Shown: one piece after another, positions 1 to 64,000 of the stretch
How positions within the stretch are numbered: the first letter of the stretch is position 1
Layout: every line of letters begins with the position of its first letter
Source: an uncultured bacterium
GTDB lineage: Bacteria > Desulfobacterota_D > UBA1144 > Nemesobacterales > UBA2774
Direction: 5' to 3'
Length of the DNA stretch: 64,000 nucleotides
Assembly: GCA_963825135.1 (NCBI GenBank)
Contig: CAWGRW010000009.1
Span: 736,001 to 800,000, forward strand
Program-made: the position numbers and the translations under genes
The notes under the pieces: model-generated
Told to the model about the DNA's origin: nothing
Seen by the model: the letters and a program-made list of their open reading frames with translations, nothing else
The model's database searches: none

Positions 1-1306
1 TAGCCCTCGTGATAATTGGGCACGGTGAAAATGGCGTGCTGCAACATGCCGGTCTCATCCGTCATGTGACGCAGGTGATCGAGTTTGAGCGGAGGCAATT
101 CGACCTTCGTGGAGCTTCACTCTAAACCCGGGAGGGACGTAATGCCGGCGTTCCGCCCGGGCCCGTTCAAAGCTCTCCATGTACCGTCTGCGCCACCTGC
201 GGCCAGATCATCTCCCGTCCAAAGAGATACGCCCGCTTGCGCATGGCGTGGCGCTCGGCTTCGTTGTCGAGCAGGTCGATCACTTGCTCGGCCAGCGCCG
301 CCGGATCGTTGAACGGCACAAGCGTGCCGCGTCCGTCTGCCAGCATCTCTTCCGCATACCAGTACGGCGTCGAAATCACCGCCTTGCCCGCCCCGAGCGT
401 GTAGGCCAGCGTGCCGGATACGATCTGCGCCGCGTTGAGATAAGGCGTGATGTAAATGTCCGCCGCGCTGATGAACTCGACAAGCTCCTCCAGACTGACA
501 AAGCGGTTGTAGAAGATCACGTGATCTTCCACGCCTTTTTCCTGAGCCAGCCATTGCAGCGACAACCGGTAGGTTTCGCCCTCATGCTGCATAACATGGG
601 GATGTGTCGCGCCGAGAATGATGTACACCACGTTCGGATAGCGCTCCACGATGTCGGGCAGGGCGGCGATGACGTTTTCGATCCCTTTGTTGGCCGAAAG
701 CAATCCGAAACTGAGCAAAACGATCTTGCCCTCGACACCGAACAGGTCTTTGTGAAAACTCGGGTCGACAAACGGCAAATCGGGAATGCCGTGCGGGATG
801 AGATCGATCTTCTCCGGCAGCACGCGATAGATCTCCCGCAGAAATTCCGCGCCGCGTTCGCTCATGACGACCAATCGATCGGACAGGGCGGCGACTTCTT
901 CCAACACCCGCCGCTGATCGGGATCCGGCTCTCTCAAAATGGTATGCAGTGTCGTGACTATGGGCATGCGCAATTCGCGCAAGAAGGCCAGTATATGGCT
1001 GCCTGCCCGCCCGCCGAAGATTCCGTATTCGAATTGCAGGCACACCAGGTCGACATTGTTGATATTCAGGAAGTCGGCGGCGCGGCGGTAAGAGTCGATG
1101 TCCTTCTCCGTCAGTTCAAACCGGACGCGGGGCGGATAGGCATAGCCGCCTTCGATGTCGTTGACGGGCAGGGCAATGCATGTCGTATCCGCATATTCGG
1201 CAGCGATGGCCTCGCATAGATCGGTCGTGAACGTGGCGATGCCGCACTGTCGCGGCAGATAGTTGCCGATGAACGCAACTCGACTGATGGTTAAATGTTC
1301 TTCCAT
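1..1306 (-). CDS. Glycosyltransferase family 4 protein with C-terminal extension; frameshifted twice near its 3' end and running off the window
   Basis: GT4 motifs (PRQCGIATFT, FGLLSANKGIE, SGTLAY). Start MEEHL at 1306 follows AAGGAG. After 'WPQVA' (~190) a shifted frame reads RRYMESFERARAERRH; after a second shift (~105) it reads ELPPLKLDHLRHMTDETGMLQHAIFTVPNYHEG, the C-terminal domain typical of this long GT4 family. Confidence 0.85.
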
Positions 1307-1622
1307 AACGTGTATCTCCTTCCTATTACCCCTTATAACAATGTGCAATATAACAAAGTGCTATTTCCGGGCCAATTGGTACTAAATGGCAGTCCGCTAC
1401 CCCTGTAAGATCCAAAAATTTGGAATAGAGTGTTCTATATCTGGGAAACCGAAGTACAAAGAATTATAACATATATATATAATATGACCGCCCGAAATAT
1501 CGGACCGGGCAATTTGAAATGGAGCAACCGGCTTAATTCGTTAAGAAATCCGGTCAATATCGAAGAAAAATTTTGGATCTGTAATATATAGAATGTTGGA
1601 TCAGTAATGTATAGGAGGTTCG

Positions 1623-1679
1623 ATGCAATTCAGTATGTTTCAGTATTTCGGGGGAAAGCAGAACTTAACACAGGATTGA
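1623..1679 (+). pseudogene. Short ORF MQFSMFQYFGGKQNLTQD, possible N-terminal relic of a Dam/D12-class adenine methyltransferase
   Basis: AGGAGG just upstream of the ATG; YFGGK..L resembles the N-terminal motif of D12-class MTases. Very short, so could be chance. Confidence 0.25.
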
Positions 1680-1762
1680 TTTATTCGCCCCGCAATACTT
1701 CTCAAGTCAGGTTTACTTTATAAACGACGATACGCTTACTCTTCCGGAAATCGCCTATACTC

Positions 1763-2174
1763 TCATAATTCCCTCGGCGTCACGTTCTCTCTAACCCATC
1801 TGACGATCTCATCCGTAGAAACGCCGGGTTCAAATATAGCTTTGACGCCCTTCTCCCTGAGATCTTCGATATCCTGCTTGGGCACAACGCCGCCGCCGAA
1901 CAAAGTAACATCCTGAATACCTTTCTCTTTAAAGAGTCTTATTATTTCCGGGAATATGTAGTTGTGCGCTCCGGAAAGAATACTTATCCCGACAGCGTCG
2001 ACGTCCTCTTGAACGGCCATTTCCACGACTACCTGCGGGGTGTTATGAAGGCCGGTGTAAATTACTTCATAACCCGCGTCCCTTAATGCCCTTGAAATTA
2101 TTTTAACTCCCCTGTCGTGACCGTCGAGCCCGACCTTCCCGACCAGAATCCTTATTGCTCTCTCATTTGTCCAT
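1763..2174 (-). CDS. Cobalamin-binding small subunit of an acyl-CoA mutase (IcmB-like); one extra base just after the start codon
   Basis: The frame upstream of the listed 87-aa ORF reads [40 protein letters not shown] (DxHxxG B12 motif). The ATG at 2174 joins this frame if one A is removed from ATGGACAAAT. Confidence 0.9.
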
Positions 2175-2208
2175 TATAATCCCTCGGTGTTTATACAGAT
2201 GACCGTAA

Positions 2209-3877
2209 TTAAAAATAACCCGGGTCCCTATAGACCCCGTACACTTCCCTGAATATATCGCATATCTCCCCTAAAGTCGCATATTCCCGCACGGCGTCGA
2301 TGATGGAGGGCATTAAATTATCCCCCCTCCGGGCAGCCGTCAGGACATTTGCGAGTCTTGCTTTCACGGCCCTGTTATTCCTGCTTCGTTTTCAGCCGTC
2401 TCAGCTTCTCACACTGACCCGTCTCTACAGCATCCTCGATTTTAAGGGTCGGTATCGAGACCTCTTCATCAGTAGAATATTTATTAACTCCGACTATCGT
2501 CTTTATCCCGGCGTCGAGCTCCCGCTGGTATTTGTATGCCGCGTCCGCAATCTCCTTCTGCGGAAACCCCGTTTCTATCGCCCTGATTATCCCCCCGAGC
2601 TCGTCTATTTTCTCGATGTATGCGAAAGCCTCCTTCTCTATCCTGTCCGTCAGGGACTCGATGACGTAACTACCGCCGAACGGATCGATTGAATTTACAA
2701 CCCCGCTCTCCTCGGCGATTATCTGCTGTGTCCTGAGGGCTACGGTTACAGCCTCCTCCGTAGGCAGGGCGAGCGTTTCGTCCATAGAATTCGTATGCAG
2801 GGACTGTGTCCCGCCTAACACCGCCGCCAGCGCCTGGATAGTCACTCTGGCTACGTTGTTTAAAGGCTGCTGCGCCGTAAGGCTCGCCCCCGCCGTCTGC
2901 GCATGGGTTTTCAATATCCAGGACTTCGGATTCTTTGCGCCGAAGCGCTCCCTCATGATCCTGGCCCACATCCTCCTCGCAGCGCGGAACTTCGCAATCT
3001 CTTCGAGAAAATCGTTATGAACGTTGAAGAAGAAAGACAGGCGCGGCGCGAACTCATCGACGTCGAGCCCGCGTTTTAAGCTTTCCTCCACATAACCGAT
3101 CCCGTCCGCGAGCGTAAACGCGAGCTCCTGTACGGCAGTGGACCCCGCCTCCCGGATGTGGTAACCAGAGATCGAGACCGGATACCAGTTGGGAACTTCT
3201 TTGGCGCAGAACTCTATGACATCTATAACTATTTTTACGGAAGGCTCAGGGGGTGATATCCATTCCCGCTGAGCGATGAATTCCTTTAACATGTCGTTCT
3301 GCAGCGTGCCCCCGAGCTTTCCCATGCCGACCCCCCTCTTCTCCGCCATGACGATATACATGGCGAACACGATTGAGGCGCCGCAGTTTATGGTCATTGA
3401 AGTCGTCACTTTATCGAGCTCTATACCGTCGAACAGGACCTCCATGTCCTGAAGCGAGGAAACGGAGACCCCTTCCCTGCCGACTTCTCCCCTCGAGCGC
3501 TCGTGGTCGGAGTCATAACCCATGAGTGTGGGCATGTCGAAGGCCGTGCTGAGCCCCGTCTGTCCCTGCCCGAGCAGATATTTAAACCTGCGGTTCGTGT
3601 CCTCGGGTGTCCCGAAGCCGGCAAACTGACGCATAGTCCAGAGCCGGCCCCGGTACATCGTGCTGTGGATACCGCGCGTGAACGGATAGGAGCCGGGGAA
3701 CCCCAATGCGCTCGTGTAATCAAAGCCGTTTAAGTCCTGAGGGGTTACGAGCGGCGGGACACTCATGCCCGATATTGTCGTAAAATCCTCTTCCCTTTTG
3801 GGAACGCTTTTATATTCTCTCTCCCAAAGCTCTTTTGCCTTCTTCAGCCTTTTCATGTCCATATTCTCAAAAGTCAT
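2209..3877 (-). CDS. B12-dependent acyl-CoA mutase large subunit (isobutyryl-CoA mutase-like); frameshift near 2385
   Basis: Mutase motifs [34 protein letters not shown]. The listed ORF stops at 2375, but a shifted frame continues [11 protein letters not shown]...[36 protein letters not shown] to TAA at 2209. Confidence 0.9.
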
Positions 3878-4181
3878 CGACTACCTCTCAGCCAAAAATT
3901 AAATTTGTCCGCTAATCGCATGACCGCAACTTTAAGGAACATACCATCCGTATATTTCTGTTAAAGCAGCTTTGATTTAATGTAGAGTCCAATCCGAGAA
4001 CCCATCCAAACGGTTCCCGACCAAGTTACGCCGTCAGTTTATTGAACACACTCTCTTTCACACAAAAAGCGCGGATTTGAATCATGCGGCTCGTATCTGC
4101 AAATAATCTTTTTATCTCATTCCGCTTCCACAATTTTAACTACCCTCGTTTCCGACAAAGTCGGAACCCCGCCTAAATTAA

Positions 4182-4223
4182 TTCCTATCCTGTAAGGCCC
4201 GTGGAGACATCACAGGATAGGAA
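4182..4223 (-). terminator. Stem-loop downstream of the ADC-family gene, probable terminator
   Basis: Perfect 12-bp inverted repeat TTCCTATCCTGT/ACAGGATAGGAA followed on the minus strand by TTAATTT; a second small hairpin lies at 4150-4166. Confidence 0.5.
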
Positions 4224-4321
4224 CAAGAGGCAATCTTGCAATGGGTCTACGACAAATGACTTTATTGGTTCGCTCCTCTATACAAGCCGGCTCCCAATAT
4301 AGCATCATATCTAAAATCCTG

Positions 4322-5323
4322 TTACAGCATCCCGCCCTGACTGTACATCGGAACCATGAAGCGGTGGCGCATGGTGTACTTGAACGGAGTGGAATAAAGA
4401 AGCGATCCGAAATCTTTCTCCGGGTCCCTATTCACAACCTTCGTCCAAATGGTCTTTGCCCCCGGAATAATCAGGTTGAATGTGAAGCTGATTATTCCCA
4501 CGACTTCCTTAGCCGGAATCTGGCCGCCCATATAATCGAACGGCGTGCCCTGCATAAACCAGGAACGGATATCTTTGCCCGTCGTCGTGCGAATGCTCGA
4601 TGCATCCATCATGAAGCGGTGTCCCGTCCCAAAGCCCGGCGGGAGATCCGACGGAAGATAAGTAACTTCATGTATGCTGTTTGTTACATCCGGTCTCGTG
4701 GTAATACGGTAATTCATGCGGCCCCAATCGGTCTTCCCGTAAAAAGCCGGTCTAGCTGAAAGAGGCTTGTCGGAATAACGCCCGTTAGCCGTATGGAGAA
4801 TATAGCCGCGCCTCTCCATAAGCATATTAAAGTAATTATTATTGAGTCCGTGTTCGTAGGCGGCTATATAAGCAGCCTTTTTCGGAAACCCGAACGGCTC
4901 CCTTCCCGCGGAGACACCCGAATCGTTTGAAAGGTACATATACGGATAATACCCCGCTTTATACGTCTCCCCGTCCTGAGCCTTTAACGAAGCAGCGAAG
5001 GTCACACCCATCTCCATATATGGCCCGATCATAGTATTTCTATGAATGACATACCAGAACTCGATTACATCGTCCTCCAGTTTCAGAGGCTCCGGGAGAA
5101 TTGCCTTCATATCCTTTTGATCGGCTCTGATGACGAATGCCATCCACCTGCTCTGCGTATACGTCAGCGGAATGATATCGTAGTCATACAAGGGGTCGGC
5201 AACACCCTGGCTTATGATGTGAATCCGGTCCCTGTCCAATGGCAGGGGCGGCACTTCGCCTTCCGCCAACCAAGGATTACTATATTCATTAGCTTGCAAG
5301 CCCATTTTACTTGTCCTCCTCAT
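4322..5323 (-). CDS. Acetoacetate decarboxylase (ADC)-family protein
   Basis: LPEPL and GPYME, plus AGREPFGFPKK containing the Schiff-base Lys motif of the ADC superfamily. Confidence 0.8.
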   Translation of the reverse strand: MRRTSKMGLQANEYSNPWLAEGEVPPLPLDRDRIHIISQGVADPLYDYDIIPLTYTQSRWMAFVIRADQKDMKAILPEPLKLEDDVIEFWYVIHRNTMIGPYMEMGVTFAASLKAQDGETYKAGYYPYMYLSNDSGVSAGREPFGFPKKAAYIAAYEHGLNNNYFNMLMERRGYILHTANGRYSDKPLSARPAFYGKTDWGRMNYRITTRPDVTNSIHEVTYLPSDLPPGFGTGHRFMMDASSIRTTTGKDIRSWFMQGTPFDYMGGQIPAKEVVGIISFTFNLIIPGAKTIWTKVVNRDPEKDFGSLLYSTPFKYTMRHRFMVPMYSQGGML

Positions 5324-5349
5324 ATATTATTCTGAACCCACCCTAGGCG

Positions 5350-5403
5350 ACTGAGCGTTCGTTCAGTATTCCCATATTAGTCTATTTCAAATATCCTTGT
5401 CAA
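5350..5403 (-). promoter_or_regulatory. Sigma70-type promoter with a downstream palindromic operator for the ADC-family gene
   Basis: Minus strand TTGACA (5403-5398), 18 nt, TAATAT (5379-5374); imperfect palindrome ACTGAGCGTTCGTTCAGT at 5350-5367 over the expected transcription start. Confidence 0.6.
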
Positions 5404-5679
5404 GTATTTTTGCGAGAAAATTTTAGATGCCAAATATGTTCTGTGATTACAGCTAGTTGTACATTCGGAGTCGTCGGATTCTTTATGCGGGAGGGCCGGG
5501 AGATAACGTATTGATCTTTCGACTCGGGTTATGTTTTAATGCCAAACCTGATTATGCGCTCAGTTAGGGCATACACGGAAACGCCCCGTCATCACGACCT
5601 CTCCGGGTATTCCGGTCATTGAAACTAACTGTAACCTGCCGGTATAAAAGAATTTCCGAGCCGTCTGTTTTAGGAGGGT

Positions 5680-6312
5680 CTAACTTGTTCCTGTAAGTTC
5701 TCTAAGCGCTAAGTAGCTCTTTGTTTCGATATACCTTTCAAGGGTATAGTTCTTTTGAAGCACCCAGCGTCTGAACGCCCACATCTGTCCTGTAACCATT
5801 ATATCGTTGGCAATGAGACTGACGTCCTTCTTGTCTACGGAAAATGCACCGTTTTCTATGCCCTGAGTTATTATTTCCTCAAAAATCGCAGTCATTTCTT
5901 CTTCCGCCTTGAATATGTACTTCCTGGACATATAAGGCAGGGATTTAGTCTCCTGATAGAGGAAAAGTATATAGTCCTGCATTTCATCGATAATCACATA
6001 GTAAGAACGTATGGCCCTTTCCAGGGTTTCCCTGGTATCACCGGTTATTTCTAAAGAAGGTCTGACCCTCTCGCTTACGCTCGTGTGTATGTAATCGCAA
6101 ACGAGATATAGTATATCTTCCTTGGTCCTTATATATTCATATAAAGTGCCTATGCTCATTCCGAATTTTTGAGCAATTTCCCTCACGGTCGTCCTGTGAA
6201 AACCCTTGCGTACAAAGATTTCCACCGCGGCCTTAACGATCTCCATCCTTCGGATTTCTATAAGTTGTTTATCCTTAACTTTTGACTCAATATGCTTTAT
6301 GGCTCTTTCCAT
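5680..6312 (-). CDS. TetR/AcrR-family transcriptional regulator
   Basis: HTH signature GFHRTTVREIAQKFGMSIGTLYEYIRTKEDIL. Confidence 0.92.
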   Translation of the reverse strand: MERAIKHIESKVKDKQLIEIRRMEIVKAAVEIFVRKGFHRTTVREIAQKFGMSIGTLYEYIRTKEDILYLVCDYIHTSVSERVRPSLEITGDTRETLERAIRSYYVIIDEMQDYILFLYQETKSLPYMSRKYIFKAEEEMTAIFEEIITQGIENGAFSVDKKDVSLIANDIMVTGQMWAFRRWVLQKNYTLERYIETKSYLALRELTGTS

Positions 6313-6412
6313 AGTAGTAATTGCTGCCCGGATCCATGATTATTAATGACAAAATTTAACCGACTGGTAAAAAATAACAAAATACGGGGGTTCCGCGGGA
6401 TGGAGAAATTGA

Positions 6413-6488
6413 TGGTGGAGCCGAAGGGGATCGAACCCTCGACCTCATGAATGCCATTCATGCGCTCTCCCAGCTGAGCTACGGCCCC
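6413..6488 (-). tRNA. tRNA-Ala (GGC)
   Basis: Minus strand GGGGCCGTAGCTCAGCTGGGAGAGCGCATGAATGGCATTCATGAGGTCGAGGGTTCGATCCCCTTCGGCTCCACCA: 76 nt, cloverleaf, G3:U70 pair, GGC anticodon, encoded CCA. Confidence 0.97.
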
Positions 6489-6501
6489 ACGAACCGGTAT
6501 T

Positions 6502-6530
6502 AATTTAAGTGCTCGTTCGTTTAAAGTCAA
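6502..6530 (-). promoter_or_regulatory. Promoter for tRNA-Ala
   Basis: Minus strand TTGACT-17 nt-TAAATT, 13 nt upstream of the tRNA. Confidence 0.6.
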
Positions 6531-6593
6531 ATAAAATAATGTATAATTTCTGGCTTATACTCGCTTTTGCCTCGATTATAAAGGAGAAATTTT

Positions 6594-7895
6594 ATGAAGG
6601 TGGTTAACGTCGGTCTCATCGGCGCCGGTACAGTCGGATGCGGGGTCATCGAGGTCCTGCGCAAGAACAGGGACATTATCGAAAAGCGTACCGGAATCAG
6701 GCTCAACCTTAAAAAAATAGCCGATATAGACCCTGACAGAAAAAGGCCAGTAAAAATCCCGAGAGACAGGATAACCAAGGACGCGAGCGAGCTCCTTGAG
6801 GACGCCTCCATTGAGATTATCATAGAGCTCGTGGGGGGAACGGGGATTGCGAAGGATTTCGTGATGGGGGCGATAAGAAACGGTAAGCACGTCGTTACCG
6901 CCAATAAAGCCCTTCTCGCGCACTACGGCAGAGAGATTTTCGGAGAGGCCGTGAAAAAGGGAATCGACGTCGGGTTCGAGGCGAGCGTAGGGGGCGGGAT
7001 TCCCATTATCAAAGCGATGCAGGAGAGCTTTGCCGCTAACAACATCCTTTCCATACACGGGATAATCAACGGGACGTCCAATTACATACTTTCGAGAATG
7101 ACAGAGGAGGGATCGGAATTCGCCGAGGTATTAAAAGAGGCCCAGAAAGAAGGTTACGCCGAGGCGGACCCTTCTTTCGACGTGGACGGGATCGATGCCG
7201 CGCATAAGCTCTCGATCCTGATCATGCTCTCCTACGGCATATTCATCAGCTTCGGAAAGATTCACGCGGAAGGAATAAGGGGGATCACGCCGCTCGACAT
7301 CGCTTACGCGGACGAGCTCGGATACAGGATAAAGCTCCTTGCAATCGCGAAGTCGAGAAATAACGGGCTTCAGGCAGGCGTATATCCGGCTCTGGTAAGA
7401 AAAGAAACCCAGCTGGCCGATGTATCGGGCGCTTTCAACGCGATATACCTGGTGGGAGATGCGGCGGGACCTGCGATGCTATACGGCAAGGGGGCCGGCA
7501 TGATGCCCACCGCAAGCGCAGTCGTGGGCGACGTGCTGCAGATAGCTAAGGACCTCTCCCTCGGGAACACCCATTCGTCCCCTCCCAGGTTTTACGGCGG
7601 TAAGGATTCATTCCCGCTTATTAAAATGAGCGATACGACGAATAAATACTATTTGCGGTTCCAGGCCGAAGACAGGCCCGGGGTACTCGGAAAAATTACC
7701 GGAAGCCTGGGGAAGCACGGGATCAGCATCGAGTCCGTTATTCAAAAAGGCAGACACCTGGGCGGAGGGGACGTTCCGGTGGTGATAATGACTCATGAGG
7801 CGCTGGAGAAAGACCTCCTGTCCTCGCTCAGGGAAATAGACAGGTTCTCGACGATAAGGGCGAAAACGACATTCATCAGGATAGAAGACCTTTAA
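6594..7895 (+). CDS. hom: Homoserine dehydrogenase with C-terminal ACT domain
   Basis: GAGTVG, VVTANK, FEASVGGGIP, GIINGTSNYIL, GYAEADP; ACT domain DRPGVLG. Confidence 0.95.
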   Translation: MKVVNVGLIGAGTVGCGVIEVLRKNRDIIEKRTGIRLNLKKIADIDPDRKRPVKIPRDRITKDASELLEDASIEIIIELVGGTGIAKDFVMGAIRNGKHVVTANKALLAHYGREIFGEAVKKGIDVGFEASVGGGIPIIKAMQESFAANNILSIHGIINGTSNYILSRMTEEGSEFAEVLKEAQKEGYAEADPSFDVDGIDAAHKLSILIMLSYGIFISFGKIHAEGIRGITPLDIAYADELGYRIKLLAIAKSRNNGLQAGVYPALVRKETQLADVSGAFNAIYLVGDAAGPAMLYGKGAGMMPTASAVVGDVLQIAKDLSLGNTHSSPPRFYGGKDSFPLIKMSDTTNKYYLRFQAEDRPGVLGKITGSLGKHGISIESVIQKGRHLGGGDVPVVIMTHEALEKDLLSSLREIDRFSTIRAKTTFIRIEDL

Positions 7896-8000
7896 GATGA
7901 GAAGGCGGGCTGACCGTACGAGGGTCCAGGAATCCTTATACCGGTCAATCGGGGGAAACGACGGCCGCATTACAACCGGTTTTTATCGGCCGCCAATCCA

Positions 8001-9059
8001 ATGACGAAAAAGGTTAATTTCGAAGAGATATTCGATTCGCTTCCGGAATCCATCATTATCATGGACAAGGACCTCCGCGTGCTCGACATGAACGACAACG
8101 CGGAAAGCACATTCAGGATCCCGAGGGAGAAGGCCCGCGGACAGCATTCGAGCGCCTTCATGCCGGAGGAGATAGAGGGCGTCGCGCTTATGGCGATGGG
8201 AGAGGGCAGAACAATAGTGGGCGACGAGATAAAACCGACTCTGAGAAGCGGCGAGCGTATCTCGATCCAGGCCGTGGCCTCGCCGTTATTCACGAATAAA
8301 GGGACACTAAAAGGCGCATTACTGCAGATAAAGGACATGTCCGGCGCGAAGTTTCTCAACAGCAAGAGCATCCAGGAGATATCGGCCTCGAAATTCGAGA
8401 ACCTCATTCTGGGGCTTGCTCATGAGCTTAAGAACCCGCTCAGCGGCATACGGGGGGCAGCTCAGCTCCTGGCCGAAGAAGCTCCCAATAGTGAGGCGCT
8501 GAAATGCGCTCAAATAATCACCAAGGAAACGGACAGGCTCCGGGCCCTGCTCGATACGCTTAAGCAGCTGGAGCCCTTCGCCGAAGAGGTATTCGAGCTG
8601 ATAGACATACACGAGATGCTGATGGAAATCATATACCTCGAATCGATGTCCAGGGCGGGGGGGCTCATACAGTACAGGCAGAATTACGACGTGACCATCC
8701 CGCCCATACACGGCGACAGGAACGCATTCAAGCAGGTCTTCCTCAATCTCATAAAAAACGCGGCGGAGTCGATAACGGGCAAAGGCATGGTAGAGGTATC
8801 CAGCAGGTGGATCACGGAGCATAAGCTCAAGGGCCAGAACTCGATGTCCATAGAAATCAGGGACAACGGAAGCGGGATACCGGCGGATTCCCTGGAAAAA
8901 ATATTCAACCCCTTCTATACTACTAAGAAAGAGGGGTCGGGTCTCGGACTATTCCTGGCATATCAGATAATCGCCAAACACGGAGGAGCAATTTTTGTCG
9001 ACAGTGAATTGGGGGTCGGTACTACACTCAAGGTATACCTCCCGATTACAAACGTATAA
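8001..9059 (+). CDS. ntrB: NtrB-like PAS sensor histidine kinase
   Basis: AHELKNPLSGIRGAAQLL H-box; N, G1, F and G2 boxes; N-terminal PAS domain; adjacent NtrC. Confidence 0.8.
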   Translation: MTKKVNFEEIFDSLPESIIIMDKDLRVLDMNDNAESTFRIPREKARGQHSSAFMPEEIEGVALMAMGEGRTIVGDEIKPTLRSGERISIQAVASPLFTNKGTLKGALLQIKDMSGAKFLNSKSIQEISASKFENLILGLAHELKNPLSGIRGAAQLLAEEAPNSEALKCAQIITKETDRLRALLDTLKQLEPFAEEVFELIDIHEMLMEIIYLESMSRAGGLIQYRQNYDVTIPPIHGDRNAFKQVFLNLIKNAAESITGKGMVEVSSRWITEHKLKGQNSMSIEIRDNGSGIPADSLEKIFNPFYTTKKEGSGLGLFLAYQIIAKHGGAIFVDSELGVGTTLKVYLPITNV

Positions 9060-9126
9060 TTCTGGAATATAATCCCGGAAGGAAATTGAAAAACCTGATG
9101 AGGCAGAGCTCGATTGAAACCGTAAA

Positions 9127-10563
9127 ATGAAAAAAAAGATACTGATCGTCGATGATGAAGAAAGCATAAGATGGGTGCTCGGGAAATGCCTGGAGAAAGC
9201 GGGCTATCTGGTACGCCATGCGGATAACGGAGCGAAGGCCATACAGAGCGCCTTGTCCGAGGGCTTTTCCGCGATAATACTCGATATCACCATGCCCGAC
9301 ATGAACGGGTTTGACGTGCTCAAGGAATTCAGGTCGAGAGGGATCAACCCCCCTGTAATTATCATCACCGCGCAGAATACGGTAAAGAACGCGATAGACG
9401 CCATGAAGCAGGGCGCCTATGATTACATCGCCAAGCCTTTTGACCTGGACGAGGTAAAAATCACCGTACAGCGGGCGATCGAGAGCTACGAGAATTCGAA
9501 AAAGCTCGAGATGCTCAGGGCGGAATCCGGGGAGGGGGATTCCCTTCAGGACATCGTCGGCAAGTCCCAGGTGATGCTCAACATATACAAGATGATAGGC
9601 AGAGTGGCCGAGCGGGACATTACCGTGCTGGTAATCGGGGAGAGCGGGACCGGCAAGGAGCTCGTGGCGCGGGCTATTCACCAGAACAGCATGAGGAGAG
9701 AGGGAAAGCTGGTCGCGGTGAACATTGCGGCCATTCCCAAGGACCTCCTCGAAAGCGAGCTGTTCGGCTACGAAAAGGGCGCGTTCACGGGGGCTTCCCT
9801 CCCGAAACAGGGGAGGTTCGAAGAAGCCCACAAAGGCACGCTGCACTTGGACGAAATCGGGGACATGCCTCCCGAGCTCCAGACAAAGCTGCTCAGAATA
9901 CTCGAAGAGAGGAAATTCTACAGGCTCGGAAGCGAACGGCCCACCCCTGTTGACGTCAGGATAATAGCGTCAACGAACAAGAACCTCGAGAGGGAGGTGG
10001 CCGACGGCAGGTTCAGGGAGGACCTTTACTACAGATTAAACGCGATCACGATCGAGATTCCGCCGCTCAGAAAAAGAATAGAAGACGTCGAGCCGCTTAT
10101 AGAGCACTTCCTCAATAAATATTCAAAGGAGCTCGGCATCGCCAAAAGGACCATGTCCGACGAAGCGAAAGAGCTCGCGCTCAGTTATAGCTGGCCCGGC
10201 AACGTGAGGGAGCTCGAAAACATAATCAAGCGCGTACTCGTCCTCACGTCGGACAGCATTATCACAAGGGACACCCTTATTGAAGCCGCTCCGCATCTCG
10301 AAGGAAGGGGCAGAAAGGAGCAGGAATCGTTCGACCAGATAATAACGGACGAACTCAATTTCCTGATCGAGTCCGGGAGCGCCGATTCGCAGGGACAAAT
10401 CCACGACAAAATCATAAGAAAGGTCGAAAAACCGCTTATTGAAGCGGTACTCAGGATCACGAACGGAAACAAGAAAAAGGCGGCTCAGATACTCGGAATT
10501 AACAGAAACACGCTTTCAAAAAAGATGGAAGAGCTGGGACTCCAGGGAAAGGATAACGATTAG
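9127..10563 (+). CDS. ntrC: NtrC-like sigma54-dependent response regulator
   Basis: Receiver domain, GESGTGKE, ESELFG, GAFTGA, WPGNVREL, Fis-type HTH LGINRNTL. Confidence 0.85.
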   Translation: MKKKILIVDDEESIRWVLGKCLEKAGYLVRHADNGAKAIQSALSEGFSAIILDITMPDMNGFDVLKEFRSRGINPPVIIITAQNTVKNAIDAMKQGAYDYIAKPFDLDEVKITVQRAIESYENSKKLEMLRAESGEGDSLQDIVGKSQVMLNIYKMIGRVAERDITVLVIGESGTGKELVARAIHQNSMRREGKLVAVNIAAIPKDLLESELFGYEKGAFTGASLPKQGRFEEAHKGTLHLDEIGDMPPELQTKLLRILEERKFYRLGSERPTPVDVRIIASTNKNLEREVADGRFREDLYYRLNAITIEIPPLRKRIEDVEPLIEHFLNKYSKELGIAKRTMSDEAKELALSYSWPGNVRELENIIKRVLVLTSDSIITRDTLIEAAPHLEGRGRKEQESFDQIITDELNFLIESGSADSQGQIHDKIIRKVEKPLIEAVLRITNGNKKKAAQILGINRNTLSKKMEELGLQGKDND

Positions 10564-10574
10564 TTTTATCAGCG

Positions 10575-11249
10575 TCAGGCAAGCTTGTTCAGGCCTTCTA
10601 TATGCTCAAGCCCCTCTTTCGCGGCGGCCTGCTCGGCCTGTTTCTTGTTCCGCCCTATGCCCCTGCCCATGCATTTTCTGCCGAGCTTAACCTCTACATG
10701 GAAGCATTTGTCATGCGGGGGCCCTTCCTCGAGCACAACTTTATACTTGGGCACCTTCTTGAACTGCCGCTGGGCAACTTCCTGGAGCCTGGTTTTATAA
10801 TCCCTGAATATCTCCTCGTCGCCGTTAAGACAGTTCTTCAGGAGCTTGGTGACTATTCTGTAGACCTTCTTGTATCCACCGTCTATGAATATCGCTCCGA
10901 TAACGGCCTCGAACGCCCCGGCGAGGTTCGACTGCCTCTTTCTCCCCCCCGTATTCTCCTCTCCTTTTCCGAGTAGCATCTGTTTGTCTATCTTGAGCTC
11001 TTTCGCGAAGTGGGCAAAATTCATCCTGCTCACAATGGCGCTTCTCATTTTAGAGAGCTTTCCTTCGGCAGCCTCGGGGAAGAGATCGTATAATACGCGG
11101 GCCACGATGAAGCCCAGGACGGCGTCACCCAGGAACTCCATCCTTTCGTTGCTTTCTACGGAAGTCTCGTTCGCAAAAGAACTGTGGGTGAGCGCGGTTT
11201 TAAGAAGCCCGCCGTCTTTGAATTTATAATTGAGCCTCTTTTCTAACAT
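10575..11249 (-). CDS. rnc: Ribonuclease III
   Basis: ALTHSS, NERMEFLGDAVL, C-terminal dsRBD (KKQAEQAAA). Confidence 0.97.
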   Translation of the reverse strand: MLEKRLNYKFKDGGLLKTALTHSSFANETSVESNERMEFLGDAVLGFIVARVLYDLFPEAAEGKLSKMRSAIVSRMNFAHFAKELKIDKQMLLGKGEENTGGRKRQSNLAGAFEAVIGAIFIDGGYKKVYRIVTKLLKNCLNGDEEIFRDYKTRLQEVAQRQFKKVPKYKVVLEEGPPHDKCFHVEVKLGRKCMGRGIGRNKKQAEQAAAKEGLEHIEGLNKLA

Positions 11250-11258
11250 GCGCTTAGA

Positions 11259-11287
11259 AAACTATCATCAAGAGCGACTAAAATCAA
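11259..11287 (-). promoter_or_regulatory. Sigma70-type promoter 9 nt from the rnc start codon
   Basis: Minus strand TTGATT-17 nt-TAGTTT-9 nt-ATG, no Shine-Dalgarno. Confidence 0.5.
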
Positions 11288-11492
11288 CAATCAGGGCGTA
11301 AGCCGATTCGCATATATGCTCCGGTCGACAGGATATTATGAAGAGGCGTGGGTCTCGAGCCCGATTGACGGGACGAGGTTGAATTGTATCATCGTGAAAA
11401 AAGCTGAATCGAAATCCGAATGCGATCGTAAATATTAAGTATAATATGAAACATATTTTTGGAAGAGAAATTACAAGCGCTCAAGGAGATAA

Positions 11493-12212
11493 ATGAGAAA
11501 ATTTGCGGCCCCTTTATTTGCGTTATTATTGCTAACATTTGTAGTGGGTTATGCATCCAATGCGCAGGATACCCACAACGAGAAGCGCACATTGAGCGTC
11601 ACCGGAAGCGGAAAGGTCGATGCGGCCCCTGACGTCGCGTATTTGACCCTCTCAGTCGAAACCCTCGCTAAAAACGCCTCCCAGGCGGTAAAGGACAATT
11701 CCGGGACAACGAACAAGGTCATAGAGGCAATAAAAGCCAAGCTCGGCAAGGACGACAAGGTCTCGACTGCCGGATACAGCCTCGCGCCTGTCTACGAATA
11801 CAACAACCAGACTAACAAGACGGATTTCAAAGGGTACAGGGCCAGCAACAGGATCATAGTCGAGGCCCACAACCTGAAAGAAATCGGGAATATCATCGAT
11901 TCCACCGCCGAAGCGGGACTCAACAATGTAGAAAGTCTTTCATTCGATACGACGAAGAGGGATGAAATAAGGAGGGAAGCCATCGTCGAGGCCGTCCGGG
12001 ACGCGAAGGCGACCGCAGAGACCTTATCGAAGGCCGCGGGCGTTACGATAACAAAGATTCTCCAGCTTTCCCCGTCCTTCGACTACCCGGTGCCTGTGTA
12101 CAGGGACTACGCTCTCGCTAAGGAGGCTTCTCCGGCAGCGCCCCCCACGCCCATAGAGCCGGGCGATATATCGGTTAGCGCGTCGGTCAGCATAGTGTTC
12201 GAGATAGAGTGA
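11493..12212 (+). CDS. SIMPL (DUF541/YggE-like) periplasmic protein
   Basis: Signal peptide; LSVTGSGKV..APD, A...A..KA..L and IEPG...VSASV motifs. Confidence 0.9.
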   Translation: MRKFAAPLFALLLLTFVVGYASNAQDTHNEKRTLSVTGSGKVDAAPDVAYLTLSVETLAKNASQAVKDNSGTTNKVIEAIKAKLGKDDKVSTAGYSLAPVYEYNNQTNKTDFKGYRASNRIIVEAHNLKEIGNIIDSTAEAGLNNVESLSFDTTKRDEIRREAIVEAVRDAKATAETLSKAAGVTITKILQLSPSFDYPVPVYRDYALAKEASPAAPPTPIEPGDISVSASVSIVFEIE

Positions 12213-12216
12213 AGGG

Positions 12217-12558
12217 TCAGTCACCGGAACGGCATTCCTCACAGCTGCACAGCTCCCTCAGGAATTCGTACGTATAAATTCCCGTATCGTGCTTATCGTT
12301 CCAGCTGAACTTAAACGCGTACTGTCCGACGTGCTCGATACCGAGAGGCTTGACCGCCGGGGATTTGGTCCCGAGAGGGATAGTCTTTTTGAAAGGGAGC
12401 CTGCCGTTCTTACTCGCTTTCCGTAACTGCCTGCAGGTAGCGCAGGGGCATTCCTGCCGCAGGTCCTCGTACAGGTAAATACTCTCATGCCCGTCGTCCC
12501 ATAATATCCGTATCGCCGTATCGCTGAATTCCGTTACTTCCCCCGGTTTGCATTTCAT
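12217..12558 (-). CDS. DUF971 / GBBH-N-like zinc-binding protein
   Basis: WDDGHESIY...LRQECPCATC...VGQYA...WNDKHDTGIYTYEFL; start at MKCKP after GGGGA. Confidence 0.88.
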   Translation of the reverse strand: MKCKPGEVTEFSDTAIRILWDDGHESIYLYEDLRQECPCATCRQLRKASKNGRLPFKKTIPLGTKSPAVKPLGIEHVGQYAFKFSWNDKHDTGIYTYEFLRELCSCEECRSGD

Positions 12559-12676
12559 AGATATTTCCCCCTTATCGTAGGACTCGCGAACAGCGCCTGT
12601 ATATTGTACCGAATTCCTCGGCGGATATTTTCTATCGACGCGGATATTTAATAATTTCGGGATATAAACTGTTTCG

Positions 12677-12706
12677 TTGACTTTTTTTGCCCGAAAATTG
12701 TATAAT
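12677..12706 (+). promoter_or_regulatory. Sigma70-type promoter 9 nt from the sirtuin-like start codon
   Basis: TTGACT-18 nt-TATAAT-9 nt-ATG, no Shine-Dalgarno. Confidence 0.6.
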
Positions 12707-12715
12707 CCATTCCTG

Positions 12716-13468
12716 ATGAAAAAAGACGCCGCGGGGACGGTAGCGGAGTGGATCAGAGAGACCCGGAAAATCATAGTCCTTACGGGGTATGAATTATCGG
12801 CCGAGTGCGGCCTGCCCGATTTTTCGGATCCCGGACTAAACCCTCATATCAGGGATTTCAGGGAGAAACGGGACGTAAGGGCGGGGTATTGGGCGAAGAT
12901 AACGGACATATACCCGTCTCTCCTGAGCGCCGAGCCCGGTCCCGGCCACCGGGCGATAGTGGAGATGGAAATGCTCGGGAACCTGGACTGTGTATTTACG
13001 CAGAGCGCGGACGGGCTCCATCACCGCGCCGGAAGCACCACGGTCATTGAGCTCAACAGCAGCATCCAATGGATTACTTGCCCCGGCTGCGGCAAGGATT
13101 ATTCGATTGACGAAATCATGAGCATGCTCGAAAAAAGCGCCGGAGTACCCGCCTGCAGGGAATGCGGGAGCGACCAGCTGAAACCCGGGATTTCATTCCC
13201 CGGGCAGCCTCCGCCGCACTGGGAAGCGCGGGAGGCATGGATGAGGCTCCACAACACCGACCTATTTCTCATCGCCGGAGCCTCACTCGACAATGAGCCC
13301 GCAGCCTCGTACCCGTTCGAAGCCAAGGAAAATAACGCCAGGGTAGTCATCATAAGCGAACGTGAAAGCCCGGCAGACGACTACGTAGATGCGGTCATAT
13401 ACGGCAAGCCGGGCCAGATACTGAATTACATTGTAAAGAAGGTTAAGGACAGCATTACCATCTCCTGA
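12716..13468 (+). CDS. Sir2/CobB-fold protein with degenerate catalytic motifs
   Basis: Colinear with sirtuins (LTG..LSAECGLPDF, TQSADGLHHRAG, CxxC...CxxC, LKP, GASL..EPAA), but the GAG, QN and HG motifs are altered. Confidence 0.8.
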   Translation: MKKDAAGTVAEWIRETRKIIVLTGYELSAECGLPDFSDPGLNPHIRDFREKRDVRAGYWAKITDIYPSLLSAEPGPGHRAIVEMEMLGNLDCVFTQSADGLHHRAGSTTVIELNSSIQWITCPGCGKDYSIDEIMSMLEKSAGVPACRECGSDQLKPGISFPGQPPPHWEAREAWMRLHNTDLFLIAGASLDNEPAASYPFEAKENNARVVIISERESPADDYVDAVIYGKPGQILNYIVKKVKDSITIS

Positions 13469-13541
13469 CGTGTCCCGGTATAATAAGGACTCCCGATACC
13501 CCTCCGTGACGCTATGTCATCGGACACCCCGAGGAGAAAAA

Positions 13542-15026
13542 ATGGCTGAGGAAAAACCGCTCATACAAGACGTAAAAAGGTACGTATCCAATACGGACAA
13601 GGATATTTACACGGTCAGCAACATCCCGGAAGAGGTCATAGCCGTCATATTCGCCTACGTGAGCAGGAGCCCGAAAGGCTTCAGGGAGAATATCGGGGCG
13701 GTCATTCAGGAAGAGGAGCTCGGCAGGGACAGGGCCTCGAAGTTCCACGAGAAATGGGTGCTAAACTACGGACACGCTTCCGTGGCGGAACACGCCGCCG
13801 TGCACGTGGGCATCGAGAGGGTGTCCCGGCTGTTCTCGTCAATACTCGAGCTGTCAAACGAGTATCTATCGTTCACGGAGTATTCCCAGAGGTATCAGAG
13901 ACCGTCGAGAGGGGATTTTTATATACCGGGCGAGCTCGACAGGGCCCCCGCTCTTAAGAAAGATTATATAAAGCTCAACGACGGCCTCTATACCGTATAT
14001 GCCGGGCTGAATGAAAAGCTCTTCGAGCATTTAAAGAAAACGGAGCCCGCGCCCGAGGGTGCGGATGAGAAGGCGCATTCGAGGGCGCTCGAAAAGATCG
14101 CGTTCGAGGACGCCCGGTACGCCCTTACGCTCGCTACTTTCACGAATCTCGGCATGACCGCGAACGCGAGAGCGATCGAGGACTCGCTCACGAAGCTCCT
14201 TTCGAATAAGTACGCGGAGGTCAGGAGCCGGGCTCGGGAAATAAAGGATGAAGTGCGGTTTTCCGTGCCCACGCTCGTAAAATATGCGAATGAAAACAGA
14301 TACCTCAAAGAGACGAGAGAGGAACTCCTCAAAACTGCGGGCTCGCTGACCGTGCGAAACTATACCGGGTGGTCAACCGAAGGCCCGGCCGTTAACCTCC
14401 TGGACTGGACGGGTAAGGGTTCTCCCGCTCCCGAAGAAGCGGCAGTAGATAAAATGATCAAAGCCATACTGTTCGAGCACTCGGACTCAAGCTATGAGGA
14501 GATAGACGACACGCTCAAGGGGCGGGACCCCGCCTCAAAGCTCGCAATCCTGAAAAAATCACTCGAGAAGCTCGGGAAATACGATAACCCCGTAAACGCC
14601 CTCAGGCTCGTCGGCTACGAGGCCGAGTTCGTCATAAGCGAGGCGTGCTGGCACCAGCTCCTCCGGCACAGGAAGACGGACTGGATCTACAAGGACCCCT
14701 CGGTATCGCACGGCATCACCGTACCGCCGAACATAGAAAACGCGGGGATTGCGGATATGCTCGTAAGGGCAGCCGGGGAGAGTGAGAAACTTTACGCGAT
14801 GCTGATGAATGAAAATTTATCCGAGACCGCGAGCTACGTCGTAACTAACGCTCACAACAGGCGCGTTCTCGGCAGCTTCAACCTCTGGGAGCTCTATCAC
14901 CTCATAAATTTAAGGATGTCCGAAGGGGCCCAGTGGGATATCAAGAACGTAACAGGGATGCTTGCCGAAGAGATAAGCAAACATCATCCGAACCTCGTAG
15001 CCCCCGCGCTGAAGAGGGTAAAATAG
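13542..15026 (+). CDS. thyX: Flavin-dependent thymidylate synthase, tandem-domain type
   Basis: YGHASVAEH, EYSQRY and DARY in the N-half; QLLRHR and LR...AQWDI in the C-half; GAGGAG upstream of MAEEK. Confidence 0.85.
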   Translation: MAEEKPLIQDVKRYVSNTDKDIYTVSNIPEEVIAVIFAYVSRSPKGFRENIGAVIQEEELGRDRASKFHEKWVLNYGHASVAEHAAVHVGIERVSRLFSSILELSNEYLSFTEYSQRYQRPSRGDFYIPGELDRAPALKKDYIKLNDGLYTVYAGLNEKLFEHLKKTEPAPEGADEKAHSRALEKIAFEDARYALTLATFTNLGMTANARAIEDSLTKLLSNKYAEVRSRAREIKDEVRFSVPTLVKYANENRYLKETREELLKTAGSLTVRNYTGWSTEGPAVNLLDWTGKGSPAPEEAAVDKMIKAILFEHSDSSYEEIDDTLKGRDPASKLAILKKSLEKLGKYDNPVNALRLVGYEAEFVISEACWHQLLRHRKTDWIYKDPSVSHGITVPPNIENAGIADMLVRAAGESEKLYAMLMNENLSETASYVVTNAHNRRVLGSFNLWELYHLINLRMSEGAQWDIKNVTGMLAEEISKHHPNLVAPALKRVK

Positions 15027-15074
15027 CGTCGAGCGGGCAGGTCACAAAATGCGAGATTTAGAGTAATCCCAAAC

Positions 15075-15569
15075 ATGGCAAACCAGGATCACATGACGAC
15101 AATTAAAAGCGGGGCGGGAGCGTGGAATAAATGGAGGGAAGAGAATCCGGGCGTGAAGCCCGATCTCGCATGGGCCAACCTCGTGGGGATAGACCTGACG
15201 GGGGCTAACCTCGAGGGGGTGAATATGAAGCTCGCGTTCTGTAAAGGCTCCAGATTTAACGGAGCGAGGCTCGGCGGGGCCACCCTGTTCGGCACAAATC
15301 TCGAGGGGGCGGACATGACAGGCGCCGCACTCGAGGGAGCTACTCTCGAAGGGGCGCATCTCATAAAGGCCGACCTCTCCGGGGCGAACCTTGCGGGGGC
15401 TAATCTCAAGCTCGCAAACATGCAGGACGCGGTACTCGAAGGCGCAGACCTCAGGGGCTGCATCAAGCTGACCGCGGAGCAGCTTTCGTCCGTGAAAACA
15501 CTCCGCGACGCAAAGCTCGACCCGGCTCTCTCAGAGCAGTTATCGAATACGCACCCCGAATTGTTCTGA
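15075..15569 (+). CDS. Pentapeptide repeat protein
   Basis: WNKWREENP..PDL head followed by many A(N/D/T)Lxx repeats. Confidence 0.92.
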   Translation: MANQDHMTTIKSGAGAWNKWREENPGVKPDLAWANLVGIDLTGANLEGVNMKLAFCKGSRFNGARLGGATLFGTNLEGADMTGAALEGATLEGAHLIKADLSGANLAGANLKLANMQDAVLEGADLRGCIKLTAEQLSSVKTLRDAKLDPALSEQLSNTHPELF

Positions 15570-15649
15570 GTACTTGATGGCCCCGGACCGTTTCACCGGC
15601 GGATTGTCATTCTTGACTAATCCTCCCCCATCCAAAATACTACATCCGA

Positions 15650-16819
15650 ATGGAAGACACCCCGTCGTTTCAGGACTTATTCAAATCACAGGTATATACG
15701 GTATCCGGGCTCACAGCGCGCATTAAAGAAGCGATCGAAGAGGAGGTCGGCTTCGAGCACGTGTGGGTCACGGGAGAGATCTCGAATTTCAAAGGAAACT
15801 ATACGAGCGGGCACTGGTATTTCTCGCTCAAGGATGAATCGAGTCAGATATCCGCTGTCTGCTTCAAATGGGCGAACCAATCGATAAAATACCTCCCCGA
15901 GAACGGCACGGAGGTCATTTGCTCGGGCCTCGTAGGGGTTTACGAGAAACAAGGGGTCTACCAGCTGAACGTTAAGGATATGGAGCCCAAGGGTGTCGGG
16001 GCTCAGGCTCTCGCGCTCGAACAGTTAAAAGAGAAACTCCTCGCCGAGGGACTATTCAGCCCGGAGAGAAAGCGCCCCCTGCCCTTCCTCCCCCGGAGGA
16101 TCGGCATTGTAACCTCCCCGACGGGAGCGGCGATAAAAGACATTCTTAAGGTCCTCGAAAGCAGGTTCCCCAACCTCGAAATAGTAATATCCCCGGCAAG
16201 GGTCCAGGGAGACGAAGCTCCCGGAGATATTATATCGTCCCTGAAGAAGCTTTACGGTATGTCCGGCCTGGACCTCATCATTCTGGCAAGAGGCGGGGGT
16301 TCCAAGGAAGACCTGCGTGCCTTCAACGACGAGGCGCTCGCGAGAGAGATAGTTAAATCCCCTGTGCCTGTCGTCTCCGCGGTCGGGCACGAAATAGACG
16401 TTACGATTGCCGACTTGGTCGCGGACGTAAGGGCGGCGACACCGTCGAACGCAGCCGAGATCGTGGTCAGGGAGAGGTCAGAGCTCCTTCAGGACCTGGC
16501 AGAGCTCGGCGGAAAACTGGCCTTCGCTCTTCAGAACCGGGTTGAATTCCACGCAAGGGAAATAGATCAGCTGCAGTCGGACATACTAAGGCTCTTTCAG
16601 ATAAAGTACGAGAGCGCCGTATCGGAGACGGGCGCGCTCGCAGGAAAGCTCGACGCTCTGAGTCCCCTCAAAGTGCTCGGCCGCGGATACAGCATCACGT
16701 ACAAGCTTCCGTCCATGAAGACGGTTAAGGATTCGAAGGAGCTTGCGAGCGGAGACAAAGTCCTGATCGCTTTTAACAGCGGAAAGGCCAGGTGCTCGGT
16801 CACGGAAACTGAAGACTAG
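15650..16819 (+). CDS. xseA: Exodeoxyribonuclease VII large subunit
   Basis: GEISNF, SGHWYFSLKD, IVTSPTGAA, RGGGS.EDL..FNDE, VGHE.D, TPSNAAE, LSPLKVLGRGYS. Confidence 0.96.
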   Translation: MEDTPSFQDLFKSQVYTVSGLTARIKEAIEEEVGFEHVWVTGEISNFKGNYTSGHWYFSLKDESSQISAVCFKWANQSIKYLPENGTEVICSGLVGVYEKQGVYQLNVKDMEPKGVGAQALALEQLKEKLLAEGLFSPERKRPLPFLPRRIGIVTSPTGAAIKDILKVLESRFPNLEIVISPARVQGDEAPGDIISSLKKLYGMSGLDLIILARGGGSKEDLRAFNDEALAREIVKSPVPVVSAVGHEIDVTIADLVADVRAATPSNAAEIVVRERSELLQDLAELGGKLAFALQNRVEFHAREIDQLQSDILRLFQIKYESAVSETGALAGKLDALSPLKVLGRGYSITYKLPSMKTVKDSKELASGDKVLIAFNSGKARCSVTETED

Positions 16820-17829
16820 CCGAGAAGTAAGTTAAATTCAGGGGCTTCGATGAGCCTCGCTCCCGCGCTTCTGAGAAGACTTTCGGTCTCCCCCGCGGGC
16901 AGAGCATCGGTAATGATGTGCCTCACCCTGTTCCCCATGTCCATACCGAGCTTTTTCCCGGCTGGCCGGCCGTTTAAGCCCGAAAGGGACTTCCTGCATA
17001 ATTCCTCCAGGCCCGCTTTCGTCTCAAACAATACGGTCGGCATTACCTCGACTATATCCTGGTAGAAATCTTTCCTGCCTTCCGCAACCGCGGCCCTGCC
17101 CCCCCTGTAGAGAGTAAGATAGTTTATGAACTTCGAGAACGGGGTCGCGTCCGTCAAATAGGAAAAGGTCTGGTCCTCCGCGTCTAACCCGGAGCACCTG
17201 AGAGACACATTCCGGAGGGCATCCATCAAGCTGCCCTGGGAGACCTCGGTCGGGTGCGGTTTATCCGGACCCGGAGATAAAAAAAGCGCAGCCGGAAAAT
17301 CAGCTTCTACATTTTTATATACAGCGGAAAGCTCGTCCTCGAGCTTTTTTCTTTTCATAAGCCCGAATTTAAGGACCGCCCTGAAGTTCAGGACCTTCTC
17401 GCCGCTTATCTTTGCGTCCGGGAAGACTATAATTCTCTCGACGCTCGTCATCCCGTGAAGAGAATTCAGAACACCTTCCATCGAGGGACTCTGCTCTATT
17501 AGTATCAGCTTTGCATGGAGATCTTCAGCCGCTCCGGCAATCCGCTCGGCGCTTTCATCCGGGGACAGCGGAACAACGATTCCGCCGAGATGAAAAACCG
17601 CGATCTCGGAGGAGATCGCTTCGAGCCTGTTCGAAGAGACGACGAGCGCCCTGTCCCCCCTCCCGAACCCCAGGTCGTGGAAAAAGGCCGCTATATTCTT
17701 TACTTTGCGGTCGAAGTCGAGCCAGGTAATTTGTTTCCAGCTCCATCCGTCCCGCCGCTGGTAGAGGAGCTTCGTACCGTGCTCCTTTACTCGATTTTGC
17801 AGAAGTTCTGGTATAGTCTTTTCGCTCAT
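16816..17829 (-). CDS. AMP-binding (long-chain acyl-CoA synthetase-like) N-terminal domain protein, degenerate and truncated
   Basis: WKQITW, LGFGRGDR....SSNR.E and GGIVVPL match FadD/ACSL N-termini; no TSGTTG P-loop; ends at 337 aa. Confidence 0.7.
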   Translation of the reverse strand: MSEKTIPELLQNRVKEHGTKLLYQRRDGWSWKQITWLDFDRKVKNIAAFFHDLGFGRGDRALVVSSNRLEAISSEIAVFHLGGIVVPLSPDESAERIAGAAEDLHAKLILIEQSPSMEGVLNSLHGMTSVERIIVFPDAKISGEKVLNFRAVLKFGLMKRKKLEDELSAVYKNVEADFPAALFLSPGPDKPHPTEVSQGSLMDALRNVSLRCSGLDAEDQTFSYLTDATPFSKFINYLTLYRGGRAAVAEGRKDFYQDIVEVMPTVLFETKAGLEELCRKSLSGLNGRPAGKKLGMDMGNRVRHIITDALPAGETESLLRSAGARLIEAPEFNLLLG

Positions 17830-17910
17830 AAGGCCTCGCCGGGAGCGACGTTACAATATCCTCAACCGGATAGAGTGTAAAATATACTATAAAACTATCA
17901 GTTTAAAACT

Positions 17911-19281
17911 ATGAAAAAAGTAATAAAGATTAGACCCTTCGAGAGCGAGCTCTACGACATCGCCAGGAACCTGGTCATTCAGCTGAGGGATTCGGGGTTC
18001 AAGGCGTACTGCGTCGGCGGGTGCACGAGGGATACGCTTATGAGCGTCCCGCCGAAGGAATACGACATAACGACGAGCGCAACCCCTGACGAGGTCGCGA
18101 GAATATTCCCGCACACCATCCCCGTCGGAGCGAGCTTCGGCGTGATCCTTGTGCTCATAGGCCATTACCGGTTCGAGGTGGCCACGTTCAGGAAAGACAC
18201 GAGCTACTCGGACAGCCGCCATCCGGATTCAGTCACCTACAGCACGGACGAGGAAGAGGACGTGCTGAGGCGGGACTTCACGATAAACGGGATGCTCTAT
18301 GACCCGATAGAAGAAGAGGCCATAGATTTCGTAAGCGGAACGGAGGATATAAGGGACGGGATCATCAGGACTATAGGGGTTCCGTATCTGAGGTTCGACG
18401 AAGACAAGCTCAGGCTTATGCGAGCGGTGAGATTCGCTTCGCGGTACGGGTTCGGGATCGAGAAAGACACGTACGCGGCGCTTGAGAGCCTTGCGTCCGA
18501 GATTACTCTGGTGAGTGAGGAGAGGATAAGGGACGAGCTAGTAAAGATTATCTCGCAGAAGAACCCCGGGGACGGTCTCAAGCTACTGAGAGAATGCGGC
18601 CTACTGCGCTCCATACTCCCGGAAGTCGAGGTTATGCACGGGGTGGAACAGCCGCCGGAATTCCACCCGGAGGGGGATGTATTCACGCACACGTGCCTGG
18701 TGTTGGACAGGATATACGAGAACACGGAGGGGTTCGCCTCGCCCGAGCTCGTCATGGGCGGACTGCTGCACGACGTAGGGAAACCCCCGACTTTTTCAGT
18801 CTCGGACAGGATAAGGTTCAACGGGCACGACAGGCTCGGCGCGGACATGTCCCGGGAGATATGCAGGAGGCTCAAATTCTCGAACAAACAGATCGAGCTC
18901 ATCTACGAGCTCGTGCGGGACCATCTGAAGTTCAAGGACGTCTTCCACATGAAAAAAAGCACATTAAAGAGATTCATCGGGATGCCGGGCTTCGAGGAAC
19001 ACATGGTTTTACATCTCTCAGACTGCCTCGCGTCTCACGGCTCGACCGAAGCGTACGACTTCATCATACAGAAGCTGGGCGAGCTCAAGGACGAGGAGAT
19101 TAAACCGGAGCCTCTGATCGGGGGCAGGGAGCTTATCGAGATGGGGTATACCCCGGGGCCGATCTTCTCGGAGATACTGAACTTCGTCGAAGAAGCCCAG
19201 CTCGAGGGTGAGATCAAAAGCAAGGAAGAAGCGGAAGAGATCGTGTCAAAAAAATATCCGATCAAAAGTAAAGACGCATAG
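17911..19281 (+). CDS. cca: Class II tRNA nucleotidyltransferase (CCA-adding/poly(A) polymerase family) with HD domain
   Basis: VGGCTRD, EVATFR, RRDFTIN, EDKLR, QPPEFHPEGDVFTH, LHDVGKP. Confidence 0.88.
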   Translation: MKKVIKIRPFESELYDIARNLVIQLRDSGFKAYCVGGCTRDTLMSVPPKEYDITTSATPDEVARIFPHTIPVGASFGVILVLIGHYRFEVATFRKDTSYSDSRHPDSVTYSTDEEEDVLRRDFTINGMLYDPIEEEAIDFVSGTEDIRDGIIRTIGVPYLRFDEDKLRLMRAVRFASRYGFGIEKDTYAALESLASEITLVSEERIRDELVKIISQKNPGDGLKLLRECGLLRSILPEVEVMHGVEQPPEFHPEGDVFTHTCLVLDRIYENTEGFASPELVMGGLLHDVGKPPTFSVSDRIRFNGHDRLGADMSREICRRLKFSNKQIELIYELVRDHLKFKDVFHMKKSTLKRFIGMPGFEEHMVLHLSDCLASHGSTEAYDFIIQKLGELKDEEIKPEPLIGGRELIEMGYTPGPIFSEILNFVEEAQLEGEIKSKEEAEEIVSKKYPIKSKDA

Positions 19282-19292
19282 GTCTTCGTAGC

Positions 19293-19739
19293 TTACTTGA
19301 ACGTCCCCTCGTTGAAATCGGAAGAGTTATACCAAAAGTCACCCTTCTTTATCCACGTGTCCCGCACCATGACGCTCTTCTCGGAGACAGAAGGATACTT
19401 ATAATACGTAAACAGGACCCTTACCTCGCACTCGCCTGTTTCCGCCCCCTTTTTATCCCCCTTGGGATCTTCTTCGGTGAGGTAAACCACTTCTTTTATT
19501 TCATAGCCGGTGATATTCAGGTCCTTCTCGTTTGCAAGGACGAAGGCTTCAAATTCCTTGTAGTTGTCCGGGTCTACGAACTGAACGGCTTTATCGTAAG
19601 ACTTCCACATCAATAGCTTGTAGAAGAAATCGCTCGATTTCGAAAGGGATTCCTGGTCTTCGTTCTGGATAATACCGGTCGTCGTACCGCAACCGGCTAA
19701 AACGAACGCGACGAGGAGACATGATACGGCTTTCTTCAT
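19293..19739 (-). CDS. Hypothetical lipoprotein
   Basis: Lipobox LAGC; upstream TTGATA-17-TACCCT-6 nt-ATG. Confidence 0.8.
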   Translation of the reverse strand: MKKAVSCLLVAFVLAGCGTTTGIIQNEDQESLSKSSDFFYKLLMWKSYDKAVQFVDPDNYKEFEAFVLANEKDLNITGYEIKEVVYLTEEDPKGDKKGAETGECEVRVLFTYYKYPSVSEKSVMVRDTWIKKGDFWYNSSDFNEGTFK

Positions 19740-19818
19740 GGTAGAAGGGTAATGCCGCCGGACGAATATATCAAATAACAGAGTACGGGGGGATCGTCTT
19801 GAGCCCCCCGCGCCCGTG

Positions 19819-20145
19819 CTATATTTTTCCCTGAAGCAAGAATGCTATGAGAAGAGCATAAATAACGAGAGACTCGATAAGAGCAAGACCGATGATCATC
19901 GGAGTGAGGATCTTGGAGCTTGCGCCCGGGTTTCTCGCAATACCGCTCAATGCAGCCGCGGTCGCGCGCCCCTGACCGAGACCGGCCACACCCGCGGCGA
20001 TCCCTATCCCCAATCCCGCACCGAGTGCGAGGCCGAGCTTTGTAAGCTCTCCGCCGCTGCCTTCCTGCGCGAATGCGGCATCAGGAATAAAAGCAGCAAG
20101 CATAGCTACTCCGACTATCGAGAGAATCGAAAGTGCTGTTTTCAT
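19819..20145 (-). CDS. atpE: ATP synthase F0 subunit c with N-terminal signal-peptide-like extension
   Basis: GLGQG, IARNP loop, [16 protein letters not shown] upstream. Confidence 0.96.
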
Positions 20146-20193
20146 TTTTTACCTCCTTCTGTATAGTAGGTCATTTTTTTTCATGCTCAAATT

Positions 20194-20892
20194 TTATTCA
20201 ATCTCGGCTTCATGCGCCGTGGCAAGAGATATGTATATCGCCGACAGCACCGTAAATATAAACGCCTGAAGAAAAGATACAAATATACCCAAACCGATAA
20301 ATATGGCGGGGATTATATAGTGCACCAGATTAGTGAATACTCCCAGTATCAGGTGATCTCCCGTTATGTTCATGAAAAGCCTGAGCGACAGCGATACGGG
20401 GCGGACGAAATGACTGATCACCTCGATTATGAACATCAGCGGAGCCAGGAAAACCACCGGACCAGCAAAATGCTTTAAATAACCGAGCCCGTTTTCCTTA
20501 AACCCGTAGAAGTTATACATTACGAATATAACGAGCGCGCAGGCAACGGGCACGTTAAAGTTCCCGGTCGGAGGCAGGAAGCCCGGGATTATCCCCAGGA
20601 AATTCGCGAACAAAATGAAGAAAAAAGAGGCTCCAAGGATAGGGAAATATTTCTTCGCGTTTTCCTTCGAGCCGAGCATGTTCGTGAACAAATCGAATAG
20701 AAAATCAATGGTGAGTATTTCGAATATGGTCCTGATCGAGAACTTCTCGTCAGGCAAAACAGAATCTTCCCTGGAAAGAGCTTTCTTTATCGAGAGCCCG
20801 GCCAGGGTCAGAAGAATAAGTACCAGTATCGAACCGAGTATATAGTCGTACTGTCCGAGTCCCATCAAAGAAAACCAGCTAAAGTGTTCCAT
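20194..20892 (-). CDS. atpB: ATP synthase F0 subunit a
   Basis: N..G.IPG..PPT, RPVSLSLRLFMN, LQAFIF..L...Y. Confidence 0.96.
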   Translation of the reverse strand: MEHFSWFSLMGLGQYDYILGSILVLILLTLAGLSIKKALSREDSVLPDEKFSIRTIFEILTIDFLFDLFTNMLGSKENAKKYFPILGASFFFILFANFLGIIPGFLPPTGNFNVPVACALVIFVMYNFYGFKENGLGYLKHFAGPVVFLAPLMFIIEVISHFVRPVSLSLRLFMNITGDHLILGVFTNLVHYIIPAIFIGLGIFVSFLQAFIFTVLSAIYISLATAHEAEIE

Positions 20893-21265
20893 CTTTACTC
20901 CCCTTGAGACTCTCTCCGATTATGACGATAACGACCCCGGTGACCCCGATGAAAAACCCGTAAAGGTTCACTTTGGCAAATACGAATAAAGCAGCCACTA
21001 TCGCGATAAATACAGCCATTTTGATTATAAACGCGAATATGCCGAAGCGTTTCGGATAGGAATTCGAGATGAGCGCGTTCACCAGGAACCTGATAGCCAT
21101 GAAATTGGCGGTAAACAGAATGCCCCCAGCCGCCGTACCCACGGCGAGCTCTCTTGAACCGACAAAATAACACACGACCATCAGAATCGACGTAACCGCC
21201 AATCCGCTTCTTTCCACTCGCCCTATGCTCGGTATATTAATTAGACTCGCTGTCCTTTCCGTCAT
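20879..21265 (-). CDS. atpI: ATP synthase protein I (4 TM)
   Basis: 128-aa hydrophobic protein overlapping the atpB start. Confidence 0.8.
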   Translation of the reverse strand: MTERTASLINIPSIGRVERSGLAVTSILMVVCYFVGSRELAVGTAAGGILFTANFMAIRFLVNALISNSYPKRFGIFAFIIKMAVFIAIVAALFVFAKVNLYGFFIGVTGVVIVIIGESLKGSKDGTL

Positions 21266-21479
21266 TTACCCGTTTTATCATCCTCAAAAGAATATTGAAC
21301 CCTGCGAACCCGCCGGCTAATAACCCTATTATCGTAAACCAGGGGGTCTTGGTGCCGACAAGTTTATCCAGATATTGTCCGAGCAGTATCCCGGCTATGA
21401 CCGAGAACCCGAGCTCGAAGCCGATGGCGATAAACGTCAGCCATTTATATTTACCTTCGCTCTTAAAAGTACTCCCCCC
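21237..21479 (-). CDS. atpZ: AtpZ/AtpI-family 2-TM protein (not in the ORF track; no canonical start codon visible)
   Basis: Frame reads FKSEGKYKWLTFIAIGFELGFSVIAGILLGQYLDKLVGTKTPWFTIIGLLAGGFAGFNILLRMIK, with the G..LD...gt.PW family motif, in the expected operon position. Confidence 0.8.
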   Translation of the reverse strand, partial: GGSTFKSEGKYKWLTFIAIGFELGFSVIAGILLGQYLDKLVGTKTPWFTIIGLLAGGFAGFNILLRMIKRVNDGKDSESN

Positions 21480-21487
21480 CTATTGTC

Positions 21488-22777
21488 TTAGACCTCTTTA
21501 AGAGCCTTATACAAAACGTTAAGCGTGCGATTGACATCCTTCTCCGTATGGGCAAGTGAAAGAAAAACCGCCTCAAACTGAGAAGGCGGAAACATAATAC
21601 CAGCCCTGAGTAGATTTTCAAAGAATTTTGCATACTTTTTTGTATCGCTCTTCAGTACGGTCACGTAATCCACGGGATTCGGCGCCGTAAAGAATATAGT
21701 AAACATCGATTCCACGGAGTTGACAGAAACACTGAGTCCCAGCTTTTTAATAATCTCCTTAATACCTTCAACCATTATAAGCGTCAGCTCTCTGAGCCTC
21801 CTGTAATTCCCCCGCTCGTTGAGTTTCTTAAGGGTGGCGAGCCCCGCAGCCATCGCCAGGGGATTGCCGGAAAGCGTCCCGGCTTGGTACATCGGGCCTA
21901 TCGGGGCAACCATGCTCATAATGTCCTTGCGCCCGCCAAACGCCCCCACCGGGAGCCCCCCTCCGATAATCTTCCCAAGGCAGGTAATGTCGGGCGTAAT
22001 CCCGTATTTACTCTGGGCGCCCCCCATACCGAGCCTGAACCCGGTAATAACCTCGTCGAAAATCAGAAGCGAGCCCGAATCCCTCGTAATCCGTCTGAGG
22101 CCCTCCAGGAAACCTTCGGCGGGCGGCACGACCCCCATATTTGCGGCAACGGGCTCGAGAATCACGCCCGCTATCTTATCCCCGTACTTTTGATAAAGCC
22201 GACTTACCGAGTCAAGATCGTTGTATTTCGCCAGCAGAGTCTTTTCAGTAAAAGCCTCCGGAACCCCGGGGCTGCTCGGTGTCCCGAACGTAGTGGCCCC
22301 GGAGCCGGCCTGAACCAGCAGATAATCGGCGTGCCCGTGGTAACACCCCTCGAATTTAACTATGTAGTCCCTTTTCGTATACGCTCGGGCAAGGCGTACC
22401 CCGCTCATGGTGGCTTCAGTGCCGGAGCTCGTCATCCTGACCATATCAATCGAAGGAAAGGATTTAACTATCAGCTTGGCCACCTCTATTTCATTCCTGC
22501 AGGGCGCCCCGTAGCTTGTCCCTTTTTCGGCTGCGTTCTTTACCGCCCTTACCACCTCGGGCGCTGCATGACCGAGAATCAGCGGTCCCCAGGAAGACAT
22601 GTAATCGGTGTATTTATTGCCGTCTTCGTCATAGATGTACTGGCCCTTGGCCCTTGAAATGAAGACGGGGGTGCCTGAAACGGCATTGAATGACCGGACC
22701 GGACTGTTCACACCGCCGGGCATGAGTTTTTCCGCGGTTTTATAAAGCTTTTTCGATTTCGTGAGTCGGAGATTCAT
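21488..22777 (-). CDS. hemL: Glutamate-1-semialdehyde 2,1-aminomutase
   Basis: MPGGVNSPVR, SGTEATM, FEGCYHGH, FDEVITGFR, GKIIGGGLP, YQAGTLSGNP. Confidence 0.97.
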   Translation of the reverse strand: MNLRLTKSKKLYKTAEKLMPGGVNSPVRSFNAVSGTPVFISRAKGQYIYDEDGNKYTDYMSSWGPLILGHAAPEVVRAVKNAAEKGTSYGAPCRNEIEVAKLIVKSFPSIDMVRMTSSGTEATMSGVRLARAYTKRDYIVKFEGCYHGHADYLLVQAGSGATTFGTPSSPGVPEAFTEKTLLAKYNDLDSVSRLYQKYGDKIAGVILEPVAANMGVVPPAEGFLEGLRRITRDSGSLLIFDEVITGFRLGMGGAQSKYGITPDITCLGKIIGGGLPVGAFGGRKDIMSMVAPIGPMYQAGTLSGNPLAMAAGLATLKKLNERGNYRRLRELTLIMVEGIKEIIKKLGLSVSVNSVESMFTIFFTAPNPVDYVTVLKSDTKKYAKFFENLLRAGIMFPPSQFEAVFLSLAHTEKDVNRTLNVLYKALKEV

Positions 22778-22836
22778 ATCCGCAATTAGGAGTGGGAATC
22801 ATAAAACAGCGAGTAGTAAACATGGATTCTTCCGGG

Positions 22837-22850
22837 GTGTCAAGTGACAC
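22837..22850. promoter_or_regulatory. Palindrome GTGTCA-AG-TGACAC overlapping a minus-strand TTGACA upstream of hemL
   Basis: Perfect 6-2-6 inverted repeat seen directly; an operator role is inferred. Confidence 0.4.
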
Positions 22851-22874
22851 TTCCTTCCGACAAACAAATAAGGC

Positions 22875-22910
22875 AAAAAAAAGAGAGAAACCCCGTCAGG
22901 GGTTTCTCTC
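22875..22910 (-). terminator. Rho-independent terminator after the pal-cpoB-OmpA operon
   Basis: GAGAGAAACCCC-GTCA-GGGGTTTCTCTC hairpin with an 8-A run on the plus strand (U-tract on minus). Confidence 0.85.
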
Positions 22911-22993
22911 CGTAATTTACACCTCACCTGTCTCATACTTCAAGAACGATGAGAAACTGTCTTATATTCAAGCGATTAGGTCAAACTTATATT

Positions 22994-23764
22994 TTAGTTT
23001 GCGTACTGAAATATAAGTCTTGCACCTACTTTCGCAGACGGCGATGTTACAACGAAGTGCGCCCTTCTGTTAAGCTGATAGGCTTCTTCCGTTGTTCCCG
23101 CGCCGAACTGTGTTGTTTCGCCGCCGCTTGAAGTTGTTATCCTGGCAGGGTCGATACCCAGCTGGACGAGAAACGCCTTCGTTGAGTCGGCCCTTCTCTG
23201 AGCAAGCTTCAAGTTGTATGCGGGTGTACCTCTGATATCCGCATAACCTTCAATCAATACAGTCAGATTAGCATCTGCCTGTAATGTAGCCGCGTTCTCC
23301 TCGAGCACCGCTGCAGCGTCCGGCCTGACGTTGTACTTATCGAAGTCAAAGAAAATATCTTTGAGCTCAGGTGCGGGCGGCGGGGGTGGCGGGGGTGGCG
23401 GTGGCGGTGGTACTGCACATTTTAATTTCGCTTCGTCTGCCTTTGCCTTGGCATCGATTAGCATTCTGCGAGCTTCAAGCTCACTGCAGAATTCTGACGC
23501 GAGGGCCTTACCCTTAGCTAATGCCGATTCAGCAGCTGCTAGTTCATCTTCACCACAAGGGGCTCCGCAATAATCGCCTCTTGTAGGATCATCACCGCAG
23601 ACTCTCTGCTTACATTGCTCACAAGTAGCTTTTGCCTCAGCTGTTGCCGATTCAGCAGCTGCCAGCTCTTTTGTCGGCGGGGGTGTTGCGCAGCTAGCCA
23701 AATAGAGCAATGCAACGACTAATAAGGGGATACCCAAAAACAGGATTTGCTTATCCCTTTTCAT
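22994..23764 (-). CDS. Pal/OmpA-family lipoprotein with Cys-rich helical N-domain and poly-Pro linker
   Basis: Lipobox LASC, 12 consecutive Pro, IFFDFDK, IEGYADIRGT..YN..LAQRRA, NRRA. Confidence 0.9.
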   Translation of the reverse strand: MKRDKQILFLGIPLLVVALLYLASCATPPPTKELAAAESATAEAKATCEQCKQRVCGDDPTRGDYCGAPCGEDELAAAESALAKGKALASEFCSELEARRMLIDAKAKADEAKLKCAVPPPPPPPPPPPPAPELKDIFFDFDKYNVRPDAAAVLEENAATLQADANLTVLIEGYADIRGTPAYNLKLAQRRADSTKAFLVQLGIDPARITTSSGGETTQFGAGTTEEAYQLNRRAHFVVTSPSAKVGARLIFQYAN

Positions 23765-23824
23765 TCTACTGCACCTCCTTTAAGAGTTTTTTGAGTACTT
23801 AACGAGTACATAATAATAAACAGT

Positions 23825-24562
23825 TTAACGCTCAACTGCAAGCTCCGAAATTTTTTCTTTTGCTGTCTTGGCTTCGTCGGAATTCGGATACTTATCTATC
23901 AGCGTTTGGAAGAACAATTTGGCTTCCTCATTCTTGCCGATTTCGACCAAAGAAAGGCCCTGCTTCAGATAAGCAAGGGGCACTCTTTCGTCTTTGGGAT
24001 AAGTATCTATGAACCTCTGATATTCAAGTATTGATTCCTCAAATTGTCCTTCCCTGTAATAAGATTCGGCAATCCAGTAACTAGCGTCATTCGCCTTGCC
24101 GGATTTGGGGTATTTGGACAAATACTCTTTGAACTTCGTTCTTGAATCGTCGTATTTCCCGTCGCTAAGGTCCGTATACGCCTCATTGAAAATGACTTCA
24201 TCAGTGTTTACGGAAGCCGTCTCAGACGGCATCTGCGTCTGGGAACCGGTCTCGGTAACGGGCGGAGGGGTGGAACCCAGGCTCAGCTGGTTTACCTTGG
24301 ATTCGAGCTTCGAATAAGCCTGGTTTAACTCGTTGATACTGGCCTCAAGCTGATAAACTTTTTCCTGCAGCCCGACATCGGTACCCGTGGCGCTCGCCTC
24401 TTTCTGGCCAACGGCTTCTACCTGATTGGACAGCCTCTCCACCTTGGCTTCGAGCCTGGTTTGGCGGGCATATACGCTGCTCACATCGCCCTGAGTAGCC
24501 ACACAACCAATAGACATAATAGAAGTCACCGCCACCATGATGTTAATCGCTTTAGCATGCAT
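23825..24562 (-). CDS. cpoB: Tol-Pal-associated TPR protein (CpoB/YbgF-like)
   Basis: Lipobox-like SIGC, coiled coil, TPR motifs (YP.S..A..A.YW.AE.YY, A.LK.G); directly after pal. Confidence 0.85.
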   Translation of the reverse strand: MHAKAINIMVAVTSIMSIGCVATQGDVSSVYARQTRLEAKVERLSNQVEAVGQKEASATGTDVGLQEKVYQLEASINELNQAYSKLESKVNQLSLGSTPPPVTETGSQTQMPSETASVNTDEVIFNEAYTDLSDGKYDDSRTKFKEYLSKYPKSGKANDASYWIAESYYREGQFEESILEYQRFIDTYPKDERVPLAYLKQGLSLVEIGKNEEAKLFFQTLIDKYPNSDEAKTAKEKISELAVER

Positions 24563-24571
24563 AGATCATAC

Positions 24572-25270
24572 CTAGAAACTCGGAGAACCGACTGCCGGGA
24601 CAAAATGCGCCCTTCTGTTCTGCTCATAATCATAATCAGTTGTACCCGCAGCAAACTGTTCGGTCTCTCCTTTGCTTATAGGCTGCACCTTAGAAGGCGA
24701 AATCCCTAGCCCTATAAGATAATTGGCCACTGATTCGGCTCTTCTTTGGCCTAAGGCCAGATTATATTCCTCCGTGCCCCTTACGTCACAGTAACCCTCT
24801 ATCACGACGACCTGAAACTTGTCGCCGCTGTTCTTAATTATACTTGCATTTTGGTCAAGTACGGGCTTCGCATCGATTCTTACGGCAGACTGGTCATAAT
24901 CAAAGAAAATATCAACTAACCCGTATTGTGATCCGGCAGGGCTTAAGTCCTGCAGGTTCCCTTCGTCAGCCGTCTTCGCAAAAGCCTGGCTCTTCGCCTT
25001 GCCTTCGGCCTCTATAGCCTTGAATCTGGCCTCTTCCAAAAGCTGGCGGGCCGCGTCTTTATTGCCGGCGGCCATCATTTCCTTTGCTTTTTCAATTAGT
25101 TCTTCAGCGGCCTGGTATTCCGGCAAACCCTCTGCGCCCGCATCTTTAGCAGCCTGCAGAGCCGCCTCTGCATCCGCCATTTCCTTATCCAAATTCGAGC
25201 CGCAACCAACAGCAAACACTAGCGTAAATATAAAGCAAATACTCAAAGCCCTTAACCACTGCCTTTCCAT
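24572..25270 (-). CDS. pal: Pal-like lipoprotein with a helical (DUF4398-like) N-domain
   Basis: Lipobox AVGC; IFFDYDQS, IEGYCDVRGTEEYNLALGQRRA, SKGE, NRRA. Confidence 0.8.
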   Translation of the reverse strand: MERQWLRALSICFIFTLVFAVGCGSNLDKEMADAEAALQAAKDAGAEGLPEYQAAEELIEKAKEMMAAGNKDAARQLLEEARFKAIEAEGKAKSQAFAKTADEGNLQDLSPAGSQYGLVDIFFDYDQSAVRIDAKPVLDQNASIIKNSGDKFQVVVIEGYCDVRGTEEYNLALGQRRAESVANYLIGLGISPSKVQPISKGETEQFAAGTTDYDYEQNRRAHFVPAVGSPSF

Positions 25271-25449
25271 TAAGCTCCTCCTGATTGTAATGAAACTTAT
25301 ACCTGAGATAATTACATTATTTTGGTTGTTAAGTCAAGAGATTTTAATCAAAAATGCGTTAAATCTCAAATAAAAATGGAGAATTTTTAAACCAAATAAT
25401 CGCTACCAAAATCAATTCCGGGATGATATTATTAAAATGAGAGGAACAA

Positions 25450-26238
25450 ATGACCAATCCCATAGCCTCCAGGTCGCTTTTTTGGTTTTTCCTATTTGCC
25501 CAGACGCTCTTCATAACGGGCATCATCGAATCAGGTTATTGCGGAACGATAAACAACGACGAGGTGCTCCTGCCCTCAACTCCTCTAAACGACTCGGTAT
25601 TTGTAGATTTAACGGACGATCGCAGGCCGGATATCGTTCTGGAAAAGGAGGCGGACAGAAAGTCGCTCGCGGACTTTGGGGATTTTCTGCAAAACACGCG
25701 CAATGTTTATTTCACCATATGGCTCATACGAATAGCCCAGGTAAACATGTTCGATGTTAACAATAGGGAGCAGCAAATAATAATAAACCCTCTCAGGTGG
25801 TGGAAGGATTTTCTTGGGTTCCAGAACGACGGACGGAGAAGGGGGGATTTCGAGTGGAAGGACGGTGACAGATTTCAAACAAACTGGATCGCCCATCCGG
25901 CATTCGGCGCTTATACATACCTCTATTACAGGGCCAAAGGATACGACCGTCTCACATCCGCCTTTGGATCGGTCGTCCAGAGCACGCTGTTTGAATACAC
26001 GATTGAGGGGGTTATACAATCGCCATCGATACACGACATGGTTATTACGCCGGGAATCGGCGTTCCGGCCGGCATAGTCCTCGAAGAGTCGTCCAATTGG
26101 CTGTTATCGAGAAACAGCGGATTCTTGAACGCCGTCGGTTATGTGCTAAATCCGATGAGAATAATTATCCCCGACCGGGAAAACGTGAACCTCTCTCCAC
26201 TCGTAAGCGGACAAGTCGTTATAGGGTTTCAATGGTAA
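25450..26238 (+). CDS. DUF3943-like membrane/exported protein
   Basis: WKDGD.F.TN...HP..GA..Y...R, S.LFEY.IE....PS..D...TP..G. Confidence 0.65.
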   Translation: MTNPIASRSLFWFFLFAQTLFITGIIESGYCGTINNDEVLLPSTPLNDSVFVDLTDDRRPDIVLEKEADRKSLADFGDFLQNTRNVYFTIWLIRIAQVNMFDVNNREQQIIINPLRWWKDFLGFQNDGRRRGDFEWKDGDRFQTNWIAHPAFGAYTYLYYRAKGYDRLTSAFGSVVQSTLFEYTIEGVIQSPSIHDMVITPGIGVPAGIVLEESSNWLLSRNSGFLNAVGYVLNPMRIIIPDRENVNLSPLVSGQVVIGFQW

Positions 26239-26320
26239 ATGCGTGCGTTGAGCCGCCATCCCCCTTATCAGATTAAGACGGTCGAATTTACAAATACCAA
26301 AAATAAAACGGTAATATGAG

Positions 26321-26902
26321 ATGAGCGAAGAAGAAGGTCAGGCAGTGGCAGGAGCGTTCTGGTCGCTTTCCCCGGTGGTTGCTATTACCAGCTCCTGGCA
26401 GGGGAAACCAAACGGCCAGATAGCCGTAACCGCGGTCACCTCTTCCATAGTGCATTCCGTGCCGAGGCTCATCGTCGGAATATGGAAGGGCAATTACACA
26501 CACGAATTCATAATAAACAGCAGGGCGTTCACGATTCACCTCCTGAGGCCGGACCAGCTGGGCCTCGTAAGGGACTTCGGTTTCTACACGGGCAGGGAAA
26601 GAGACAAATTCGAGAACGTGCAGTACAGAACGGGCGTTACCGGGAGCCCCGTTCTCAAAGAGGCGCACTCCTATGCGGAGTGCACGGTGATCAACGCGAT
26701 GGACGGAGGGGACATGACCGCTTTCCTCGTGAGCGTCGCGGACGGAGGAATCATGACCAGCGGCCGGTGGATGACGCTCAGCGACTTTTACTCGAACGCT
26801 CCTGCCGAATGGATCGAGGAGTATGGGGAGAAGCTCTCGCGCTCCGTGGCATTTTCTCTCGGCATAATGCACGACATAGACTATTCGCCCTGGAAACCCT
26901 GA
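26321..26902 (+). CDS. Flavin reductase-like FMN-binding protein
   Basis: PVVAIT, NG, P.L.V, F.IHLL, GRERDKF, G.PVL, EC.V, GD.T.F. Confidence 0.85.
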   Translation: MSEEEGQAVAGAFWSLSPVVAITSSWQGKPNGQIAVTAVTSSIVHSVPRLIVGIWKGNYTHEFIINSRAFTIHLLRPDQLGLVRDFGFYTGRERDKFENVQYRTGVTGSPVLKEAHSYAECTVINAMDGGDMTAFLVSVADGGIMTSGRWMTLSDFYSNAPAEWIEEYGEKLSRSVAFSLGIMHDIDYSPWKP

Positions 26903-26973
26903 CACTTTACGGATAGCGCCGGACCGAAAAAAATCCGCCGCCCCAAGGAACCGCTAAAGATTGGAGAATTGTC

Positions 26974-28776
26974 CTAGCGGGGCTCGGGCACAATATCCAT
27001 CGTCATTTTCTTCCCTTTCCTGAGTATCACAAGTTCAATGGCCGCACCCGGCCGGGATTCCCCGAGCGCGTGTAAATAATCATATACGTTCTCAATCCTG
27101 TTCCCGCCTGCCTCTATTATAGTGTCGTATTTCTCAAGTCCCGCTTTATCGGCGGGGCTTCCTTTCGTGACTCCGGCGAGACTCACTCCGCCTTTAAGAC
27201 TCGAATAATCCGGTATCGTTCCCAGATAAACGCGCAGCCCCTGCGGTCCTCCGTATGCACCCGCTCCTCCCGAGAACTCGATTTTCCGCGCCCCGGCGCC
27301 GAGACCGCTGATGAGGTTCACGATGACACGGAGGACCTTTACCTCCCCTTCGGAATTAATCTTCCACCAGTCATCGCCGGGCGTGTGATAGTCCTCATGA
27401 AGCCCCGTAAAAAAGAGGACGGCGGGTATGTTGTCGGTAAAAAACCCCGTCTGGTCGCTCGGTCCAAACGCCGAATCCATATAGCTCAGGTTCAGACCGA
27501 CCCCGGAATTCGCTTTGTTAATCAGCGCCTCCCACTCCCTCGCGGAGCCTGCGCCCATGACCGTGAGTTTGCTATCTCTGAGCCTCCCGATCATATCCAT
27601 ATTTATCATCGCTATGGTATTTTCCTCGGGAAAGACGGGATGGTCTATATAATACGAGGACCCCAGCAGCCCGATCTCCTCCCCGGAAAACGCTACGAAG
27701 AGGAGACTCCTTTTTAAACGGTGCCTCTCGTCGGCAAAATATTCACTCAATTCCAGCAGGCCCGATACGCCGGACGCATTGTCATCGGCCCCGTTATAGA
27801 CCTCGCCCTTGTCCCTGCCCGGGGCCGAATAATCCTCCCCCCTGCCCAAATGGTCGTAATGAGCGCCTATCACTATCACCTCGTTCCTGAGCACGGGGTC
27901 GCTGCCCGGAACAAAGCCCAGCACGTTCGAGCTCTCGCCACGTCGGGCGATAAGCTCAATACGCAACTCAGCTTTAGAATCCGGAATCGTGAACGATGAA
28001 TTCTTGCCGTCGGCAAGCCCCGCCTCCAGCTTATCGAGGTCCCTTCCCGAGCTATGAATTAGTTCGAGCGCCTGCCGCCTTTTTATTATTACCGCTTCTA
28101 TCCCGGAACCCCCGGGCGGCAATTCAAAGGCGACGCCGCTCAGATCGTCTTCCTCGTCGAGAAAAGAAGGCGTAGTAAAAATTATCCCTTTTGCCCCTTT
28201 CTCCTCCGCATTCTCCGCCTTATACCGGAGAGAGGCAAAATCATAAAAATGACTCCCGTAATCCATATTCTTTGGCAAGCGCCTGAGCACGAGGACGACT
28301 TTGCCCTTCACATCCAGCCCTTTATAATCGTCATAGCCTAGCTCGGGGGCGCTGATGCCGTATCCGGCGAATGCCAGCTCTCCCGAAACGTAACCGCTCG
28401 CCGATACAGCCAGCGGAAAAAAATCCCGCCCCAACTCGAACCGCTCTCTGACGCCGTGTATCGTAATTTCAAGCGTATTACGTTTTCCCGGTACTAACCT
28501 CTCGGGGAGCGGGAAATTCTGAAAGTACGTCCCCGCGTCTCCCATGGGCTCGAGACCCGAAGCCTTGAAACCGCCGGCTATATAGCGGGCCGCCGCTAGG
28601 GCGCCCTTTTCACCCGCCATGCGCCCCTCGAGCTCGTCCGAAGACAGGTAGCGAATGTGCGTCATGACCTCGCCCGGGCTTATTTCAGGGCTCATATCGC
28701 CGGCGCGGTGCTCTTCCGCAAATGACACGGGCAGGATTAAGACGGACAGTATCAGGAGCAGGGATAGTATTCGCAT
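26974..28776 (-). CDS. M28-family aminopeptidase with PA and PDZ domains
   Basis: Signal peptide MRILSLLL; GAHYDH, NGADDNASG, GEEIGLLGS, NMDMIGR, DYH; C-terminal PDZ (YLGTIP, GSPADKAGL). Confidence 0.92.
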   Translation of the reverse strand: MRILSLLLILSVLILPVSFAEEHRAGDMSPEISPGEVMTHIRYLSSDELEGRMAGEKGALAAARYIAGGFKASGLEPMGDAGTYFQNFPLPERLVPGKRNTLEITIHGVRERFELGRDFFPLAVSASGYVSGELAFAGYGISAPELGYDDYKGLDVKGKVVLVLRRLPKNMDYGSHFYDFASLRYKAENAEEKGAKGIIFTTPSFLDEEDDLSGVAFELPPGGSGIEAVIIKRRQALELIHSSGRDLDKLEAGLADGKNSSFTIPDSKAELRIELIARRGESSNVLGFVPGSDPVLRNEVIVIGAHYDHLGRGEDYSAPGRDKGEVYNGADDNASGVSGLLELSEYFADERHRLKRSLLFVAFSGEEIGLLGSSYYIDHPVFPEENTIAMINMDMIGRLRDSKLTVMGAGSAREWEALINKANSGVGLNLSYMDSAFGPSDQTGFFTDNIPAVLFFTGLHEDYHTPGDDWWKINSEGEVKVLRVIVNLISGLGAGARKIEFSGGAGAYGGPQGLRVYLGTIPDYSSLKGGVSLAGVTKGSPADKAGLEKYDTIIEAGGNRIENVYDYLHALGESRPGAAIELVILRKGKKMTMDIVPEPR

Positions 28777-28969
28777 TCGTTTATAAACTACCACAGGCGT
28801 CTGCGGAGCGATTATGAATAGAAACAAATCGAGGGCATCGAGATAACGATCCCCGGTCGCCCCTGTCCGGAAGTCCGTATCCCCGCGTTCAGCCACGACC
28901 CGGGCGGTGTTTGCAGACAATTCCAAACCGTGTAAGACTTATCTTCCAATACCGCTTCAGGGAGCATAA

Positions 28970-29734
28970 ATGTACCCCGTATTATTCAGGATAGGCGATA
29001 TATCCGTTTCTTCGTTCTCGGTAATGGTCCTTATAGGATTCCTGGTCGCTTACGTGCTCGGAGAATCCGAATTCAAGCGAAAGGGATTGAACGGCAACCT
29101 CGTCGATTTGCTCCTCATAGCCAGTGTGATAGGCGGACTCGGAGGCGCTAAAATTTTATTCCTCTATCAACAGGTCCCCATAACGGACTTTATCGCCGAT
29201 CCGGTCAGATATCTCGCGTCCGGCTTTACATTCTTCGGGGGGCTCATAGGGGCGTTTATACTCGCGTGGCTCGTGACGCAGATGAAAAGGATCAGTTTTT
29301 TATCCGTCACGGATCTGGCTTGCCCGCTTCTCATCATTGCTTACGCGGTGGGGAGGATCGGATGCCTTCTCGTCGGGGACGACTACGGGATCCCGTCCGA
29401 CCTCCCCTGGGCAATAGCCTTTCCGGAGGGCTCGCCGCCGACCAGCCAAACAGTTCACCCTACGCAGGTGTACGATACGATCTGCATGGTGATTCTATTC
29501 GCCGTGCTCTGGAGCATACGCAAAAAAGAGCTCCCTGCAGGATGGATAACCGCAGTCACGTTTATAGCTCTGGGCGTCCAGCGGTTCCTGGTGGAGTTCC
29601 TGCGGCGTACTACACCCAGCTTCATACCCGGAATATCACAGGCCCAGCTCATCGCAGTCGTCCTGGTCTTAACGGGGATCATAATCCTGTGGAAGGGGAA
29701 AAACAGGGCAGCCGGGCCGGCGTCTGCTCCCTGA
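28970..29734 (+). CDS. lgt: Prolipoprotein diacylglyceryl transferase
   Basis: G..F.GG, GRIGC...GDDYG, PW...FP, HPTQVY, RF.VEF.R. Confidence 0.93.
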   Translation: MYPVLFRIGDISVSSFSVMVLIGFLVAYVLGESEFKRKGLNGNLVDLLLIASVIGGLGGAKILFLYQQVPITDFIADPVRYLASGFTFFGGLIGAFILAWLVTQMKRISFLSVTDLACPLLIIAYAVGRIGCLLVGDDYGIPSDLPWAIAFPEGSPPTSQTVHPTQVYDTICMVILFAVLWSIRKKELPAGWITAVTFIALGVQRFLVEFLRRTTPSFIPGISQAQLIAVVLVLTGIIILWKGKNRAAGPASAP

Positions 29735-29814
29735 CATCACAATTCACCGCTTGGATACCGCTGTTTCAAGTATTGATAAATGCTTTTACTCCGAATATGT
29801 TATGGTAATATTCA

Positions 29815-29974
29815 GGTCGTTTATCATCGGTGAAACGTCACTGACCGCGGCTGTTCCGGTATAGCACGCCGAACAATGATCCGAGTCAGGGCGGTAATGA
29901 TAACCGTATTTGGTGTTCGGCAAGCGCCGCTTACCCGGGGGGCCGACTTACAGTCATAGATGCACGCACGATCC
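29815..29974 (+). ncRNA. Candidate structured RNA / 5' leader of ribF
   Basis: Extended -10 (TGgTAATAT) just upstream. Multiple complementary segments: TTATCAT/ATGATAA, CTGAC/GTCAG, GCCGAACA/TGTTCGGC, GCGGC/GCCGC, GGTCGT/ACGATC. Confidence 0.35.
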
Positions 29975-29987
29975 AGGCAGAAATAGC

Positions 29988-30908
29988 ATGAAAGTTATAT
30001 TCGACCCCGAAGAACCGATAGAGAGCCCGACCTCAGCCACGATCGGGAACTTCGACGGCGTACACGCGGGGCATAAGAGAATATTGAAGGCGGTAAGGGA
30101 AACAGCGGAAAGCAAAGGATTGAGCTCCTGCGTTATAACCTTTCACCCGCACCCCCAGAAAGTCCTCCAGAATATAGACATCCCTCTCCTGATGCCGATA
30201 AGGGAGAGACTCAGGCTCCTCGGGAATGAAGGGATAGACTTCGTCGTGTGCTATACGTTTACGAAGGAAATCTCAAAAATTACAGCTAAAGACTTTATCT
30301 CCGAAATGCTGATCGACAGGCTCAAGGTCAAGCACCTCATCATAGGCCCCGATTTTTCCTTCGGCAGAAAGAGAGAGGGCAATGCGGAGCTTCTCAAAAC
30401 CATGGGCAAGATTTACGACTTCGAAACGAACGTCCTCGGACCGGTCTACATCGACAACGAGGTAGTCAGCAGCTCTGCCATCAGGAACCTTCTCAAAGAG
30501 GGGGACACGAGAAAGGCGGCCAGGTTCCTCGGTTACTTTTATTATATCGAGGGACAGGTTGCCGAGGGAGAAAAAAGGGGGAGACAGATCGGATACCCGA
30601 CCGCGAATCTGGAGACGGACTGGGACATACTTCCGAAAACCGGTGTTTACGCCACGAGGGCCTGTCTCGACGATAAAAAACTGGAGAGCATAACGAACAT
30701 AGGCTACAGACCGACTTTCGGGAGCAGCAAACTGCTCATCGAGACCCACATATTCGATTTCAATTCCGATATCTACGGCAAAAGGCTCAGGCTCGAGTTC
30801 GTGGAGAGGATAAGGGACGAGAAGCGTTTCGAGAGCGTGGACGCGCTCGTCGCCGAAATCAGGCTGGACGTGGAAAAGGTAAAAGAGGTGCTCAGAAATA
30901 CGCGCTGA
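29988..30908 (+). CDS. ribF: Bifunctional riboflavin kinase/FAD synthetase
   Basis: IGNFDGVHAGH, TFHPHP, SSS.IR, GRQIGYPTAN, NIGYRPTF, ETHIFDF, IRDEKRF. Confidence 0.96.
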   Translation: MKVIFDPEEPIESPTSATIGNFDGVHAGHKRILKAVRETAESKGLSSCVITFHPHPQKVLQNIDIPLLMPIRERLRLLGNEGIDFVVCYTFTKEISKITAKDFISEMLIDRLKVKHLIIGPDFSFGRKREGNAELLKTMGKIYDFETNVLGPVYIDNEVVSSSAIRNLLKEGDTRKAARFLGYFYYIEGQVAEGEKRGRQIGYPTANLETDWDILPKTGVYATRACLDDKKLESITNIGYRPTFGSSKLLIETHIFDFNSDIYGKRLRLEFVERIRDEKRFESVDALVAEIRLDVEKVKEVLRNTR

Positions 30909-30948
30909 TGTGCTATAACATTATTATTGCTCTCTGTGCGGGTGGATA

Positions 30949-31797
30949 TTGGGAATAAAAGCAACTACGCAAATATACGGCATATTCGGTCACCCGGTCG
31001 GTCACAGCCTGTCGCCCGCCATGCACAACGGCGCTTTCGGCGCGCTGGGGATTGATTCCGTGTATCTTGCATTCGATATAAGTCCCGAAAAAATAGGCCC
31101 GGCCGCAAACGCAGTGAGGACTCTCGGGATAAAGGGAGTAAATATCACCATTCCCCACAAAGAGAGCATAATCCCCTACCTCGACAAAATCTCTCCCGAC
31201 GCAAGGCTCATGGGCGCTGTCAATACGGTAAAGAACGACGACGGAATCCTGTCGGGTTATAACACCGATGTCGGGGGTTTCCTCAGGGCGTTAGAGGAAG
31301 ACGTCCATGCCAAACCCTCGGGGGCGAAGGTATTGCTCCTGGGCGCGGGCGGGGCTGCCCGCGCGGTACTGTCCGCACTCTGCATGAACGGGGCTGAAAG
31401 CGTTTATGTCGCGAACAGGACCCATGATAAAGCGCTCGATCTTAGCGCGGAATTCAAAAAACAGTTCAAAGACATAACGATAGAGCCGGTCGCGCTCGGC
31501 GACGAGAAAACGATAAAAGAAATACTTTCGAAAGCGGACATACTGGTCAATTCCACATCCGCCGGAATGGGGGGGAAGGAAGCTGTGGAGCTCCCGCTCG
31601 AATCCCTCAAAAAATCGGCCGCTGTATACGATCTCGTGTATAAACCCAGTGAGACGCGCCTCGTGACGGAAGCGCGGAGGCTCGGGCACAGTGCTTCAGG
31701 AGGGTTAAGCATGCTCCTTTACCAGGGCGCGCTCAGCTTCGAGATCTGGACGGGCCGGGAGGCCCCGATACGGGTAATGAGAGAAGCCATAGAATAA
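30949..31797 (+). CDS. aroE: Shikimate dehydrogenase
   Basis: HSLSP.MHN, NITIPHK, GAVNT, GYNTD, GAGGAARA, DLVY.P. Confidence 0.96.
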   Translation: MGIKATTQIYGIFGHPVGHSLSPAMHNGAFGALGIDSVYLAFDISPEKIGPAANAVRTLGIKGVNITIPHKESIIPYLDKISPDARLMGAVNTVKNDDGILSGYNTDVGGFLRALEEDVHAKPSGAKVLLLGAGGAARAVLSALCMNGAESVYVANRTHDKALDLSAEFKKQFKDITIEPVALGDEKTIKEILSKADILVNSTSAGMGGKEAVELPLESLKKSAAVYDLVYKPSETRLVTEARRLGHSASGGLSMLLYQGALSFEIWTGREAPIRVMREAIE

Positions 31798-31942
31798 GAC
31801 GCCCTCCAGCAATCCAATTTTACTCCAAAGTCAATCCGCCCATCTCCGGCCGGGCCCTCATAAAATCCCCACTGGCATATGTCGGGGCTTTATGAGATAA
31901 TGAAACTATAATCTCATAAGCTGAACAGCTATCGGAGGTGTA

Positions 31943-32179
31943 ATGAAAGTTGTAAGCCCCGCAGGAGATTTCGAAATCAAAGTCAATGACTCGTCTGTCG
32001 AGGGGGAATTCGTGGTGCTGACCGGACAGATGGGCGTGTGGGATTCGAAGATCTACCTGACGCCCGCGGATATTTGGCAGTTCGCTTCGATATTCCTGAG
32101 GCCCGCCGTTATTTTGTATATACTTAAGATGCCGTTCAGGTCCTTGTTCGGAGACCCGGACGGGAGCGCCGGAAGATAA
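31943..32179 (+). CDS. Small hypothetical protein
   Basis: 78-aa ORF with GGAGGT Shine-Dalgarno, in an otherwise empty interval. Confidence 0.7.
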   Translation: MKVVSPAGDFEIKVNDSSVEGEFVVLTGQMGVWDSKIYLTPADIWQFASIFLRPAVILYILKMPFRSLFGDPDGSAGR

Positions 32180-32315
32180 AACGGTGGTGTGATTAAGCGG
32201 CGCTTGTCACCGTGACGGGCGGTCCGGATGAGCGGGTAATTGAAAAGGGGGCTTGAAACTTAGTAAAGGAATTCTTAGACTTTTATTATACAAATCTGAA
32301 AAGGAGGGGCTTAGG

Positions 32316-32804
32316 ATGATAGATAATTTCGATGACTATGATTCCGATATTCCCGTTAACTATCGAGGCTTCGATCTCTCCGATGTGGATTATAACGAAC
32401 TACCAGGGCTCATGGAAAAAATAGACACTATCCATGAAGACATGGATAGAATTAAAAACCTCTCCAGTAAATTAATCGGCATCTACGAATCTTCCGAATC
32501 GGCCGGAGGCGCCTTGCCGGACAAGAGCAACCCCGTGTACGAGAGGTTCATCGATGAAGGCATAAAAGAATACGGCGAGGACAGGGGCAGAGAGCTGGTC
32601 GAGCTTCTCCTGGGCGGCCCCCAGGAATCACCCAAGCATCAGATCGCCAAGGCGAAGGCGCTCCTCATATCATACGAAAGGCTTTTCGAGGACGAAGAGT
32701 CCGAGCCGATCAACCCCTCTCAATTCGAGGAGAGCGACATATTCAAGACTATCAAGAAGCTCACGGGGAATAAAAACCTGTTCCCGGCGCTGAACTCGCA
32801 GTAA
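32316..32804 (+). CDS. Acidic hypothetical protein
   Basis: AAGGAGG upstream of MIDNF; fills the intergenic space. Confidence 0.7.
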   Translation: MIDNFDDYDSDIPVNYRGFDLSDVDYNELPGLMEKIDTIHEDMDRIKNLSSKLIGIYESSESAGGALPDKSNPVYERFIDEGIKEYGEDRGRELVELLLGGPQESPKHQIAKAKALLISYERLFEDEESEPINPSQFEESDIFKTIKKLTGNKNLFPALNSQ

Positions 32805-32851
32805 CAGCGGGGTGATTTCGCGAAGGGGATCCCCCGATAATAAAACAGAGC

Positions 32852-33829
32852 CTAACCGAGGCGCCCCAGCACTTCAGGGTTGACGAGGTGCATTGGCGTT
32901 TTTCCGCCGAGCGCAAGCTCGACGCTTTCGACAGCCATCTCAATCATCCTTATTCTCGTTTCCGCAGACGCGCTCCCTATGTGGGGAAGGAGCACCGTAT
33001 TTTTTAGCTTAAGCAGCTCGGGGCACACATCAGGCTCGCTCTCATATACATCCAGCCCCGCGCCCCATATCATCCCCGCCCCGAGGGCTTCGGCAAGCTC
33101 TCTCTCCTTGATTATCGGACCCCTTCCGACGTTCACAATAATTGAAGAAGGCTTCATTTGCCTGAACTCTTCGAGACCGAACCGCCCCCTCGTTTCCGAA
33201 TTAAGGGGAGAGGAGACTATGATAAAATCAGATTCCTTAAGGAGATTCGGAAAGTCCGTGTAGACAGCCCCCGTTTCCCTCTCGGCCTCCGCGTTCCTTT
33301 TCCTGTTGTTGTATATGATCCTCATCCCGAATCCCGCTGCCCTCCGGGCAGCCGCCGTGCCGATACGCCCCATGCCGAAGATACCGAGGGTCTTGCCGTG
33401 TATATTCTGCCCCAGAAGCAGAGACGGGTGCCAGGATTTGAAATCCCCCCGCCTTACATACGAGTCCGCTTCGATGACCCTCCGGGCAGCCGAAATCATC
33501 AGCGCCCACGCGAGGTCGGCTGTGGTTTCCGTGAGGACATCGGGCGTATTCGTGACCATGACACCCCTCTTAGTCGCGTATGGCACGTCTATGTTCTCAT
33601 ATCCGACGCCGCAGTTGGATACTATCTTAAGGCCCGGAAGAAGGTCGATGAACTCTTTGTCGATTTTATCGGAGACAGTCGAAATGACGGCTATTGAGCC
33701 GGCCGCGCCATCCAGCAGCTCCGCCCTCGTAGGCAGACGCTCCCCCACGAATTCCTGTACAAGGTATTCCGTCCTGAGCCGCTCGAACGCTTTCCCCGGA
33801 TACTGTGCGCTGACATATATTTTTTGCAT
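32852..33829 (-). CDS. D-isomer-specific 2-hydroxyacid dehydrogenase (glyoxylate/hydroxypyruvate reductase)
   Basis: VTNTPDVL.ETTAD, GMGRIG, VN.GRG, GLDVYE.EP, LPHIGSA. Confidence 0.93.
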   Translation of the reverse strand: MQKIYVSAQYPGKAFERLRTEYLVQEFVGERLPTRAELLDGAAGSIAVISTVSDKIDKEFIDLLPGLKIVSNCGVGYENIDVPYATKRGVMVTNTPDVLTETTADLAWALMISAARRVIEADSYVRRGDFKSWHPSLLLGQNIHGKTLGIFGMGRIGTAAARRAAGFGMRIIYNNRKRNAEAERETGAVYTDFPNLLKESDFIIVSSPLNSETRGRFGLEEFRQMKPSSIIVNVGRGPIIKERELAEALGAGMIWGAGLDVYESEPDVCPELLKLKNTVLLPHIGSASAETRIRMIEMAVESVELALGGKTPMHLVNPEVLGRLG

Positions 33830-33903
33830 TGTATATTTCCCGGCCCCCCCTCCGGCGCGCCGTTAACCCGCCGGCCAACCATCTCCCAAATTTGATACAG
33901 AGG

Positions 33904-35211
33904 CTATTTCTCAAACGGGTCGGGTATTTCCGGGTGCCACAGCTTGAAATGGTTCTTGTGGTTCTCGGTGTAGGCGCCCGGCGGATAGTACTTGTCGTAA
34001 AAATCCAGGTCCAGGTGGTGGGCCTGCACCATGAACCTCAGGAACATTGGGTCCGAGAACGCCGGGAACCTGCCGTACGTATCGTAGACGTAGTTGCAGA
34101 TATCCTTTACCACCTGTATCTCTTCCTTGCTCGGCCTCTCCACTTCCTGGAGCACCCCTTCGGGATTCTTGAACGGCATGGTATGGGACTCCCAGTTTGT
34201 CCACTTCATATCGTTTAACGCCTCGACCGCCTCTCCCATGTCCTTGTAATAGGGGGGACAGAAGGCCTGGAAATGGCCGTCCTTTCCGACCGCGACGGGG
34301 TTCGGATTACCCGTCTCGCCCTTTAGCTGGGGTGTGACGAACCTGAACCCGAGACCCCTGTTAAAGGGAGTGCCGCCCAGCATGAACATGCTCGCGAAAC
34401 CGCTGAAGAGCCATCCGCCGAGTCCGAGCGCCTGGAGCGTAAGCGCCATGTTCTGTCCCATGAACGCCTGCTCGGCTATGTAGCCGTTCGCGAACCTGAG
34501 CTCGGCTTCTATGAGCGGCATCCTCTTCCCGAGGTCGAGGAAGCCCTTTTTCTGCCATTCGGCGGTTCCGGGCGCCCTCATGCCGTGAAGCTCGTCGACG
34601 AAATTAAATCTGTGGTCGGGGCGCATGTAGAAGAAATAAAGATTGATGATGCAGGCGGAGAGGTCCGTTACGGGCATGAACAGCGTCGTACCGGGTTTAT
34701 TCACGTTCCAGAGGTTATGCGCGGCTAGTCCGGGCGGTTTGGAAGGAAGGTCGGCGCGCTTGTCCTCGAGCGTTATCCTGGACTCCCTGAAGAGCTCGAG
34801 TATACGGTCTACCCTCTTCTCCCGGCTAAGGCCTTCGAGACCCCTGAAATCATCTGGCCGCTTGTCGTGGAGCTTTACCATGTACGTGCCTTCGTCGTTG
34901 GTGTAGAAAAGCTCCGTCCTGTGAACGTCGCCTAGCGCGGGGATCGTCCTGCTCGTGAACTGCATCTCGAGATCGAGTCCCACGTGCGGGGGAAAATCCG
35001 AAAGGTTGATGTTTTTTACGCCTAAGCCGTTCCAGACTATTATCGCCTCTTCGAGCTCCGAGAGTGGGACCGGTGCGTGTCCGGATTTGTAGGCGAGCGG
35101 CCCTTTCTCGATCTCCATGCCGAGGCCGAACCTCCTCGACCTCCTCTCAAATACGGCGTCCATGAATTTATAATCGACGGCAACGTCGAGCCCCGGCGGA
35201 TATTTGCCCAT
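33904..35211 (-). CDS. Large nitroreductase-fold-like hypothetical protein
   Basis: RRSRRF near the N-terminus and QNMALTLQALGLGGW resemble nitroreductase FMN-binding motifs. Confidence 0.55.
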   Translation of the reverse strand: MGKYPPGLDVAVDYKFMDAVFERRSRRFGLGMEIEKGPLAYKSGHAPVPLSELEEAIIVWNGLGVKNINLSDFPPHVGLDLEMQFTSRTIPALGDVHRTELFYTNDEGTYMVKLHDKRPDDFRGLEGLSREKRVDRILELFRESRITLEDKRADLPSKPPGLAAHNLWNVNKPGTTLFMPVTDLSACIINLYFFYMRPDHRFNFVDELHGMRAPGTAEWQKKGFLDLGKRMPLIEAELRFANGYIAEQAFMGQNMALTLQALGLGGWLFSGFASMFMLGGTPFNRGLGFRFVTPQLKGETGNPNPVAVGKDGHFQAFCPPYYKDMGEAVEALNDMKWTNWESHTMPFKNPEGVLQEVERPSKEEIQVVKDICNYVYDTYGRFPAFSDPMFLRFMVQAHHLDLDFYDKYYPPGAYTENHKNHFKLWHPEIPDPFEK

Positions 35212-35371
35212 TTCTCGTGATCCCCCTGTGATTTTTGAAGGTTAGTGTAGCAAAATTGAAAGTTTAATCCAAATCGCGCTGAAAATAGAAAATATATTGA
35301 TAGCCATGCCGTAATTCATCAAATATACTTTCATATGCCCGGTTCGATTTCGAACTCGATACGGCTCGAAC

Positions 35372-36110
35372 ATGAGATACGGTCTCCGAATTGACACGCC
35401 CTTACTTATTGGATTAGTACTGACGATCGTCTTCATCGCGTCATGTTATCCGTCTGGATACAACATCCCCCCGCCGCCCCCTTTTGCTCCTCAGCCGAAT
35501 GTGCAGACGAGCGGGGACAGCGTGAGGATCACGGTTATCCCTTCATACTGGACGGGGTCCCCGGGGAACCTTCAGAATTACGTAACGCCATTTTATATAC
35601 AAATCGAGAACTTTTCCGGTCAAACCATCGGATTCGATTACAGCGATATCGTTTTATTCGACCAGTTCAGGACCCAGTACAGCCCGCTCAACCCGGAGGC
35701 AGTGGCTGACATAGTCAGGTCCTCGGCTCCGGCATACGCCTATCCCGTATATCCGAATGTATCCATAGGCGTAGGGGGCGGGTATTACGGAGGCTTCTAC
35801 AGGGGCGGATGGGGCCCTTACTCGGCCGTACTGGAGGCCGTTCGGGTTCTATGCATTTAACCCGATATGGTACTATCCTCAGCCCGCTTATTATTACGCA
35901 AGGCCCCCCCAGAGCACGAAGGACGTTATCACGGAGGCGCTCGCGCCCGGGACAATCGCCCCGAATGCTTCCATAAGGGGCTATATATTTTTCAAACAGA
36001 TTCCGGGCGGTGTAACAGGGGTCACGCTCGACATAGGTTACGGCATAGAAGGAACGCCCGTATCCCGCACGCTATCGTTCCAGTTCCCGGTGCTTTCGGG
36101 CGGCCAATGA
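35372..36110 (+). CDS. Hypothetical lipoprotein, frameshift near 35824
   Basis: Lipobox IASC. After GWGPYS a shifted frame continues PYWRPFGFYAFNPIWYYPQP...TEALAPGTIAPNASIRGYIFF...FQFPVLSGGQ to TGA at 36110. Confidence 0.75.
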
Positions 36111-36190
36111 CCTATCGAGAGTACGCGGTCTATTTTCTTTTGATGAACTAACGGGGTTTCCCGGCTATTCGTTCCCGAGCCGGGCGGGCT

Positions 36191-37279
36191 TCATTTTACC
36201 CTCTCACTTCCGAGCTCTTTCAGCCTGCTGTAAAGCTCTTTTTCTTCGTGAGAGACCTTCTTGGGTATTTCGACCTGAATCCTGACGTACAGGTCGCCGC
36301 GTCTCCCGCTCCTGAAACCCGGAAGCCCCTCGTTAGGTATGCGCATTACAGTACCGGGCTGCGTTCCCGGCGGGACCTTCATCTCGATCTCGCCCGTGAG
36401 CGTAGGGATATCGAGCTTGGTCCCGAGTACGGCATCGGAGACCCGAATTTGCTCCGTCCTGTGGAGGTGTTCCCCTCTCCGCTCGAACCTCGGATCGTCT
36501 TCCGTCCGGATTATGACTATCAAATCCCCGGGCGGGCCCCCCGGCTCGGGGCTCGTATTCCCTCTCCCGGTGACGCGAAGAGCCACGCCCTCCTCTATCC
36601 CCTCGGGAATCTTGATCTTGATCTCGCTCTTTTCGTCAACTTCCCCCCTTCCCCCGCAGGCTGGACAAAATTCCTCTATTATCGAGCCCTTTCCCTTGCA
36701 CCCCGGGCAGATGGCGACCTGCTGGAAAGTCATGCCCTGCTGACGGCTCGTATAGACCTTCTGACCCGCCCCCCCGCACTCGGAACAGGTTTTGGGCTCG
36801 GTCCCGGGTTTCGCCCCCGACCCCTTGCAATCAGGGCAGGCGGCCTTCCGCCCGTATGCCACGGTCTCTTCGCCGCCGGTAAGTATCTTTTTCAGGGGCA
36901 CGGTAATTTCAACCTCTATATCCCTGCCCCTCGCGGGCCCTCTCCTCCTCCCGAATCCGAATATCTCATCGAAAAGGCCTCCCCCTACGCCGCCCCCGCC
37001 GAATATGTCCCCGAAGTTGATTCCGCTGAATATATCCTCGGCGGACATCCCGTCGAGGGCGGAAAACCCTCCCCTGTCATAGCGGGAGCGCTTCTCGGAA
37101 TCGGACAGGACTCCGTAGGCCTCCGAGAGCTCTTTGAATTTCTCCTCGGCGTCGGGCGCGTCGTTGTGATCGGGATGATACTGCATGGCAAGCCTGCGGT
37201 ATGCCTTTTTTATTTCCTGCTGGCTCGCGCCTCTTTCGACGTCAAGTACCTCGTAATAATCTCTTTTTCCATTGGCCAT
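36191..37279 (-). CDS. dnaJ: Chaperone DnaJ
   Basis: J domain with HPD, G/F region, four CxxCxGxG repeats, C-terminal domain. Confidence 0.95.
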
Positions 37280-37470
37280 GTGCAAAACCTATAATAGCTC
37301 TTATTTCTTATATAAAAATCATTCCCCTCTTTTCAAGTCAGGATTATACGCAAATCCGGGCTTATTGAGGGCGCGACCCGGTACAGAGCGGGATATTCTA
37401 TACGAAAATAACCGCGAATCCCATATCAAAACGTGGAGATAAATTCAGGGATCGGAAAGAAGGACGCGGG

Positions 37471-40203
37471 CTATGAGGATAAGGATTGCCGTAAGTATCT
37501 GCCGGTGTGAGATTTCCCGGACTTTGAGACCTCTTCCGGAGTCCCTGTGGCAATAACGTATCCCCCCTCGTCCCCGCCCTCGGGACCTAAGTCGAGCACA
37601 TGGTCCGCCGACTTTATTACGTCGAGGTTGTGCTCCACGACCAGCACGGTATTGCCCGCGAGAACGAGCTTGTTAATCACTTCGAGCAGCTTCCTGACGT
37701 CCTCTGCGTGAAGCCCGACTGTAGGCTCGTCGAGTATGTACAGTATGTCCTTGCCGCCTTTTCTCCCGAGCTCTCTGGCTATTTTTATCCTCTGGGCCTC
37801 CCCTCCCGAAAGCGTGGGGGCAGCCTGGCCGAGCCTTACGTAGCTCATGCCCACGTCCTGGAGTATCCGGAGCTTCCTGCCGATAGCCGGCACATCGTAA
37901 AAGAAATTAATAGCCTCGTTGACGGTGAGAGAAAGTATCTCGTCGATGTTCTTGTTCCTGAACTGTACCGAGAGCACCTCCTTGTTAAACCTCTTGCCCC
38001 CGCACTCCTCGCACGTAATGAACACGTCGGCCAGAAAGTGCATCTCTATCTGCTGAACGCCCTCGCCCTCACATGTCTCGCACCTGCCCCCCGGGACGTT
38101 GAATGAAAAATGGGACGGGGTAAGCCCCTTCGATTTCGCCTGCCAGGTCCCGGCCATCGCCTTTCTTATCTCGTCATACGCCTTGATATACGTTACGGGA
38201 TTAGACCTCGAGCTCTTCCCGATCGGGTTCTGATCGAGCATGATCACGTCCGACAAATACTCCGCACCCCTGATCTCCTTGTACCTGCCTACCCTCTCGA
38301 CCTCGCCCCTGAACTTTCTCGCAAGGGCCGAATAAATTACATCGTTCACAAGCGAGCTCTTCCCCGAGCCCGAAACCCCGGTTACGCAGACGAACGTCCT
38401 GAGCGGAAAGGAAACGGTCAGGTTTTTCAGGTTGTTCTCCTCCGCCCCGATGACGGTCAGCGATTTCCCGCTCCCCTTCCGTCTTTTAAGCGGGGCCTCT
38501 ATTTCCGTCTTCCCGGTTATATACCTCTTCGTGAGGGTCTCGACCGGGTTATCGAGCAGCTCTTTCACCTCACCCTGAAAGACGATATCCCCGCCCCTTT
38601 CGCCCGCGAGTGGACCGAGCTCGACTACGTGGTCGGCTGACCTTATCATCTCAAAATCGTGCTCGACCACGACGACCGTATTGTCCCTGTCCCTGAGCTC
38701 CCTGATGAGAGAGATGAGACGGTCGATGTCCCTGGGGTGAAGCCCGATCGACGGCTCGTCCATGATATAAAGCGTGTCCGTAAGCGTAGCCCCCAGCTGG
38801 CACGCGAGGTTCACCCGCTGCGCCTCGCCCCCGGACAGGGTCTTCGAAAGACGGGCGAGCGTGAGGTATTCGAGACCGACCTTGATCAGGAAATCTATCC
38901 TCGATCTAATCTGCTTTAAAATTTCGTGGGCGATGTTTCTTTCATACTCGCTGAGCGTAAGCTCTTCGAAGAACTTTCCGAGCCCGTCTATCGGCAAAAG
39001 CGAAAGCTCGAAGATATTCATGCCCCCTACCTTTACCCAGAGAGCCTCCTTGACGAGCCGCGATCCCCGGCAGTCATCGCACATGAACGCCGATCTGTAC
39101 TTACTGAGAAATACCCTCACGTGCATCTTGTAGTTTTTTTCCTCAAGGTGCCTGAAAATCCCTGCAACACCCGGAAATCCGCCCTCTCCTTCGAAGACGA
39201 GCTCTTTTTCCCTGTCCGTAAGCGCTTCATACGGCTTATCCGTATATATCCCCCTCTCCTCCGCGAAACGGAGGAGCTTTCTCATCTGGGGTTTCAGGGA
39301 CGGCTTGGTCAGGGGCTCTATTGCGCCTCCGGACAGGCTTTTCCCGGGATTCGGAACGACGAGGTCGGGGTCCAGACCGAGTATATTGCCGAACCCCTTG
39401 CAACCAGGACAGGCGCCCTGCGGGCTGTTGAAGGAAAAAAGGAGCGGAGTAGGCTCATTAAACTTCATATGACATTCGGGACATTCGAGGTCCGCCGAGT
39501 ACCTGAGAGTCTCGCCGCCGACTATGCGGACGTTCACATGCCTGCCCTCCTCAAAGGCGAGCTCGAGCGAGCCGACGATCCTGGAGCGGGATTTTTTCTC
39601 TATAACAAGCCTGTCGAGGACGATCTCCGAACCCTTCGGGACCTTCGGCAGGCCCTCGACCTCGATGATTTCGCCTGCTGTTATGATTCTCGTGAAGCCG
39701 TTAGATAACAGCTCGGCAGGGGTAAGATTTAGATTCCCGGGGGGGAACGTGATTAAAGCCCTTTTCCCCTCATGGTCGCTCAACAGTTCCCCGGCTATGT
39801 CCCCGGGGGACCTGTGCCTGACCTCCCTTCCGCATTCGGGGCAGAAGATCCTGCCGACTTTAGCAAAAAGGAGTCTCAGATAATCATATACTTCCGTGGT
39901 CGTCCCCACGGTCGAGCGCGAGTTCCTGACCGTATTCCTGCTCTCGATCGCGACTGCGGGAGGGAGCCCCGATATATCGTCCATATCCGGGCGGTCGACA
40001 CGCTCGAGGAACTGCCTCGCATAGGTCGACAAGCACTCGATGTACCTCCTGAGCCCCTCGGCGTAGAGCGTATCGAGGGCGAGCGAGGACTTTCCCGAGC
40101 CGCTCAATCCGGTTATAACCGTATATCTATGCCAGGGGATGGAAACGGTTACGTTCTTTAGGTTGTTCTCCCTGGCTCCCTCGATCCTTATCTCGCCTTT
40201 CAT
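37471..40203 (-). CDS. uvrA: Excinuclease ABC subunit A
   Basis: Two GSGKSSL Walker A motifs, two LSGGEAQR signatures, zinc fingers, FSFN.P.G.C. Confidence 0.95.
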   Translation of the reverse strand: MKGEIRIEGARENNLKNVTVSIPWHRYTVITGLSGSGKSSLALDTLYAEGLRRYIECLSTYARQFLERVDRPDMDDISGLPPAVAIESRNTVRNSRSTVGTTTEVYDYLRLLFAKVGRIFCPECGREVRHRSPGDIAGELLSDHEGKRALITFPPGNLNLTPAELLSNGFTRIITAGEIIEVEGLPKVPKGSEIVLDRLVIEKKSRSRIVGSLELAFEEGRHVNVRIVGGETLRYSADLECPECHMKFNEPTPLLFSFNSPQGACPGCKGFGNILGLDPDLVVPNPGKSLSGGAIEPLTKPSLKPQMRKLLRFAEERGIYTDKPYEALTDREKELVFEGEGGFPGVAGIFRHLEEKNYKMHVRVFLSKYRSAFMCDDCRGSRLVKEALWVKVGGMNIFELSLLPIDGLGKFFEELTLSEYERNIAHEILKQIRSRIDFLIKVGLEYLTLARLSKTLSGGEAQRVNLACQLGATLTDTLYIMDEPSIGLHPRDIDRLISLIRELRDRDNTVVVVEHDFEMIRSADHVVELGPLAGERGGDIVFQGEVKELLDNPVETLTKRYITGKTEIEAPLKRRKGSGKSLTVIGAEENNLKNLTVSFPLRTFVCVTGVSGSGKSSLVNDVIYSALARKFRGEVERVGRYKEIRGAEYLSDVIMLDQNPIGKSSRSNPVTYIKAYDEIRKAMAGTWQAKSKGLTPSHFSFNVPGGRCETCEGEGVQQIEMHFLADVFITCEECGGKRFNKEVLSVQFRNKNIDEILSLTVNEAINFFYDVPAIGRKLRILQDVGMSYVRLGQAAPTLSGGEAQRIKIARELGRKGGKDILYILDEPTVGLHAEDVRKLLEVINKLVLAGNTVLVVEHNLDVIKSADHVLDLGPEGGDEGGYVIATGTPEEVSKSGKSHTGRYLRQSLSS

Positions 40204-40289
40204 GTCTATGCCGATGCCCTTAATCCGATTGTAAGTATGAATAGAAACCGGTCTACCCGGCGGGTCGTGATTACGGTAAATTCTTTGAA

Positions 40290-40997
40290 TTATTCGATCA
40301 GGCCGATTATTTCGGAGAGCTCGCTAACCTCTTTGACTTCGGTATCGTTGAATCTCTTAATTTTTCTGCCGTTATACCATATCACATCCGAGCCCGCATT
40401 TAACGCGCCCATGACGTCCGTCCCGTACATATCGCCCACATGCACCGCTTCACCCGTCGAAATCCCCATCCTGTCGGCGGCGAATTTGAATATGCGCGGG
40501 TCGGGTTTAATCATGTCCAGATTCGTCGAATCGAAAACGAAATCGAAATACTGCCTGATGCCGACTTCCTCGCATTTCTCCGCCGTATAGCCGTCGTTGT
40601 TGGAAATGACTGCGAGCATGTATCCCTTTCCCTTGAGGGAATCGAGCAGTTCCGCGGCGCCCGGCAGCAGGGACCTCGAAAAATCGATCTCGCTCATTAC
40701 CCTTCTTACTTCCTGACGGAATTTATCGATATCGAACGCAGGAGAAAGCGATTCATAGAGAATCGGGAAGAACCATTCACGGTGCTCCATCGGACTGATT
40801 CCGCCCCTCTCCTTGTGTTTTAAAAACAATTTATAGTCCGCTTTGACATACTCGGATTCAAATTCATTATCAGTAATATCGAAACCGGCCTTCCTCATCG
40901 CCATTGCGATTCTGAAGATAAAAGGCGGATCGGTCGATGCGAGCGTATCGCCGAAATCGAAGAAAAATGCTTTTTTGGTGCCCTGTCTGCTCTTCAT
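40290..40997 (-). CDS. HAD-superfamily hydrolase
   Basis: FFDFGDTL, VISN, KPDPRIF, HVGD...TDV.GA. Confidence 0.88.
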   Translation of the reverse strand: MKSRQGTKKAFFFDFGDTLASTDPPFIFRIAMAMRKAGFDITDNEFESEYVKADYKLFLKHKERGGISPMEHREWFFPILYESLSPAFDIDKFRQEVRRVMSEIDFSRSLLPGAAELLDSLKGKGYMLAVISNNDGYTAEKCEEVGIRQYFDFVFDSTNLDMIKPDPRIFKFAADRMGISTGEAVHVGDMYGTDVMGALNAGSDVIWYNGRKIKRFNDTEVKEVSELSEIIGLIE

Positions 40998-41228
40998 TTC
41001 CTCAAGGAAAAATTTTCGCCTGCCTCTCGCCTTCCGGCTACAGAAAATGATAGCATAACTGTAAAGTTCCACTAATCCCGATAATGGGGAAAATGAAATT
41101 GGTATTCTTTCGACCGCCTTTTTTCATTCCACCGGAAAGAAAATACTGTATTAATCGGAACGGTTCCGATAAGATTGTTTTTTTTCTTTGCAATGAAATC
41201 ACGGAGGTGTTAAAATATTTTTCCAATT

Positions 41229-42671
41229 ATGAGATGGTACTTAACTCCTATGCTCGCGGTCATGCTCGTCGCCGCTTCAATTCCGACAGCATCGTCAGCA
41301 ACCAGCACAGCCACCGCGTACTCAGCGAAAATTGAAACCCTGCTCCCCAAGGAAGCGAGGAACAACGGCAAACTCGGCGTCCTGGTCAAGTCCCTCACTT
41401 CCGGAGAAACGATCTACGAGCATAATGCGCAGAATCTGTTTATTCCCGCTTCGAATGAAAAAATTATCACCTCCGTCGCGTCTCTCTCGCTTTTGAAACG
41501 AGACTACAGGTTCAAAACCGAATTCTACAGCGGCGGCGGATTATCAAAGGGCGTACTCCACGGCGGCCTGTATGTCAAAGGTTACGGGGACCCTACCCTC
41601 GGTGAACCGCACCTCGGATTCATAGTATATGAAATCAAGAAACGGGGCATAAAGGAGATAAAGGACGGAATAACCGTCGACGACTCCTATTTCAGCGGGA
41701 CCAGGCGGGCGGAAGGATGGAAGGAGGAATGGACAGACGATTTTTACAGCCCCCCGATAAGCGCGCTGTCATTCAACTACAACACTATCGAAGTGAAGGT
41801 CACGGCTTCAAAATCGGGGCAGAAGCCGACTATAACAATTCTGCCCGAAGGTTCTAATATAGCTATCGTTAATGGTGCGGTGACGAGCTCAAAACAGGGA
41901 GTGCTCACGACGACATGGAAAGATGAACAGACGATAATCGTGGGCGGAAGAATCAGATCGAAAGCATCGGTGCTTCTCAAAATCCCCGTACAGAACCCAA
42001 CGCTTCTCACCGGCAATATATTGAAGAACGCTCTTGAGGAAGCCGGGGTCAAGGTTTCCGGACCCGTCGTTATGGGCGAGGTGCCGAAATGGGCCACCAT
42101 TTTCTTCACGCACTACTCAGACCCGCTCTCCTCGATTATCACGGAGTACCTTAAGAACAGCGTCAATATCATAGGTGAAAACCTTATTAAAACCCTCGCG
42201 GCTGAATTTAAAGGCGCGCCGGGGTCCTGGGAAAACGGTTCGTCCGTAATCTCGGAATTTTTAAACAGGATCGGCATCAAAGACGGATTCAGGGTAGTTG
42301 ACGGCTCAGGCCTGTCGCTGCTGAACCGCGTGTCGCCCGAGACCCTGACCGATGTACTGAGCTACGCTTATACGAACAGGGTCATAGCTTCCGACTTTAT
42401 AGATTCGCTTCCGATTGCAGGCGTGGACGGAACGCTGAAGAAGAGATTCAGGCAGTCGGATGTCCAGGGCAGAGTAATGGCGAAGACGGGCTATCTCAAC
42501 AACGTAAGGGCCCTTTCCGGTTACGTTTTCACAAAACAGGGGGATGTGCTGGTATTTTCGATACTCGATAACGGACTCGGGTGGAAGACAAAGGAATTCC
42601 AGAGCAATCTCCTTTCCGAACTCGTCGGATGCTGCGTGGCAGGGGCTATAGGCAATTCAACTGTTAATTAA
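41229..42671 (+). CDS. dacB: D-Ala-D-Ala carboxypeptidase/endopeptidase PBP4 (peptidase S13)
   Basis: PASNEK (SxxK), GDPTL, SVN, DGSGLS..N, AKTG. Confidence 0.94.
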   Translation: MRWYLTPMLAVMLVAASIPTASSATSTATAYSAKIETLLPKEARNNGKLGVLVKSLTSGETIYEHNAQNLFIPASNEKIITSVASLSLLKRDYRFKTEFYSGGGLSKGVLHGGLYVKGYGDPTLGEPHLGFIVYEIKKRGIKEIKDGITVDDSYFSGTRRAEGWKEEWTDDFYSPPISALSFNYNTIEVKVTASKSGQKPTITILPEGSNIAIVNGAVTSSKQGVLTTTWKDEQTIIVGGRIRSKASVLLKIPVQNPTLLTGNILKNALEEAGVKVSGPVVMGEVPKWATIFFTHYSDPLSSIITEYLKNSVNIIGENLIKTLAAEFKGAPGSWENGSSVISEFLNRIGIKDGFRVVDGSGLSLLNRVSPETLTDVLSYAYTNRVIASDFIDSLPIAGVDGTLKKRFRQSDVQGRVMAKTGYLNNVRALSGYVFTKQGDVLVFSILDNGLGWKTKEFQSNLLSELVGCCVAGAIGNSTVN

Positions 42672-42907
42672 CCATCATGATTGTCCGGGTTCCCGGAATT
42701 GATTTTTGGAGAACGAAAAAGTAAAGTGTATTCAGAGGCGGGAATTTCATCCCAAAACCATTGTTTATTGATATTAATAACGCTGCCGCATTTTGATTCT
42801 GTTCAAATACACTGTGTACGAGGTCGGCTATAGCCTCGGCAATAAGGCAATGGGAGACGGCGTTCAGCAACAAAATCTGGAGTATTTCCCGAGAAGGTAA
42901 GTTTTAC

Positions 42908-42936
42908 TTGACAAATAAAGTAGAAAACTTTATTTT
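42908..42936 (+). promoter_or_regulatory. Candidate promoter for the gsp operon
   Basis: TTGACA-17 nt-TATTTT, overlapped by the imperfect inverted repeat AAGTTTTACT...AGTAGAAAACTT. Confidence 0.5.
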
Positions 42937-42964
42937 TTTAGGTAAATTTAACTATTCTACTTAA

Positions 42965-43900
42965 ATGCTTGCAACGATTTTAAAAAAATATGTCTGGATA
43001 GTCAACTTATGCCTGCTAACGGTACTGGCCTATTTAGCCGCCGTGACTGTAAATCAGAAAATCGGGGGCATGATAAGCTCTCCCCGTGCTGCGGCGTCGC
43101 AAAGATTCCTTTCCGACGAGAAGAGCAACAAACCGGAAGCAAACCCCAAGCACCCCGTAAATTACTATAAAATAATACTCACCAGAAACGTTTTCGGAAT
43201 CTCGAACCTGTCAGACGCGACGCTTCCGGGAGGCAGTCAGGAGGCCCTGCCCGACACGACACTCAATATAGAGCTCCTTGGAACAATCATGAATCACGAT
43301 GCCGCTTCAGTGGCGATCATAAAAAATCCCGACAATAATAAGGTAAGCGGGTACCGCGGCGGGGAGTCAATAGACATTATTGATTCCGACAATGTAAAGC
43401 TCATCGAGGTAATGAGCTGCAGGGCGGTAATAGAACGACAAAAAACCGGCCGCGAAACCATAAAATGTAAAAACCTGAAAGAAATGGTTTCCGCCGGTCC
43501 CGAGACGCCGGCGTCAAGAAAAGCTCATGCATCCGGAACGGGTTCAGGCAGCGATGAGGACTCCTTGGGAACCGAAGGCATAAACAAAATTGGCGAGAAC
43601 GAATATGAGGTCAGCAGGGAGCTGCTCGAAGAGGTCCTCAGCGATCCCACCAACATCGTACAGCAGGCGCGCGTGATACCTCAAGAGGATGGTCTTAGAT
43701 TTTTTGGGATCAGGTCGAATAGTATATTCTGGAAGATAGGAATTAAGAACGGAGATACTCTCCACCGAGTCAACAATGTCGATTTAAACGATGTGGAGAA
43801 AGCCCTGAGCGTATTTGAAGAACTCCGGTCACAGAGCAATTTCACGATCGATTTTACCAGGGCTGGTAAACAGTACACATATGAGTACACTGTTAAATAG
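42965..43900 (+). CDS. gspC: Type II secretion protein C with PDZ domain
   Basis: N-terminal TM, HR domain (L.LLGT.....AII), C-terminal PDZ (GIKNGD....VN); first gene of the gsp cluster. Confidence 0.88.
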   Translation: MLATILKKYVWIVNLCLLTVLAYLAAVTVNQKIGGMISSPRAAASQRFLSDEKSNKPEANPKHPVNYYKIILTRNVFGISNLSDATLPGGSQEALPDTTLNIELLGTIMNHDAASVAIIKNPDNNKVSGYRGGESIDIIDSDNVKLIEVMSCRAVIERQKTGRETIKCKNLKEMVSAGPETPASRKAHASGTGSGSDEDSLGTEGINKIGENEYEVSRELLEEVLSDPTNIVQQARVIPQEDGLRFFGIRSNSIFWKIGIKNGDTLHRVNNVDLNDVEKALSVFEELRSQSNFTIDFTRAGKQYTYEYTVK

Positions 43901-44012
43901 CTTGCAGTCCGGTTGCTTGGGTTTGTCGTGAAAGTCGTATTAAGTGCTGTATTAAACGCGATTATTCGAACAGAGAAAGTGAAGAGCGCATGCAGAATGT
44001 GAGGACTGAATA

Positions 44013-46778
44013 ATGAGAGGGTTGCTGGTCAGTGTTCTGATTCTGGGTTTCCTGCTGACACTATACGTGTACGTTAATACCGATCACGAAAAAACGATTA
44101 TCAAAGAGAACGCCGCGCAGACTACAGAGCTCGGGAACGAAGAAAGCATAAGCCCTCAGGGGAGAGATGACACGAGTTATCAGGTGCAAGAAGGCGACAC
44201 CCTTTCTCAGATCTCGGAAAAATTTCATGTATCGGTCAAAGAGCTAAAAGAATTCAACGGTCTTACCAAGGACGAGCTGTCCGTCGGAGAATTTATCGAC
44301 ATACCGGCCAAGAACGGGACCGAAAACCCTCAAATCGCCGGTGACGGCACGTATGCTCCATACGGAGATCCGGGCGATTCCCAAACCATGACCCAGGCTC
44401 TGAGCGACGGGACGCAGAACCCTTCATATTCGAATGACGGCGCGACGGATCAGAATACCGCCAACGATCAGCAAACATCCGACAGGCAGGCCGAGATAGA
44501 AAAAAGAAGGCAGGAGCTAATCCAGCAAAAGCAACAGCAACACCGGCAGCTGAATCAGGGACGCCATACGCAACAACCAACCGGCCCCGGAAGAATGCAG
44601 AAGTTTCAGCGGCAAGATACGGGTGCTGAAACAAAGGAAACCACACCGGCGGGGACCGAAGTCAAGGCTAAGGAGGAAAAACCCGAGGTCACGATAACCG
44701 ACGGCGAGGTAGTGAACCTGCAATCGGAAATGGATGTGCAGGACCTGATCCAGACTATCAGCGAAATTACGGGGCAGAACTTCATTCTCGACGAATCCGT
44801 AAAAGGAAAGAAAATCACCGTAATCGCACCGGGGGGATTCAAAAAAGAAAACGCAATGCGGCTCTTTGAAACCATCCTCAGCCTGAACGGGTTCTCGGTG
44901 GTGAAGAAGGACGGAACGAATATCATCGTCCCGAAAAGAGACGTAAAAATAACCAGCATACCTACAGAAGTAGGCACACAGCAGGGAGAGTCCTCCGATA
45001 GTTTTATCACGAGGCTGATTCAGCTGAAAAACATACAGGCGAGTGAGGTAGCGAATATACTGAAGCCTCTTATTTCCCGCGAAGGGGACATCGTGGTCTA
45101 CCCGGCCATGAATACCCTCATCATAATCGAAACCGTGGACAACCTGAACAGAATACTGAAAATCATCCAGAATCTGGATGTAGAGACCGAAATCGAATTC
45201 ATAAAGATACACAACGCAGATGCAGCGGAGGTAGCTACCAAGCTCGTTGAAATATTCGGAGGAACGTCTTCCACGTCATCGGGCCCCGCGGCACAGACGC
45301 AGCAGACGCAAAGGCAGTCTTCTTCCCGCACGAGGAATCTTCCGGGATCTCAGAATAAATCCGAGGCCCCGGCGATAACAGCCCAGTCCACAACGGAGAC
45401 ATCCGCAGTGGGCTTTAAAGTGATCACGGACGAAAGGACGAATTCCTTAATAGTAATCGCCTATCCGGACGACATGAAGAAAATCAAATCCGTTATAGAG
45501 ATACTCGACGTGGAAACAGCCGAGCCCGAAGAGGGTATTTATGTTATCCGCGTCTTGAACGCCGACGCCGAATCGATCGTGGGTGTGCTTGCGGGCCTGT
45601 TCGGGGGGAGCACCGGCGGAACCGGACTCGGAGCCGGCAGGTCGCAGAGAAACTCGAGCTCGACTTTCGGATCCGATCAGGGACTCGGCAACTCGTCATC
45701 CAGTACCGGCTCAAGCTCGGCCTTGTCCAGGCAGACGATTGAAAGGGGAGCGGCGAACGGCGCTGTGGCGGTAGCGGAGACCGACGAGCTCAGGGTCACT
45801 TCGGACCCCTCTACGAATTCAATAATTTTTATCGGGTCCAGAAGGGACTACGAGACCATAAAGGAAGTAATACAGGAGCTTGACGTAAGGAGAAAGCAGG
45901 TATTCGTGGAAGCGGCAATTCTCGAAGTAAGTCTGGACAAAATCAGATCTTTCGGGACCAATCTGAGTATAGGATTTACGGTGAACGGCGATACGCTCGG
46001 ATTCGGCGGCACGGTGCTTCCGGGTGTTCCCAGCCTGCTTGGGGTACAGGCGGATCCCGAAGCCTCCGTGAACGTTCTAGGCAGTCTCTCCGGCTTGTTC
46101 CTGGGCGTAGTGGGTCAGGAAGTGGATCCGGACGGCTCCGGACCGATACCGCCTATCCCTTCCTTCAGCGCACTTTTCCAGGCGCTGACATCTCTTACGG
46201 ATGTTAACGTTTTATCCACGCCCAGCATCATGACTACGGACAACGAGCCCGCCGAAATTATAGTGGCTGACGTCATTCCGTTCCCAACCGGGAGCACCGT
46301 CGGGGACAGCGGCGTCACCGTACAGACTATCCAGCGTGAACCCGTAGGCATAAGACTATCCATAACCCCTCAGATCAGCGAGGGCGACTTCCTGAATCTC
46401 AACATCCTGACGGAGGTCTCGGCAATAAGACAGGCCCCGGTACAGGGATTAAATACCGCCCAGTTCGGTATCGCCACCACGACCAGGACCGCCGACTCCT
46501 CCGTCGTCGTGAAGAACGGGCAGACGATCGTAATAGGCGGACTCGTGCAGGACAGGGAGAGCGTCGTCCAGAACAGGGTGCCGGTGCTCGGCAATATACC
46601 AGTGCTGGGCAACCTGTTTAAATACAAGCAGAGGCAGAGTCAGAAGATCAATCTTATGATACTCCTGACGCCGAGAATCGTCGAGAATGAAGAGGATATG
46701 CGGCGGATACTTGAAGAAAGGCAAAGACGCAATATGCTTTTACAGGAGAGGGGGTTTAACAAGGAGGACAGTAACTGA
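44013..46778 (+). CDS. gspD: Type II secretion secretin with N-terminal LysM domain
   Basis: N0-N3 domains (DERTNSLIV, DPSTNSII), LDVRRKQVFVEA, VLSTP, GQTIVIGGL, VP.LG.IP.LG.LF; LysM at aa ~54-98. Confidence 0.93.
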   Translation: MRGLLVSVLILGFLLTLYVYVNTDHEKTIIKENAAQTTELGNEESISPQGRDDTSYQVQEGDTLSQISEKFHVSVKELKEFNGLTKDELSVGEFIDIPAKNGTENPQIAGDGTYAPYGDPGDSQTMTQALSDGTQNPSYSNDGATDQNTANDQQTSDRQAEIEKRRQELIQQKQQQHRQLNQGRHTQQPTGPGRMQKFQRQDTGAETKETTPAGTEVKAKEEKPEVTITDGEVVNLQSEMDVQDLIQTISEITGQNFILDESVKGKKITVIAPGGFKKENAMRLFETILSLNGFSVVKKDGTNIIVPKRDVKITSIPTEVGTQQGESSDSFITRLIQLKNIQASEVANILKPLISREGDIVVYPAMNTLIIIETVDNLNRILKIIQNLDVETEIEFIKIHNADAAEVATKLVEIFGGTSSTSSGPAAQTQQTQRQSSSRTRNLPGSQNKSEAPAITAQSTTETSAVGFKVITDERTNSLIVIAYPDDMKKIKSVIEILDVETAEPEEGIYVIRVLNADAESIVGVLAGLFGGSTGGTGLGAGRSQRNSSSTFGSDQGLGNSSSSTGSSSALSRQTIERGAANGAVAVAETDELRVTSDPSTNSIIFIGSRRDYETIKEVIQELDVRRKQVFVEAAILEVSLDKIRSFGTNLSIGFTVNGDTLGFGGTVLPGVPSLLGVQADPEASVNVLGSLSGLFLGVVGQEVDPDGSGPIPPIPSFSALFQALTSLTDVNVLSTPSIMTTDNEPAEIIVADVIPFPTGSTVGDSGVTVQTIQREPVGIRLSITPQISEGDFLNLNILTEVSAIRQAPVQGLNTAQFGIATTTRTADSSVVVKNGQTIVIGGLVQDRESVVQNRVPVLGNIPVLGNLFKYKQRQSQKINLMILLTPRIVENEEDMRRILEERQRRNMLLQERGFNKEDSN

Positions 46779-46793
46779 TTTTAAGTTATTCCT

Positions 46794-48473
46794 ATGAAAA
46801 GCATTCAGGAAATCATAAGCGAGCGAAATCCGGACGCGCTGGTCAGAATCGATGAATTGCTGTCAAAAAACGGGGAAAGCTTCGAGGAAATATTAATTAA
46901 ATCGAGAGTCCTCGACGAGAAAGAAGTTCTTGAGGTCCTTTCCGAATTCTATGAGTATCCGTATACACTGACAATTTCCGAAAGGGAAATAGATCCCGAG
47001 CTTGTAAAAACACTCCCGATCAGCTTCGCGAAAAAATTCAGACTCATTCCGTTTCAGAGGAAAAACGGGAAGGTTATGATAATCCTTGCGCCCCCCCTCG
47101 ACCTTTACGCCCTCGATGAGATTAGATCACTCTTCGGGTGCGAAATCGAACCCGTGCTGGCGTTGAACCATGTTGTCCTCGAAAGCATCAACCGCGTCTA
47201 TGAGCGCGGCAAGGAGATGACGGAGGGGATAGAAGACGATTCCACAGGCATAACGGAATACGACCTCCAGGAGCCCAAAGACCTCCTCGAGGCCGAAGAC
47301 GAAGCCCCTATTATAAGGTTCGTCAATTCACTCCTTTTTCAGGCCGTAAAGGAAAAAGCGAGCGATATACACCTCGAGTGCTTCGAGAAGGAGCTTTCCG
47401 TAAGGTTCAGAAAAGACGGAATACTGCACGAGATAACCTCGGTCCCCAAAAAGCTTCAGGCATCAATAATCTCAAGGGTTAAAATTATGGCGGAGCTCGA
47501 CATAGCGGAGAAGAGAAAACCCCAGGACGGGAGGATCCGCGTCAAGGTTGCGGGAAGGGACGTAGATGTCCGTATATCCACCGTTCCGACTACCTGGGGC
47601 GAGAGCGTGGTAATGAGAATCCTGGACAGGTCCTCAGTCCTCCTCACTCTGGAGGACCTCGGCCTCGCGGGAGAAAAGCTCCATATCTTCGAAGGCCTGA
47701 TTCTGCGGCCTCACGGCATCATACTGGTCACGGGACCCACCGGCAGCGGTAAAACTACCTCTCTTTACGCAGGTCTTGAGAGGATAAATTCTCCCGATAA
47801 AAAGATCATCACAGTTGAAGACCCCGTTGAATACCAGATTCAGGGGATCAATCAGATACAGGTAAATCCCAAGGTAAACCTCACATTCGCAAACGGGCTC
47901 AGATCGATACTCCGTCAGGACCCCGACGTGATCCTGGTCGGCGAGATCAGGGACAGAGAAACCGCGGATATCGCGATACACGCGTCCCTCACGGGGCATC
48001 TCGTTTTCTCCACCCTCCATACGAACGATTCCGCGAGCGCCATAACGAGACTTATAGATATGGAAATAGAACCATTCCTCGTCGCTTCTTCGCTAATGGC
48101 CGTAATAGCGCAGCGCCTCCTGCGGTTCCTCTGCAACTCCTGCAAAGAACCCTACGAGCCCTATGACGACGAGCTGCTAAAAATCGGCATTGACAGGAAA
48201 CAGCTTCGCGACGGCGTCCTTTACAGGGCCAAGGGGTGCGATAAATGTTTTAATATGGGTTATAGCGGGAGAACCGGGATTTTCGAAATGCTCCTTATCA
48301 ACGACGATATTAGGAACCTTACTCTCAGTCAGGTCGATTCGACAAAAATCAAGAGAAAGGCGATGGAGCACGGAATGACCTCACTCAGAATGGACGGGGC
48401 TGAGAAGGTGGCAAGGGGCTTGACCTCGGTTGACGAGGTCATGAGGGTTACCGAAGAGGAAAGCATAATCTAG
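46794..48473 (+). CDS. gspE: Type II secretion ATPase
   Basis: ASDIH, PQDGR, GPTGSGKTT, EDPVEY, LRQDPD, GHLVFSTLH, tetracysteine motif. Confidence 0.96.
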   Translation: MKSIQEIISERNPDALVRIDELLSKNGESFEEILIKSRVLDEKEVLEVLSEFYEYPYTLTISEREIDPELVKTLPISFAKKFRLIPFQRKNGKVMIILAPPLDLYALDEIRSLFGCEIEPVLALNHVVLESINRVYERGKEMTEGIEDDSTGITEYDLQEPKDLLEAEDEAPIIRFVNSLLFQAVKEKASDIHLECFEKELSVRFRKDGILHEITSVPKKLQASIISRVKIMAELDIAEKRKPQDGRIRVKVAGRDVDVRISTVPTTWGESVVMRILDRSSVLLTLEDLGLAGEKLHIFEGLILRPHGIILVTGPTGSGKTTSLYAGLERINSPDKKIITVEDPVEYQIQGINQIQVNPKVNLTFANGLRSILRQDPDVILVGEIRDRETADIAIHASLTGHLVFSTLHTNDSASAITRLIDMEIEPFLVASSLMAVIAQRLLRFLCNSCKEPYEPYDDELLKIGIDRKQLRDGVLYRAKGCDKCFNMGYSGRTGIFEMLLINDDIRNLTLSQVDSTKIKRKAMEHGMTSLRMDGAEKVARGLTSVDEVMRVTEEESII

Positions 48474-48530
48474 CCCGTCTGAAAGGGTTTACCCCAAATT
48501 TAACAGCCGAGATGAAATTTAAATTAAAAA

Positions 48531-49736
48531 ATGCCCGTATACAAATATAAGGCCATAGACGAGACCGGACGAACCGTCCAGGGAATAGTAGACGCGGAAT
48601 CCCCGAAGGGCGCAACGGACAAGCTCAAGCGTCAGGGGGTATTCCTGTCGTCCCTGAACGAGGTCAAAGAAGGGAAATCGAGAGGCTTTTTTCTCTTCGG
48701 CGGCGTAAAAATCGCGGAGCTGGCGATCACGACGAGACAGTTTTCCACCCTCATTTCGGCGGGACTGCCCCTCGAGGCCTCATTAACGGCCCTTTCGGAG
48801 CAAACGGAGGACGCGAGGCTCGGTCAGATATTAACCCAGGTAAAGGACAGGGTCAGCGAGGGCAGCTCCCTGGCCAGCGCCCTGGGCGAGCACAGGAAGG
48901 TCTTCTCCGATCTCTACATAAATATCGTGAGGGCCGGGGAAGCAAGCGGCACGCTCGATATCGTCCTGCTCAGGCTCGCGGACTTCCTGGAAAAACAGGC
49001 CGCCCTTACTTCCAAGGTGAAGAGCGCTCTCATATACCCCATATTCATGTTTTGCATAGGCGGCGGGGTGCTCTTTTTTACGATGACTTATGTAATACCA
49101 AGAATCGCGAAGATTTTCGAGGACAGCCAGAAGGCCTTACCCGTCATGACGGTTATACTGATAAAGGTGAGCGGCTTTTTTAGTAATAACATTCTGCTGC
49201 TCCTGATCTTGCTACCGGTACTCTTTTTCGTGGCTTACAGGTTTAATAAAACGGACCGCGGCAGGATGTTTTTCGACCGCGTATCCCTGAAATTGCCCGT
49301 ATTCGGAAAAATAAATTCCATGGTTGTGATATCGAGGTTCACGCGCACCCTGGGGACGCTGCTCGCGAGCGGCATACCTCTTCTCGACGCTCTCAAGATA
49401 GGCGAAGCGGTATTGGACAACCGGGTTTACAGCAAAACGCTCGAAGAGGTCAGGTCAAATGTAAGGGAGGGGACAAGTCTTGCGAAACCCCTCAAGGACA
49501 GCGGGGTGTTCCCGCCGCTTGTTACCAGAATGATAGCCGTCGGGGAACAGACGGGGGAAATGGAAGAGATGCTCACGAAGGTGGCGGATATCTATGATCA
49601 ACAGGTCGAAACGATGGTCTCCACACTCACATCTCTGCTCGAGCCCGTCATGATATTAATAATAGGCGCGGTAATGGGGTTCATTGTATTCGCGGTTCTC
49701 CTGCCTATATTTAATTTAACGTCAACTATCGGATAA
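48531..49736 (+). CDS. gspF: Type II secretion inner-membrane platform protein
   Basis: AGEASGTL, ALIYP, VGEQTGEM, LLEP. Confidence 0.95.
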   Translation: MPVYKYKAIDETGRTVQGIVDAESPKGATDKLKRQGVFLSSLNEVKEGKSRGFFLFGGVKIAELAITTRQFSTLISAGLPLEASLTALSEQTEDARLGQILTQVKDRVSEGSSLASALGEHRKVFSDLYINIVRAGEASGTLDIVLLRLADFLEKQAALTSKVKSALIYPIFMFCIGGGVLFFTMTYVIPRIAKIFEDSQKALPVMTVILIKVSGFFSNNILLLLILLPVLFFVAYRFNKTDRGRMFFDRVSLKLPVFGKINSMVVISRFTRTLGTLLASGIPLLDALKIGEAVLDNRVYSKTLEEVRSNVREGTSLAKPLKDSGVFPPLVTRMIAVGEQTGEMEEMLTKVADIYDQQVETMVSTLTSLLEPVMILIIGAVMGFIVFAVLLPIFNLTSTIG

Positions 49737-49751
49737 AAGGAGGTAGTAGAT

Positions 49752-50180
49752 ATGAGATCTCAAGGCGGTTTCACGCTTATCGAAATCATGGTCGTGCTTC
49801 TGATCATAGCCGGTCTCGCATATATTGTGGGCACGAACGTGATCGGAAGGTTCGGGCAAGCCAAGAAGGAAGAAACCAAAATCCAGATAAAGAACCTTGA
49901 GTCGGCACTTAAGCTCTTTAAGCTGGATAACGGATATTACCCGGAGACGCAACAGGGTCTTCAAGCCCTGATACAGCAGCCTACGAGCGGCAGAGAGCCG
50001 TGCTGCTACGCCAAGGAAGGATATCTGGAAGGCGGCCAGGTCCCGAAGGACGGCTGGAAAAACGATTTCGTATACATAGGCCCCGACCAGACGGGCGACG
50101 GCACGTATGAGATCATCTCCATCGGTGAGGACGCCGTACAGCAGACCGAGGACGATCTCACAAGCCGTACCATACAATGA
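49752..50180 (+). CDS. gspG: Major pseudopilin
   Basis: GFTLIEIMVV prepilin site; AL..F.LDNG.YP...QGL.AL, P.D.W. Confidence 0.94.
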   Translation: MRSQGGFTLIEIMVVLLIIAGLAYIVGTNVIGRFGQAKKEETKIQIKNLESALKLFKLDNGYYPETQQGLQALIQQPTSGREPCCYAKEGYLEGGQVPKDGWKNDFVYIGPDQTGDGTYEIISIGEDAVQQTEDDLTSRTIQ

Positions 50181-50692
50181 AGAAGAGGAACGGCTTTTCA
50201 CTCATAGAACTCCTGGTTGTTATCATGATAATCAGCGCTTTTGTATTCATAGCATTGCCGAAAATCCAGAGCGGGACGGAGATGAATATAAAGAGCGCTT
50301 CCAGGAACCTGAGCGGAACTATAAGATATCTTTATAACGAAGCGGCGTTCAAGAAGAATATTTACAGGCTCGTTTTCGATATCGACAGGGGGGAATACTG
50401 GGTCGAGGTGCTTAACAACAACGAGTACGTAGTGTCAACCGATTACCTGCACAAGAAACGGGTGCTGCCGGCCGGAGTCCATTTCAAGGACGTTATTACC
50501 GAACGCACCCTGGGGAAAAGCTCGCTCGACGATTCAGGCGAATTTATCCTGTTTCTGCCCACGGGTTTTGTAGAACCGGCGGTTATTCATTTGGTTACCG
50601 ACAACGAAGTCAACTACACGCTTGAAACAAAACCTTATACCGGCGGAACCAAGGTATACGACGAATACGTAGAGCCGCAGAGGAATGAATAA
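50177..50692 (+). CDS. gspH: Minor pseudopilin H
   Basis: [10 protein letters not shown]; operon position. Confidence 0.8.
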
Positions 50693-51119
50693 ATTGATCC
50701 CGGCCCAAAACGAGTTCCGCGCGGAAGCGGTGCGGCTCAGATCCGGCGTGCGAACGCGGAAAACCGGGTTTACACTTCTGGAAGTGATCATTGCCGTCGC
50801 GATAATAGGTTCGTCCTTAGCCATATTACTCGGAGCGGTGAACAAAAACCTCATCCTCGCCTCTCAATCGAAGAACCTTACGATCGCTTCATTCCTCGCC
50901 CAGAGGAAGATGGGAGAGATAGAGATAGAGGGGTTTCCGGATTTAGGCGACCGGAATGGGGTTTTCGAGGAGAGTCCCGAGTTCAAATGGTATCTGTCGG
51001 TTCAACCGTATAATATCGAGCAGCTCGGCACCGAGATAAGGATAGTCATATTGACCGTCTCATGGGATGAAGGACACAGGGAGTTTAAAGTTGCAACTGC
51101 GATTTCGAACTACAAATGA
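50685..51119 (+). CDS. gspI: Minor pseudopilin I
   Basis: [13 protein letters not shown]; operon position. Confidence 0.82.
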
Positions 51120-51750
51120 CGGCTTCACCCTTATAGAGGTGCTGCTCGCCGTGTTTATCGGGTCCATCGTGCTCACCGTGCTTTACGCCTCATTTTTCCA
51201 GATAAACAAAGCGAAGGCGAGGATCGAGGAAGAGCTCGAGCTGTATCACGAGGCCAGGGTAGTAATGTCGAAAATCACAGGGGACCTCGCGGACGCGTTT
51301 CCCCGCGGACTGGTTAACTCCGGGCAGACGAATGTTACAACCCCCTTTTTTTACGGGGTTAAAGAGGGAGACAAGAGTCGATTGATCTTCAATTCGTTAT
51401 CGCACGCCCCTACTCAGGATGCGAGAGAATCGGACCAAACCCAGATAAGCTATTTTCTAGAGCCTATAGAGGATTCCGACCTGTTTGCGCTCATGAGAAG
51501 GGATAACCCGACCATGGAATCCGAGACAGGAGGCACTCAATACGCTTTATCGGAACGAGTTTCGGGTTTCAACCTGACTTATCTTGCAAAAAACCCGGAG
51601 AGCGGCGAAACCGGAGAATACCTGACCGAATGGAATTCGAATGATACCTTGTCGCTGCCGGTCGCTGTCAGCGTAAATGTGGCATTGAGGAATCCAAGGG
51701 GCGAGGATGTTCAATTCAGCACCCTGGTGATGATACCGATCATGAATTAA
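51067..51750 (+). CDS. gspJ: Minor pseudopilin J (start uncertain)
   Basis: [12 protein letters not shown]-terminal W.....LP.AV.V. Confidence 0.82.
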
Positions 51751-51798
51751 TATGTGTAAGCTGTCAATCAAAATGAACGGGAACAAAGTCTTTAGACA

Positions 51799-52908
51799 AT
51801 GAAAAACGGAAATCAGCTTAACAATTCGTCAAGGGATAGAGATCACGAAAAAGGGATAGTCCTGGTTATCGTGATTATAATCATAGCGACACTGATGATA
51901 CTCGTCACGGACCTTATTTATTTCACTCAGATTGATACCGAGATATCCTCGAATACTCGGGATGAAATCAAAGCCCGTTACATAGCCAAATCCGGAGTGC
52001 AAGTGGCGGCGGGAGCGCTTAAAGAAGGACCGCTCGAAGAGCTTACGCAGATCACCGCGGCATACGGCGGGCAAACAGGGAATTCAGACGGCTTCTGGTC
52101 ACTCAACGTACCCTTTTTCCCAGTCGGTGAAGGGAATGTGTCCGTCATCGTCACGGACGAGCGGTCCAAGATCAACCTGAATTCGCTGGTGGGCCGTTCC
52201 ACGAATAAAGTAGATCAGCAGGTCCTGACGGAGCTGAACGAGCTTTTCAGGTACCTCGAAGTCGACGACAACAAATCAGCGAGGTTCATTGCGAGCCTGA
52301 TTAACTGGCTTGACGCTCCGCTCGAAGGCGCTGACAACGATCAGGACTCTAATGGAGCGAACGGGGCTTTTTATTCGAGCCTCGAGAATCCTTACAAAAT
52401 TAAAGACGGTCCTCTGGATACGCTCGAGGAAATCAGGATGATCGACGGCATGGACGCCGAATTTTACAACCAGATAAAGGACTACGTAACGGTCTATCCG
52501 CACGACAAGAAAATAAACTTCAGCACCGCCTCCAAGAAGGTGCTTATGGCAGCCGTTAAAGGCTCGTCGGTTCCCGCAATCGCAGGGCAGGGAAATCCTC
52601 CTGAGGAGGTGGACGACGATGTAGCGGAACAGATCGCCGACCAAATAATAGCGGCCAGGAAGGACACGCCGGTCATAAACCAGCAAAAGGCCAGGGAGAT
52701 CGCGAAGAACGTGGACTCGACTTCGGCGATCAGCGCCGGTCTCGTCGGTGTCACCCTCGGCAGCGGGGAAAGTGAAATCTTCTCGGTCAAATCGGTGGGC
52801 AGCCTGGGAGAGGAGAGTCCCACGAAAAGGATCATCGAAGCCGTCCTTAAGAAAACCAAGCAAGATAATGAAATGATAGTGGACATTGTGACATGGAAAG
52901 AACTCTAG
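51799..52908 (+). CDS. gspK: Minor pseudopilin K
   Basis: GIVLVIV (no E+5), A.SG, DE.SKINLN, LINWLD, EEIRMIDG, KINF.TA. Confidence 0.9.
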   Translation: MKNGNQLNNSSRDRDHEKGIVLVIVIIIIATLMILVTDLIYFTQIDTEISSNTRDEIKARYIAKSGVQVAAGALKEGPLEELTQITAAYGGQTGNSDGFWSLNVPFFPVGEGNVSVIVTDERSKINLNSLVGRSTNKVDQQVLTELNELFRYLEVDDNKSARFIASLINWLDAPLEGADNDQDSNGANGAFYSSLENPYKIKDGPLDTLEEIRMIDGMDAEFYNQIKDYVTVYPHDKKINFSTASKKVLMAAVKGSSVPAIAGQGNPPEEVDDDVAEQIADQIIAARKDTPVINQQKAREIAKNVDSTSAISAGLVGVTLGSGESEIFSVKSVGSLGEESPTKRIIEAVLKKTKQDNEMIVDIVTWKEL

Positions 52909-54044
52909 AAAAAATAAGGAAATTAAGGAGCGATCTAAAAACGCGCTACTTCGAAAGGGACGACGTCATAGACGGCGCGTTCTGCGCTCTCCTTACGGGA
53001 AGCCACATCCTTCTAATCGGTCCGCCGGGGACCGCCAAATCCCAGCTGGCGAATGAAATCTGCCGCAAGATCAGCGGGGCCCGTTATTTTCAGTGGCTTC
53101 TCACCAAGTTCACGACGCCCGAGGAGTTGTTCGGCGCCGTAAGCCTGAGGGGCCTCGAGAACGATGAATACAGGAGGGTCACTTCCGGCAAGCTGCCCGA
53201 AGCGCACATCGCCTTCCTCGACGAGGTATTCAAAGCCAGTTCCTCGATACTCAACACTCTGCTCACGATCATGAACGAGAGAGTTTTTTATAACGGGACC
53301 GAAAAAGTCAGGATCCCTCTCATTTCTCTTTTCGGCGCAAGCAACGAGCTGCCTTCGGAGGAAGACGACCTCGAAGCCCTTTATGACAGGTTCTTGCTGA
53401 GATACGTGGTGGACTATATAAAAGAAGACTTTAGATTTCTTAAGATGCTGAACACGGAGAACGAAATATCCGAAGAAGGGATAATTACATACGAGGAGCT
53501 CGATCACTGCAGGACCGAAACGGAGAAAGTAAAGCTCCCCGCCAACATTTTGAAGCTGATATCGCGGATCAGAAAAGAGCTCGGGAAAAAGGGCGTCGTG
53601 CCTTCCGACAGGAGATATAAACAATCCGTCTCTCTTCTTAAATCGAGGGCGTACCTTGAAGGGAGGAGCGAGGTCACGGAGGACGACCTCCGTTTTCTTG
53701 AAAATATATTATGGAGAGACCCCGGAGAAAAAGCCGAAATCCAGTCAGTCATCCATCAATCCCTCCACGGGTGGAGAGACAGCCTGAGAGAGCTGCTCAT
53801 TCAGGCAAAAGAGCTTGATACTTATTCCAGGCGGGAATGGGAGAGCGAAGAAATGCTTATCAAGGCCAACATCGAAGCCCAGACAAAATTAAAACACATC
53901 GGCGCGAAGCTCGAGGACCTGGTCGAGGAATGCACGGAGAGGGGAAAACCCACGGATGAAATCAAAGCGGCGAGAGAAGAGATAGAGGGCATTCAGAGGG
54001 AGATTCTCGACAGGCTCGTATCGAGCAAGGAAGAAATGGCTTAG
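52893..54044 (+). CDS. RavA-type MoxR AAA+ ATPase
   Basis: LIGPPGTAKS, LLTKFTTPEELFG, FLDEVFKASSSILNTLL, ASNELP, ALYDRF, SDRR. Confidence 0.88.
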   Translation: MERTLEKIRKLRSDLKTRYFERDDVIDGAFCALLTGSHILLIGPPGTAKSQLANEICRKISGARYFQWLLTKFTTPEELFGAVSLRGLENDEYRRVTSGKLPEAHIAFLDEVFKASSSILNTLLTIMNERVFYNGTEKVRIPLISLFGASNELPSEEDDLEALYDRFLLRYVVDYIKEDFRFLKMLNTENEISEEGIITYEELDHCRTETEKVKLPANILKLISRIRKELGKKGVVPSDRRYKQSVSLLKSRAYLEGRSEVTEDDLRFLENILWRDPGEKAEIQSVIHQSLHGWRDSLRELLIQAKELDTYSRREWESEEMLIKANIEAQTKLKHIGAKLEDLVEECTERGKPTDEIKAAREEIEGIQREILDRLVSSKEEMA

Positions 54045-54109
54045 GCCGGTCCGTTTCGTGGGGGAGGTTATATACATTTAAAGACGACAGTGCCTCTCGC
54101 AGCTGTCGT

Positions 54110-55123
54110 TTAAATTCTAAGAAGCACCTTACCTGTGCTCATCCTCGATTCGATGTATTCATGAGCCCGCCGGGCCTCCTCGAGCCCGAATACCCTGTTA
54201 ACGACGGGCCTTATGCCGTGCTCTACCGCAAATCCCCTGAGCTCCTCATAGAGCTCAACCATTTTCCCGGGTTCCCGGTCGAGAAGGTAGCCCAGGTGGG
54301 ATGACATTACGGAGACGGACCTCCGGGCCATCTCACCGACGTCCGCCCTCGGTATATCTTTCCAGGTCCTGAGCCAGGACGCGGGACTCCATTTGTTGAG
54401 GTCGAGGCTCGCGAACCCCGTGACTACCACCCTTCCGAACGGGTTGAGAGAATTCATGCTCTTCTTGAAAATGTCCCCGCCGACCATCTCGATCGCCGCA
54501 TCCACTCCGCCGGTAACGCCGATCAGGTCTTTAAAACAGTCCGGGTCACGGTAGTTAAACGCCCCCGCCGCTCCGAGAGATAAAATTAGTTCCTTCTTTT
54601 CGGGGCTCCCGGCCATGCCGTAAACCCGGCACCCCGCGTGTGACGCCAACTGTATCGCCGCTGTCCCCACGCCCCCGGCGGCCGCCGTGACCAGCACCTT
54701 TTCCCCAGCGCCGACCCTCGCCATTTTGAATAACGCGACCCAGGCGGTCATATAGTTCACGAGGAACGAGGCTGCCTCCTCGTACGTGTACCCGTCTATC
54801 GCCGGGACGGCATTGGTATCGGGGACGACGACGTATTCGGCATAACACCCGTACTTCGCCCCGACCATCACCCTCTCTCCGATCCTCGCCCGGGACACCC
54901 CCCCGCCCGCCTCCTCTATCACGCCCGAACATTCCATCCCCGGTATATACGGTTTTTTAGGCGCCCACCCGTAAATCCCCTTCCTCGATAGTATCTCGGC
55001 ATAATTAATACCCGCAAAGCGGACCGCAACCCTGACCTCCCCCTCCCCCGGCCGGGGTTCTTTGACCTCCTCCGTTTTAAGAACATCCGGGCCGCCGTTT
55101 TTCCTGAGCACAATCGCTTTCAT
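54110..55123 (-). CDS. Zn-independent MDR oxidoreductase (quinone reductase/VAT-1-like)
   Basis: GGPDVL, GINYAE, PGMECSG, AAAGGVGTAAIQ, STGKVLL. Confidence 0.9.
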   Translation of the reverse strand: MKAIVLRKNGGPDVLKTEEVKEPRPGEGEVRVAVRFAGINYAEILSRKGIYGWAPKKPYIPGMECSGVIEEAGGGVSRARIGERVMVGAKYGCYAEYVVVPDTNAVPAIDGYTYEEAASFLVNYMTAWVALFKMARVGAGEKVLVTAAAGGVGTAAIQLASHAGCRVYGMAGSPEKKELILSLGAAGAFNYRDPDCFKDLIGVTGGVDAAIEMVGGDIFKKSMNSLNPFGRVVVTGFASLDLNKWSPASWLRTWKDIPRADVGEMARRSVSVMSSHLGYLLDREPGKMVELYEELRGFAVEHGIRPVVNRVFGLEEARRAHEYIESRMSTGKVLLRI

Positions 55124-55238
55124 TTCCCGCACCTCGATTCCCAAATTGAAAATTTACCCATTCTGGCTTATTATGATAAACGAAGCCGGCAAGAATAACC
55201 GTGCGGGCATAAGAAATATATTTTTTGGCGGAGATGAA

Positions 55239-55505
55239 ATGAAAAGATATTTACTCATACCGGCTGTACTCTTCACAATCTTTTCCTGCGGCAACCCGGC
55301 TGTGATCGATCCGCTGCAGCAGCAGTCCGCGGTTCAGATACCGTGCGAGCCCGACATGATAGAGGTAGTAGAGCATAAGATAAATACCGACGGAAGCGAG
55401 AACTGGATGGCTCTCTGCCAGGGCGACACGTACAGCTGCGAGAAGGGAGCGGGCAGCGAGGCGAAAACGACCTGTCAGAAGATGGAATCGCAGATGCCCG
55501 AGTAG
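55239..55505 (+). CDS. Small Cys-containing lipoprotein
   Basis: MKRYLLIPAVLFTIFSC lipobox, four further Cys, GGAG Shine-Dalgarno. Confidence 0.75.
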   Translation: MKRYLLIPAVLFTIFSCGNPAVIDPLQQQSAVQIPCEPDMIEVVEHKINTDGSENWMALCQGDTYSCEKGAGSEAKTTCQKMESQMPE

Positions 55506-55574
55506 CGCGGATGTCAATGCCAATAATGAAAATGGATTAATGGAAGCCTTCACTGCAAAATGAGGGGGACGGAT

Positions 55575-56054
55575 TTAGTCCTCCTCGTTTTGCCGCCTTT
55601 CCCTGGACCTGTTTTTCACGCTTTCCCCGATCCTCCAGTATTTCTTGTCCTCTTCGGTGAGGACTTTGAGCGCGGGCACCGGTATGGGCTTTCCCTCAGC
55701 GTCCACGGCGACGAAGACAAGATATCCCCTGCACGTGAACTCGACTCCGGGGCTGAACTTTCCGACTTTGTAAACGTCCACCTTCACGACCATAGACGTA
55801 TGCGCGGTGTAAATTACCCTCGCCTTGACCTCCATGATGTCCCCGACTTTGACGGGCTTCTTGAAATCGACGGCTTCGATAGACGCGGTGACCGTGTCCT
55901 CGCCCGCGAAACGCATCGCCGCCATCGCGCCCGTCATATCCATCAGCTCGAGCACCCTTCCCCCGAATATCGTACCGTAGTGGTTCGTATGCGTCGGGAA
56001 GACAAGCTCCGAATTCGATACCTCGACCGATTCCTTGACCGAATCATTTCCCAT
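55575..56054 (-). CDS. Hotdog-fold acyl-CoA thioesterase (YciA-like)
   Basis: P.HTN.YGTIFGG.VLELMD, VTAS, F.KPV.VG, FVAVD..GKP. Confidence 0.92.
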   Translation of the reverse strand: MGNDSVKESVEVSNSELVFPTHTNHYGTIFGGRVLELMDMTGAMAAMRFAGEDTVTASIEAVDFKKPVKVGDIMEVKARVIYTAHTSMVVKVDVYKVGKFSPGVEFTCRGYLVFVAVDAEGKPIPVPALKVLTEEDKKYWRIGESVKNRSRERRQNEED

Positions 56055-56244
56055 TTATGCCCTCCTGTGTAATTTGGCCGTGACTTCCCGGGTATGCTCC
56101 GAGATATAGTAGACGAGCGCGGGGGTTTTTCAACCGGACCGCGTTGGCAGCGGGACATTTCACTCGCGGCCTATAATTGGTGTAGATTTACCCGAATATA
56201 TGATGCCGGAAAACCGGCAGAGATATTCGAACGCCGCATAATGA

Positions 56245-56772
56245 ATGGAGGAAATCATGAGTAACCTGAGTTTATTCAGGAGTTGTAAATCGTATGCGTA
56301 TCTGTTTTGTATCTTCTCTTCATTCTTGCTCGCAGTATCCTTCTCCTCAGCCGAGGCGCGGGCCGGCGGAAGCGATAAATATCCGAAGTGTTTCATCGGG
56401 ACTTACCTTGTCGAGGAGGGTAGCGGGACGAAGAGCATATGGAGCCTGGACGCGAGGGGCATAATTCTAATAACCAGCTCGGCTCAGCCCTCCCTTAACT
56501 TCAGCAGCGCCCAGGGGGCATGGATCAGGACCGGAAAGCTCGAAGCGTCGGCAACCTCCCTCGATTTTTCATTTGACGGTCAAAACAGCCTCGCGAGCAT
56601 CGCAAAGATAAATGCGGGGATAAGGTTCACGGACAAGGACTGCCTGGATATGGAAGGTGAGTTCACCGTGTCGTTCTTCGATCCGGGCGTTGACCCGCTT
56701 GACCCCGAATCGGTACCGGAGAACGTGATTTCGGATACGTTTACGGGAAAGCGCGTTGCGGTCGAGCAGTGA
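56245..56772 (+). CDS. Hypothetical exported protein
   Basis: Signal-peptide-like N-terminus (AEARA) and a beta-rich mature part. Confidence 0.7.
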   Translation: MEEIMSNLSLFRSCKSYAYLFCIFSSFLLAVSFSSAEARAGGSDKYPKCFIGTYLVEEGSGTKSIWSLDARGIILITSSAQPSLNFSSAQGAWIRTGKLEASATSLDFSFDGQNSLASIAKINAGIRFTDKDCLDMEGEFTVSFFDPGVDPLDPESVPENVISDTFTGKRVAVEQ

Positions 56773-56792
56773 CTCCCGCTCCTGCCCCGGCC

Positions 56793-57458
56793 CTAATCAC
56801 GCCTCCCCCATACAATCAGATGCCTGTCGCTTACCTGCCCGATCTCCAGCTCCCCGAGACCGGCCGATTCCAATTGCAGCTTTACTTCACCCGGCTCATA
56901 AGCCGCGAGGAGGGAATGATAGAAATCCCTTTTCAAGATGTCGGGCTCGTCCGGTGAATGAGCCTCTACGATTCTCCGGGCTTCTTCGGCTGTCCCGGGC
57001 CGCATTAAATCCATGACGAAGACCCGGGTCCCGGAAGCCGAGAACCTCTTTAACGCACGCCAGAAGACAGCAGGGTCGGGAATATGGTGGAGGAGGCTGT
57101 TGCTCATGACAAGGTCGTAAATTTTGCCCGGCACGTAGTCCTCTATCCTTCCGTGTATAAAGTGAATCCGGCCGTGAAGCTCAAGCTCGTTTTCGAGCGA
57201 CTCTTTCGCATAATTCAACATCACTGCCGAGCCGTCGATCGCGTCTATATTTGAGCCGTCGAGCGCCCGCGCAACTCTGAACGTTATATCGCCCGCGCCG
57301 CATCCCATGTCGAGAACCGCACCAGCGCCGCGGGGTAAGGGGCAGCGTTCTCCAAGCAGCCTAACGAAGAGTGAATGAGGTTTCTCGAAATCCGCCCTTG
57401 CGTATGCAAGCACCTGCTCCGGGTCCTCCATGAGCTCGGGCTCGGGGATTCTTTTCAT
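56793..57458 (-). CDS. Class I SAM-dependent methyltransferase
   Basis: RIPEPELM, VLDMGCGAG, IDGS..ML, SNSLLHH. Confidence 0.92.
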   Translation of the reverse strand: MKRIPEPELMEDPEQVLAYARADFEKPHSLFVRLLGERCPLPRGAGAVLDMGCGAGDITFRVARALDGSNIDAIDGSAVMLNYAKESLENELELHGRIHFIHGRIEDYVPGKIYDLVMSNSLLHHIPDPAVFWRALKRFSASGTRVFVMDLMRPGTAEEARRIVEAHSPDEPDILKRDFYHSLLAAYEPGEVKLQLESAGLGELEIGQVSDRHLIVWGRRD

Positions 57459-57544
57459 TTTGGTCCCGCCTGACTATTTTATAGCGCGGTCTTTCCTTTT
57501 TTAAATTCTAATTCATCATTAATACAAAAAACGGAGATGCCAGG

Positions 57545-57769
57545 ATGCCAAAAAAATCAGATTCATTAAGCGCTCTTGAGCTCATGCATATAGGCTTCAA
57601 TGTTTCGATAGACGCCCGGGAGTACGAGAACCATATTGAAGACGTCATTGAAACGGCCAAAATGTTTAATTCAACGATAATCTTGAGGAACATGCCCGAA
57701 TCGATGCTTAACGAGAAGTTCCTTAAGAAATTAAAAGGGCATTCTCATAAAATCGTCATCGAAGTCTGA
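57545..57769 (+). CDS. Small hypothetical protein
   Basis: 74-aa ORF with GGAG upstream, filling the intergenic gap. Confidence 0.6.
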   Translation: MPKKSDSLSALELMHIGFNVSIDAREYENHIEDVIETAKMFNSTIILRNMPESMLNEKFLKKLKGHSHKIVIEV

Positions 57770-57812
57770 GGGCGCTCCGCAGGGAGAGTTATCGCGGGCA
57801 AGCTTCCCCCGG

Positions 57813-58493
57813 TCACCCGGGCAGGAGGTCGCAATAATAAAAACGCCCGTCCCTCAATACCACCTCTCCCCTTTTAAACTCCACCCTCTCCCTGAATATG
57901 GGCCCGTCATAAACGAAGGTATGGAACTCCCCGTTTTCCCCGCACCTATCAATTTCAGGCGGAAGATCGGACAAGAAATCGTAGTCGAATTCCCTCCCCG
58001 CGAATCCTCCGTCGAGTAAAGTCGAATCGACGCATACGACGACGGCTTTGAAACCCGCTTCAATGAAGGTCCGGGCGAGCGTTAGAGATTCCCTGCCCCA
58101 GATCGGGAACACGCACCCGAGCCCCAAATTCCCCAATTGCTCCTCCCTGTATTTCCTTATTTCCTCGAGGAATATGTCTCCGTAAATCACTGTACTCACG
58201 CCCGATTTTCTGTATTTCAGGACCGCCGTCTCGAGAGAGCGCTCGTACTCTTCATTCGAAGCGTCCCGCGGGATTATCACCTTTTCGAGACGGAGCCCAA
58301 GCGAATCAGCCTGCTTTTCGAGGAGAGCGTTCCTTACTCCGTGCATACTGACCCTGTCGTATCCCCCGGTAACGGTCGTGAGGAGGGACACGATATCGTA
58401 ACCGCGGTCCCCGAGGACTTCGTAGAGAGCGAGCGCGCTGTCCTTGCCGCCGCTCCAGGAGAAAAGTGCCTTGCCGCCCATTTGAACCACCAT
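57813..58493 (-). CDS. PP-loop ATPase, diphthine-ammonia ligase-like (DUF71/MJ0570 family)
   Basis: SWSGGKDS, MHGVR, GDIFLE, CGENGEFHTFV.DGPIF. Confidence 0.9.
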   Translation of the reverse strand: MVVQMGGKALFSWSGGKDSALALYEVLGDRGYDIVSLLTTVTGGYDRVSMHGVRNALLEKQADSLGLRLEKVIIPRDASNEEYERSLETAVLKYRKSGVSTVIYGDIFLEEIRKYREEQLGNLGLGCVFPIWGRESLTLARTFIEAGFKAVVVCVDSTLLDGGFAGREFDYDFLSDLPPEIDRCGENGEFHTFVYDGPIFRERVEFKRGEVVLRDGRFYYCDLLPG

Positions 58494-58598
58494 ATTACAC
58501 GTTCCGGAGTAAAATGAATATCCGCTTAAAGTATTTCTAGATGCATGTGCTTTTATATGTTACTTTTTGGAAGCTGAATCAGGAGGCGAGATAGACGA

Positions 58599-59456
58599 AT
58601 GCGCTGGAGGATGGGCAGAAGGAGCACGAATGTAGAGGACAGGAGGGGGGTGAGTCTCCCGGGAAGAGCAGCCGGCGGTGGGATAGGTCTCCTGGTAATA
58701 ATTATAATCGCAATACTTCTCGGCGCCGACCCGGTAAAGCTCTTAAACGATATCACATCCACGCAGGTCGATCCGACTTCGAGCTACGAACGGGCTGCTC
58801 TTTCCGAGGAAGACAGGAAACTCGCCGATTTTGTCTCCGTAGTCCTGGCCGATACGGAGGACACATGGAGTGAATTGTTCGCCGGCAACAACGCCAGGTA
58901 CCGCGAGCCCAGGCTAGTATTATTCTCCGGGGCGGTCGAATCCGCGTGCGGTTTCGCTCAATCCGCCGTGGGTCCGTTTTACTGCCCGGCAGACCAGAAG
59001 GTATATATAGACCTCGACTTCTACAGAGACCTCAGGGAAAGGTTCGGCGCCCCCGGCGATTTCGCCCAGGCATACGTCATTGCGCATGAGGTGGGACACC
59101 ACGTGCAGAACCTGCTCGGGATCTCCGAGCAGGTGCGGAACGCTCAAAGAAAGCTCGGAGAGGCCGGGGCGAACAGGCTCTCCGTCATGCAGGAGCTTCA
59201 GGCGGATTGTTTCGCGGGAGTATGGGCTCATAACGCCGACAGGGCCCGCAGCATACTCGAGCACGGCGACGTAGAGGAGGGCCTGAACGCGGCGAGCAGC
59301 ATAGGGGACGACCGGCTTCAGATGGAAACCCGGGGCCGTGTAACGCCCGATTCATTCACGCACGGGAGCTCGAAACAGAGGGTCACATGGTTTAAAAGGG
59401 GCCTCGATTCGGGAGATATAGAATCCTGCAATACATTTGAGTCAAAGAATCTGTGA
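58599..59456 (+). CDS. ypfJ: Neutral zinc metallopeptidase (YpfJ family)
   Basis: R.S.NVEDRR, GPFYCPAD, AHEVGHHVQ, ELQADC, FTHGSS.QR. Confidence 0.9.
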   Translation: MRWRMGRRSTNVEDRRGVSLPGRAAGGGIGLLVIIIIAILLGADPVKLLNDITSTQVDPTSSYERAALSEEDRKLADFVSVVLADTEDTWSELFAGNNARYREPRLVLFSGAVESACGFAQSAVGPFYCPADQKVYIDLDFYRDLRERFGAPGDFAQAYVIAHEVGHHVQNLLGISEQVRNAQRKLGEAGANRLSVMQELQADCFAGVWAHNADRARSILEHGDVEEGLNAASSIGDDRLQMETRGRVTPDSFTHGSSKQRVTWFKRGLDSGDIESCNTFESKNL

Positions 59457-59504
59457 CTGCCCCCAAGCGCAATACCTCCGGCGCATATACAACATAACCC
59501 CTCC

Positions 59505-60734
59505 TCACACTTTACCCCGGACTCCGCTTTCGTATTTGTCTATAACCGCCGCTCCGACACAGTCCCCCCAGACGTTGACCGTCGTTCTGAAGCGGTCGAG
59601 CAGCCAGTCGATCGCAAGGATGATGCCTATTCCCTCTATAGGAAGACCGACTGACTTGAGCACGAGCACCATGGTCACGAGCCCCGCCTCCGGTATGCCG
59701 GCGGCGCCTATGGACGCGAGCGTCGCGGTAAAGAACACTATGATCATCTGCGGTATGCCCAATTCTATCCCGTAGCTCTGGGCTATGAATATCGCGGCCA
59801 CCGCTTCATAGAGCGCGGTACCGTCCATGTTGACCGTGGCTCCCAGCGGGAGCACGAACCTGCCTACCTTCGGGCTTACACCGGCCTCCTCGATGACGCC
59901 TTCCATTGTGAGAGGCAGCGTCGCGGACGAAGAAGCCGTCGAAAAAGCGGTCAGGAGCGCCTTACCCAGATGCGAGACGTACTCGAGCGGGTTTCGTCCG
60001 GAAAGCACAAAGAGTATCGCAGGCAAAATAATAAACCCGTGTATAAAAAGCCCCAGCACCACGCACAGAAAATACCTGCCGAGCTCGGCCGCGAGCGCGA
60101 TCACATGGCCCCCGCCCCCGGCCGTCCCGATGCGCTCGGCGATCAGGCCGAAAATGCCGAGCGGAGTGAATATCATTATCCAGTGAACTATCTTCATCAC
60201 GGCCTTATCGAGCAGGGAGAACAATTCGACGATCGGCTTGTTCTCCCTCCCGAGAGCCGCAAAAGCAGCGCCGAATAAAATTGATGCGACAATGAGCGGG
60301 AGTATGTCGAATTCCGCAGCCGATTTGAAGAGGTTGGGAGAGACGAATTCCAACAAGAGCACCTCGACGATGCTCATATTCTCCTTCCCCTTTATTATTT
60401 CAGGTATCTCACCCGTGACAACGGCTCCCCCCGAGCCCGGGTGTATTAGAATCACGAGAACTATGCCCAGCGTAACGGCGATGGCGGTAGTCGAAATAAA
60501 GTAGATGAAGGTCTTAAAACCAAGCGACCCCAATCTTTCGACCTTCATGATACTAAGCGTTATCGAGACCAGTATCAGCGGCAGCACTATCATTTTTAAA
60601 GCATTTATAAAAAGTTTGCCGAGAAACCCGACCCTTACGCCCGCCTCCGGATAAAACGATCCCACGAGCCCGCCGAGTATCACGCCCGCGATTATTCCCG
60701 TGATGAGGTAATGGTCTCTAAAAAACTTTTTCAA
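59505..60734 (-). CDS. Dicarboxylate/amino acid:cation symporter (DAACS)
   Basis: FSTASSSATLP, GATVNMDGTALY, ASIGAAGIP, DRFRTTVNVWGD. Confidence 0.95.
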   Translation of the reverse strand: MKKFFRDHYLITGIIAGVILGGLVGSFYPEAGVRVGFLGKLFINALKMIVLPLILVSITLSIMKVERLGSLGFKTFIYFISTTAIAVTLGIVLVILIHPGSGGAVVTGEIPEIIKGKENMSIVEVLLLEFVSPNLFKSAAEFDILPLIVASILFGAAFAALGRENKPIVELFSLLDKAVMKIVHWIMIFTPLGIFGLIAERIGTAGGGGHVIALAAELGRYFLCVVLGLFIHGFIILPAILFVLSGRNPLEYVSHLGKALLTAFSTASSSATLPLTMEGVIEEAGVSPKVGRFVLPLGATVNMDGTALYEAVAAIFIAQSYGIELGIPQMIIVFFTATLASIGAAGIPEAGLVTMVLVLKSVGLPIEGIGIILAIDWLLDRFRTTVNVWGDCVGAAVIDKYESGVRGKV

Positions 60735-60847
60735 CTATCGCTCCAATATTGCCGCGGAAACGCTTTGTTACAGGCAATGAGTTGAATTGACATCATAGCA
60801 TCTCTAAACGGATAGTAAAACTTGAGATATAGTATTAACTTCTATAC

Positions 60848-61690
60848 ATGAGAATAGCTATGACCCGATCCCTACGCGGCCGCGGAGATGTCCGCACGGA
60901 TAAAAAAAATATTTCTCGTAATCTAATATTCATCTTATTCGTCGTTCTGCTTATCCCGATTCCCGCGCATCCGATGAGCACGCCCCCCATGAGCAAAAAA
61001 GAGGAGGGCTCCTTTGTCGTCTCCGACAAGGAAGGGGGAACCAGATGGAAAGCGGACTGGACGAGTGAAGAAATCATCGAGAACGGGGAAACCAGAATAA
61101 AAACCGTAGTGCGCGGGCAGGGAATCAAAAACCCTTTTACGAGGGAGATGAGATGGGAGTCCGTATCCGAATGGAAATCGGGCGACTCATTTACTCCGGT
61201 CGTATCATCAACCGAGGTTAGAGATTTGCAGGGCAAGCTGGTCATGACTGACAGAACGACTGTTGATGAAAAGACCGGAGCCGCGTCGTTCATAAGAGAG
61301 GATTATGAAAGCAATGGGTCCGTCAGCAAAACTTACGAGACCGACAGTGACGTTCTGATCGTCGAAGGGCTCGCCCTCGCCCTCCGCTCGCTCCCTTTCG
61401 GCACCGACGACACGGTGAAGGCTCAGTTCCTGACCAACGAGCCCGAACTCTACAATGTCGAGTTCAAACAAAAGGGCGTTGAGACAATAAAGACAGCGGG
61501 CGGGGAGGTCGAATGTTACAAAGTCGAGCTTGTCCCCAAGCTGGGCGCCCTCAACGTATTCAAGGTGTTTTTCCCGAAGACGTACTTCTGGTTCACGGTT
61601 GCTCCCCCTCACAGGTGGGTCAGATACGATGGGTTCGAGAACGGGCGCAATTCACCCGAAGTCGTTATGCAAGCGGTGCCTGCGAATTAG
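60848..61690 (+). CDS. Exported beta-rich protein (DUF3108-like); start uncertain
   Basis: Hydrophobic signal segment; E.I...GGEVECYK..L pattern followed by a W-F motif. Confidence 0.55.
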   Translation: MRIAMTRSLRGRGDVRTDKKNISRNLIFILFVVLLIPIPAHPMSTPPMSKKEEGSFVVSDKEGGTRWKADWTSEEIIENGETRIKTVVRGQGIKNPFTREMRWESVSEWKSGDSFTPVVSSTEVRDLQGKLVMTDRTTVDEKTGAASFIREDYESNGSVSKTYETDSDVLIVEGLALALRSLPFGTDDTVKAQFLTNEPELYNVEFKQKGVETIKTAGGEVECYKVELVPKLGALNVFKVFFPKTYFWFTVAPPHRWVRYDGFENGRNSPEVVMQAVPAN

Positions 61691-61721
61691 TACGGGAATC
61701 CAATGCACCACCCGCGCCGCC

Positions 61722-63089
61722 CTACTTCAAATTGCTTCCGTCGGCACAGAGCTGGGTGAGGATGCTGCAGGGTTTTTTGCTCCGGTTGCCGCACTCGTCC
61801 TTCGCCGCCTTTACAGCCTCGTCCATGTCGGCATAATAGCCCCATCCGAGAGCGCCGTCCTCACTCCTGGCTACGGCGCCGCAGTCTGTAAACGAAATCC
61901 TCATCTGACAGTTAGGCCCGTACTTCACGCACTCATCGACCGCCGCCTTTTCCGCCTGAACCCGCGTGGGATAGTTCCATGCCGTGCCGTATTGCCCGTT
62001 GTCGGCCGTGGCTATCGCCGCCCATACGTTCACCCGCTTTGTGCTTCCGTCCGAGCATAACTCTATGAACGAAGAGCATACGTCGTTGGTATACTTGTGA
62101 CATTCGCTGACCGCGTTGTTTCTCGCCAGATCGACGGTCGAGTTCGTCGCCCACCCGAAGGCCCCGTCCGGGGCCGTGGCATAAACAGCGCAGGTGTTAA
62201 ACGAGACTTTAATCTCACAGCCCGTATTGAACTGGCTGCACCTTTCGACGGCGTCTTTCTCGGCCGCCTGTTTCGAGGGCATGTTCGTCGAAAATCCATA
62301 TCCGCCGCTCGGCGAAACAGCTATAGATCCCCAGTTCCCTTCGTTGTCGTATGGACCGGGTGGGGACGGAGTATATACGGGGGGCCGGTAATCTTTGTCA
62401 TCGCCGATTATCTTATGGGGTTGATCGTTCTTCTCTCCGTCCTTACCCCCACCGCCGAAAATCAGATAACCGGCCAGTCCTAAAACCACTACTACAGCAA
62501 TTAAACCCCCGAGTTTCTTTTTATCGCCGAGGAAAGACCTTCCGCCGGAATAATCCTTCTTTTCGAGCGGCCTTATGGTTTCCATACGCTGATCCGGTCC
62601 CTGATCGGCTTTTGCCGAACCGGATTGGGACGCCCCGCTTATCCCGGCGGCATTATCATCGGCTTCGGACTCGACGCGCGCTCCCATTCTCGAAAGCAGG
62701 AGCTTGATAGTCGACAGCAGCTGTGCAAGGTGTTTTTCGAGCGGCGGGGTTAGAGCGTCGAGCCAATGCGGAGCGCTTATAAAGTATTCGAGGGATTTAT
62801 TGGGATCGACGTCCTCCACCCTGAACGGAATGACCGGTATGCCTTTGCTTACCGCACGCTCGACTTCCCTGATTATTTGCTGGGACTCATTGGCGTTGGA
62901 CGAGAACACGAGGACCATCACCCGGCTTGAGCTTATGGCGTCGATAATCGCCTCGCCCCACTGCGTGCCGGGCACTATGTCCCTGGGGGCAATCCAGCAT
63001 CTGACGCCGCCTTTTTCCAGAGTCGCGCATACTGCGTCCGCAACGGGTTTGTCTTTCGCCGAGTGACTGATAAAAACATCGTGAGCCAT
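61722..63089 (-). CDS. TIR domain - transmembrane helix - two DUF4189-like Cys-rich repeats
   Basis: TIR: DVFISHS, WIAPRDIVPG, REVERA (Glu75). TM aa ~193-211 preceded by KKK. Two six-Cys repeats. Confidence 0.88.
   Translation of the reverse strand: MAHDVFISHSAKDKPVADAVCATLEKGGVRCWIAPRDIVPGTQWGEAIIDAISSSRVMVLVFSSNANESQQIIREVERAVSKGIPVIPFRVEDVDPNKSLEYFISAPHWLDALTPPLEKHLAQLLSTIKLLLSRMGARVESEADDNAAGISGASQSGSAKADQGPDQRMETIRPLEKKDYSGGRSFLGDKKKLGGLIAVVVVLGLAGYLIFGGGGKDGEKNDQPHKIIGDDKDYRPPVYTPSPPGPYDNEGNWGSIAVSPSGGYGFSTNMPSKQAAEKDAVERCSQFNTGCEIKVSFNTCAVYATAPDGAFGWATNSTVDLARNNAVSECHKYTNDVCSSFIELCSDGSTKRVNVWAAIATADNGQYGTAWNYPTRVQAEKAAVDECVKYGPNCQMRISFTDCGAVARSEDGALGWGYYADMDEAVKAAKDECGNRSKKPCSILTQLCADGSNLK
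61737..62333 (-). repeat. Tandem ~103-aa protein repeat (aa 253-348 and 356-451)
   Basis: Cys at 284/291/300/330/338/345 and 387/394/403/433/441/448, each offset by exactly 103; shared W..IA, AEK.AV..C, DGA.GW and LC.DGS. Confidence 0.88.
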
Positions 63090-63143
63090 GTATTTTTCCC
63101 CTCTCCTCCAGACGAAATTCTTGAGGATTATAGCTGTGATTGA

Positions 63144-64000
63144 CTACCCAGGCAACACCAAACGCTTGGATTGAAAAACTATTCTCCAGTCCAGGTTTTC
63201 AGAGGTCATAATCTCCGCCGTATTTTCAGCGATGAAGCCGAGAAGCCGGTAGGAGGGAACGAAGTCCGCCTTATCGAGCTCGTTCCTCAGATTCTCCAGA
63301 TGTGCGCTCATGGCATCCGACCTCTTCGCTATGAGCTCGAATTCCCCCTGTGTCCTGATGCTATAGAATGCCGCTCCCAATGCGGGGAAAATAGCGGCGC
63401 AGATCGTGAGCCAGTCCTTGTGAAAATACAGATGGGAAAGGCATGCTATAACCGTGAGCACGAATAGCGCGGAGCCGATGATATGCAGTGTGTCATGGAT
63501 CCTGTGGAAACGGGGAGAGTTGCGCTTGTGATAATTAATCTGCCCGGTGATCTCCTGCTCCGACAAAAAGGCCCTGTATGATCCGAGGTATCCGGCGTCT
63601 ATCTTCGCTTCCACCAATCCGGCCTCCCGAACCACCGCCCTGAAGTGCCAGTTCACCCAGGAGTTCCTGGGGTCTCCGTACGTATCGTGGGCCGGCACCC
63701 TGAACGCCGGCGTCGTCAGACCGAGCGGTGCAAGAAATCTGAGCTGTCTCAGCTGTTCGGACAGGAGCCTGTAATCGATCCACCTCTCGTGCCATCGTTT
63801 TATATTCCCGATGACGGTGATCATTATTATCAGCAGGATCAGAGCGAGCTCGCATGATATCCACAGGTCCTCAAATCTCGTTACAGTCGGAAGCAGCGCG
63901 AAAAAGACCGCCAGCCCGGCCAGCAGGTAGTTAGCCAGAAAGGAGCTCCTGTAAATATTTGAATAGTAATTCGCGAGCTTGTCGGCCCAGGTATAATGCG
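63144..64000 (-). CDS. Membrane protein with two SLATT/DUF4231-like 2-TM modules (5' part outside the window)
   Basis: Frame is open from the window edge: HYTWADKLANYYSNIYRSS, TM, TM, RWHERWIDYRLLSEQLR ... QINYH, TM, TM, ENLDW. Confidence 0.72.
   Translation of the reverse strand, partial: HYTWADKLANYYSNIYRSSFLANYLLAGLAVFFALLPTVTRFEDLWISCELALILLIIMITVIGNIKRWHERWIDYRLLSEQLRQLRFLAPLGLTTPAFRVPAHDTYGDPRNSWVNWHFRAVVREAGLVEAKIDAGYLGSYRAFLSEQEITGQINYHKRNSPRFHRIHDTLHIIGSALFVLTVIACLSHLYFHKDWLTICAAIFPALGAAFYSIRTQGEFELIAKRSDAMSAHLENLRNELDKADFVPSYRLLGFIAENTAEIMTSENLDWRIVFQSKRLVLPG

Follow-up and report, generated by a model that had tools for sequence, protein, structure and literature searches.

Two kinds of Thoeris system lie closest to the locus described here. 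A TIR gene paired with a SLATT gene is known as type VII Thoeris, in which, as described by Yirmiya et al., ThsB is the TIR protein, ThsH is the SLATT effector and cADPR is the signal (bioRxiv 10.64898/2025.12.03.692087). In type I Thoeris, by the same description, a SLOG domain binds 3'cADPR (bioRxiv 10.64898/2025.12.03.692087). The passages that describe these systems say of the TIR only that it senses phage invasion and do not mention an extracytoplasmic sensing domain, and the words 'fused' and 'sensor' are absent from the main text of the type VII preprint. Two further protein families are relevant. YpsA-like SLOG domains carry a GxD/E signature that is predicted to bind substrate (PMC6459960), and the YpsA clade is described as including cADPR sensors (PMC9503650). 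In XAC2611, DUF4189 is reported to be a binding domain located in the periplasm, and each domain has three disulfides in both XAC2611 and Rv1813c (bioRxiv 10.64898/2026.05.09.723464).

The window, meaning the whole 64,000-nucleotide stretch of DNA that was analysed, ends inside a chromosomal module of three minus-strand genes, which we call geneA, geneB and geneC in their order of transcription. Two minus-strand open reading frames of the module fall within the window, one at 61722-63089 (455 aa) and one at 63144-63998 that crosses the window end. The spacer between them (63090-63143) is 54 nt long, exactly as the original prediction of two co-oriented genes had it. Genome sequence beyond the window completes geneB as a 594-aa protein at window-equivalent positions 63144-64928. 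geneA, a paralogue of geneB, has diverged and no longer carries the SLOG motifs. A scan of the module gave 5 promoter-like sites against 4.4 in shuffles and 11 terminator-like sites against 6.0, which is no excess over shuffles, and the geneA-geneB-geneC operon is therefore only putative. The coordinates of all features are given in Table 1.

Table 1. Features of the geneC and geneB proteins in window coordinates.
Feature	Position	Strand	Remarks
geneC	61722..63089	-	455 aa; TIR domain, one TM helix and 2x DUF4189
geneC TIR domain, aa 1-135, with Glu75	62685..63089	-	Pfam TIR_2 over aa 5-124; presumed cytoplasmic
geneC single TM helix, aa 193-213	62451..62513	-	Kyte-Doolittle 19-mer 2.54; DKKK precedes on TIR side
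geneC DUF4189 repeat 1, aa 253-345	62055..62333	-	Best Pfam DUF4189 stretch; Cys 284, 291, 300, 330, 338, 345
geneC DUF4189 repeat 2, approximately aa 356-452	61734..62024	-	Second Pfam stretch; Cys 387, 394, 403, 433, 441, 448; borders approximate
geneB, C-terminal 284 aa	63144..64000	-	Part of 594-aa SLOG + 2x SLATT protein; continues to window-equivalent 64928 (L002 4144-5928)
geneB SLATT module 1, aa 314-397	63738..63989	-	DUF4231; includes first TM hairpin, TM at 331-373
geneB SLATT module 2, aa 460-581	63186..63551	-	SLATT_1 stretch; includes second TM hairpin, TM at 480-524
geneB SLOG domain	aa 1-235 of geneB	-	YpsA-like, by fold and motifs

The domain identities of geneC are established. 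The original prediction was of a TIR domain fused to a TM helix and Cys-rich repeats, and each of these parts is found in the protein. The N-terminal domain matches Pfam TIR_2 at 81.6 bits (cut-off 28) and Pfam TIR at 36.3 bits (cut-off 21.3), and a single TM helix follows. The C-terminal part matches Pfam DUF4189 (PF13827) in two stretches with a score of 138.1 bits (cut-off 25), and its 12 cysteines are divided 6+6, so that both the model match and the six cysteines per unit that we took as the mark of DUF4189 are present. The internal repeat is also visible by tblastn. Taken with a C-terminal part rich in Cys, the positive-inside rule would place the TIR domain in the cytoplasm and the C-terminus outside. 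Elsewhere, the DUF4189 fold binds the T4SS pilus-tip protein VirB5; T4SS genes were not seen in the flanks examined. Relatives share the general layout. A TM segment comes after the TIR domain in 20 of the 22 neighbouring TIR proteins of the geneC subfamily, and is followed by varied C-terminal domains, with TPR, FGE-sulfatase-like, PDZ, SPOR or beta-propeller ectodomains in place of DUF4189. Relatives of the module in at least eight distinct lineages likewise have a TM helix and then an extracytoplasmic domain of variable kind after a TIR domain that is highly conserved.

The TIR domain was also predicted to keep its catalytic Glu. Glu75 is present, and the position is occupied by Glu in 50/51 TIR domains adjoining geneB relatives and in 43/43 members of the TIR subfamily alignment. 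It is a candidate for the catalytic Glu of NADase TIRs (AbTir, SARM1, ThsB), an equivalence drawn from motif spacing and not from a computed alignment. Comparison of the TIR domain with PDB sequences gives four weak matches at E about 3e-4 (PdTIR 3h16, Hydra TRR-2, TIR-STING), in alignments that end before Glu75 or concern non-enzymatic TIRs. TIR domain identity is 94-97% within the genus, and 62-67% to Acidobacteriota and Planctomycetota TIRs that neighbour geneB relatives. Many members of this subfamily probably work without a SLOG-SLATT partner, because the subfamily is very large (7706 matches at E<=1e-3 among 8000 scored candidates).

The SLATT similarity of the upstream gene, which the original prediction had left for a check, is confirmed by curated models. 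Full-length geneB matches NCBIfam SLATT_1 in two stretches at 58.7 bits (cut-off 41), and Pfam DUF4231 scores 33.2 bits with the window part and 29.8 bits with the full-length protein (cut-off 24.7). Module 2 reaches 18.3-20.9 bits against Pfam SLATT_1, below the cut-off of 26.3, and geneA has sub-threshold scores only against the SLATT models of Pfam and NCBIfam. The definitions of SLOG and SLATT are said to come from Burroughs et al. 2015 (NAR). All three motifs that had been picked out in the upstream gene occur in its translation, as ADKLANYYSNIY (AD.LA..Y...Y), WIDYRLLSEQLR (W..YR...E.LR) and QINYH (Q..YH), and the two 2-TM modules expected there appear as Kyte-Doolittle hairpins in full-length geneB. 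Hydropathy also gives two TM hairpins in geneA. geneB therefore has both a curated-model match above cut-off and the two-TM hairpin with flanking cytoplasmic helices that characterize SLATT proteins. AF2 models aa 300-594 as entirely helical, with a pLDDT of 92, and a Foldseek search of the SLATT-region model against the PDB finds no match at E<=0.001, the best (E 0.063) lying among ABC-transporter helices and alpha-pore-forming toxins. geneB represents a full-length conserved family, with 842 matches at E<=1e-3 among 8000 scored candidates and 74-78% identity within the genus.

An N-terminal SLOG domain had been suggested to lie beyond the window end, and full-length geneB indeed has a domain there that is predicted to be SLOG from its modelled fold and its motifs. 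The domain shows both the Rossmannoid SLOG fold and the GxD/E signature, and its best fold match is to the YpsA clade rather than to LOG. The motifs GVTGHR, G-x-D and GGTG are invariant in the geneB family. G80-A81-D82, which the model places where strand 2 ends, is invariant in 62/62 aligned family members, and we infer, rather than read from an alignment, that its residues are equivalent to G53/E55 of YpsA. The invariant polar residues of the domain are H24, R25, D82, Y107, E132 and D159. Searches of geneB aa 1-300 against Pfam and NCBIfam match no family at E<=1, Pfam SLOG families included, and the family profile finds nothing below E 0.28 among PDB sequences; the SLOG assignment rests on fold and motifs for this reason. 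At the sequence level the domain has one link, found by tblastn (E 3e-6), with a gene of a Streptomyces phage that carries a DprA-like annotation.

The SLOG-SLATT family is genetically coupled to TIR genes across phyla. As the original prediction required, the pair co-occurs elsewhere: a neighbourhood survey finds a TIR open reading frame within 7 kb of a geneB relative in 48/80 loci. When geneB relatives are clustered at >=60% identity, 25/39 clusters from many phyla are TIR-linked. The nearest TIR frame lies within 300 nt in 27 of the 48 TIR-bearing loci and is co-oriented in 24, and at least 6 of the 32 loci with no TIR within 7 kb are truncated. Among 120 genomes scanned in the phylum, 12 carry a geneB orthologue, and in all 12 the TIR gene is adjacent, with the geneC orthologue directly downstream. 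An independent annotated case is found on the Caballeronia plasmid pSBC2-4, where a DUF4231 protein adjoins a TIR protein. Culturable bacteria that carry homologues include Aromatoleum toluvorans and Caballeronia. The background of TIR genes is about 0.3-1 gene per Mb. The genome studied here has 2-3 matches in 3.13 Mb, and five other genomes have 14 TIR_2 matches in 22.2 Mb, 8 of which lie within 7 kb of the single geneB copy; 3/9 close TIR copies in these five genomes are not near geneB. The TIR link of the geneB family is not due to chance.

The three genes also come and go together. In the genome studied here a 5.6-kb block containing geneA, geneB and geneC is flanked by DUF3108 and DUF3568 genes, and in seven related genomes without the block the DUF3108-DUF3568 gap is 201-319 nt. 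In one genome of the same genus the gap is 522 nt and retains about 195 nt of the geneC 3' end, showing that this genus member lost the block by deletion. The block is thus a single presence/absence unit. It occurs in 2/7 genera of the family, a patchy distribution, and is inherited vertically within those two genera. The flanks consist of conserved housekeeping genes. PADLOC matches 2 of 29 flanking proteins, both at domain level (a sigma-factor-like protein and a partial mad2 match), and by this measure the locus lies outside any defence island. Full-length relatives appear on 2 of 72,556 plasmid records, and no full-length geneB relative was found in the phage records searched. An origin in a mobile element or defence island is unsupported by the flanks, the two full-length plasmid matches and the lack of a full-length phage match.

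The PADLOC check that the original prediction had suggested recognizes neither SLATT protein, as no family in the 2023 models matches geneA or geneB at E<=1. The geneC TIR domain has weak partial matches to the PADLOC ThsB models (best E 5.7e-4), in a database (PADLOC-DB 2023) that predates Thoeris types V-XI. Against NCBIfam, geneC scores 17.4 bits with Thoeris type III ThcB4 (cut-off 220), and the Thoeris and retron TIR models are all far below their cut-offs. The known Thoeris effectors looked for (ThsA SIR2-SLOG, TM-Macro and the like) are not matched, and geneA and geneB have no SIR2 or Macro domain.

The best reading of these data, to which we give about an even chance, is a Thoeris-like circuit in which the TIR makes a signal, the SLOG domain senses it and the SLATT hairpins form a pore, with sensing moved outside the cytoplasm. 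The results on SLATT similarity and on co-occurrence thus support the original prediction of an envelope-sensing TIR receptor whose signal would trigger the SLATT protein. geneC would be a receptor-like TIR protein, with a cytoplasmic TIR domain, a TM helix and two periplasmic DUF4189 domains of the disulfide type, and geneB a membrane protein in which a cytoplasmic YpsA-like SLOG domain precedes two SLATT two-helix hairpins. Binding of a periplasmic cue by the DUF4189 ectodomain would cluster the TIR domains, which, to judge from the TIR family, could then turn NAD+ into a signal derived from ADP-ribose, for example a cADPR isomer. By analogy with ThsA of type I Thoeris and with TRPM2, the SLOG domain of geneB may bind the TIR-made signal. 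The SLATT hairpins, possibly in a geneA/geneB hetero-oligomer, might then, by analogy with SLATT effectors, breach or open the membrane, leading to ion leak, growth arrest or death. The signal, the direction and the membrane effect of this circuit we infer only.

The linked genes could instead have no part in immunity and form a physiological envelope-signalling pathway in which the conductance of the membrane is tuned by a second messenger made from NAD and set by periplasmic cues. This possibility, which we consider somewhat unlikely, would suit a block that has housekeeping genes around it, shows no sign of a defence island, has been passed on vertically within two genera, has full-length relatives on very few plasmid records and no phage record, and encodes a TIR domain unusually conserved within the genus by comparison with geneB. 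It would also suit the 31/80 loci in which the neighbour of the family member is a TrkA_N (RCK) protein, in some cases one that has a RyR domain, an arrangement that looks like an ion channel. However, other partners in these neighbourhoods are typical parts of conflict systems (a SIR2-TIR with a STAND NTPase-TPR protein; patatin), the patchy distribution and the deletion in one genus member argue against it, and the characterised TIR+SLATT and TIR+SLOG pairs, as far as they are described, are all anti-phage (bioRxiv 10.64898/2025.12.03.692087). We reject as extremely improbable the idea that the TIR-DUF4189 gene lies next to the SLATT genes without any relation to them. Loci with no TIR in the flank, and TIR subfamily members that occur away from geneB, would be expected in that case, but it is contradicted by adjacency that recurs in 25/39 clusters and 12/12 phylum genomes, by the gain or loss of the block as one unit, and by a TIR background of about 0.3-1 gene per Mb.

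Two further alternatives accept the link and differ in how the proteins work. The roles could be reversed or parallel: either the SLOG domain would be the primary sensor or an enzyme, and the TIR domain an effector that depletes NAD+, or both would be effectors. The invariant polar SLOG residues would suit LOG-like catalysis, and bacterial TIRs are described as depleting NAD+ as effectors in CBASS, Pycsar and pAgo (bioRxiv 10.64898/2025.12.03.692087). We nevertheless regard this arrangement as improbable: the variable, sensor-like part sits on the TIR protein and not on geneB, SLATT is an effector-type module, and the best fold match of the SLOG domain is to the clade described as including cADPR sensors and not to LOG (PMC9503650). 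It is also conceivable, though very unlikely, that the circuit has no diffusible signal, and that the TIR and SLOG domains dock at the membrane so that the ectodomain gates the pore by protein contact. Both proteins are membrane-anchored and their genes lie side by side, and a conserved interface between proteins would fit the very strong conservation seen in the TIR domain. Yet the geneB family also pairs with soluble TIRs (SIR2-TIR, TIR-ATPase), TIR genes lie 1-3 kb away on the opposite strand in some loci, and the invariant Glu75 argues for catalysis and against pure protein contact.

The Thoeris-like circuit can be extended to a bolder and rather unlikely proposal, that the module is a counterpart of Toll-like-receptor logic. 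Periplasmic pattern recognition, here by DUF4189, would detect an envelope-breaching machine before DNA or effectors enter, the candidates being the tip of a phage tail, of a T4SS or of a T6SS, and material from a damaged wall. The signal would cross the membrane through clustering of the TIR domain, whose product would then open the SLOG-gated SLATT pore. TIRs with variable ectodomains would make up a receptor repertoire that feeds into one conserved effector, and this repertoire would be found widely in Acidobacteriota, Planctomycetota, Dadabacteria-type lineages and Proteobacteria. If the Thoeris-like circuit is correct, bacterial NAD-derived signalling could be driven from outside the cytoplasm, so that the TIR pathway would also serve to survey the envelope or sense the environment, and the module would offer a prokaryotic model in which receptor-type activation of TIRs is tractable. 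The analysis also assigns a fold and a likely ligand class to a large family whose proteins, about 600 aa long, otherwise bear only the annotation 'DUF4231'.

Searches of the literature on DUF4231, on SLATT, SMODS and SLOG, and on membrane or periplasmic bacterial TIRs found no TIR-TM-DUF4189 protein and no membrane TIR paired with a SLOG-SLATT protein. Several known systems resemble parts of the module. XAC2611 (Tpf) and Rv1813c share DUF4189 with six cysteines per unit and are described as periplasmic or secreted protein-binding scaffolds (bioRxiv 10.64898/2026.05.09.723464); both are free secreted proteins, whereas in geneC a TM helix ties two DUF4189 copies to a TIR domain that would lie in the cytoplasm. 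In TRPM2 channels and chanzymes, an N-terminal SLOG-like MHR1/2 domain binds ADP-ribose and gates a cation channel. The membrane parts are unrelated, a six-TM tetrameric channel in TRPM2 and two two-TM SLATT modules in geneB, and the likeness is one of design and not of whole-protein homology. Animal Toll-like receptors are likewise built from a binding domain outside the cell, one TM helix and a TIR domain in the cytoplasm. This is analogy only, since the order is inverted (the TIR domain is N-terminal in geneC), the ectodomains are unrelated, and the bacterial TIR is presumed to be an enzyme and not a scaffold.

Type I Thoeris, with ThsA (SIR2-SLOG) and ThsB, is among the closest known systems. 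The likeness to type VII Thoeris lies in a TIR gene adjoining a gene for a SLATT membrane protein, and in a presumed TIR-made ADPR derivative that acts on a membrane effector. In the description of type VII, ThsH is annotated as SLATT and ThsB is a phage-sensing TIR (bioRxiv 10.64898/2025.12.03.692087), whereas geneB is a 594-aa protein with a predicted SLOG domain and two hairpins. By that description the present module further differs in having a degenerate paralogue, geneA, and a membrane-anchored TIR with a periplasmic 2x DUF4189 part, and its locus is not in a defence island. The original prediction regarded extracytoplasmic sensing as a distinct arrangement. This holds for the receptor-like TIR and for the SLOG and tandem-SLATT partner, but the claim must be narrowed because the TIR+SLATT pairing is already type VII Thoeris. 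What is distinct here is the combination of a receptor-like TIR protein, comprising a cytoplasmic TIR domain, a TM helix and an extracytoplasmic domain, with a SLOG-tandem-SLATT partner.

Two co-oriented minus-strand reading frames lie 54 nt apart at the end of the window, as the original prediction had noted. Extension of the contig completed the upstream gene at 594 aa and revealed a third co-oriented gene before it. We refer to these genes as geneC (TIR domain, transmembrane helix and two DUF4189 stretches), geneB (SLOG domain and two SLATT modules) and geneA (a paralogue of geneB). A convergent DUF3108 gene lies 31 nt from the geneC end. The TIR/SLATT gene pair first read from the sequence is confirmed by reading frames, motifs and domain matches, and all three motifs described for the upstream protein are found in its translation.

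Coordinates of the three genes. The window is G000:C9:736001-800000 (G000 being its source genome), and L002 is the fetched continuation, in which a coordinate equals the window coordinate minus 59000.
Gene	Window position	L002 position	Strand	Length	Remarks
geneC	61722-63089		minus	455 aa
geneB	from 63144, past window end	4144-5928	minus	594 aa	complete in L002
geneA	64935-66788 (window-equivalent)	5935-7788	minus	617 aa	co-oriented, 6 nt upstream of geneB

The geneC product matches Pfam TIR_2 at residues 5-124 (81.6 bits) and Pfam DUF4189 in two stretches (138.1 bits). A single hydrophobic helix (residues 193-213) has DKKK on its N-terminal side, and 12 cysteines, arranged 6+6, lie behind it, in agreement with the TIR domain, transmembrane helix and Cys-rich repeats originally described. 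A preprint assigns to DUF4189 a periplasmic, three-disulfide fold, reports that XAC2611 uses its DUF4189 domain to bind VirB5, the T4SS tip protein, and gives Rv1813c the same fold (bioRxiv 10.64898/2026.05.09.723464). Because of this periplasmic, disulfide-bonded character, the likely topology of geneC places the TIR domain inside and DUF4189 outside.

The upstream gene carries the two 2-TM SLATT-type modules attributed to it. NCBIfam SLATT_1 matches geneB in two stretches (58.7 bits, cut-off 41), DUF4231 scores above the Pfam cut-off, and the second module gives a Pfam SLATT_1 match below cut-off. By hydropathy, both geneB and geneA have two transmembrane hairpins. The SLATT half of geneB (residues 300-594) models as an all-helical unit (pLDDT 92), for which a search of the PDB gave no significant match.

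Residues 1-300 of geneB are covered by no Pfam or NCBIfam family. In a 62-sequence alignment, invariant residues define the motifs GVTGHR (G20, G23, H24, R25), AEGAD (A78, G80, D82) and GGTG (G175), with P101, Y107, E132 and D159 also invariant. Foldseek searches with an AF2 model of this domain (pLDDT 86.4, core >90) placed YpsA at the top (E 5.4e-7), followed in order by DprA, ShosA, TM1055, the Moco-carrier protein, LOG and the ThsA SLOG domain. VIA-align, which re-examines the matches returned by Foldseek, scored YpsA at 17.4 (rmsd 2.5 Å over 159 aa), DprA at 12.4-13.7, ShosA at 12.3, the Moco carrier at about 11, LOG at about 10-11, EcThsA at 9.0, BcThsA at 7.9-8.3 and the TRPM2 N-terminal domain at 7.9-8.9. 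All of these folds fall within the SLOG superfamily as the Aravind group delimits it (definition given in PMC9503650 and PMC6459960), and the GxD/E signature of the YpsA clade is predicted to bind substrate (PMC6459960). The invariant G-x-D of geneB fits that signature and the fold matches are SLOG proteins, so the SLOG domain that had been guessed to lie outside the window is indeed there. One gene of a Streptomyces phage (PP537961.1, 57100-57537; annotation 'DprA-like ssDNA binding protein') matches geneB residues 17-194 (28.7% identity, E 3e-6), and is the only sequence-level link from this region to a DprA-like-annotated gene of the SLOG superfamily.

GeneA is a distant paralogue of geneB (22% identity over 372 aa, E 1e-7) and shares its layout of a SLOG-like domain and two two-TM modules. 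Orthologues of geneA are without the GHR and GGTG motifs and vary at G-x-D, which suggests that geneA is a ligand-blind paralogue. All occurrences found were in Dadabacteria-type lineages (L003-L009, L012, L014).

Genetic coupling between geneB and TIR genes extends well beyond the host. The geneB family is conserved over its full length (842 matches at E<=1e-3 among 8000 scored candidates) and occurs in Thermodesulfobacteriota and Dadabacteria-type MAGs, Acidobacteriota, Planctomycetota, Dehalococcoidia, Aromatoleum, Phosphitispora and others. A genome-collection scan gave 365 relatives, and the best 80 loci were analysed. Strong tblastn matches to the geneC TIR domain (E<1e-20) lie within 7 kb in 21 of these 80, and an HMM built on seven TIR segments plus the phmmer matches to them places a TIR frame within 7 kb in 48 (59 frames in total). 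Collapsing the relatives at >=60% identity left 39 clusters, 25 with a TIR locus. In 27 of the 48 TIR-bearing loci the closest TIR frame is no more than 300 nt away, and in 24 it is co-oriented. Among 120 genomes of Desulfobacterota_D, geneB orthologues are present in 12 (the source genome, 8 of the other 9 in its genus, and 3/3 of a second genus), and the TIR gene adjoins every one, once across a contig break. The pair thus co-occurs elsewhere, as predicted. In another family of the same order (L087 2688-6539, G020:C17), a gene for a 596-aa SLATT_3/DUF4231 protein, with an N-terminus matching the SLOG region of geneB, has a TIR-TPR gene (650 aa) 109 nt upstream; this pair is flanked by genes for respiration and 2-oxoacid dehydrogenases. 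RefSeq annotation of a Caballeronia plasmid lists a 'DUF4231 domain-containing protein' followed by a 'toll/interleukin-1 receptor domain-containing protein'.

The background rate of TIR genes is low. The 3.13-Mb source genome has 2 TIR frames by the same HMM and 3 by Pfam TIR_2; five other genomes, a sample biased towards pairing since they were reached via loci that had it, contain 14 TIR_2 matches in 22.2 Mb, 8 of them within 7 kb of the single geneB copy. Against pairing, 3 of 9 close TIR copies in those five genomes lie elsewhere. Of the 80 loci, 32 show no flanking TIR, and at least 6 of these 32 are truncated; the TIR subfamily also greatly outnumbers the geneB family (7706 matches among 8000 scored candidates). 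A second TIR_2 gene of the source genome (L088 2278-3012, plus strand, G000:C7; 244 aa, 55.9 bits) adjoins a 674-aa protein without a Pfam match and has no SLATT gene nearby.

The three-gene block behaves as a unit. In the source genome it is enclosed by DUF3108 and DUF3568 genes 5.6 kb apart; across three related genera, seven genomes have these genes 201-319 nt apart. The gap is 522 nt in one same-genus genome without geneB (L083, G079:C37:9900-12000), where about 195 nt align to the geneC 3' end (L002 2722-2917). The remnant is a deletion scar, so this genome has lost the block through deletion.

All 22 subfamily TIR proteins adjoining geneB relatives share an N-terminal TIR domain, followed in 20 by a hydrophobic segment; the exceptions are a TIR-ATPase-like protein and one cut by a contig end. 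Read by eye, with Pfam matches on a subset, the parts beyond the membrane segment diverge, comprising two DUF4189 stretches, TPR, an FGE-sulfatase-like domain, a repeat region resembling a beta-propeller or a C-terminal part resembling a PDZ domain. Of all parts of the module, the TIR domain (window 62685-63089, compared with the TIR matches in L003-L079) is the best conserved: within the genus its identity is 94-97%, against 72-87% for the DUF4189 part, 74-78% for geneB and 69-74% for geneA, and at Acidobacteriota and Planctomycetota loci it is 62-67%, against 38-40% for geneB. Such conservation of a TIR domain far beyond its partners is unusual compared with ThsB-type TIRs.

Among the same best 80 loci, a TrkA_N (RCK) protein of 600-730 aa, in some cases with a RyR domain, is a neighbour in 31, and a TIR and/or TrkA_N protein in 63. 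Other recurrent neighbours are a SIR2-TIR protein with a STAND NTPase-TPR protein, and DUF4062-TIR-SPOR. At two Terracidiphilus loci (L042 4190-5350 and L051 11047-12126, both minus strand), the TIR protein ends in a multi-TM tail that matches the TrkA_N/RCK membrane protein encoded beside geneB (phmmer E 9e-31 and 2.5e-30). The similarity suggests that the two families of partner proteins have exchanged domains. Fifteen Acidobacteriaceae loci (L024-L061, positions +2/+3, e.g. L028 10827-15251) encode recurrent proteins of 1000-1470 aa downstream of the geneB/TrkA_N pair; the one representative scanned had no Pfam match.

The analysis shows the parts list and the genetic coupling. According to one preprint, the SLOG domain of type I Thoeris binds TIR-made 3'cADPR, and type VII Thoeris combines a TIR protein with a SLATT effector through canonical cADPR (bioRxiv 10.64898/2025.12.03.692087). 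On these precedents, the best reading is a proposed TIR-SLOG-SLATT circuit in four steps. A periplasmic cue would act on the DUF4189 ectodomain of geneC; the TIR domains would then cluster and cleave NAD+; an ADPR-type product would be bound by the SLOG domain of geneB; and the SLATT hairpins would alter membrane permeability. The originally predicted TIR receptor and SLATT effector, now with a SLOG domain, is a supported candidate: domains, SLOG fold and genetic coupling speak for it, and the direction of signal flow is a proposed one.

An immune role for the module is plausible, and its main rival is a physiological role in envelope signalling. PADLOC recognised neither SLATT protein and gave two matches, both domain-level, on 29 flanking proteins; full-length geneB relatives occur on 2 of 72,556 plasmid records and on none of the phage records. 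Because of these results, genomic context gives no support for the immune role. Our literature search found no paper on a TIR-DUF4189 protein, or on the coupling of SLOG-SLATT to a membrane-anchored TIR that carries a periplasmic domain. TIR and SLATT pairs and SLOG sensors are already known, with TIR-SLATT neighbourhoods described in phages (PMC9503650) and in GTPase-centred conflict systems (PMC7159879).

What the first reader, a model, noticed from the sequence alone, without database searches (positions are those of the whole stretch)
61722..63089. Toll-like receptor-like architecture: cytoplasmic TIR, single TM, periplasmic tandem six-Cys repeats
Seen: TIR (aa 1-~135), a low-complexity linker, KKK then a hydrophobic helix (positive-inside, so N-in/C-out), a Pro-rich stalk and two repeats with six Cys in identical register. 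Established: DUF4189 is a ~100-aa six-Cys extracytoplasmic domain of unclear function, and TIR NADase activity generally needs oligomerisation. Inference: ligand-induced clustering of the repeats switches on the TIR, like a TLR with inverted topology. The C-terminal module may be an exchangeable sensor.
Basis: partly seen in the sequence, partly recalled or inferred. Interest (0 to 1): 0.7.

Follow-up and report, generated by a model that had tools for sequence, protein, structure and literature searches.

The report
Membrane TIR receptor with pore partners
This gene encodes a membrane protein with an NAD-cleaving-type TIR domain inside the cell and two disulfide-rich domains outside, and it sits in a conserved three-gene unit with two nucleotide-sensing pore-type membrane proteins, so it looks like a surface-sensing variant of the bacterial Thoeris immune signalling systems.

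Summary
ORF 61722-63089 (-) encodes TIR_2 (aa 5-124), a disordered linker, one TM helix (~193-213), a Pro-rich stalk and two DUF4189 domains with six Cys each at an exact 103-residue offset.

The C-terminal module is exchangeable. At least 7787 homologues share this TIR (59-100% identity in the best 120). Of those 120, 104 have a TM after the TIR, and only the 21 Dadabacteria orthologues carry DUF4189.

The gene is the last of a syntenic block. The two upstream genes (one cut by the window end, one beyond it) encode SLOG-2xSLATT membrane proteins. The SLOG fold is a YpsA/DprA/LOG match from a model with pLDDT 94.6.

Relatives of this SLOG-SLATT protein have TIR genes of many architectures within 7 kb in 24 of 74 loci from other phyla.

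Best reading (0.5): a Thoeris type VII-like system in which a periplasm-facing TIR receptor makes an NAD-derived signal that gates SLOG-SLATT pores.

Activation by ectodomain clustering, the ligand and the signal are all untested.

This is a new variant of a known kind. The scan has noted other TIR-TM-X receptors on other DNA.

The parts
61722..63089 (-). Gene for the TIR - TM - 2x DUF4189 protein (455 aa, P0001)
62685..63089 (-). Cytoplasmic TIR domain, aa 1-135. Has Box1-like DVFISHS, Box2-type RDIVPG (aa 36-41) and invariant E75 in helix C.
   Evidence: Pfam TIR_2 81.6 bits. E75, R36 and D37 invariant in 78 of 78 aligned homologues. Foldseek TMt 0.79-0.85 to the TRR-2 TIR and 0.80 to AbTir.
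62520..62684 (-). Disordered low-complexity linker, aa 136-190
   Evidence: pLDDT below 50 at 140-190. 27% mean identity among 19 orthologues.
62445..62519 (-). KKK plus single transmembrane helix, aa 191-215
   Evidence: KD 2.54 at 193-211. Model helix at 197-211.
62340..62444 (-). Pro-rich periplasmic stalk, aa 216-250
   Evidence: Sequence. pLDDT below 50 at 213-234. 24% identity among orthologues.
62034..62339 (-). DUF4189 domain 1, aa 251-352, six Cys
   Evidence: Two beta-beta-alpha-beta lobes in the model.
61725..62033 (-). DUF4189 domain 2, aa 353-455, six Cys
   Evidence: phmmer hit to Rv1813c (7nhz), E 7.4e-5.
63127..63155 (-). Conserved promoter-like element (TTGCCT-17-TATAAT) in the 54-nt spacer before the TIR gene. 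Its first hexamer overlaps the end of the upstream gene.
   Evidence: Consensus scan (not more sites than in shuffles). The non-coding part TCAATCACAGCTATAATCC is identical in 7 of 8 orthologous loci and has 3 changes in the other genus.
63144..64000 (-). 3' part of the SLOG-2xSLATT gene 'B'. The full gene is L002 3144-4928 (594 aa) and runs past the window end. The paralogue 'A' (L002 4935-6788, 617 aa) lies wholly beyond the window. L002 coordinate = window coordinate minus 60000.
   Evidence: NCBIfam SLATT_1 58.7 bits (cut-off 41) and Pfam DUF4231 29.8 bits (cut-off 24.7). Four TM segments in two pairs. N-terminal 310 aa fold as SLOG.

Best explanation
The gene is the sensor and signal-generator of a three-gene TIR signalling unit fixed in the chromosome of a Candidatus Dadabacteria lineage.

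Proposed mechanism:
1. The protein is a type-II membrane protein, with an enzyme-type TIR in the cytoplasm and two DUF4189 domains in the periplasm.
2. An event in the envelope is read by the DUF4189 pair. This could be binding of a foreign protein that enters the periplasm, by analogy with the DUF4189 protein that binds the T4SS tip protein VirB5.
3. That event changes the packing of the membrane-tethered TIR domains.
4. The TIR domains then convert NAD+ into an ADP-ribose-derived signal of the cADPR type.
5. The signal binds the YpsA-like SLOG domain of SLOG-SLATT protein B.
6. Protein B, probably together with its degenerate paralogue A, opens a SLATT pore or channel in the inner membrane and causes depolarisation, growth arrest or death.

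What is shown: domain identities, topology logic, gene linkage, and exchange of the ectodomain.

What is inferred: enzymatic activity, the nature of the signal, SLOG as its receptor, pore opening, and the trigger.
For: 1. TIR, TM and 2x DUF4189 are confirmed.

2. E75 is invariant in 78 of 78 homologues and lies in helix C after strand C. From recalled TIR motifs, this is where the catalytic Glu sits.

3. Linkage within the lineage.
- The A-B-TIR order is kept in 6 of 8 fetched orthologous loci; the other 2 are cut by contig ends.
- TIR-DUF4189 and protein B occur in the same 12 of 33 family genomes. This is probably only one or two evolutionary events.
- In G000 the only two SLOG-SLATT genes and the only DUF4189 protein are these neighbours.

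4. The N-terminal 310 aa of B fold with pLDDT 94.6 and pTM 0.90. Foldseek matches them to YpsA (E 2.3e-7), DprA, ShosA, TM1055, the Moco carrier protein and LOG, which together mark the SLOG fold. B keeps the family's near-invariant GHR, SPLAEGAD and GGT motifs.

5. The B family is large: 1596 representatives at E <= 1e-30.
- In 80 loci from other genomes, 33 TIR ORFs lie within 7 kb, in 29 loci. That is 24 of the 74 non-Dadabacteria loci.
- 19 of the 33 TIR ORFs are the immediate neighbour.
- 25 of the 28 non-Dadabacteria TIR ORFs were submitted to Pfam, and all 25 passed TIR_2.
- Partner architectures vary: SIR2-TIR, TIR-TM-TPR, TIR-TM-FGE-sulfatase, TIR-TM-PD40, TIR-CHASE2, kinase-TIR and others.

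6. Literature (passages read).
- TIR plus SLATT effector is Thoeris type VII, and its signal is canonical cADPR.
- SLOG binds 3'cADPR in type I Thoeris.
- YpsA-clade SLOG domains sense cADPR variants, and SLATT is predicted to be an ADPr-derivative-gated membrane effector.
- A DUF4189 protein is periplasmic and binds VirB5.
Against: 1. No activity, ligand or phenotype was tested.

2. The locus is syntenic between housekeeping genes in two genera (RNR, DUF924, SnoaL and DUF3568 on one side, DUF3108 on the other). It is not in a mobile defence island.

3. The reverse link is weak. Of 78 metagenome loci of the closest TIR homologues, only 7 have a SLOG-SLATT-family hit, 3 of them weak. Among the 35 loci of at least 6 kb, 5 have a hit. 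Most TIR-TM-X proteins therefore work without this partner.

4. PADLOC has no hit for A or B and only generic TIR hits. NCBIfam Thoeris and retron TIR models score far below their cut-offs.

5. The ectodomain is not hypervariable. It shows 65-68% identity among orthologues, similar to the neighbouring DUF3108 gene.

6. A conserved promoter-like element before the TIR gene suggests it may be transcribed apart from A and B.

7. The assignment of E75 as the catalytic Glu rests on a recalled motif. The PDB sequence alignments stop at residue 68-81.
Confidence: 0.5

Rival explanations
1. The TIR is itself the effector. Ectodomain-triggered clustering makes it deplete NAD+, as in TIR effectors of CBASS, Pycsar or SPARTA. 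The SLOG-SLATT genes are an independent or merely additive module.
For: Most close TIR-TM-X homologues lack a SLOG-SLATT neighbour: 30 of 35 loci of at least 6 kb have none. No other dominant conserved neighbour was found. A conserved promoter-like element separates the TIR gene from A and B.
Against: Strict adjacency and co-occurrence hold in Dadabacteria. TIR genes of many kinds are enriched next to this SLOG-SLATT family, with 19 of 33 as immediate neighbours. SLOG is a known receptor of TIR products.
Confidence: 0.15
2. The unit uses the same wiring but is not an immune system. It would be a physiological envelope or cell-cell signalling pathway in which the SLOG-SLATT proteins act as ligand-gated channels. 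The comparison here is with ADPR-gated TRPM2, whose N-terminal domain is SLOG-type (recalled).
For: The locus is fixed and syntenic between housekeeping genes in two genera, with no mobile-element genes seen. The ectodomain is under ordinary rather than diversifying divergence. PADLOC gives no hits for A or B.
Against: Elsewhere the SLOG-SLATT family sits with typical conflict-system partners: SIR2-TIR, nSTAND1-TPR, NB-ARC-TIR and TrkA_N/RyR proteins. The TIR+SLATT pairs tested experimentally defend against phage.
Confidence: 0.15
3. The DUF4189 pair is not the trigger sensor. It would be a periplasmic binder or shield, like XAC2611 which blocks T4SS attack by binding VirB5, or an anchoring module. 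The TIR would then be activated by a cytoplasmic cue.
For: The only functionally studied periplasmic DUF4189 protein acts by binding and blocking, not by signalling. Thoeris TIRs described so far respond to infection from inside the cell.
Against: Thousands of homologues keep the same TIR-TM scaffold while swapping ectodomains, which is the pattern of receptors. No VirB4-type T4SS ATPase was found in G000 with PF03135 (genome 94% complete), so self-protection from its own T4SS is unlikely.
Confidence: 0.1
4. The TIR is a non-enzymatic scaffold, as in animal TLRs, and signals by TIR-TIR recruitment of another TIR protein.
For: The clade carries the TLR/IL-1R-type Box 2 motif RDxxPG (aa 36-41; R36 and D37 invariant, P40 and G41 at least 90%). 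A survey says this motif is typically absent from prokaryotic TIRs (passages). The best sequence hits in the PDB are mostly metazoan receptor or adaptor TIRs. G000 has a second TIR_2 gene on contig C7.
Against: E75 is invariant. The second TIR gene is unlinked and sits among housekeeping genes. The linked partners are SLOG-SLATT proteins, not TIR adaptors.
Confidence: 0.05

Closest known systems
Thoeris type VII (TIR protein ThsB plus SLATT effector ThsH; bioRxiv 10.64898/2025.12.03.692087, passages read)
   Same: A TIR gene lies next to a SLATT-domain membrane effector gene. The logic is that a TIR-made ADPR-derived signal activates a membrane-breaching SLATT protein.
   Different: Here the TIR is a type-II membrane protein with a periplasmic 2x DUF4189 module. 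The effectors are about 600 aa, with an N-terminal YpsA-like SLOG domain and two SLATT units. There are two paralogous effectors, one with a degenerate SLOG. The locus is chromosomally fixed. The preprint passages I read do not mention a SLOG domain in ThsH or a membrane-anchored ThsB; its supplements were closed.
Thoeris type I and type III (SLOG-containing effectors)
   Same: A SLOG domain serves as the receptor of the TIR product (3'cADPR in type I).
   Different: The output domain is SLATT, not SIR2. The SLOG is of the YpsA/DprA-like kind by fold only. NCBIfam Thoeris type III ThcB4 scores 17.4 bits against a cut-off of 220.
Receptor-like ParA systems (PCTM and the third subtype of TIR-ParA; bioRxiv 10.64898/2026.10.19.760177, passages)
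   Same: A constant N-terminal cytoplasmic domain, a single TM and a variable extracellular sensor. An upstream effector gene can be SLATT. The authors propose sensing of periplasmic perturbation.
   Different: The cytoplasmic module there is a ParA NTPase switch. Here it is the TIR itself, with no NTPase.
DUF4189 proteins XAC2611 (Xanthomonas citri) and Rv1813c (PDB 7nhz)
   Same: The same domain family (Pfam; phmmer E 7.4e-5 to 7nhz). Both are extracytoplasmic and disulfide-stabilised, with two beta-beta-alpha-beta lobes.
   Different: Those are small soluble single-domain proteins with signal peptides. Here two copies are tethered to a TM and a cytoplasmic TIR. TIR+DUF4189 was found only in the Dadabacteria orthologues.
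Animal Toll-like receptors
   Same: A single-pass membrane protein with a ligand-binding outside and a TIR inside. A Box 2 RDxxPG motif is present.
   Different: Type II rather than type I topology. No LRR ectodomain. A conserved Glu at the expected catalytic position. No TIR adaptors are linked, and the output is SLOG-SLATT.

Membership tests
TIR domain (Pfam TIR_2, PF13676) | Profile match above the curated cut-off, and a TIR fold | tested here: met
   81.6 bits against a cut-off of 28. Foldseek probability 1.00, TMt 0.79-0.85 to solved TIR domains.
Enzymatic (NAD+-cleaving) TIRs | Catalytic Glu in helix C | tested here: inconclusive
   E75 is invariant in 78 of 78 sequences and lies in the helix after strand C. 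Its equivalence to the catalytic Glu rests on a recalled motif; no residue-level alignment to a solved enzyme reached it.
Enzymatic (NAD+-cleaving) TIRs | NADase or cyclase activity | not testable with these tools
   Needs a biochemical assay.
DUF4189 (PF13827) | Profile match, and six conserved Cys per domain | tested here: met
   Two domains at 77.3 and 75.7 bits against a cut-off of 25. Six Cys each, in identical register.
DUF4189 (PF13827) | Extracytoplasmic location with disulfides | tested here: inconclusive
   Predicted from the single TM, the flank charges and the N-terminal TIR. VKOR and DsbA-like genes are present. No experimental topology.
SLATT (upstream proteins B and A) | Profile match above the cut-off, and paired TM helices | tested here: met
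   B: NCBIfam SLATT_1 58.7 bits against 41, and two TM pairs. A is below the cut-off (23.8 bits) but is homologous to B over its whole length (own HMM, E 7e-73).
SLOG superfamily (N-terminal domain of B) | Rossmann-like SLOG fold, with Gly-rich and GGT-type motifs | tested here: met
   Model pLDDT 94.6. Foldseek hits YpsA (E 2.3e-7), DprA, LOG and TM1055. The motifs are conserved in the family. No Pfam, NCBIfam or PDB sequence hit.
Thoeris type VII | TIR gene adjacent to a SLATT effector gene | tested here: met
Thoeris type VII | Infection-dependent cADPR production and phage defence | not testable with these tools
   Needs expression, LC-MS and plaque assays.
Thoeris (any type) by curated models | Match to PADLOC or NCBIfam Thoeris models at family level | tested here: not met
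   There are only weak generic TIR hits: PADLOC ThsB 15-17 bits, and NCBIfam ThcB4 17.4 against 220. PADLOC gives nothing for A or B. PADLOC v2.0.0 predates type VII.
Toll-like receptors | LRR ectodomain, and type I topology with a C-terminal TIR | tested here: not met
   The ectodomain is DUF4189 and the TIR is N-terminal.

The most novel reading that the evidence does not exclude
This is an 'outside-in' bacterial TIR immune receptor. A large and apparently undescribed clade of type-II membrane TIR proteins reads events in the periplasm through swappable ectodomains; here the event would be a foreign protein such as a phage tail tip or T4SS pilus tip, caught by DUF4189. The receptor would trigger TIR signalling before or without cytoplasmic invasion. 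In this lineage the signal would pass to SLOG-gated SLATT pores. The clade's TLR-type Box 2 (RDxxPG) motif and its best sequence matches to metazoan receptor TIRs would make it a candidate bacterial relative of the receptor TIRs of animals.
Probability: 0.25. Interest if true: 0.85.

Novelty: new variant of a known kind. Interest (0 to 1): 0.62.

Why it matters
In the passages I read, Thoeris TIRs are triggered by phage infection, and no membrane-anchored or periplasm-facing TIR is mentioned.

A TIR that is hard-wired to a periplasmic binding module, and linked to a SLOG-SLATT output, would give a testable case of trans-membrane activation of a TIR enzyme in bacteria.

It would also suggest a physiological role for a family of thousands of TIR-TM-X proteins. 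It would give DUF4189 a second functional context. Finally, it offers a simple three-gene system for asking how clustering controls TIR catalysis and how SLOG domains gate membrane pores.

Tried and rejected
- Complex prediction (TIR domain against the SLOG domain of B) was not available.
- Sequence and profile searches of the PDB with protein B and alignment A1 gave nothing meaningful. Only the fold search identified SLOG.
- A profile search of the PDB with A2 aligned only to residue 63-70 of the TIR, so it did not reach E75.
- Clustering the neighbours of 78 TIR-clade metagenome loci found no dominant partner. The largest cluster consisted of antisense ORFs over the TIR gene, an artefact of my ORF picker.
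- The ectodomain search (aa 251-455, near lengths) found only orthologues or fragments of them, 18 hits. Shorter DUF4189 proteins were outside the length range and were not searched.
- The look-up of sequencing runs listed no RNA holder, and no reads were laid.
- The consensus promoter/terminator scan found no more promoter-like sites than in shuffles (5 against 4.2 +/- 2.2). Only the conservation seen makes one site notable.
- Burroughs et al. 2015 (NAR), which defined SLOG and SLATT, could not be opened by DOI or by the PMC id I recalled. What I say about it is recalled.
- Literature searches found no description of bacterial TIR-TM-ectodomain receptors or of TIR+DUF4189. The library lacks most subscription journals, and bioRxiv supplements were closed, so Table S1 of the Thoeris preprint may list such operons.
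- dN/dS was not computed, because divergence is likely saturated.
Full report
**1. Observation**

The minus-strand ORF 61722-63089 is open and encodes 455 aa. Pfam finds TIR_2 at aa 5-124 (E 8.4e-23, 81.6 bits against a cut-off of 28). It also finds DUF4189 twice (E 1.5e-40).

A simple hydropathy scan finds one hydrophobic segment at aa 193-211, after KKK at 190-192. The N-flank is more basic than the C-flank.

The twelve ectodomain Cys fall into two sets of six, at an exact offset of 103 residues. The two repeats align with score 200, against 29.7 +/- 6.0 for 300 shuffles.

An AlphaFold2 model built on 78 homologues has mean pLDDT 81.9.
- The TIR and both DUF4189 domains are above 90.
- The linker (140-190) and stalk (213-234) are below 50.
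- A helix lies at 197-211.
- Each DUF4189 domain shows two beta-beta-alpha-beta lobes. This is the arrangement described for Rv1813c (passages) and predicted for XAC2611 (passages).
- Foldseek matches the TIR to solved TIR domains: TRR-2 at TMt 0.79-0.85 and AbTir at 0.80.

**2. Topology**

Several points place the repeats outside the cytoplasm.
- The TIR begins at residue 5 and there is no signal peptide.
- The ectodomain keeps all 12 Cys in all 21 orthologues.
- The two studied DUF4189 proteins are periplasmic or secreted and disulfide-bonded.
- The genome encodes a VKOR homologue (106 bits) and two DsbA-like Thioredoxin_4 proteins. DsbB was not found.

N-in/C-out is therefore the only sensible reading, but it has not been tested experimentally.

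**3. The TIR clade and the swappable ectodomain**

Searching with aa 1-135 gave 7787 proteins at E <= 1e-5 among the 8000 candidates scored. In the best 120, TIR identity is 48-100% (59-100% in all but three, P0015, P0028 and P0033... see listing).
- 104 of the 120 have a hydrophobic segment starting at residue 140-290.
- 21 carry two DUF4189 domains. These are all the Dadabacteria orthologues.
- The other 99 carry other C-termini, and 83 of those 99 have the TM.

By the precomputed Pfam accessions, the other C-termini include:
- FGE-sulfatase (5 proteins);
- TPR (5 proteins);
- PF13828, PF13365, PF12799, PF13229/PF05048, PF00656, PF14326, PF00498 and PF08238. I know the names of these accessions only from memory.
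- Many have no Pfam match after the TM.

P0027 shares 85% TIR identity with this protein but has an unrelated repeated ectodomain. P0056 has a different 12-Cys ectodomain.

Among 19 orthologues, mean identity by region is as follows:

| Region | Mean identity |
|---|---|
| TIR | 92% |
| Linker | 27% |
| TM | 51% |
| Stalk | 24% |
| DUF4189 domain 1 | 65% |
| DUF4189 domain 2 | 68% |

E75, R74, Q71, S69, N67, S63, R36, D37, H108 and W109 are invariant in 78 of 78 aligned homologues. E75 lies in the helix after strand C. From the recalled plant and bacterial TIR motif (strand C, then S-x-W-C-x-x-E), this is the catalytic position. No residue-level alignment to a solved enzyme confirmed this.

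The clade also has RDIVPG at aa 36-41, which is the Box 2 motif RDxxPG. A survey of TIR domains says this motif marks TLR, IL-1R, TIRAP and MyD88 TIRs and is typically absent from prokaryotic TIRs (passages).

**4.

The window ends inside the next gene, so I fetched the DNA beyond it. The window is G000:C9:736001-800000, and L002 coordinates equal window coordinates minus 60000.

Two genes lie on the same strand upstream.
- Gene B is L002 3144-4928 (594 aa), 54 nt upstream of the TIR gene.
- Gene A is L002 4935-6788 (617 aa), 6 nt upstream of B.

What B and A are:
- B matches NCBIfam SLATT_1 (58.7 bits against 41) and Pfam DUF4231. It has four TM segments in two pairs.
- A is a diverged paralogue (own HMM, E 7e-73).
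- No library named the first ~300 residues of either protein.
- An AlphaFold2 model of B aa 1-310, built on 81 sequences, reached pLDDT 94.6 and pTM 0.90.
- Foldseek matched that model to YpsA (E 2.3e-7, TMt 0.63), DprA, ShosA, TM1055, the Moco carrier protein and LOG. This is the SLOG superfamily.
- B keeps the family's near-invariant residues. A differs at 16 of 27 of them, including G23, H24, R25, G80, D82, D159 and the GG of GGT. A's SLOG is probably not a normal ligand binder.

**5. Linkage**

Within the GTDB family:
- Full-length TIR-DUF4189 orthologues occur in 12 of 33 genomes. That is 8 of 9 in the other genomes of the same genus plus G000 itself, and 3 of 3 in a second genus.
- Protein B occurs in the same 12 genomes.
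- These genomes are kin, so this is probably only one or two independent events.

In 8 fetched orthologous loci:
- The order A-B-TIR is kept in 6. The other 2 are cut by contig ends.
- DUF3108 lies on one side in all 8.
- DUF3568-SnoaL lies on the other side in 6, with DUF924 and RNR beyond them where the fetched stretch and the genome hold them.
- This is a fixed chromosomal position, not a mobile island.

In G000 these are the only two SLOG-SLATT genes and the only DUF4189 protein. A second TIR_2 gene exists on contig C7 among housekeeping genes, and there is a third sub-threshold hit.

**6. Is the TIR / SLOG-SLATT link general?**

The B family is large: 7756 representatives at E <= 1e-3 and 1596 at E <= 1e-30, mostly full length.

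I examined 80 genome loci of this family. Six are Dadabacteria-like. The rest come from Acidobacteriota, Planctomycetota, Gemmatimonadota, Proteobacteria, Chloroflexota and others.
- An HMM of this TIR clade found 33 TIR ORFs in 29 loci, which is 24 of the 74 non-Dadabacteria loci.
- 19 of the 33 are the immediate neighbour of the SLOG-SLATT gene, by my crude ORF calls.
- I sent 25 of the 28 non-Dadabacteria TIR ORFs to Pfam, leaving out L041_3-1379, L043 and L060. All 25 passed TIR_2.
- Their architectures are SIR2_2-TIR (4), TIR-TM-TPR, TIR-TM-FGE-sulfatase, TIR-TM-PD40/WD40, TIR-CHASE2, kinase-TIR, DUF4062-TIR, TIR-PNP, TIR-NB-ARC and TIR-only forms.
- Other recurrent neighbours are a TrkA_N/RyR-domain protein family (17 non-Dadabacteria loci) and nSTAND1-TPR proteins (7 loci).
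- The loci are not independent samples, and I have no formal background rate.

The reverse link is weak.
- Of 78 metagenome loci of the closest TIR homologues, 7 have a hit to the B-family HMM. Four are strong, one of which is a Dadabacteria orthologue.
- Among the 35 loci of at least 6 kb, 5 have a hit.

In short, SLOG-SLATT proteins often have a TIR partner, but most TIR-TM-X receptors do not have this particular partner.

**7. Mechanism**

The published background is as follows (passages read).
- TIR plus SLATT effector is Thoeris type VII, which signals with canonical cADPR.
- SLOG is the 3'cADPR receptor in type I Thoeris.
- YpsA-clade SLOG domains are linked to sensing of cADPR variants, and SLATT is predicted to be an ADPr-derivative-regulated membrane effector.
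- A DUF4189 protein, XAC2611, is periplasmic and binds the T4SS tip protein VirB5.

I therefore read the locus as follows. A periplasm-facing TIR receptor makes an NAD-derived signal on the inner face of the membrane. That signal is read by the SLOG domain of B and gates a SLATT pore, possibly an A/B heteromer.

What is shown: the domains, the topology logic, the linkage and the ectodomain exchange. What is inferred: catalysis, the signal, SLOG as receptor, pore opening, the trigger, and whether the role is immune.

G000 has no VirB4-type ATPase detectable with PF03135 (genome 94% complete). An XAC2611-like role in protection from the cell's own T4SS is therefore unlikely.

**8. Against this reading, and the alternatives**

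These points count against the best reading.
- The locus is not in a defence island.
- The ectodomain is not hypervariable.
- PADLOC and the NCBIfam Thoeris models do not recognise the system.
- Most clade members lack this partner.
- A promoter-like TTGCCT-17-TATAAT lies in the 54-nt spacer before the TIR gene. Its non-coding part is identical in 7 of 8 orthologous loci and nearly so in the other genus. The TIR gene may therefore be expressed on its own.

The rivals are:
- the TIR as a stand-alone NAD-depleting effector;
- the same wiring used for physiological signalling;
- DUF4189 as a shield or anchor rather than a sensor;
- a TLR-like non-enzymatic scaffold.

**9. Comparison and novelty**

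The closest known system is Thoeris type VII. The closest known architecture logic is the receptor-like ParA systems, which have a type-II single TM, a variable extracellular sensor and sometimes a SLATT effector.

I found no description of bacterial TIR-TM-ectodomain receptors, of TIR+DUF4189, or of a SLOG-2xSLATT effector paired with a membrane TIR. The library is incomplete, the 2015 paper that defined SLOG and SLATT could not be opened, and preprint supplements were closed.

Earlier notes of this scan describe other TIR-TM-X receptors on other DNA, one of them with a SLATT-like partner. The class has therefore been seen before in this scan. The DUF4189 version and its double SLOG-SLATT partner have not.

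Verdict: a real and well-defined feature, and a new variant of a known kind. Interest is 0.62.

Noticed in passing
window 63127-63155 (-); L015-L022 equivalents: A promoter-like TTGCCT-17-TATAAT lies in the spacer between SLOG-SLATT gene B and the TIR gene. It is conserved far better than the rest of the spacer across two genera, which suggests separate transcription of the TIR gene.
   Followed up: partly
L002 4935-6788 (-) (beyond the window end): Paralogue A of the SLOG-SLATT pair differs from the family at 16 of 27 near-invariant SLOG residues, including GHR, G80/D82 and GG of GGT. It is a likely non-binding or regulatory subunit. Tandem A+B pairs were seen almost only in Dadabacteria loci.
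   Followed up: partly
window 62968-62985 (-), aa 36-41 of P0001: The TIR clade carries the TLR/IL-1R-type Box 2 motif RDxxPG, together with an invariant Glu (E75). Its best PDB sequence hits are mostly metazoan receptor or adaptor TIRs (Hydra TRR-2, TIR-STING, TIRAP, TLR1/6). TIR identity of 59-77% persists across proteins with unrelated ectodomains and phyla, and this is unexplained.
   Followed up: partly
L039, L042, L045, L047, L048 and others (17 non-Dadabacteria loci), directly downstream of the SLOG-SLATT gene: A protein family of about 670-950 aa with TrkA_N (NAD-binding) and/or RyR domains recurs next to SLOG-SLATT genes. It may be another component of NAD-centred systems.
   Followed up: partly
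L030, L031, L033, L065: SIR2_2-TIR fusion genes lie directly after SLOG-SLATT genes and are followed by nSTAND1-TPR giants (1200-1500 aa). This looks like a distinct three-gene conflict system.
   Followed up: no
L017 11787-11999 (G009) and L016 2937-3558 (G008): tblastn splits SLOG-SLATT gene A at about aa 71 in G009, and splits DUF924 in G008. These are possible frameshifts or assembly errors.
   Followed up: no
G000:C7:5277-6011 (+): A second, short soluble TIR_2 gene (57.4 bits) sits on an 11-kb contig beside leucyl-tRNA synthetase-like and thiamine-phosphate synthase-like ORFs. No SLATT gene is nearby.
   Followed up: partly
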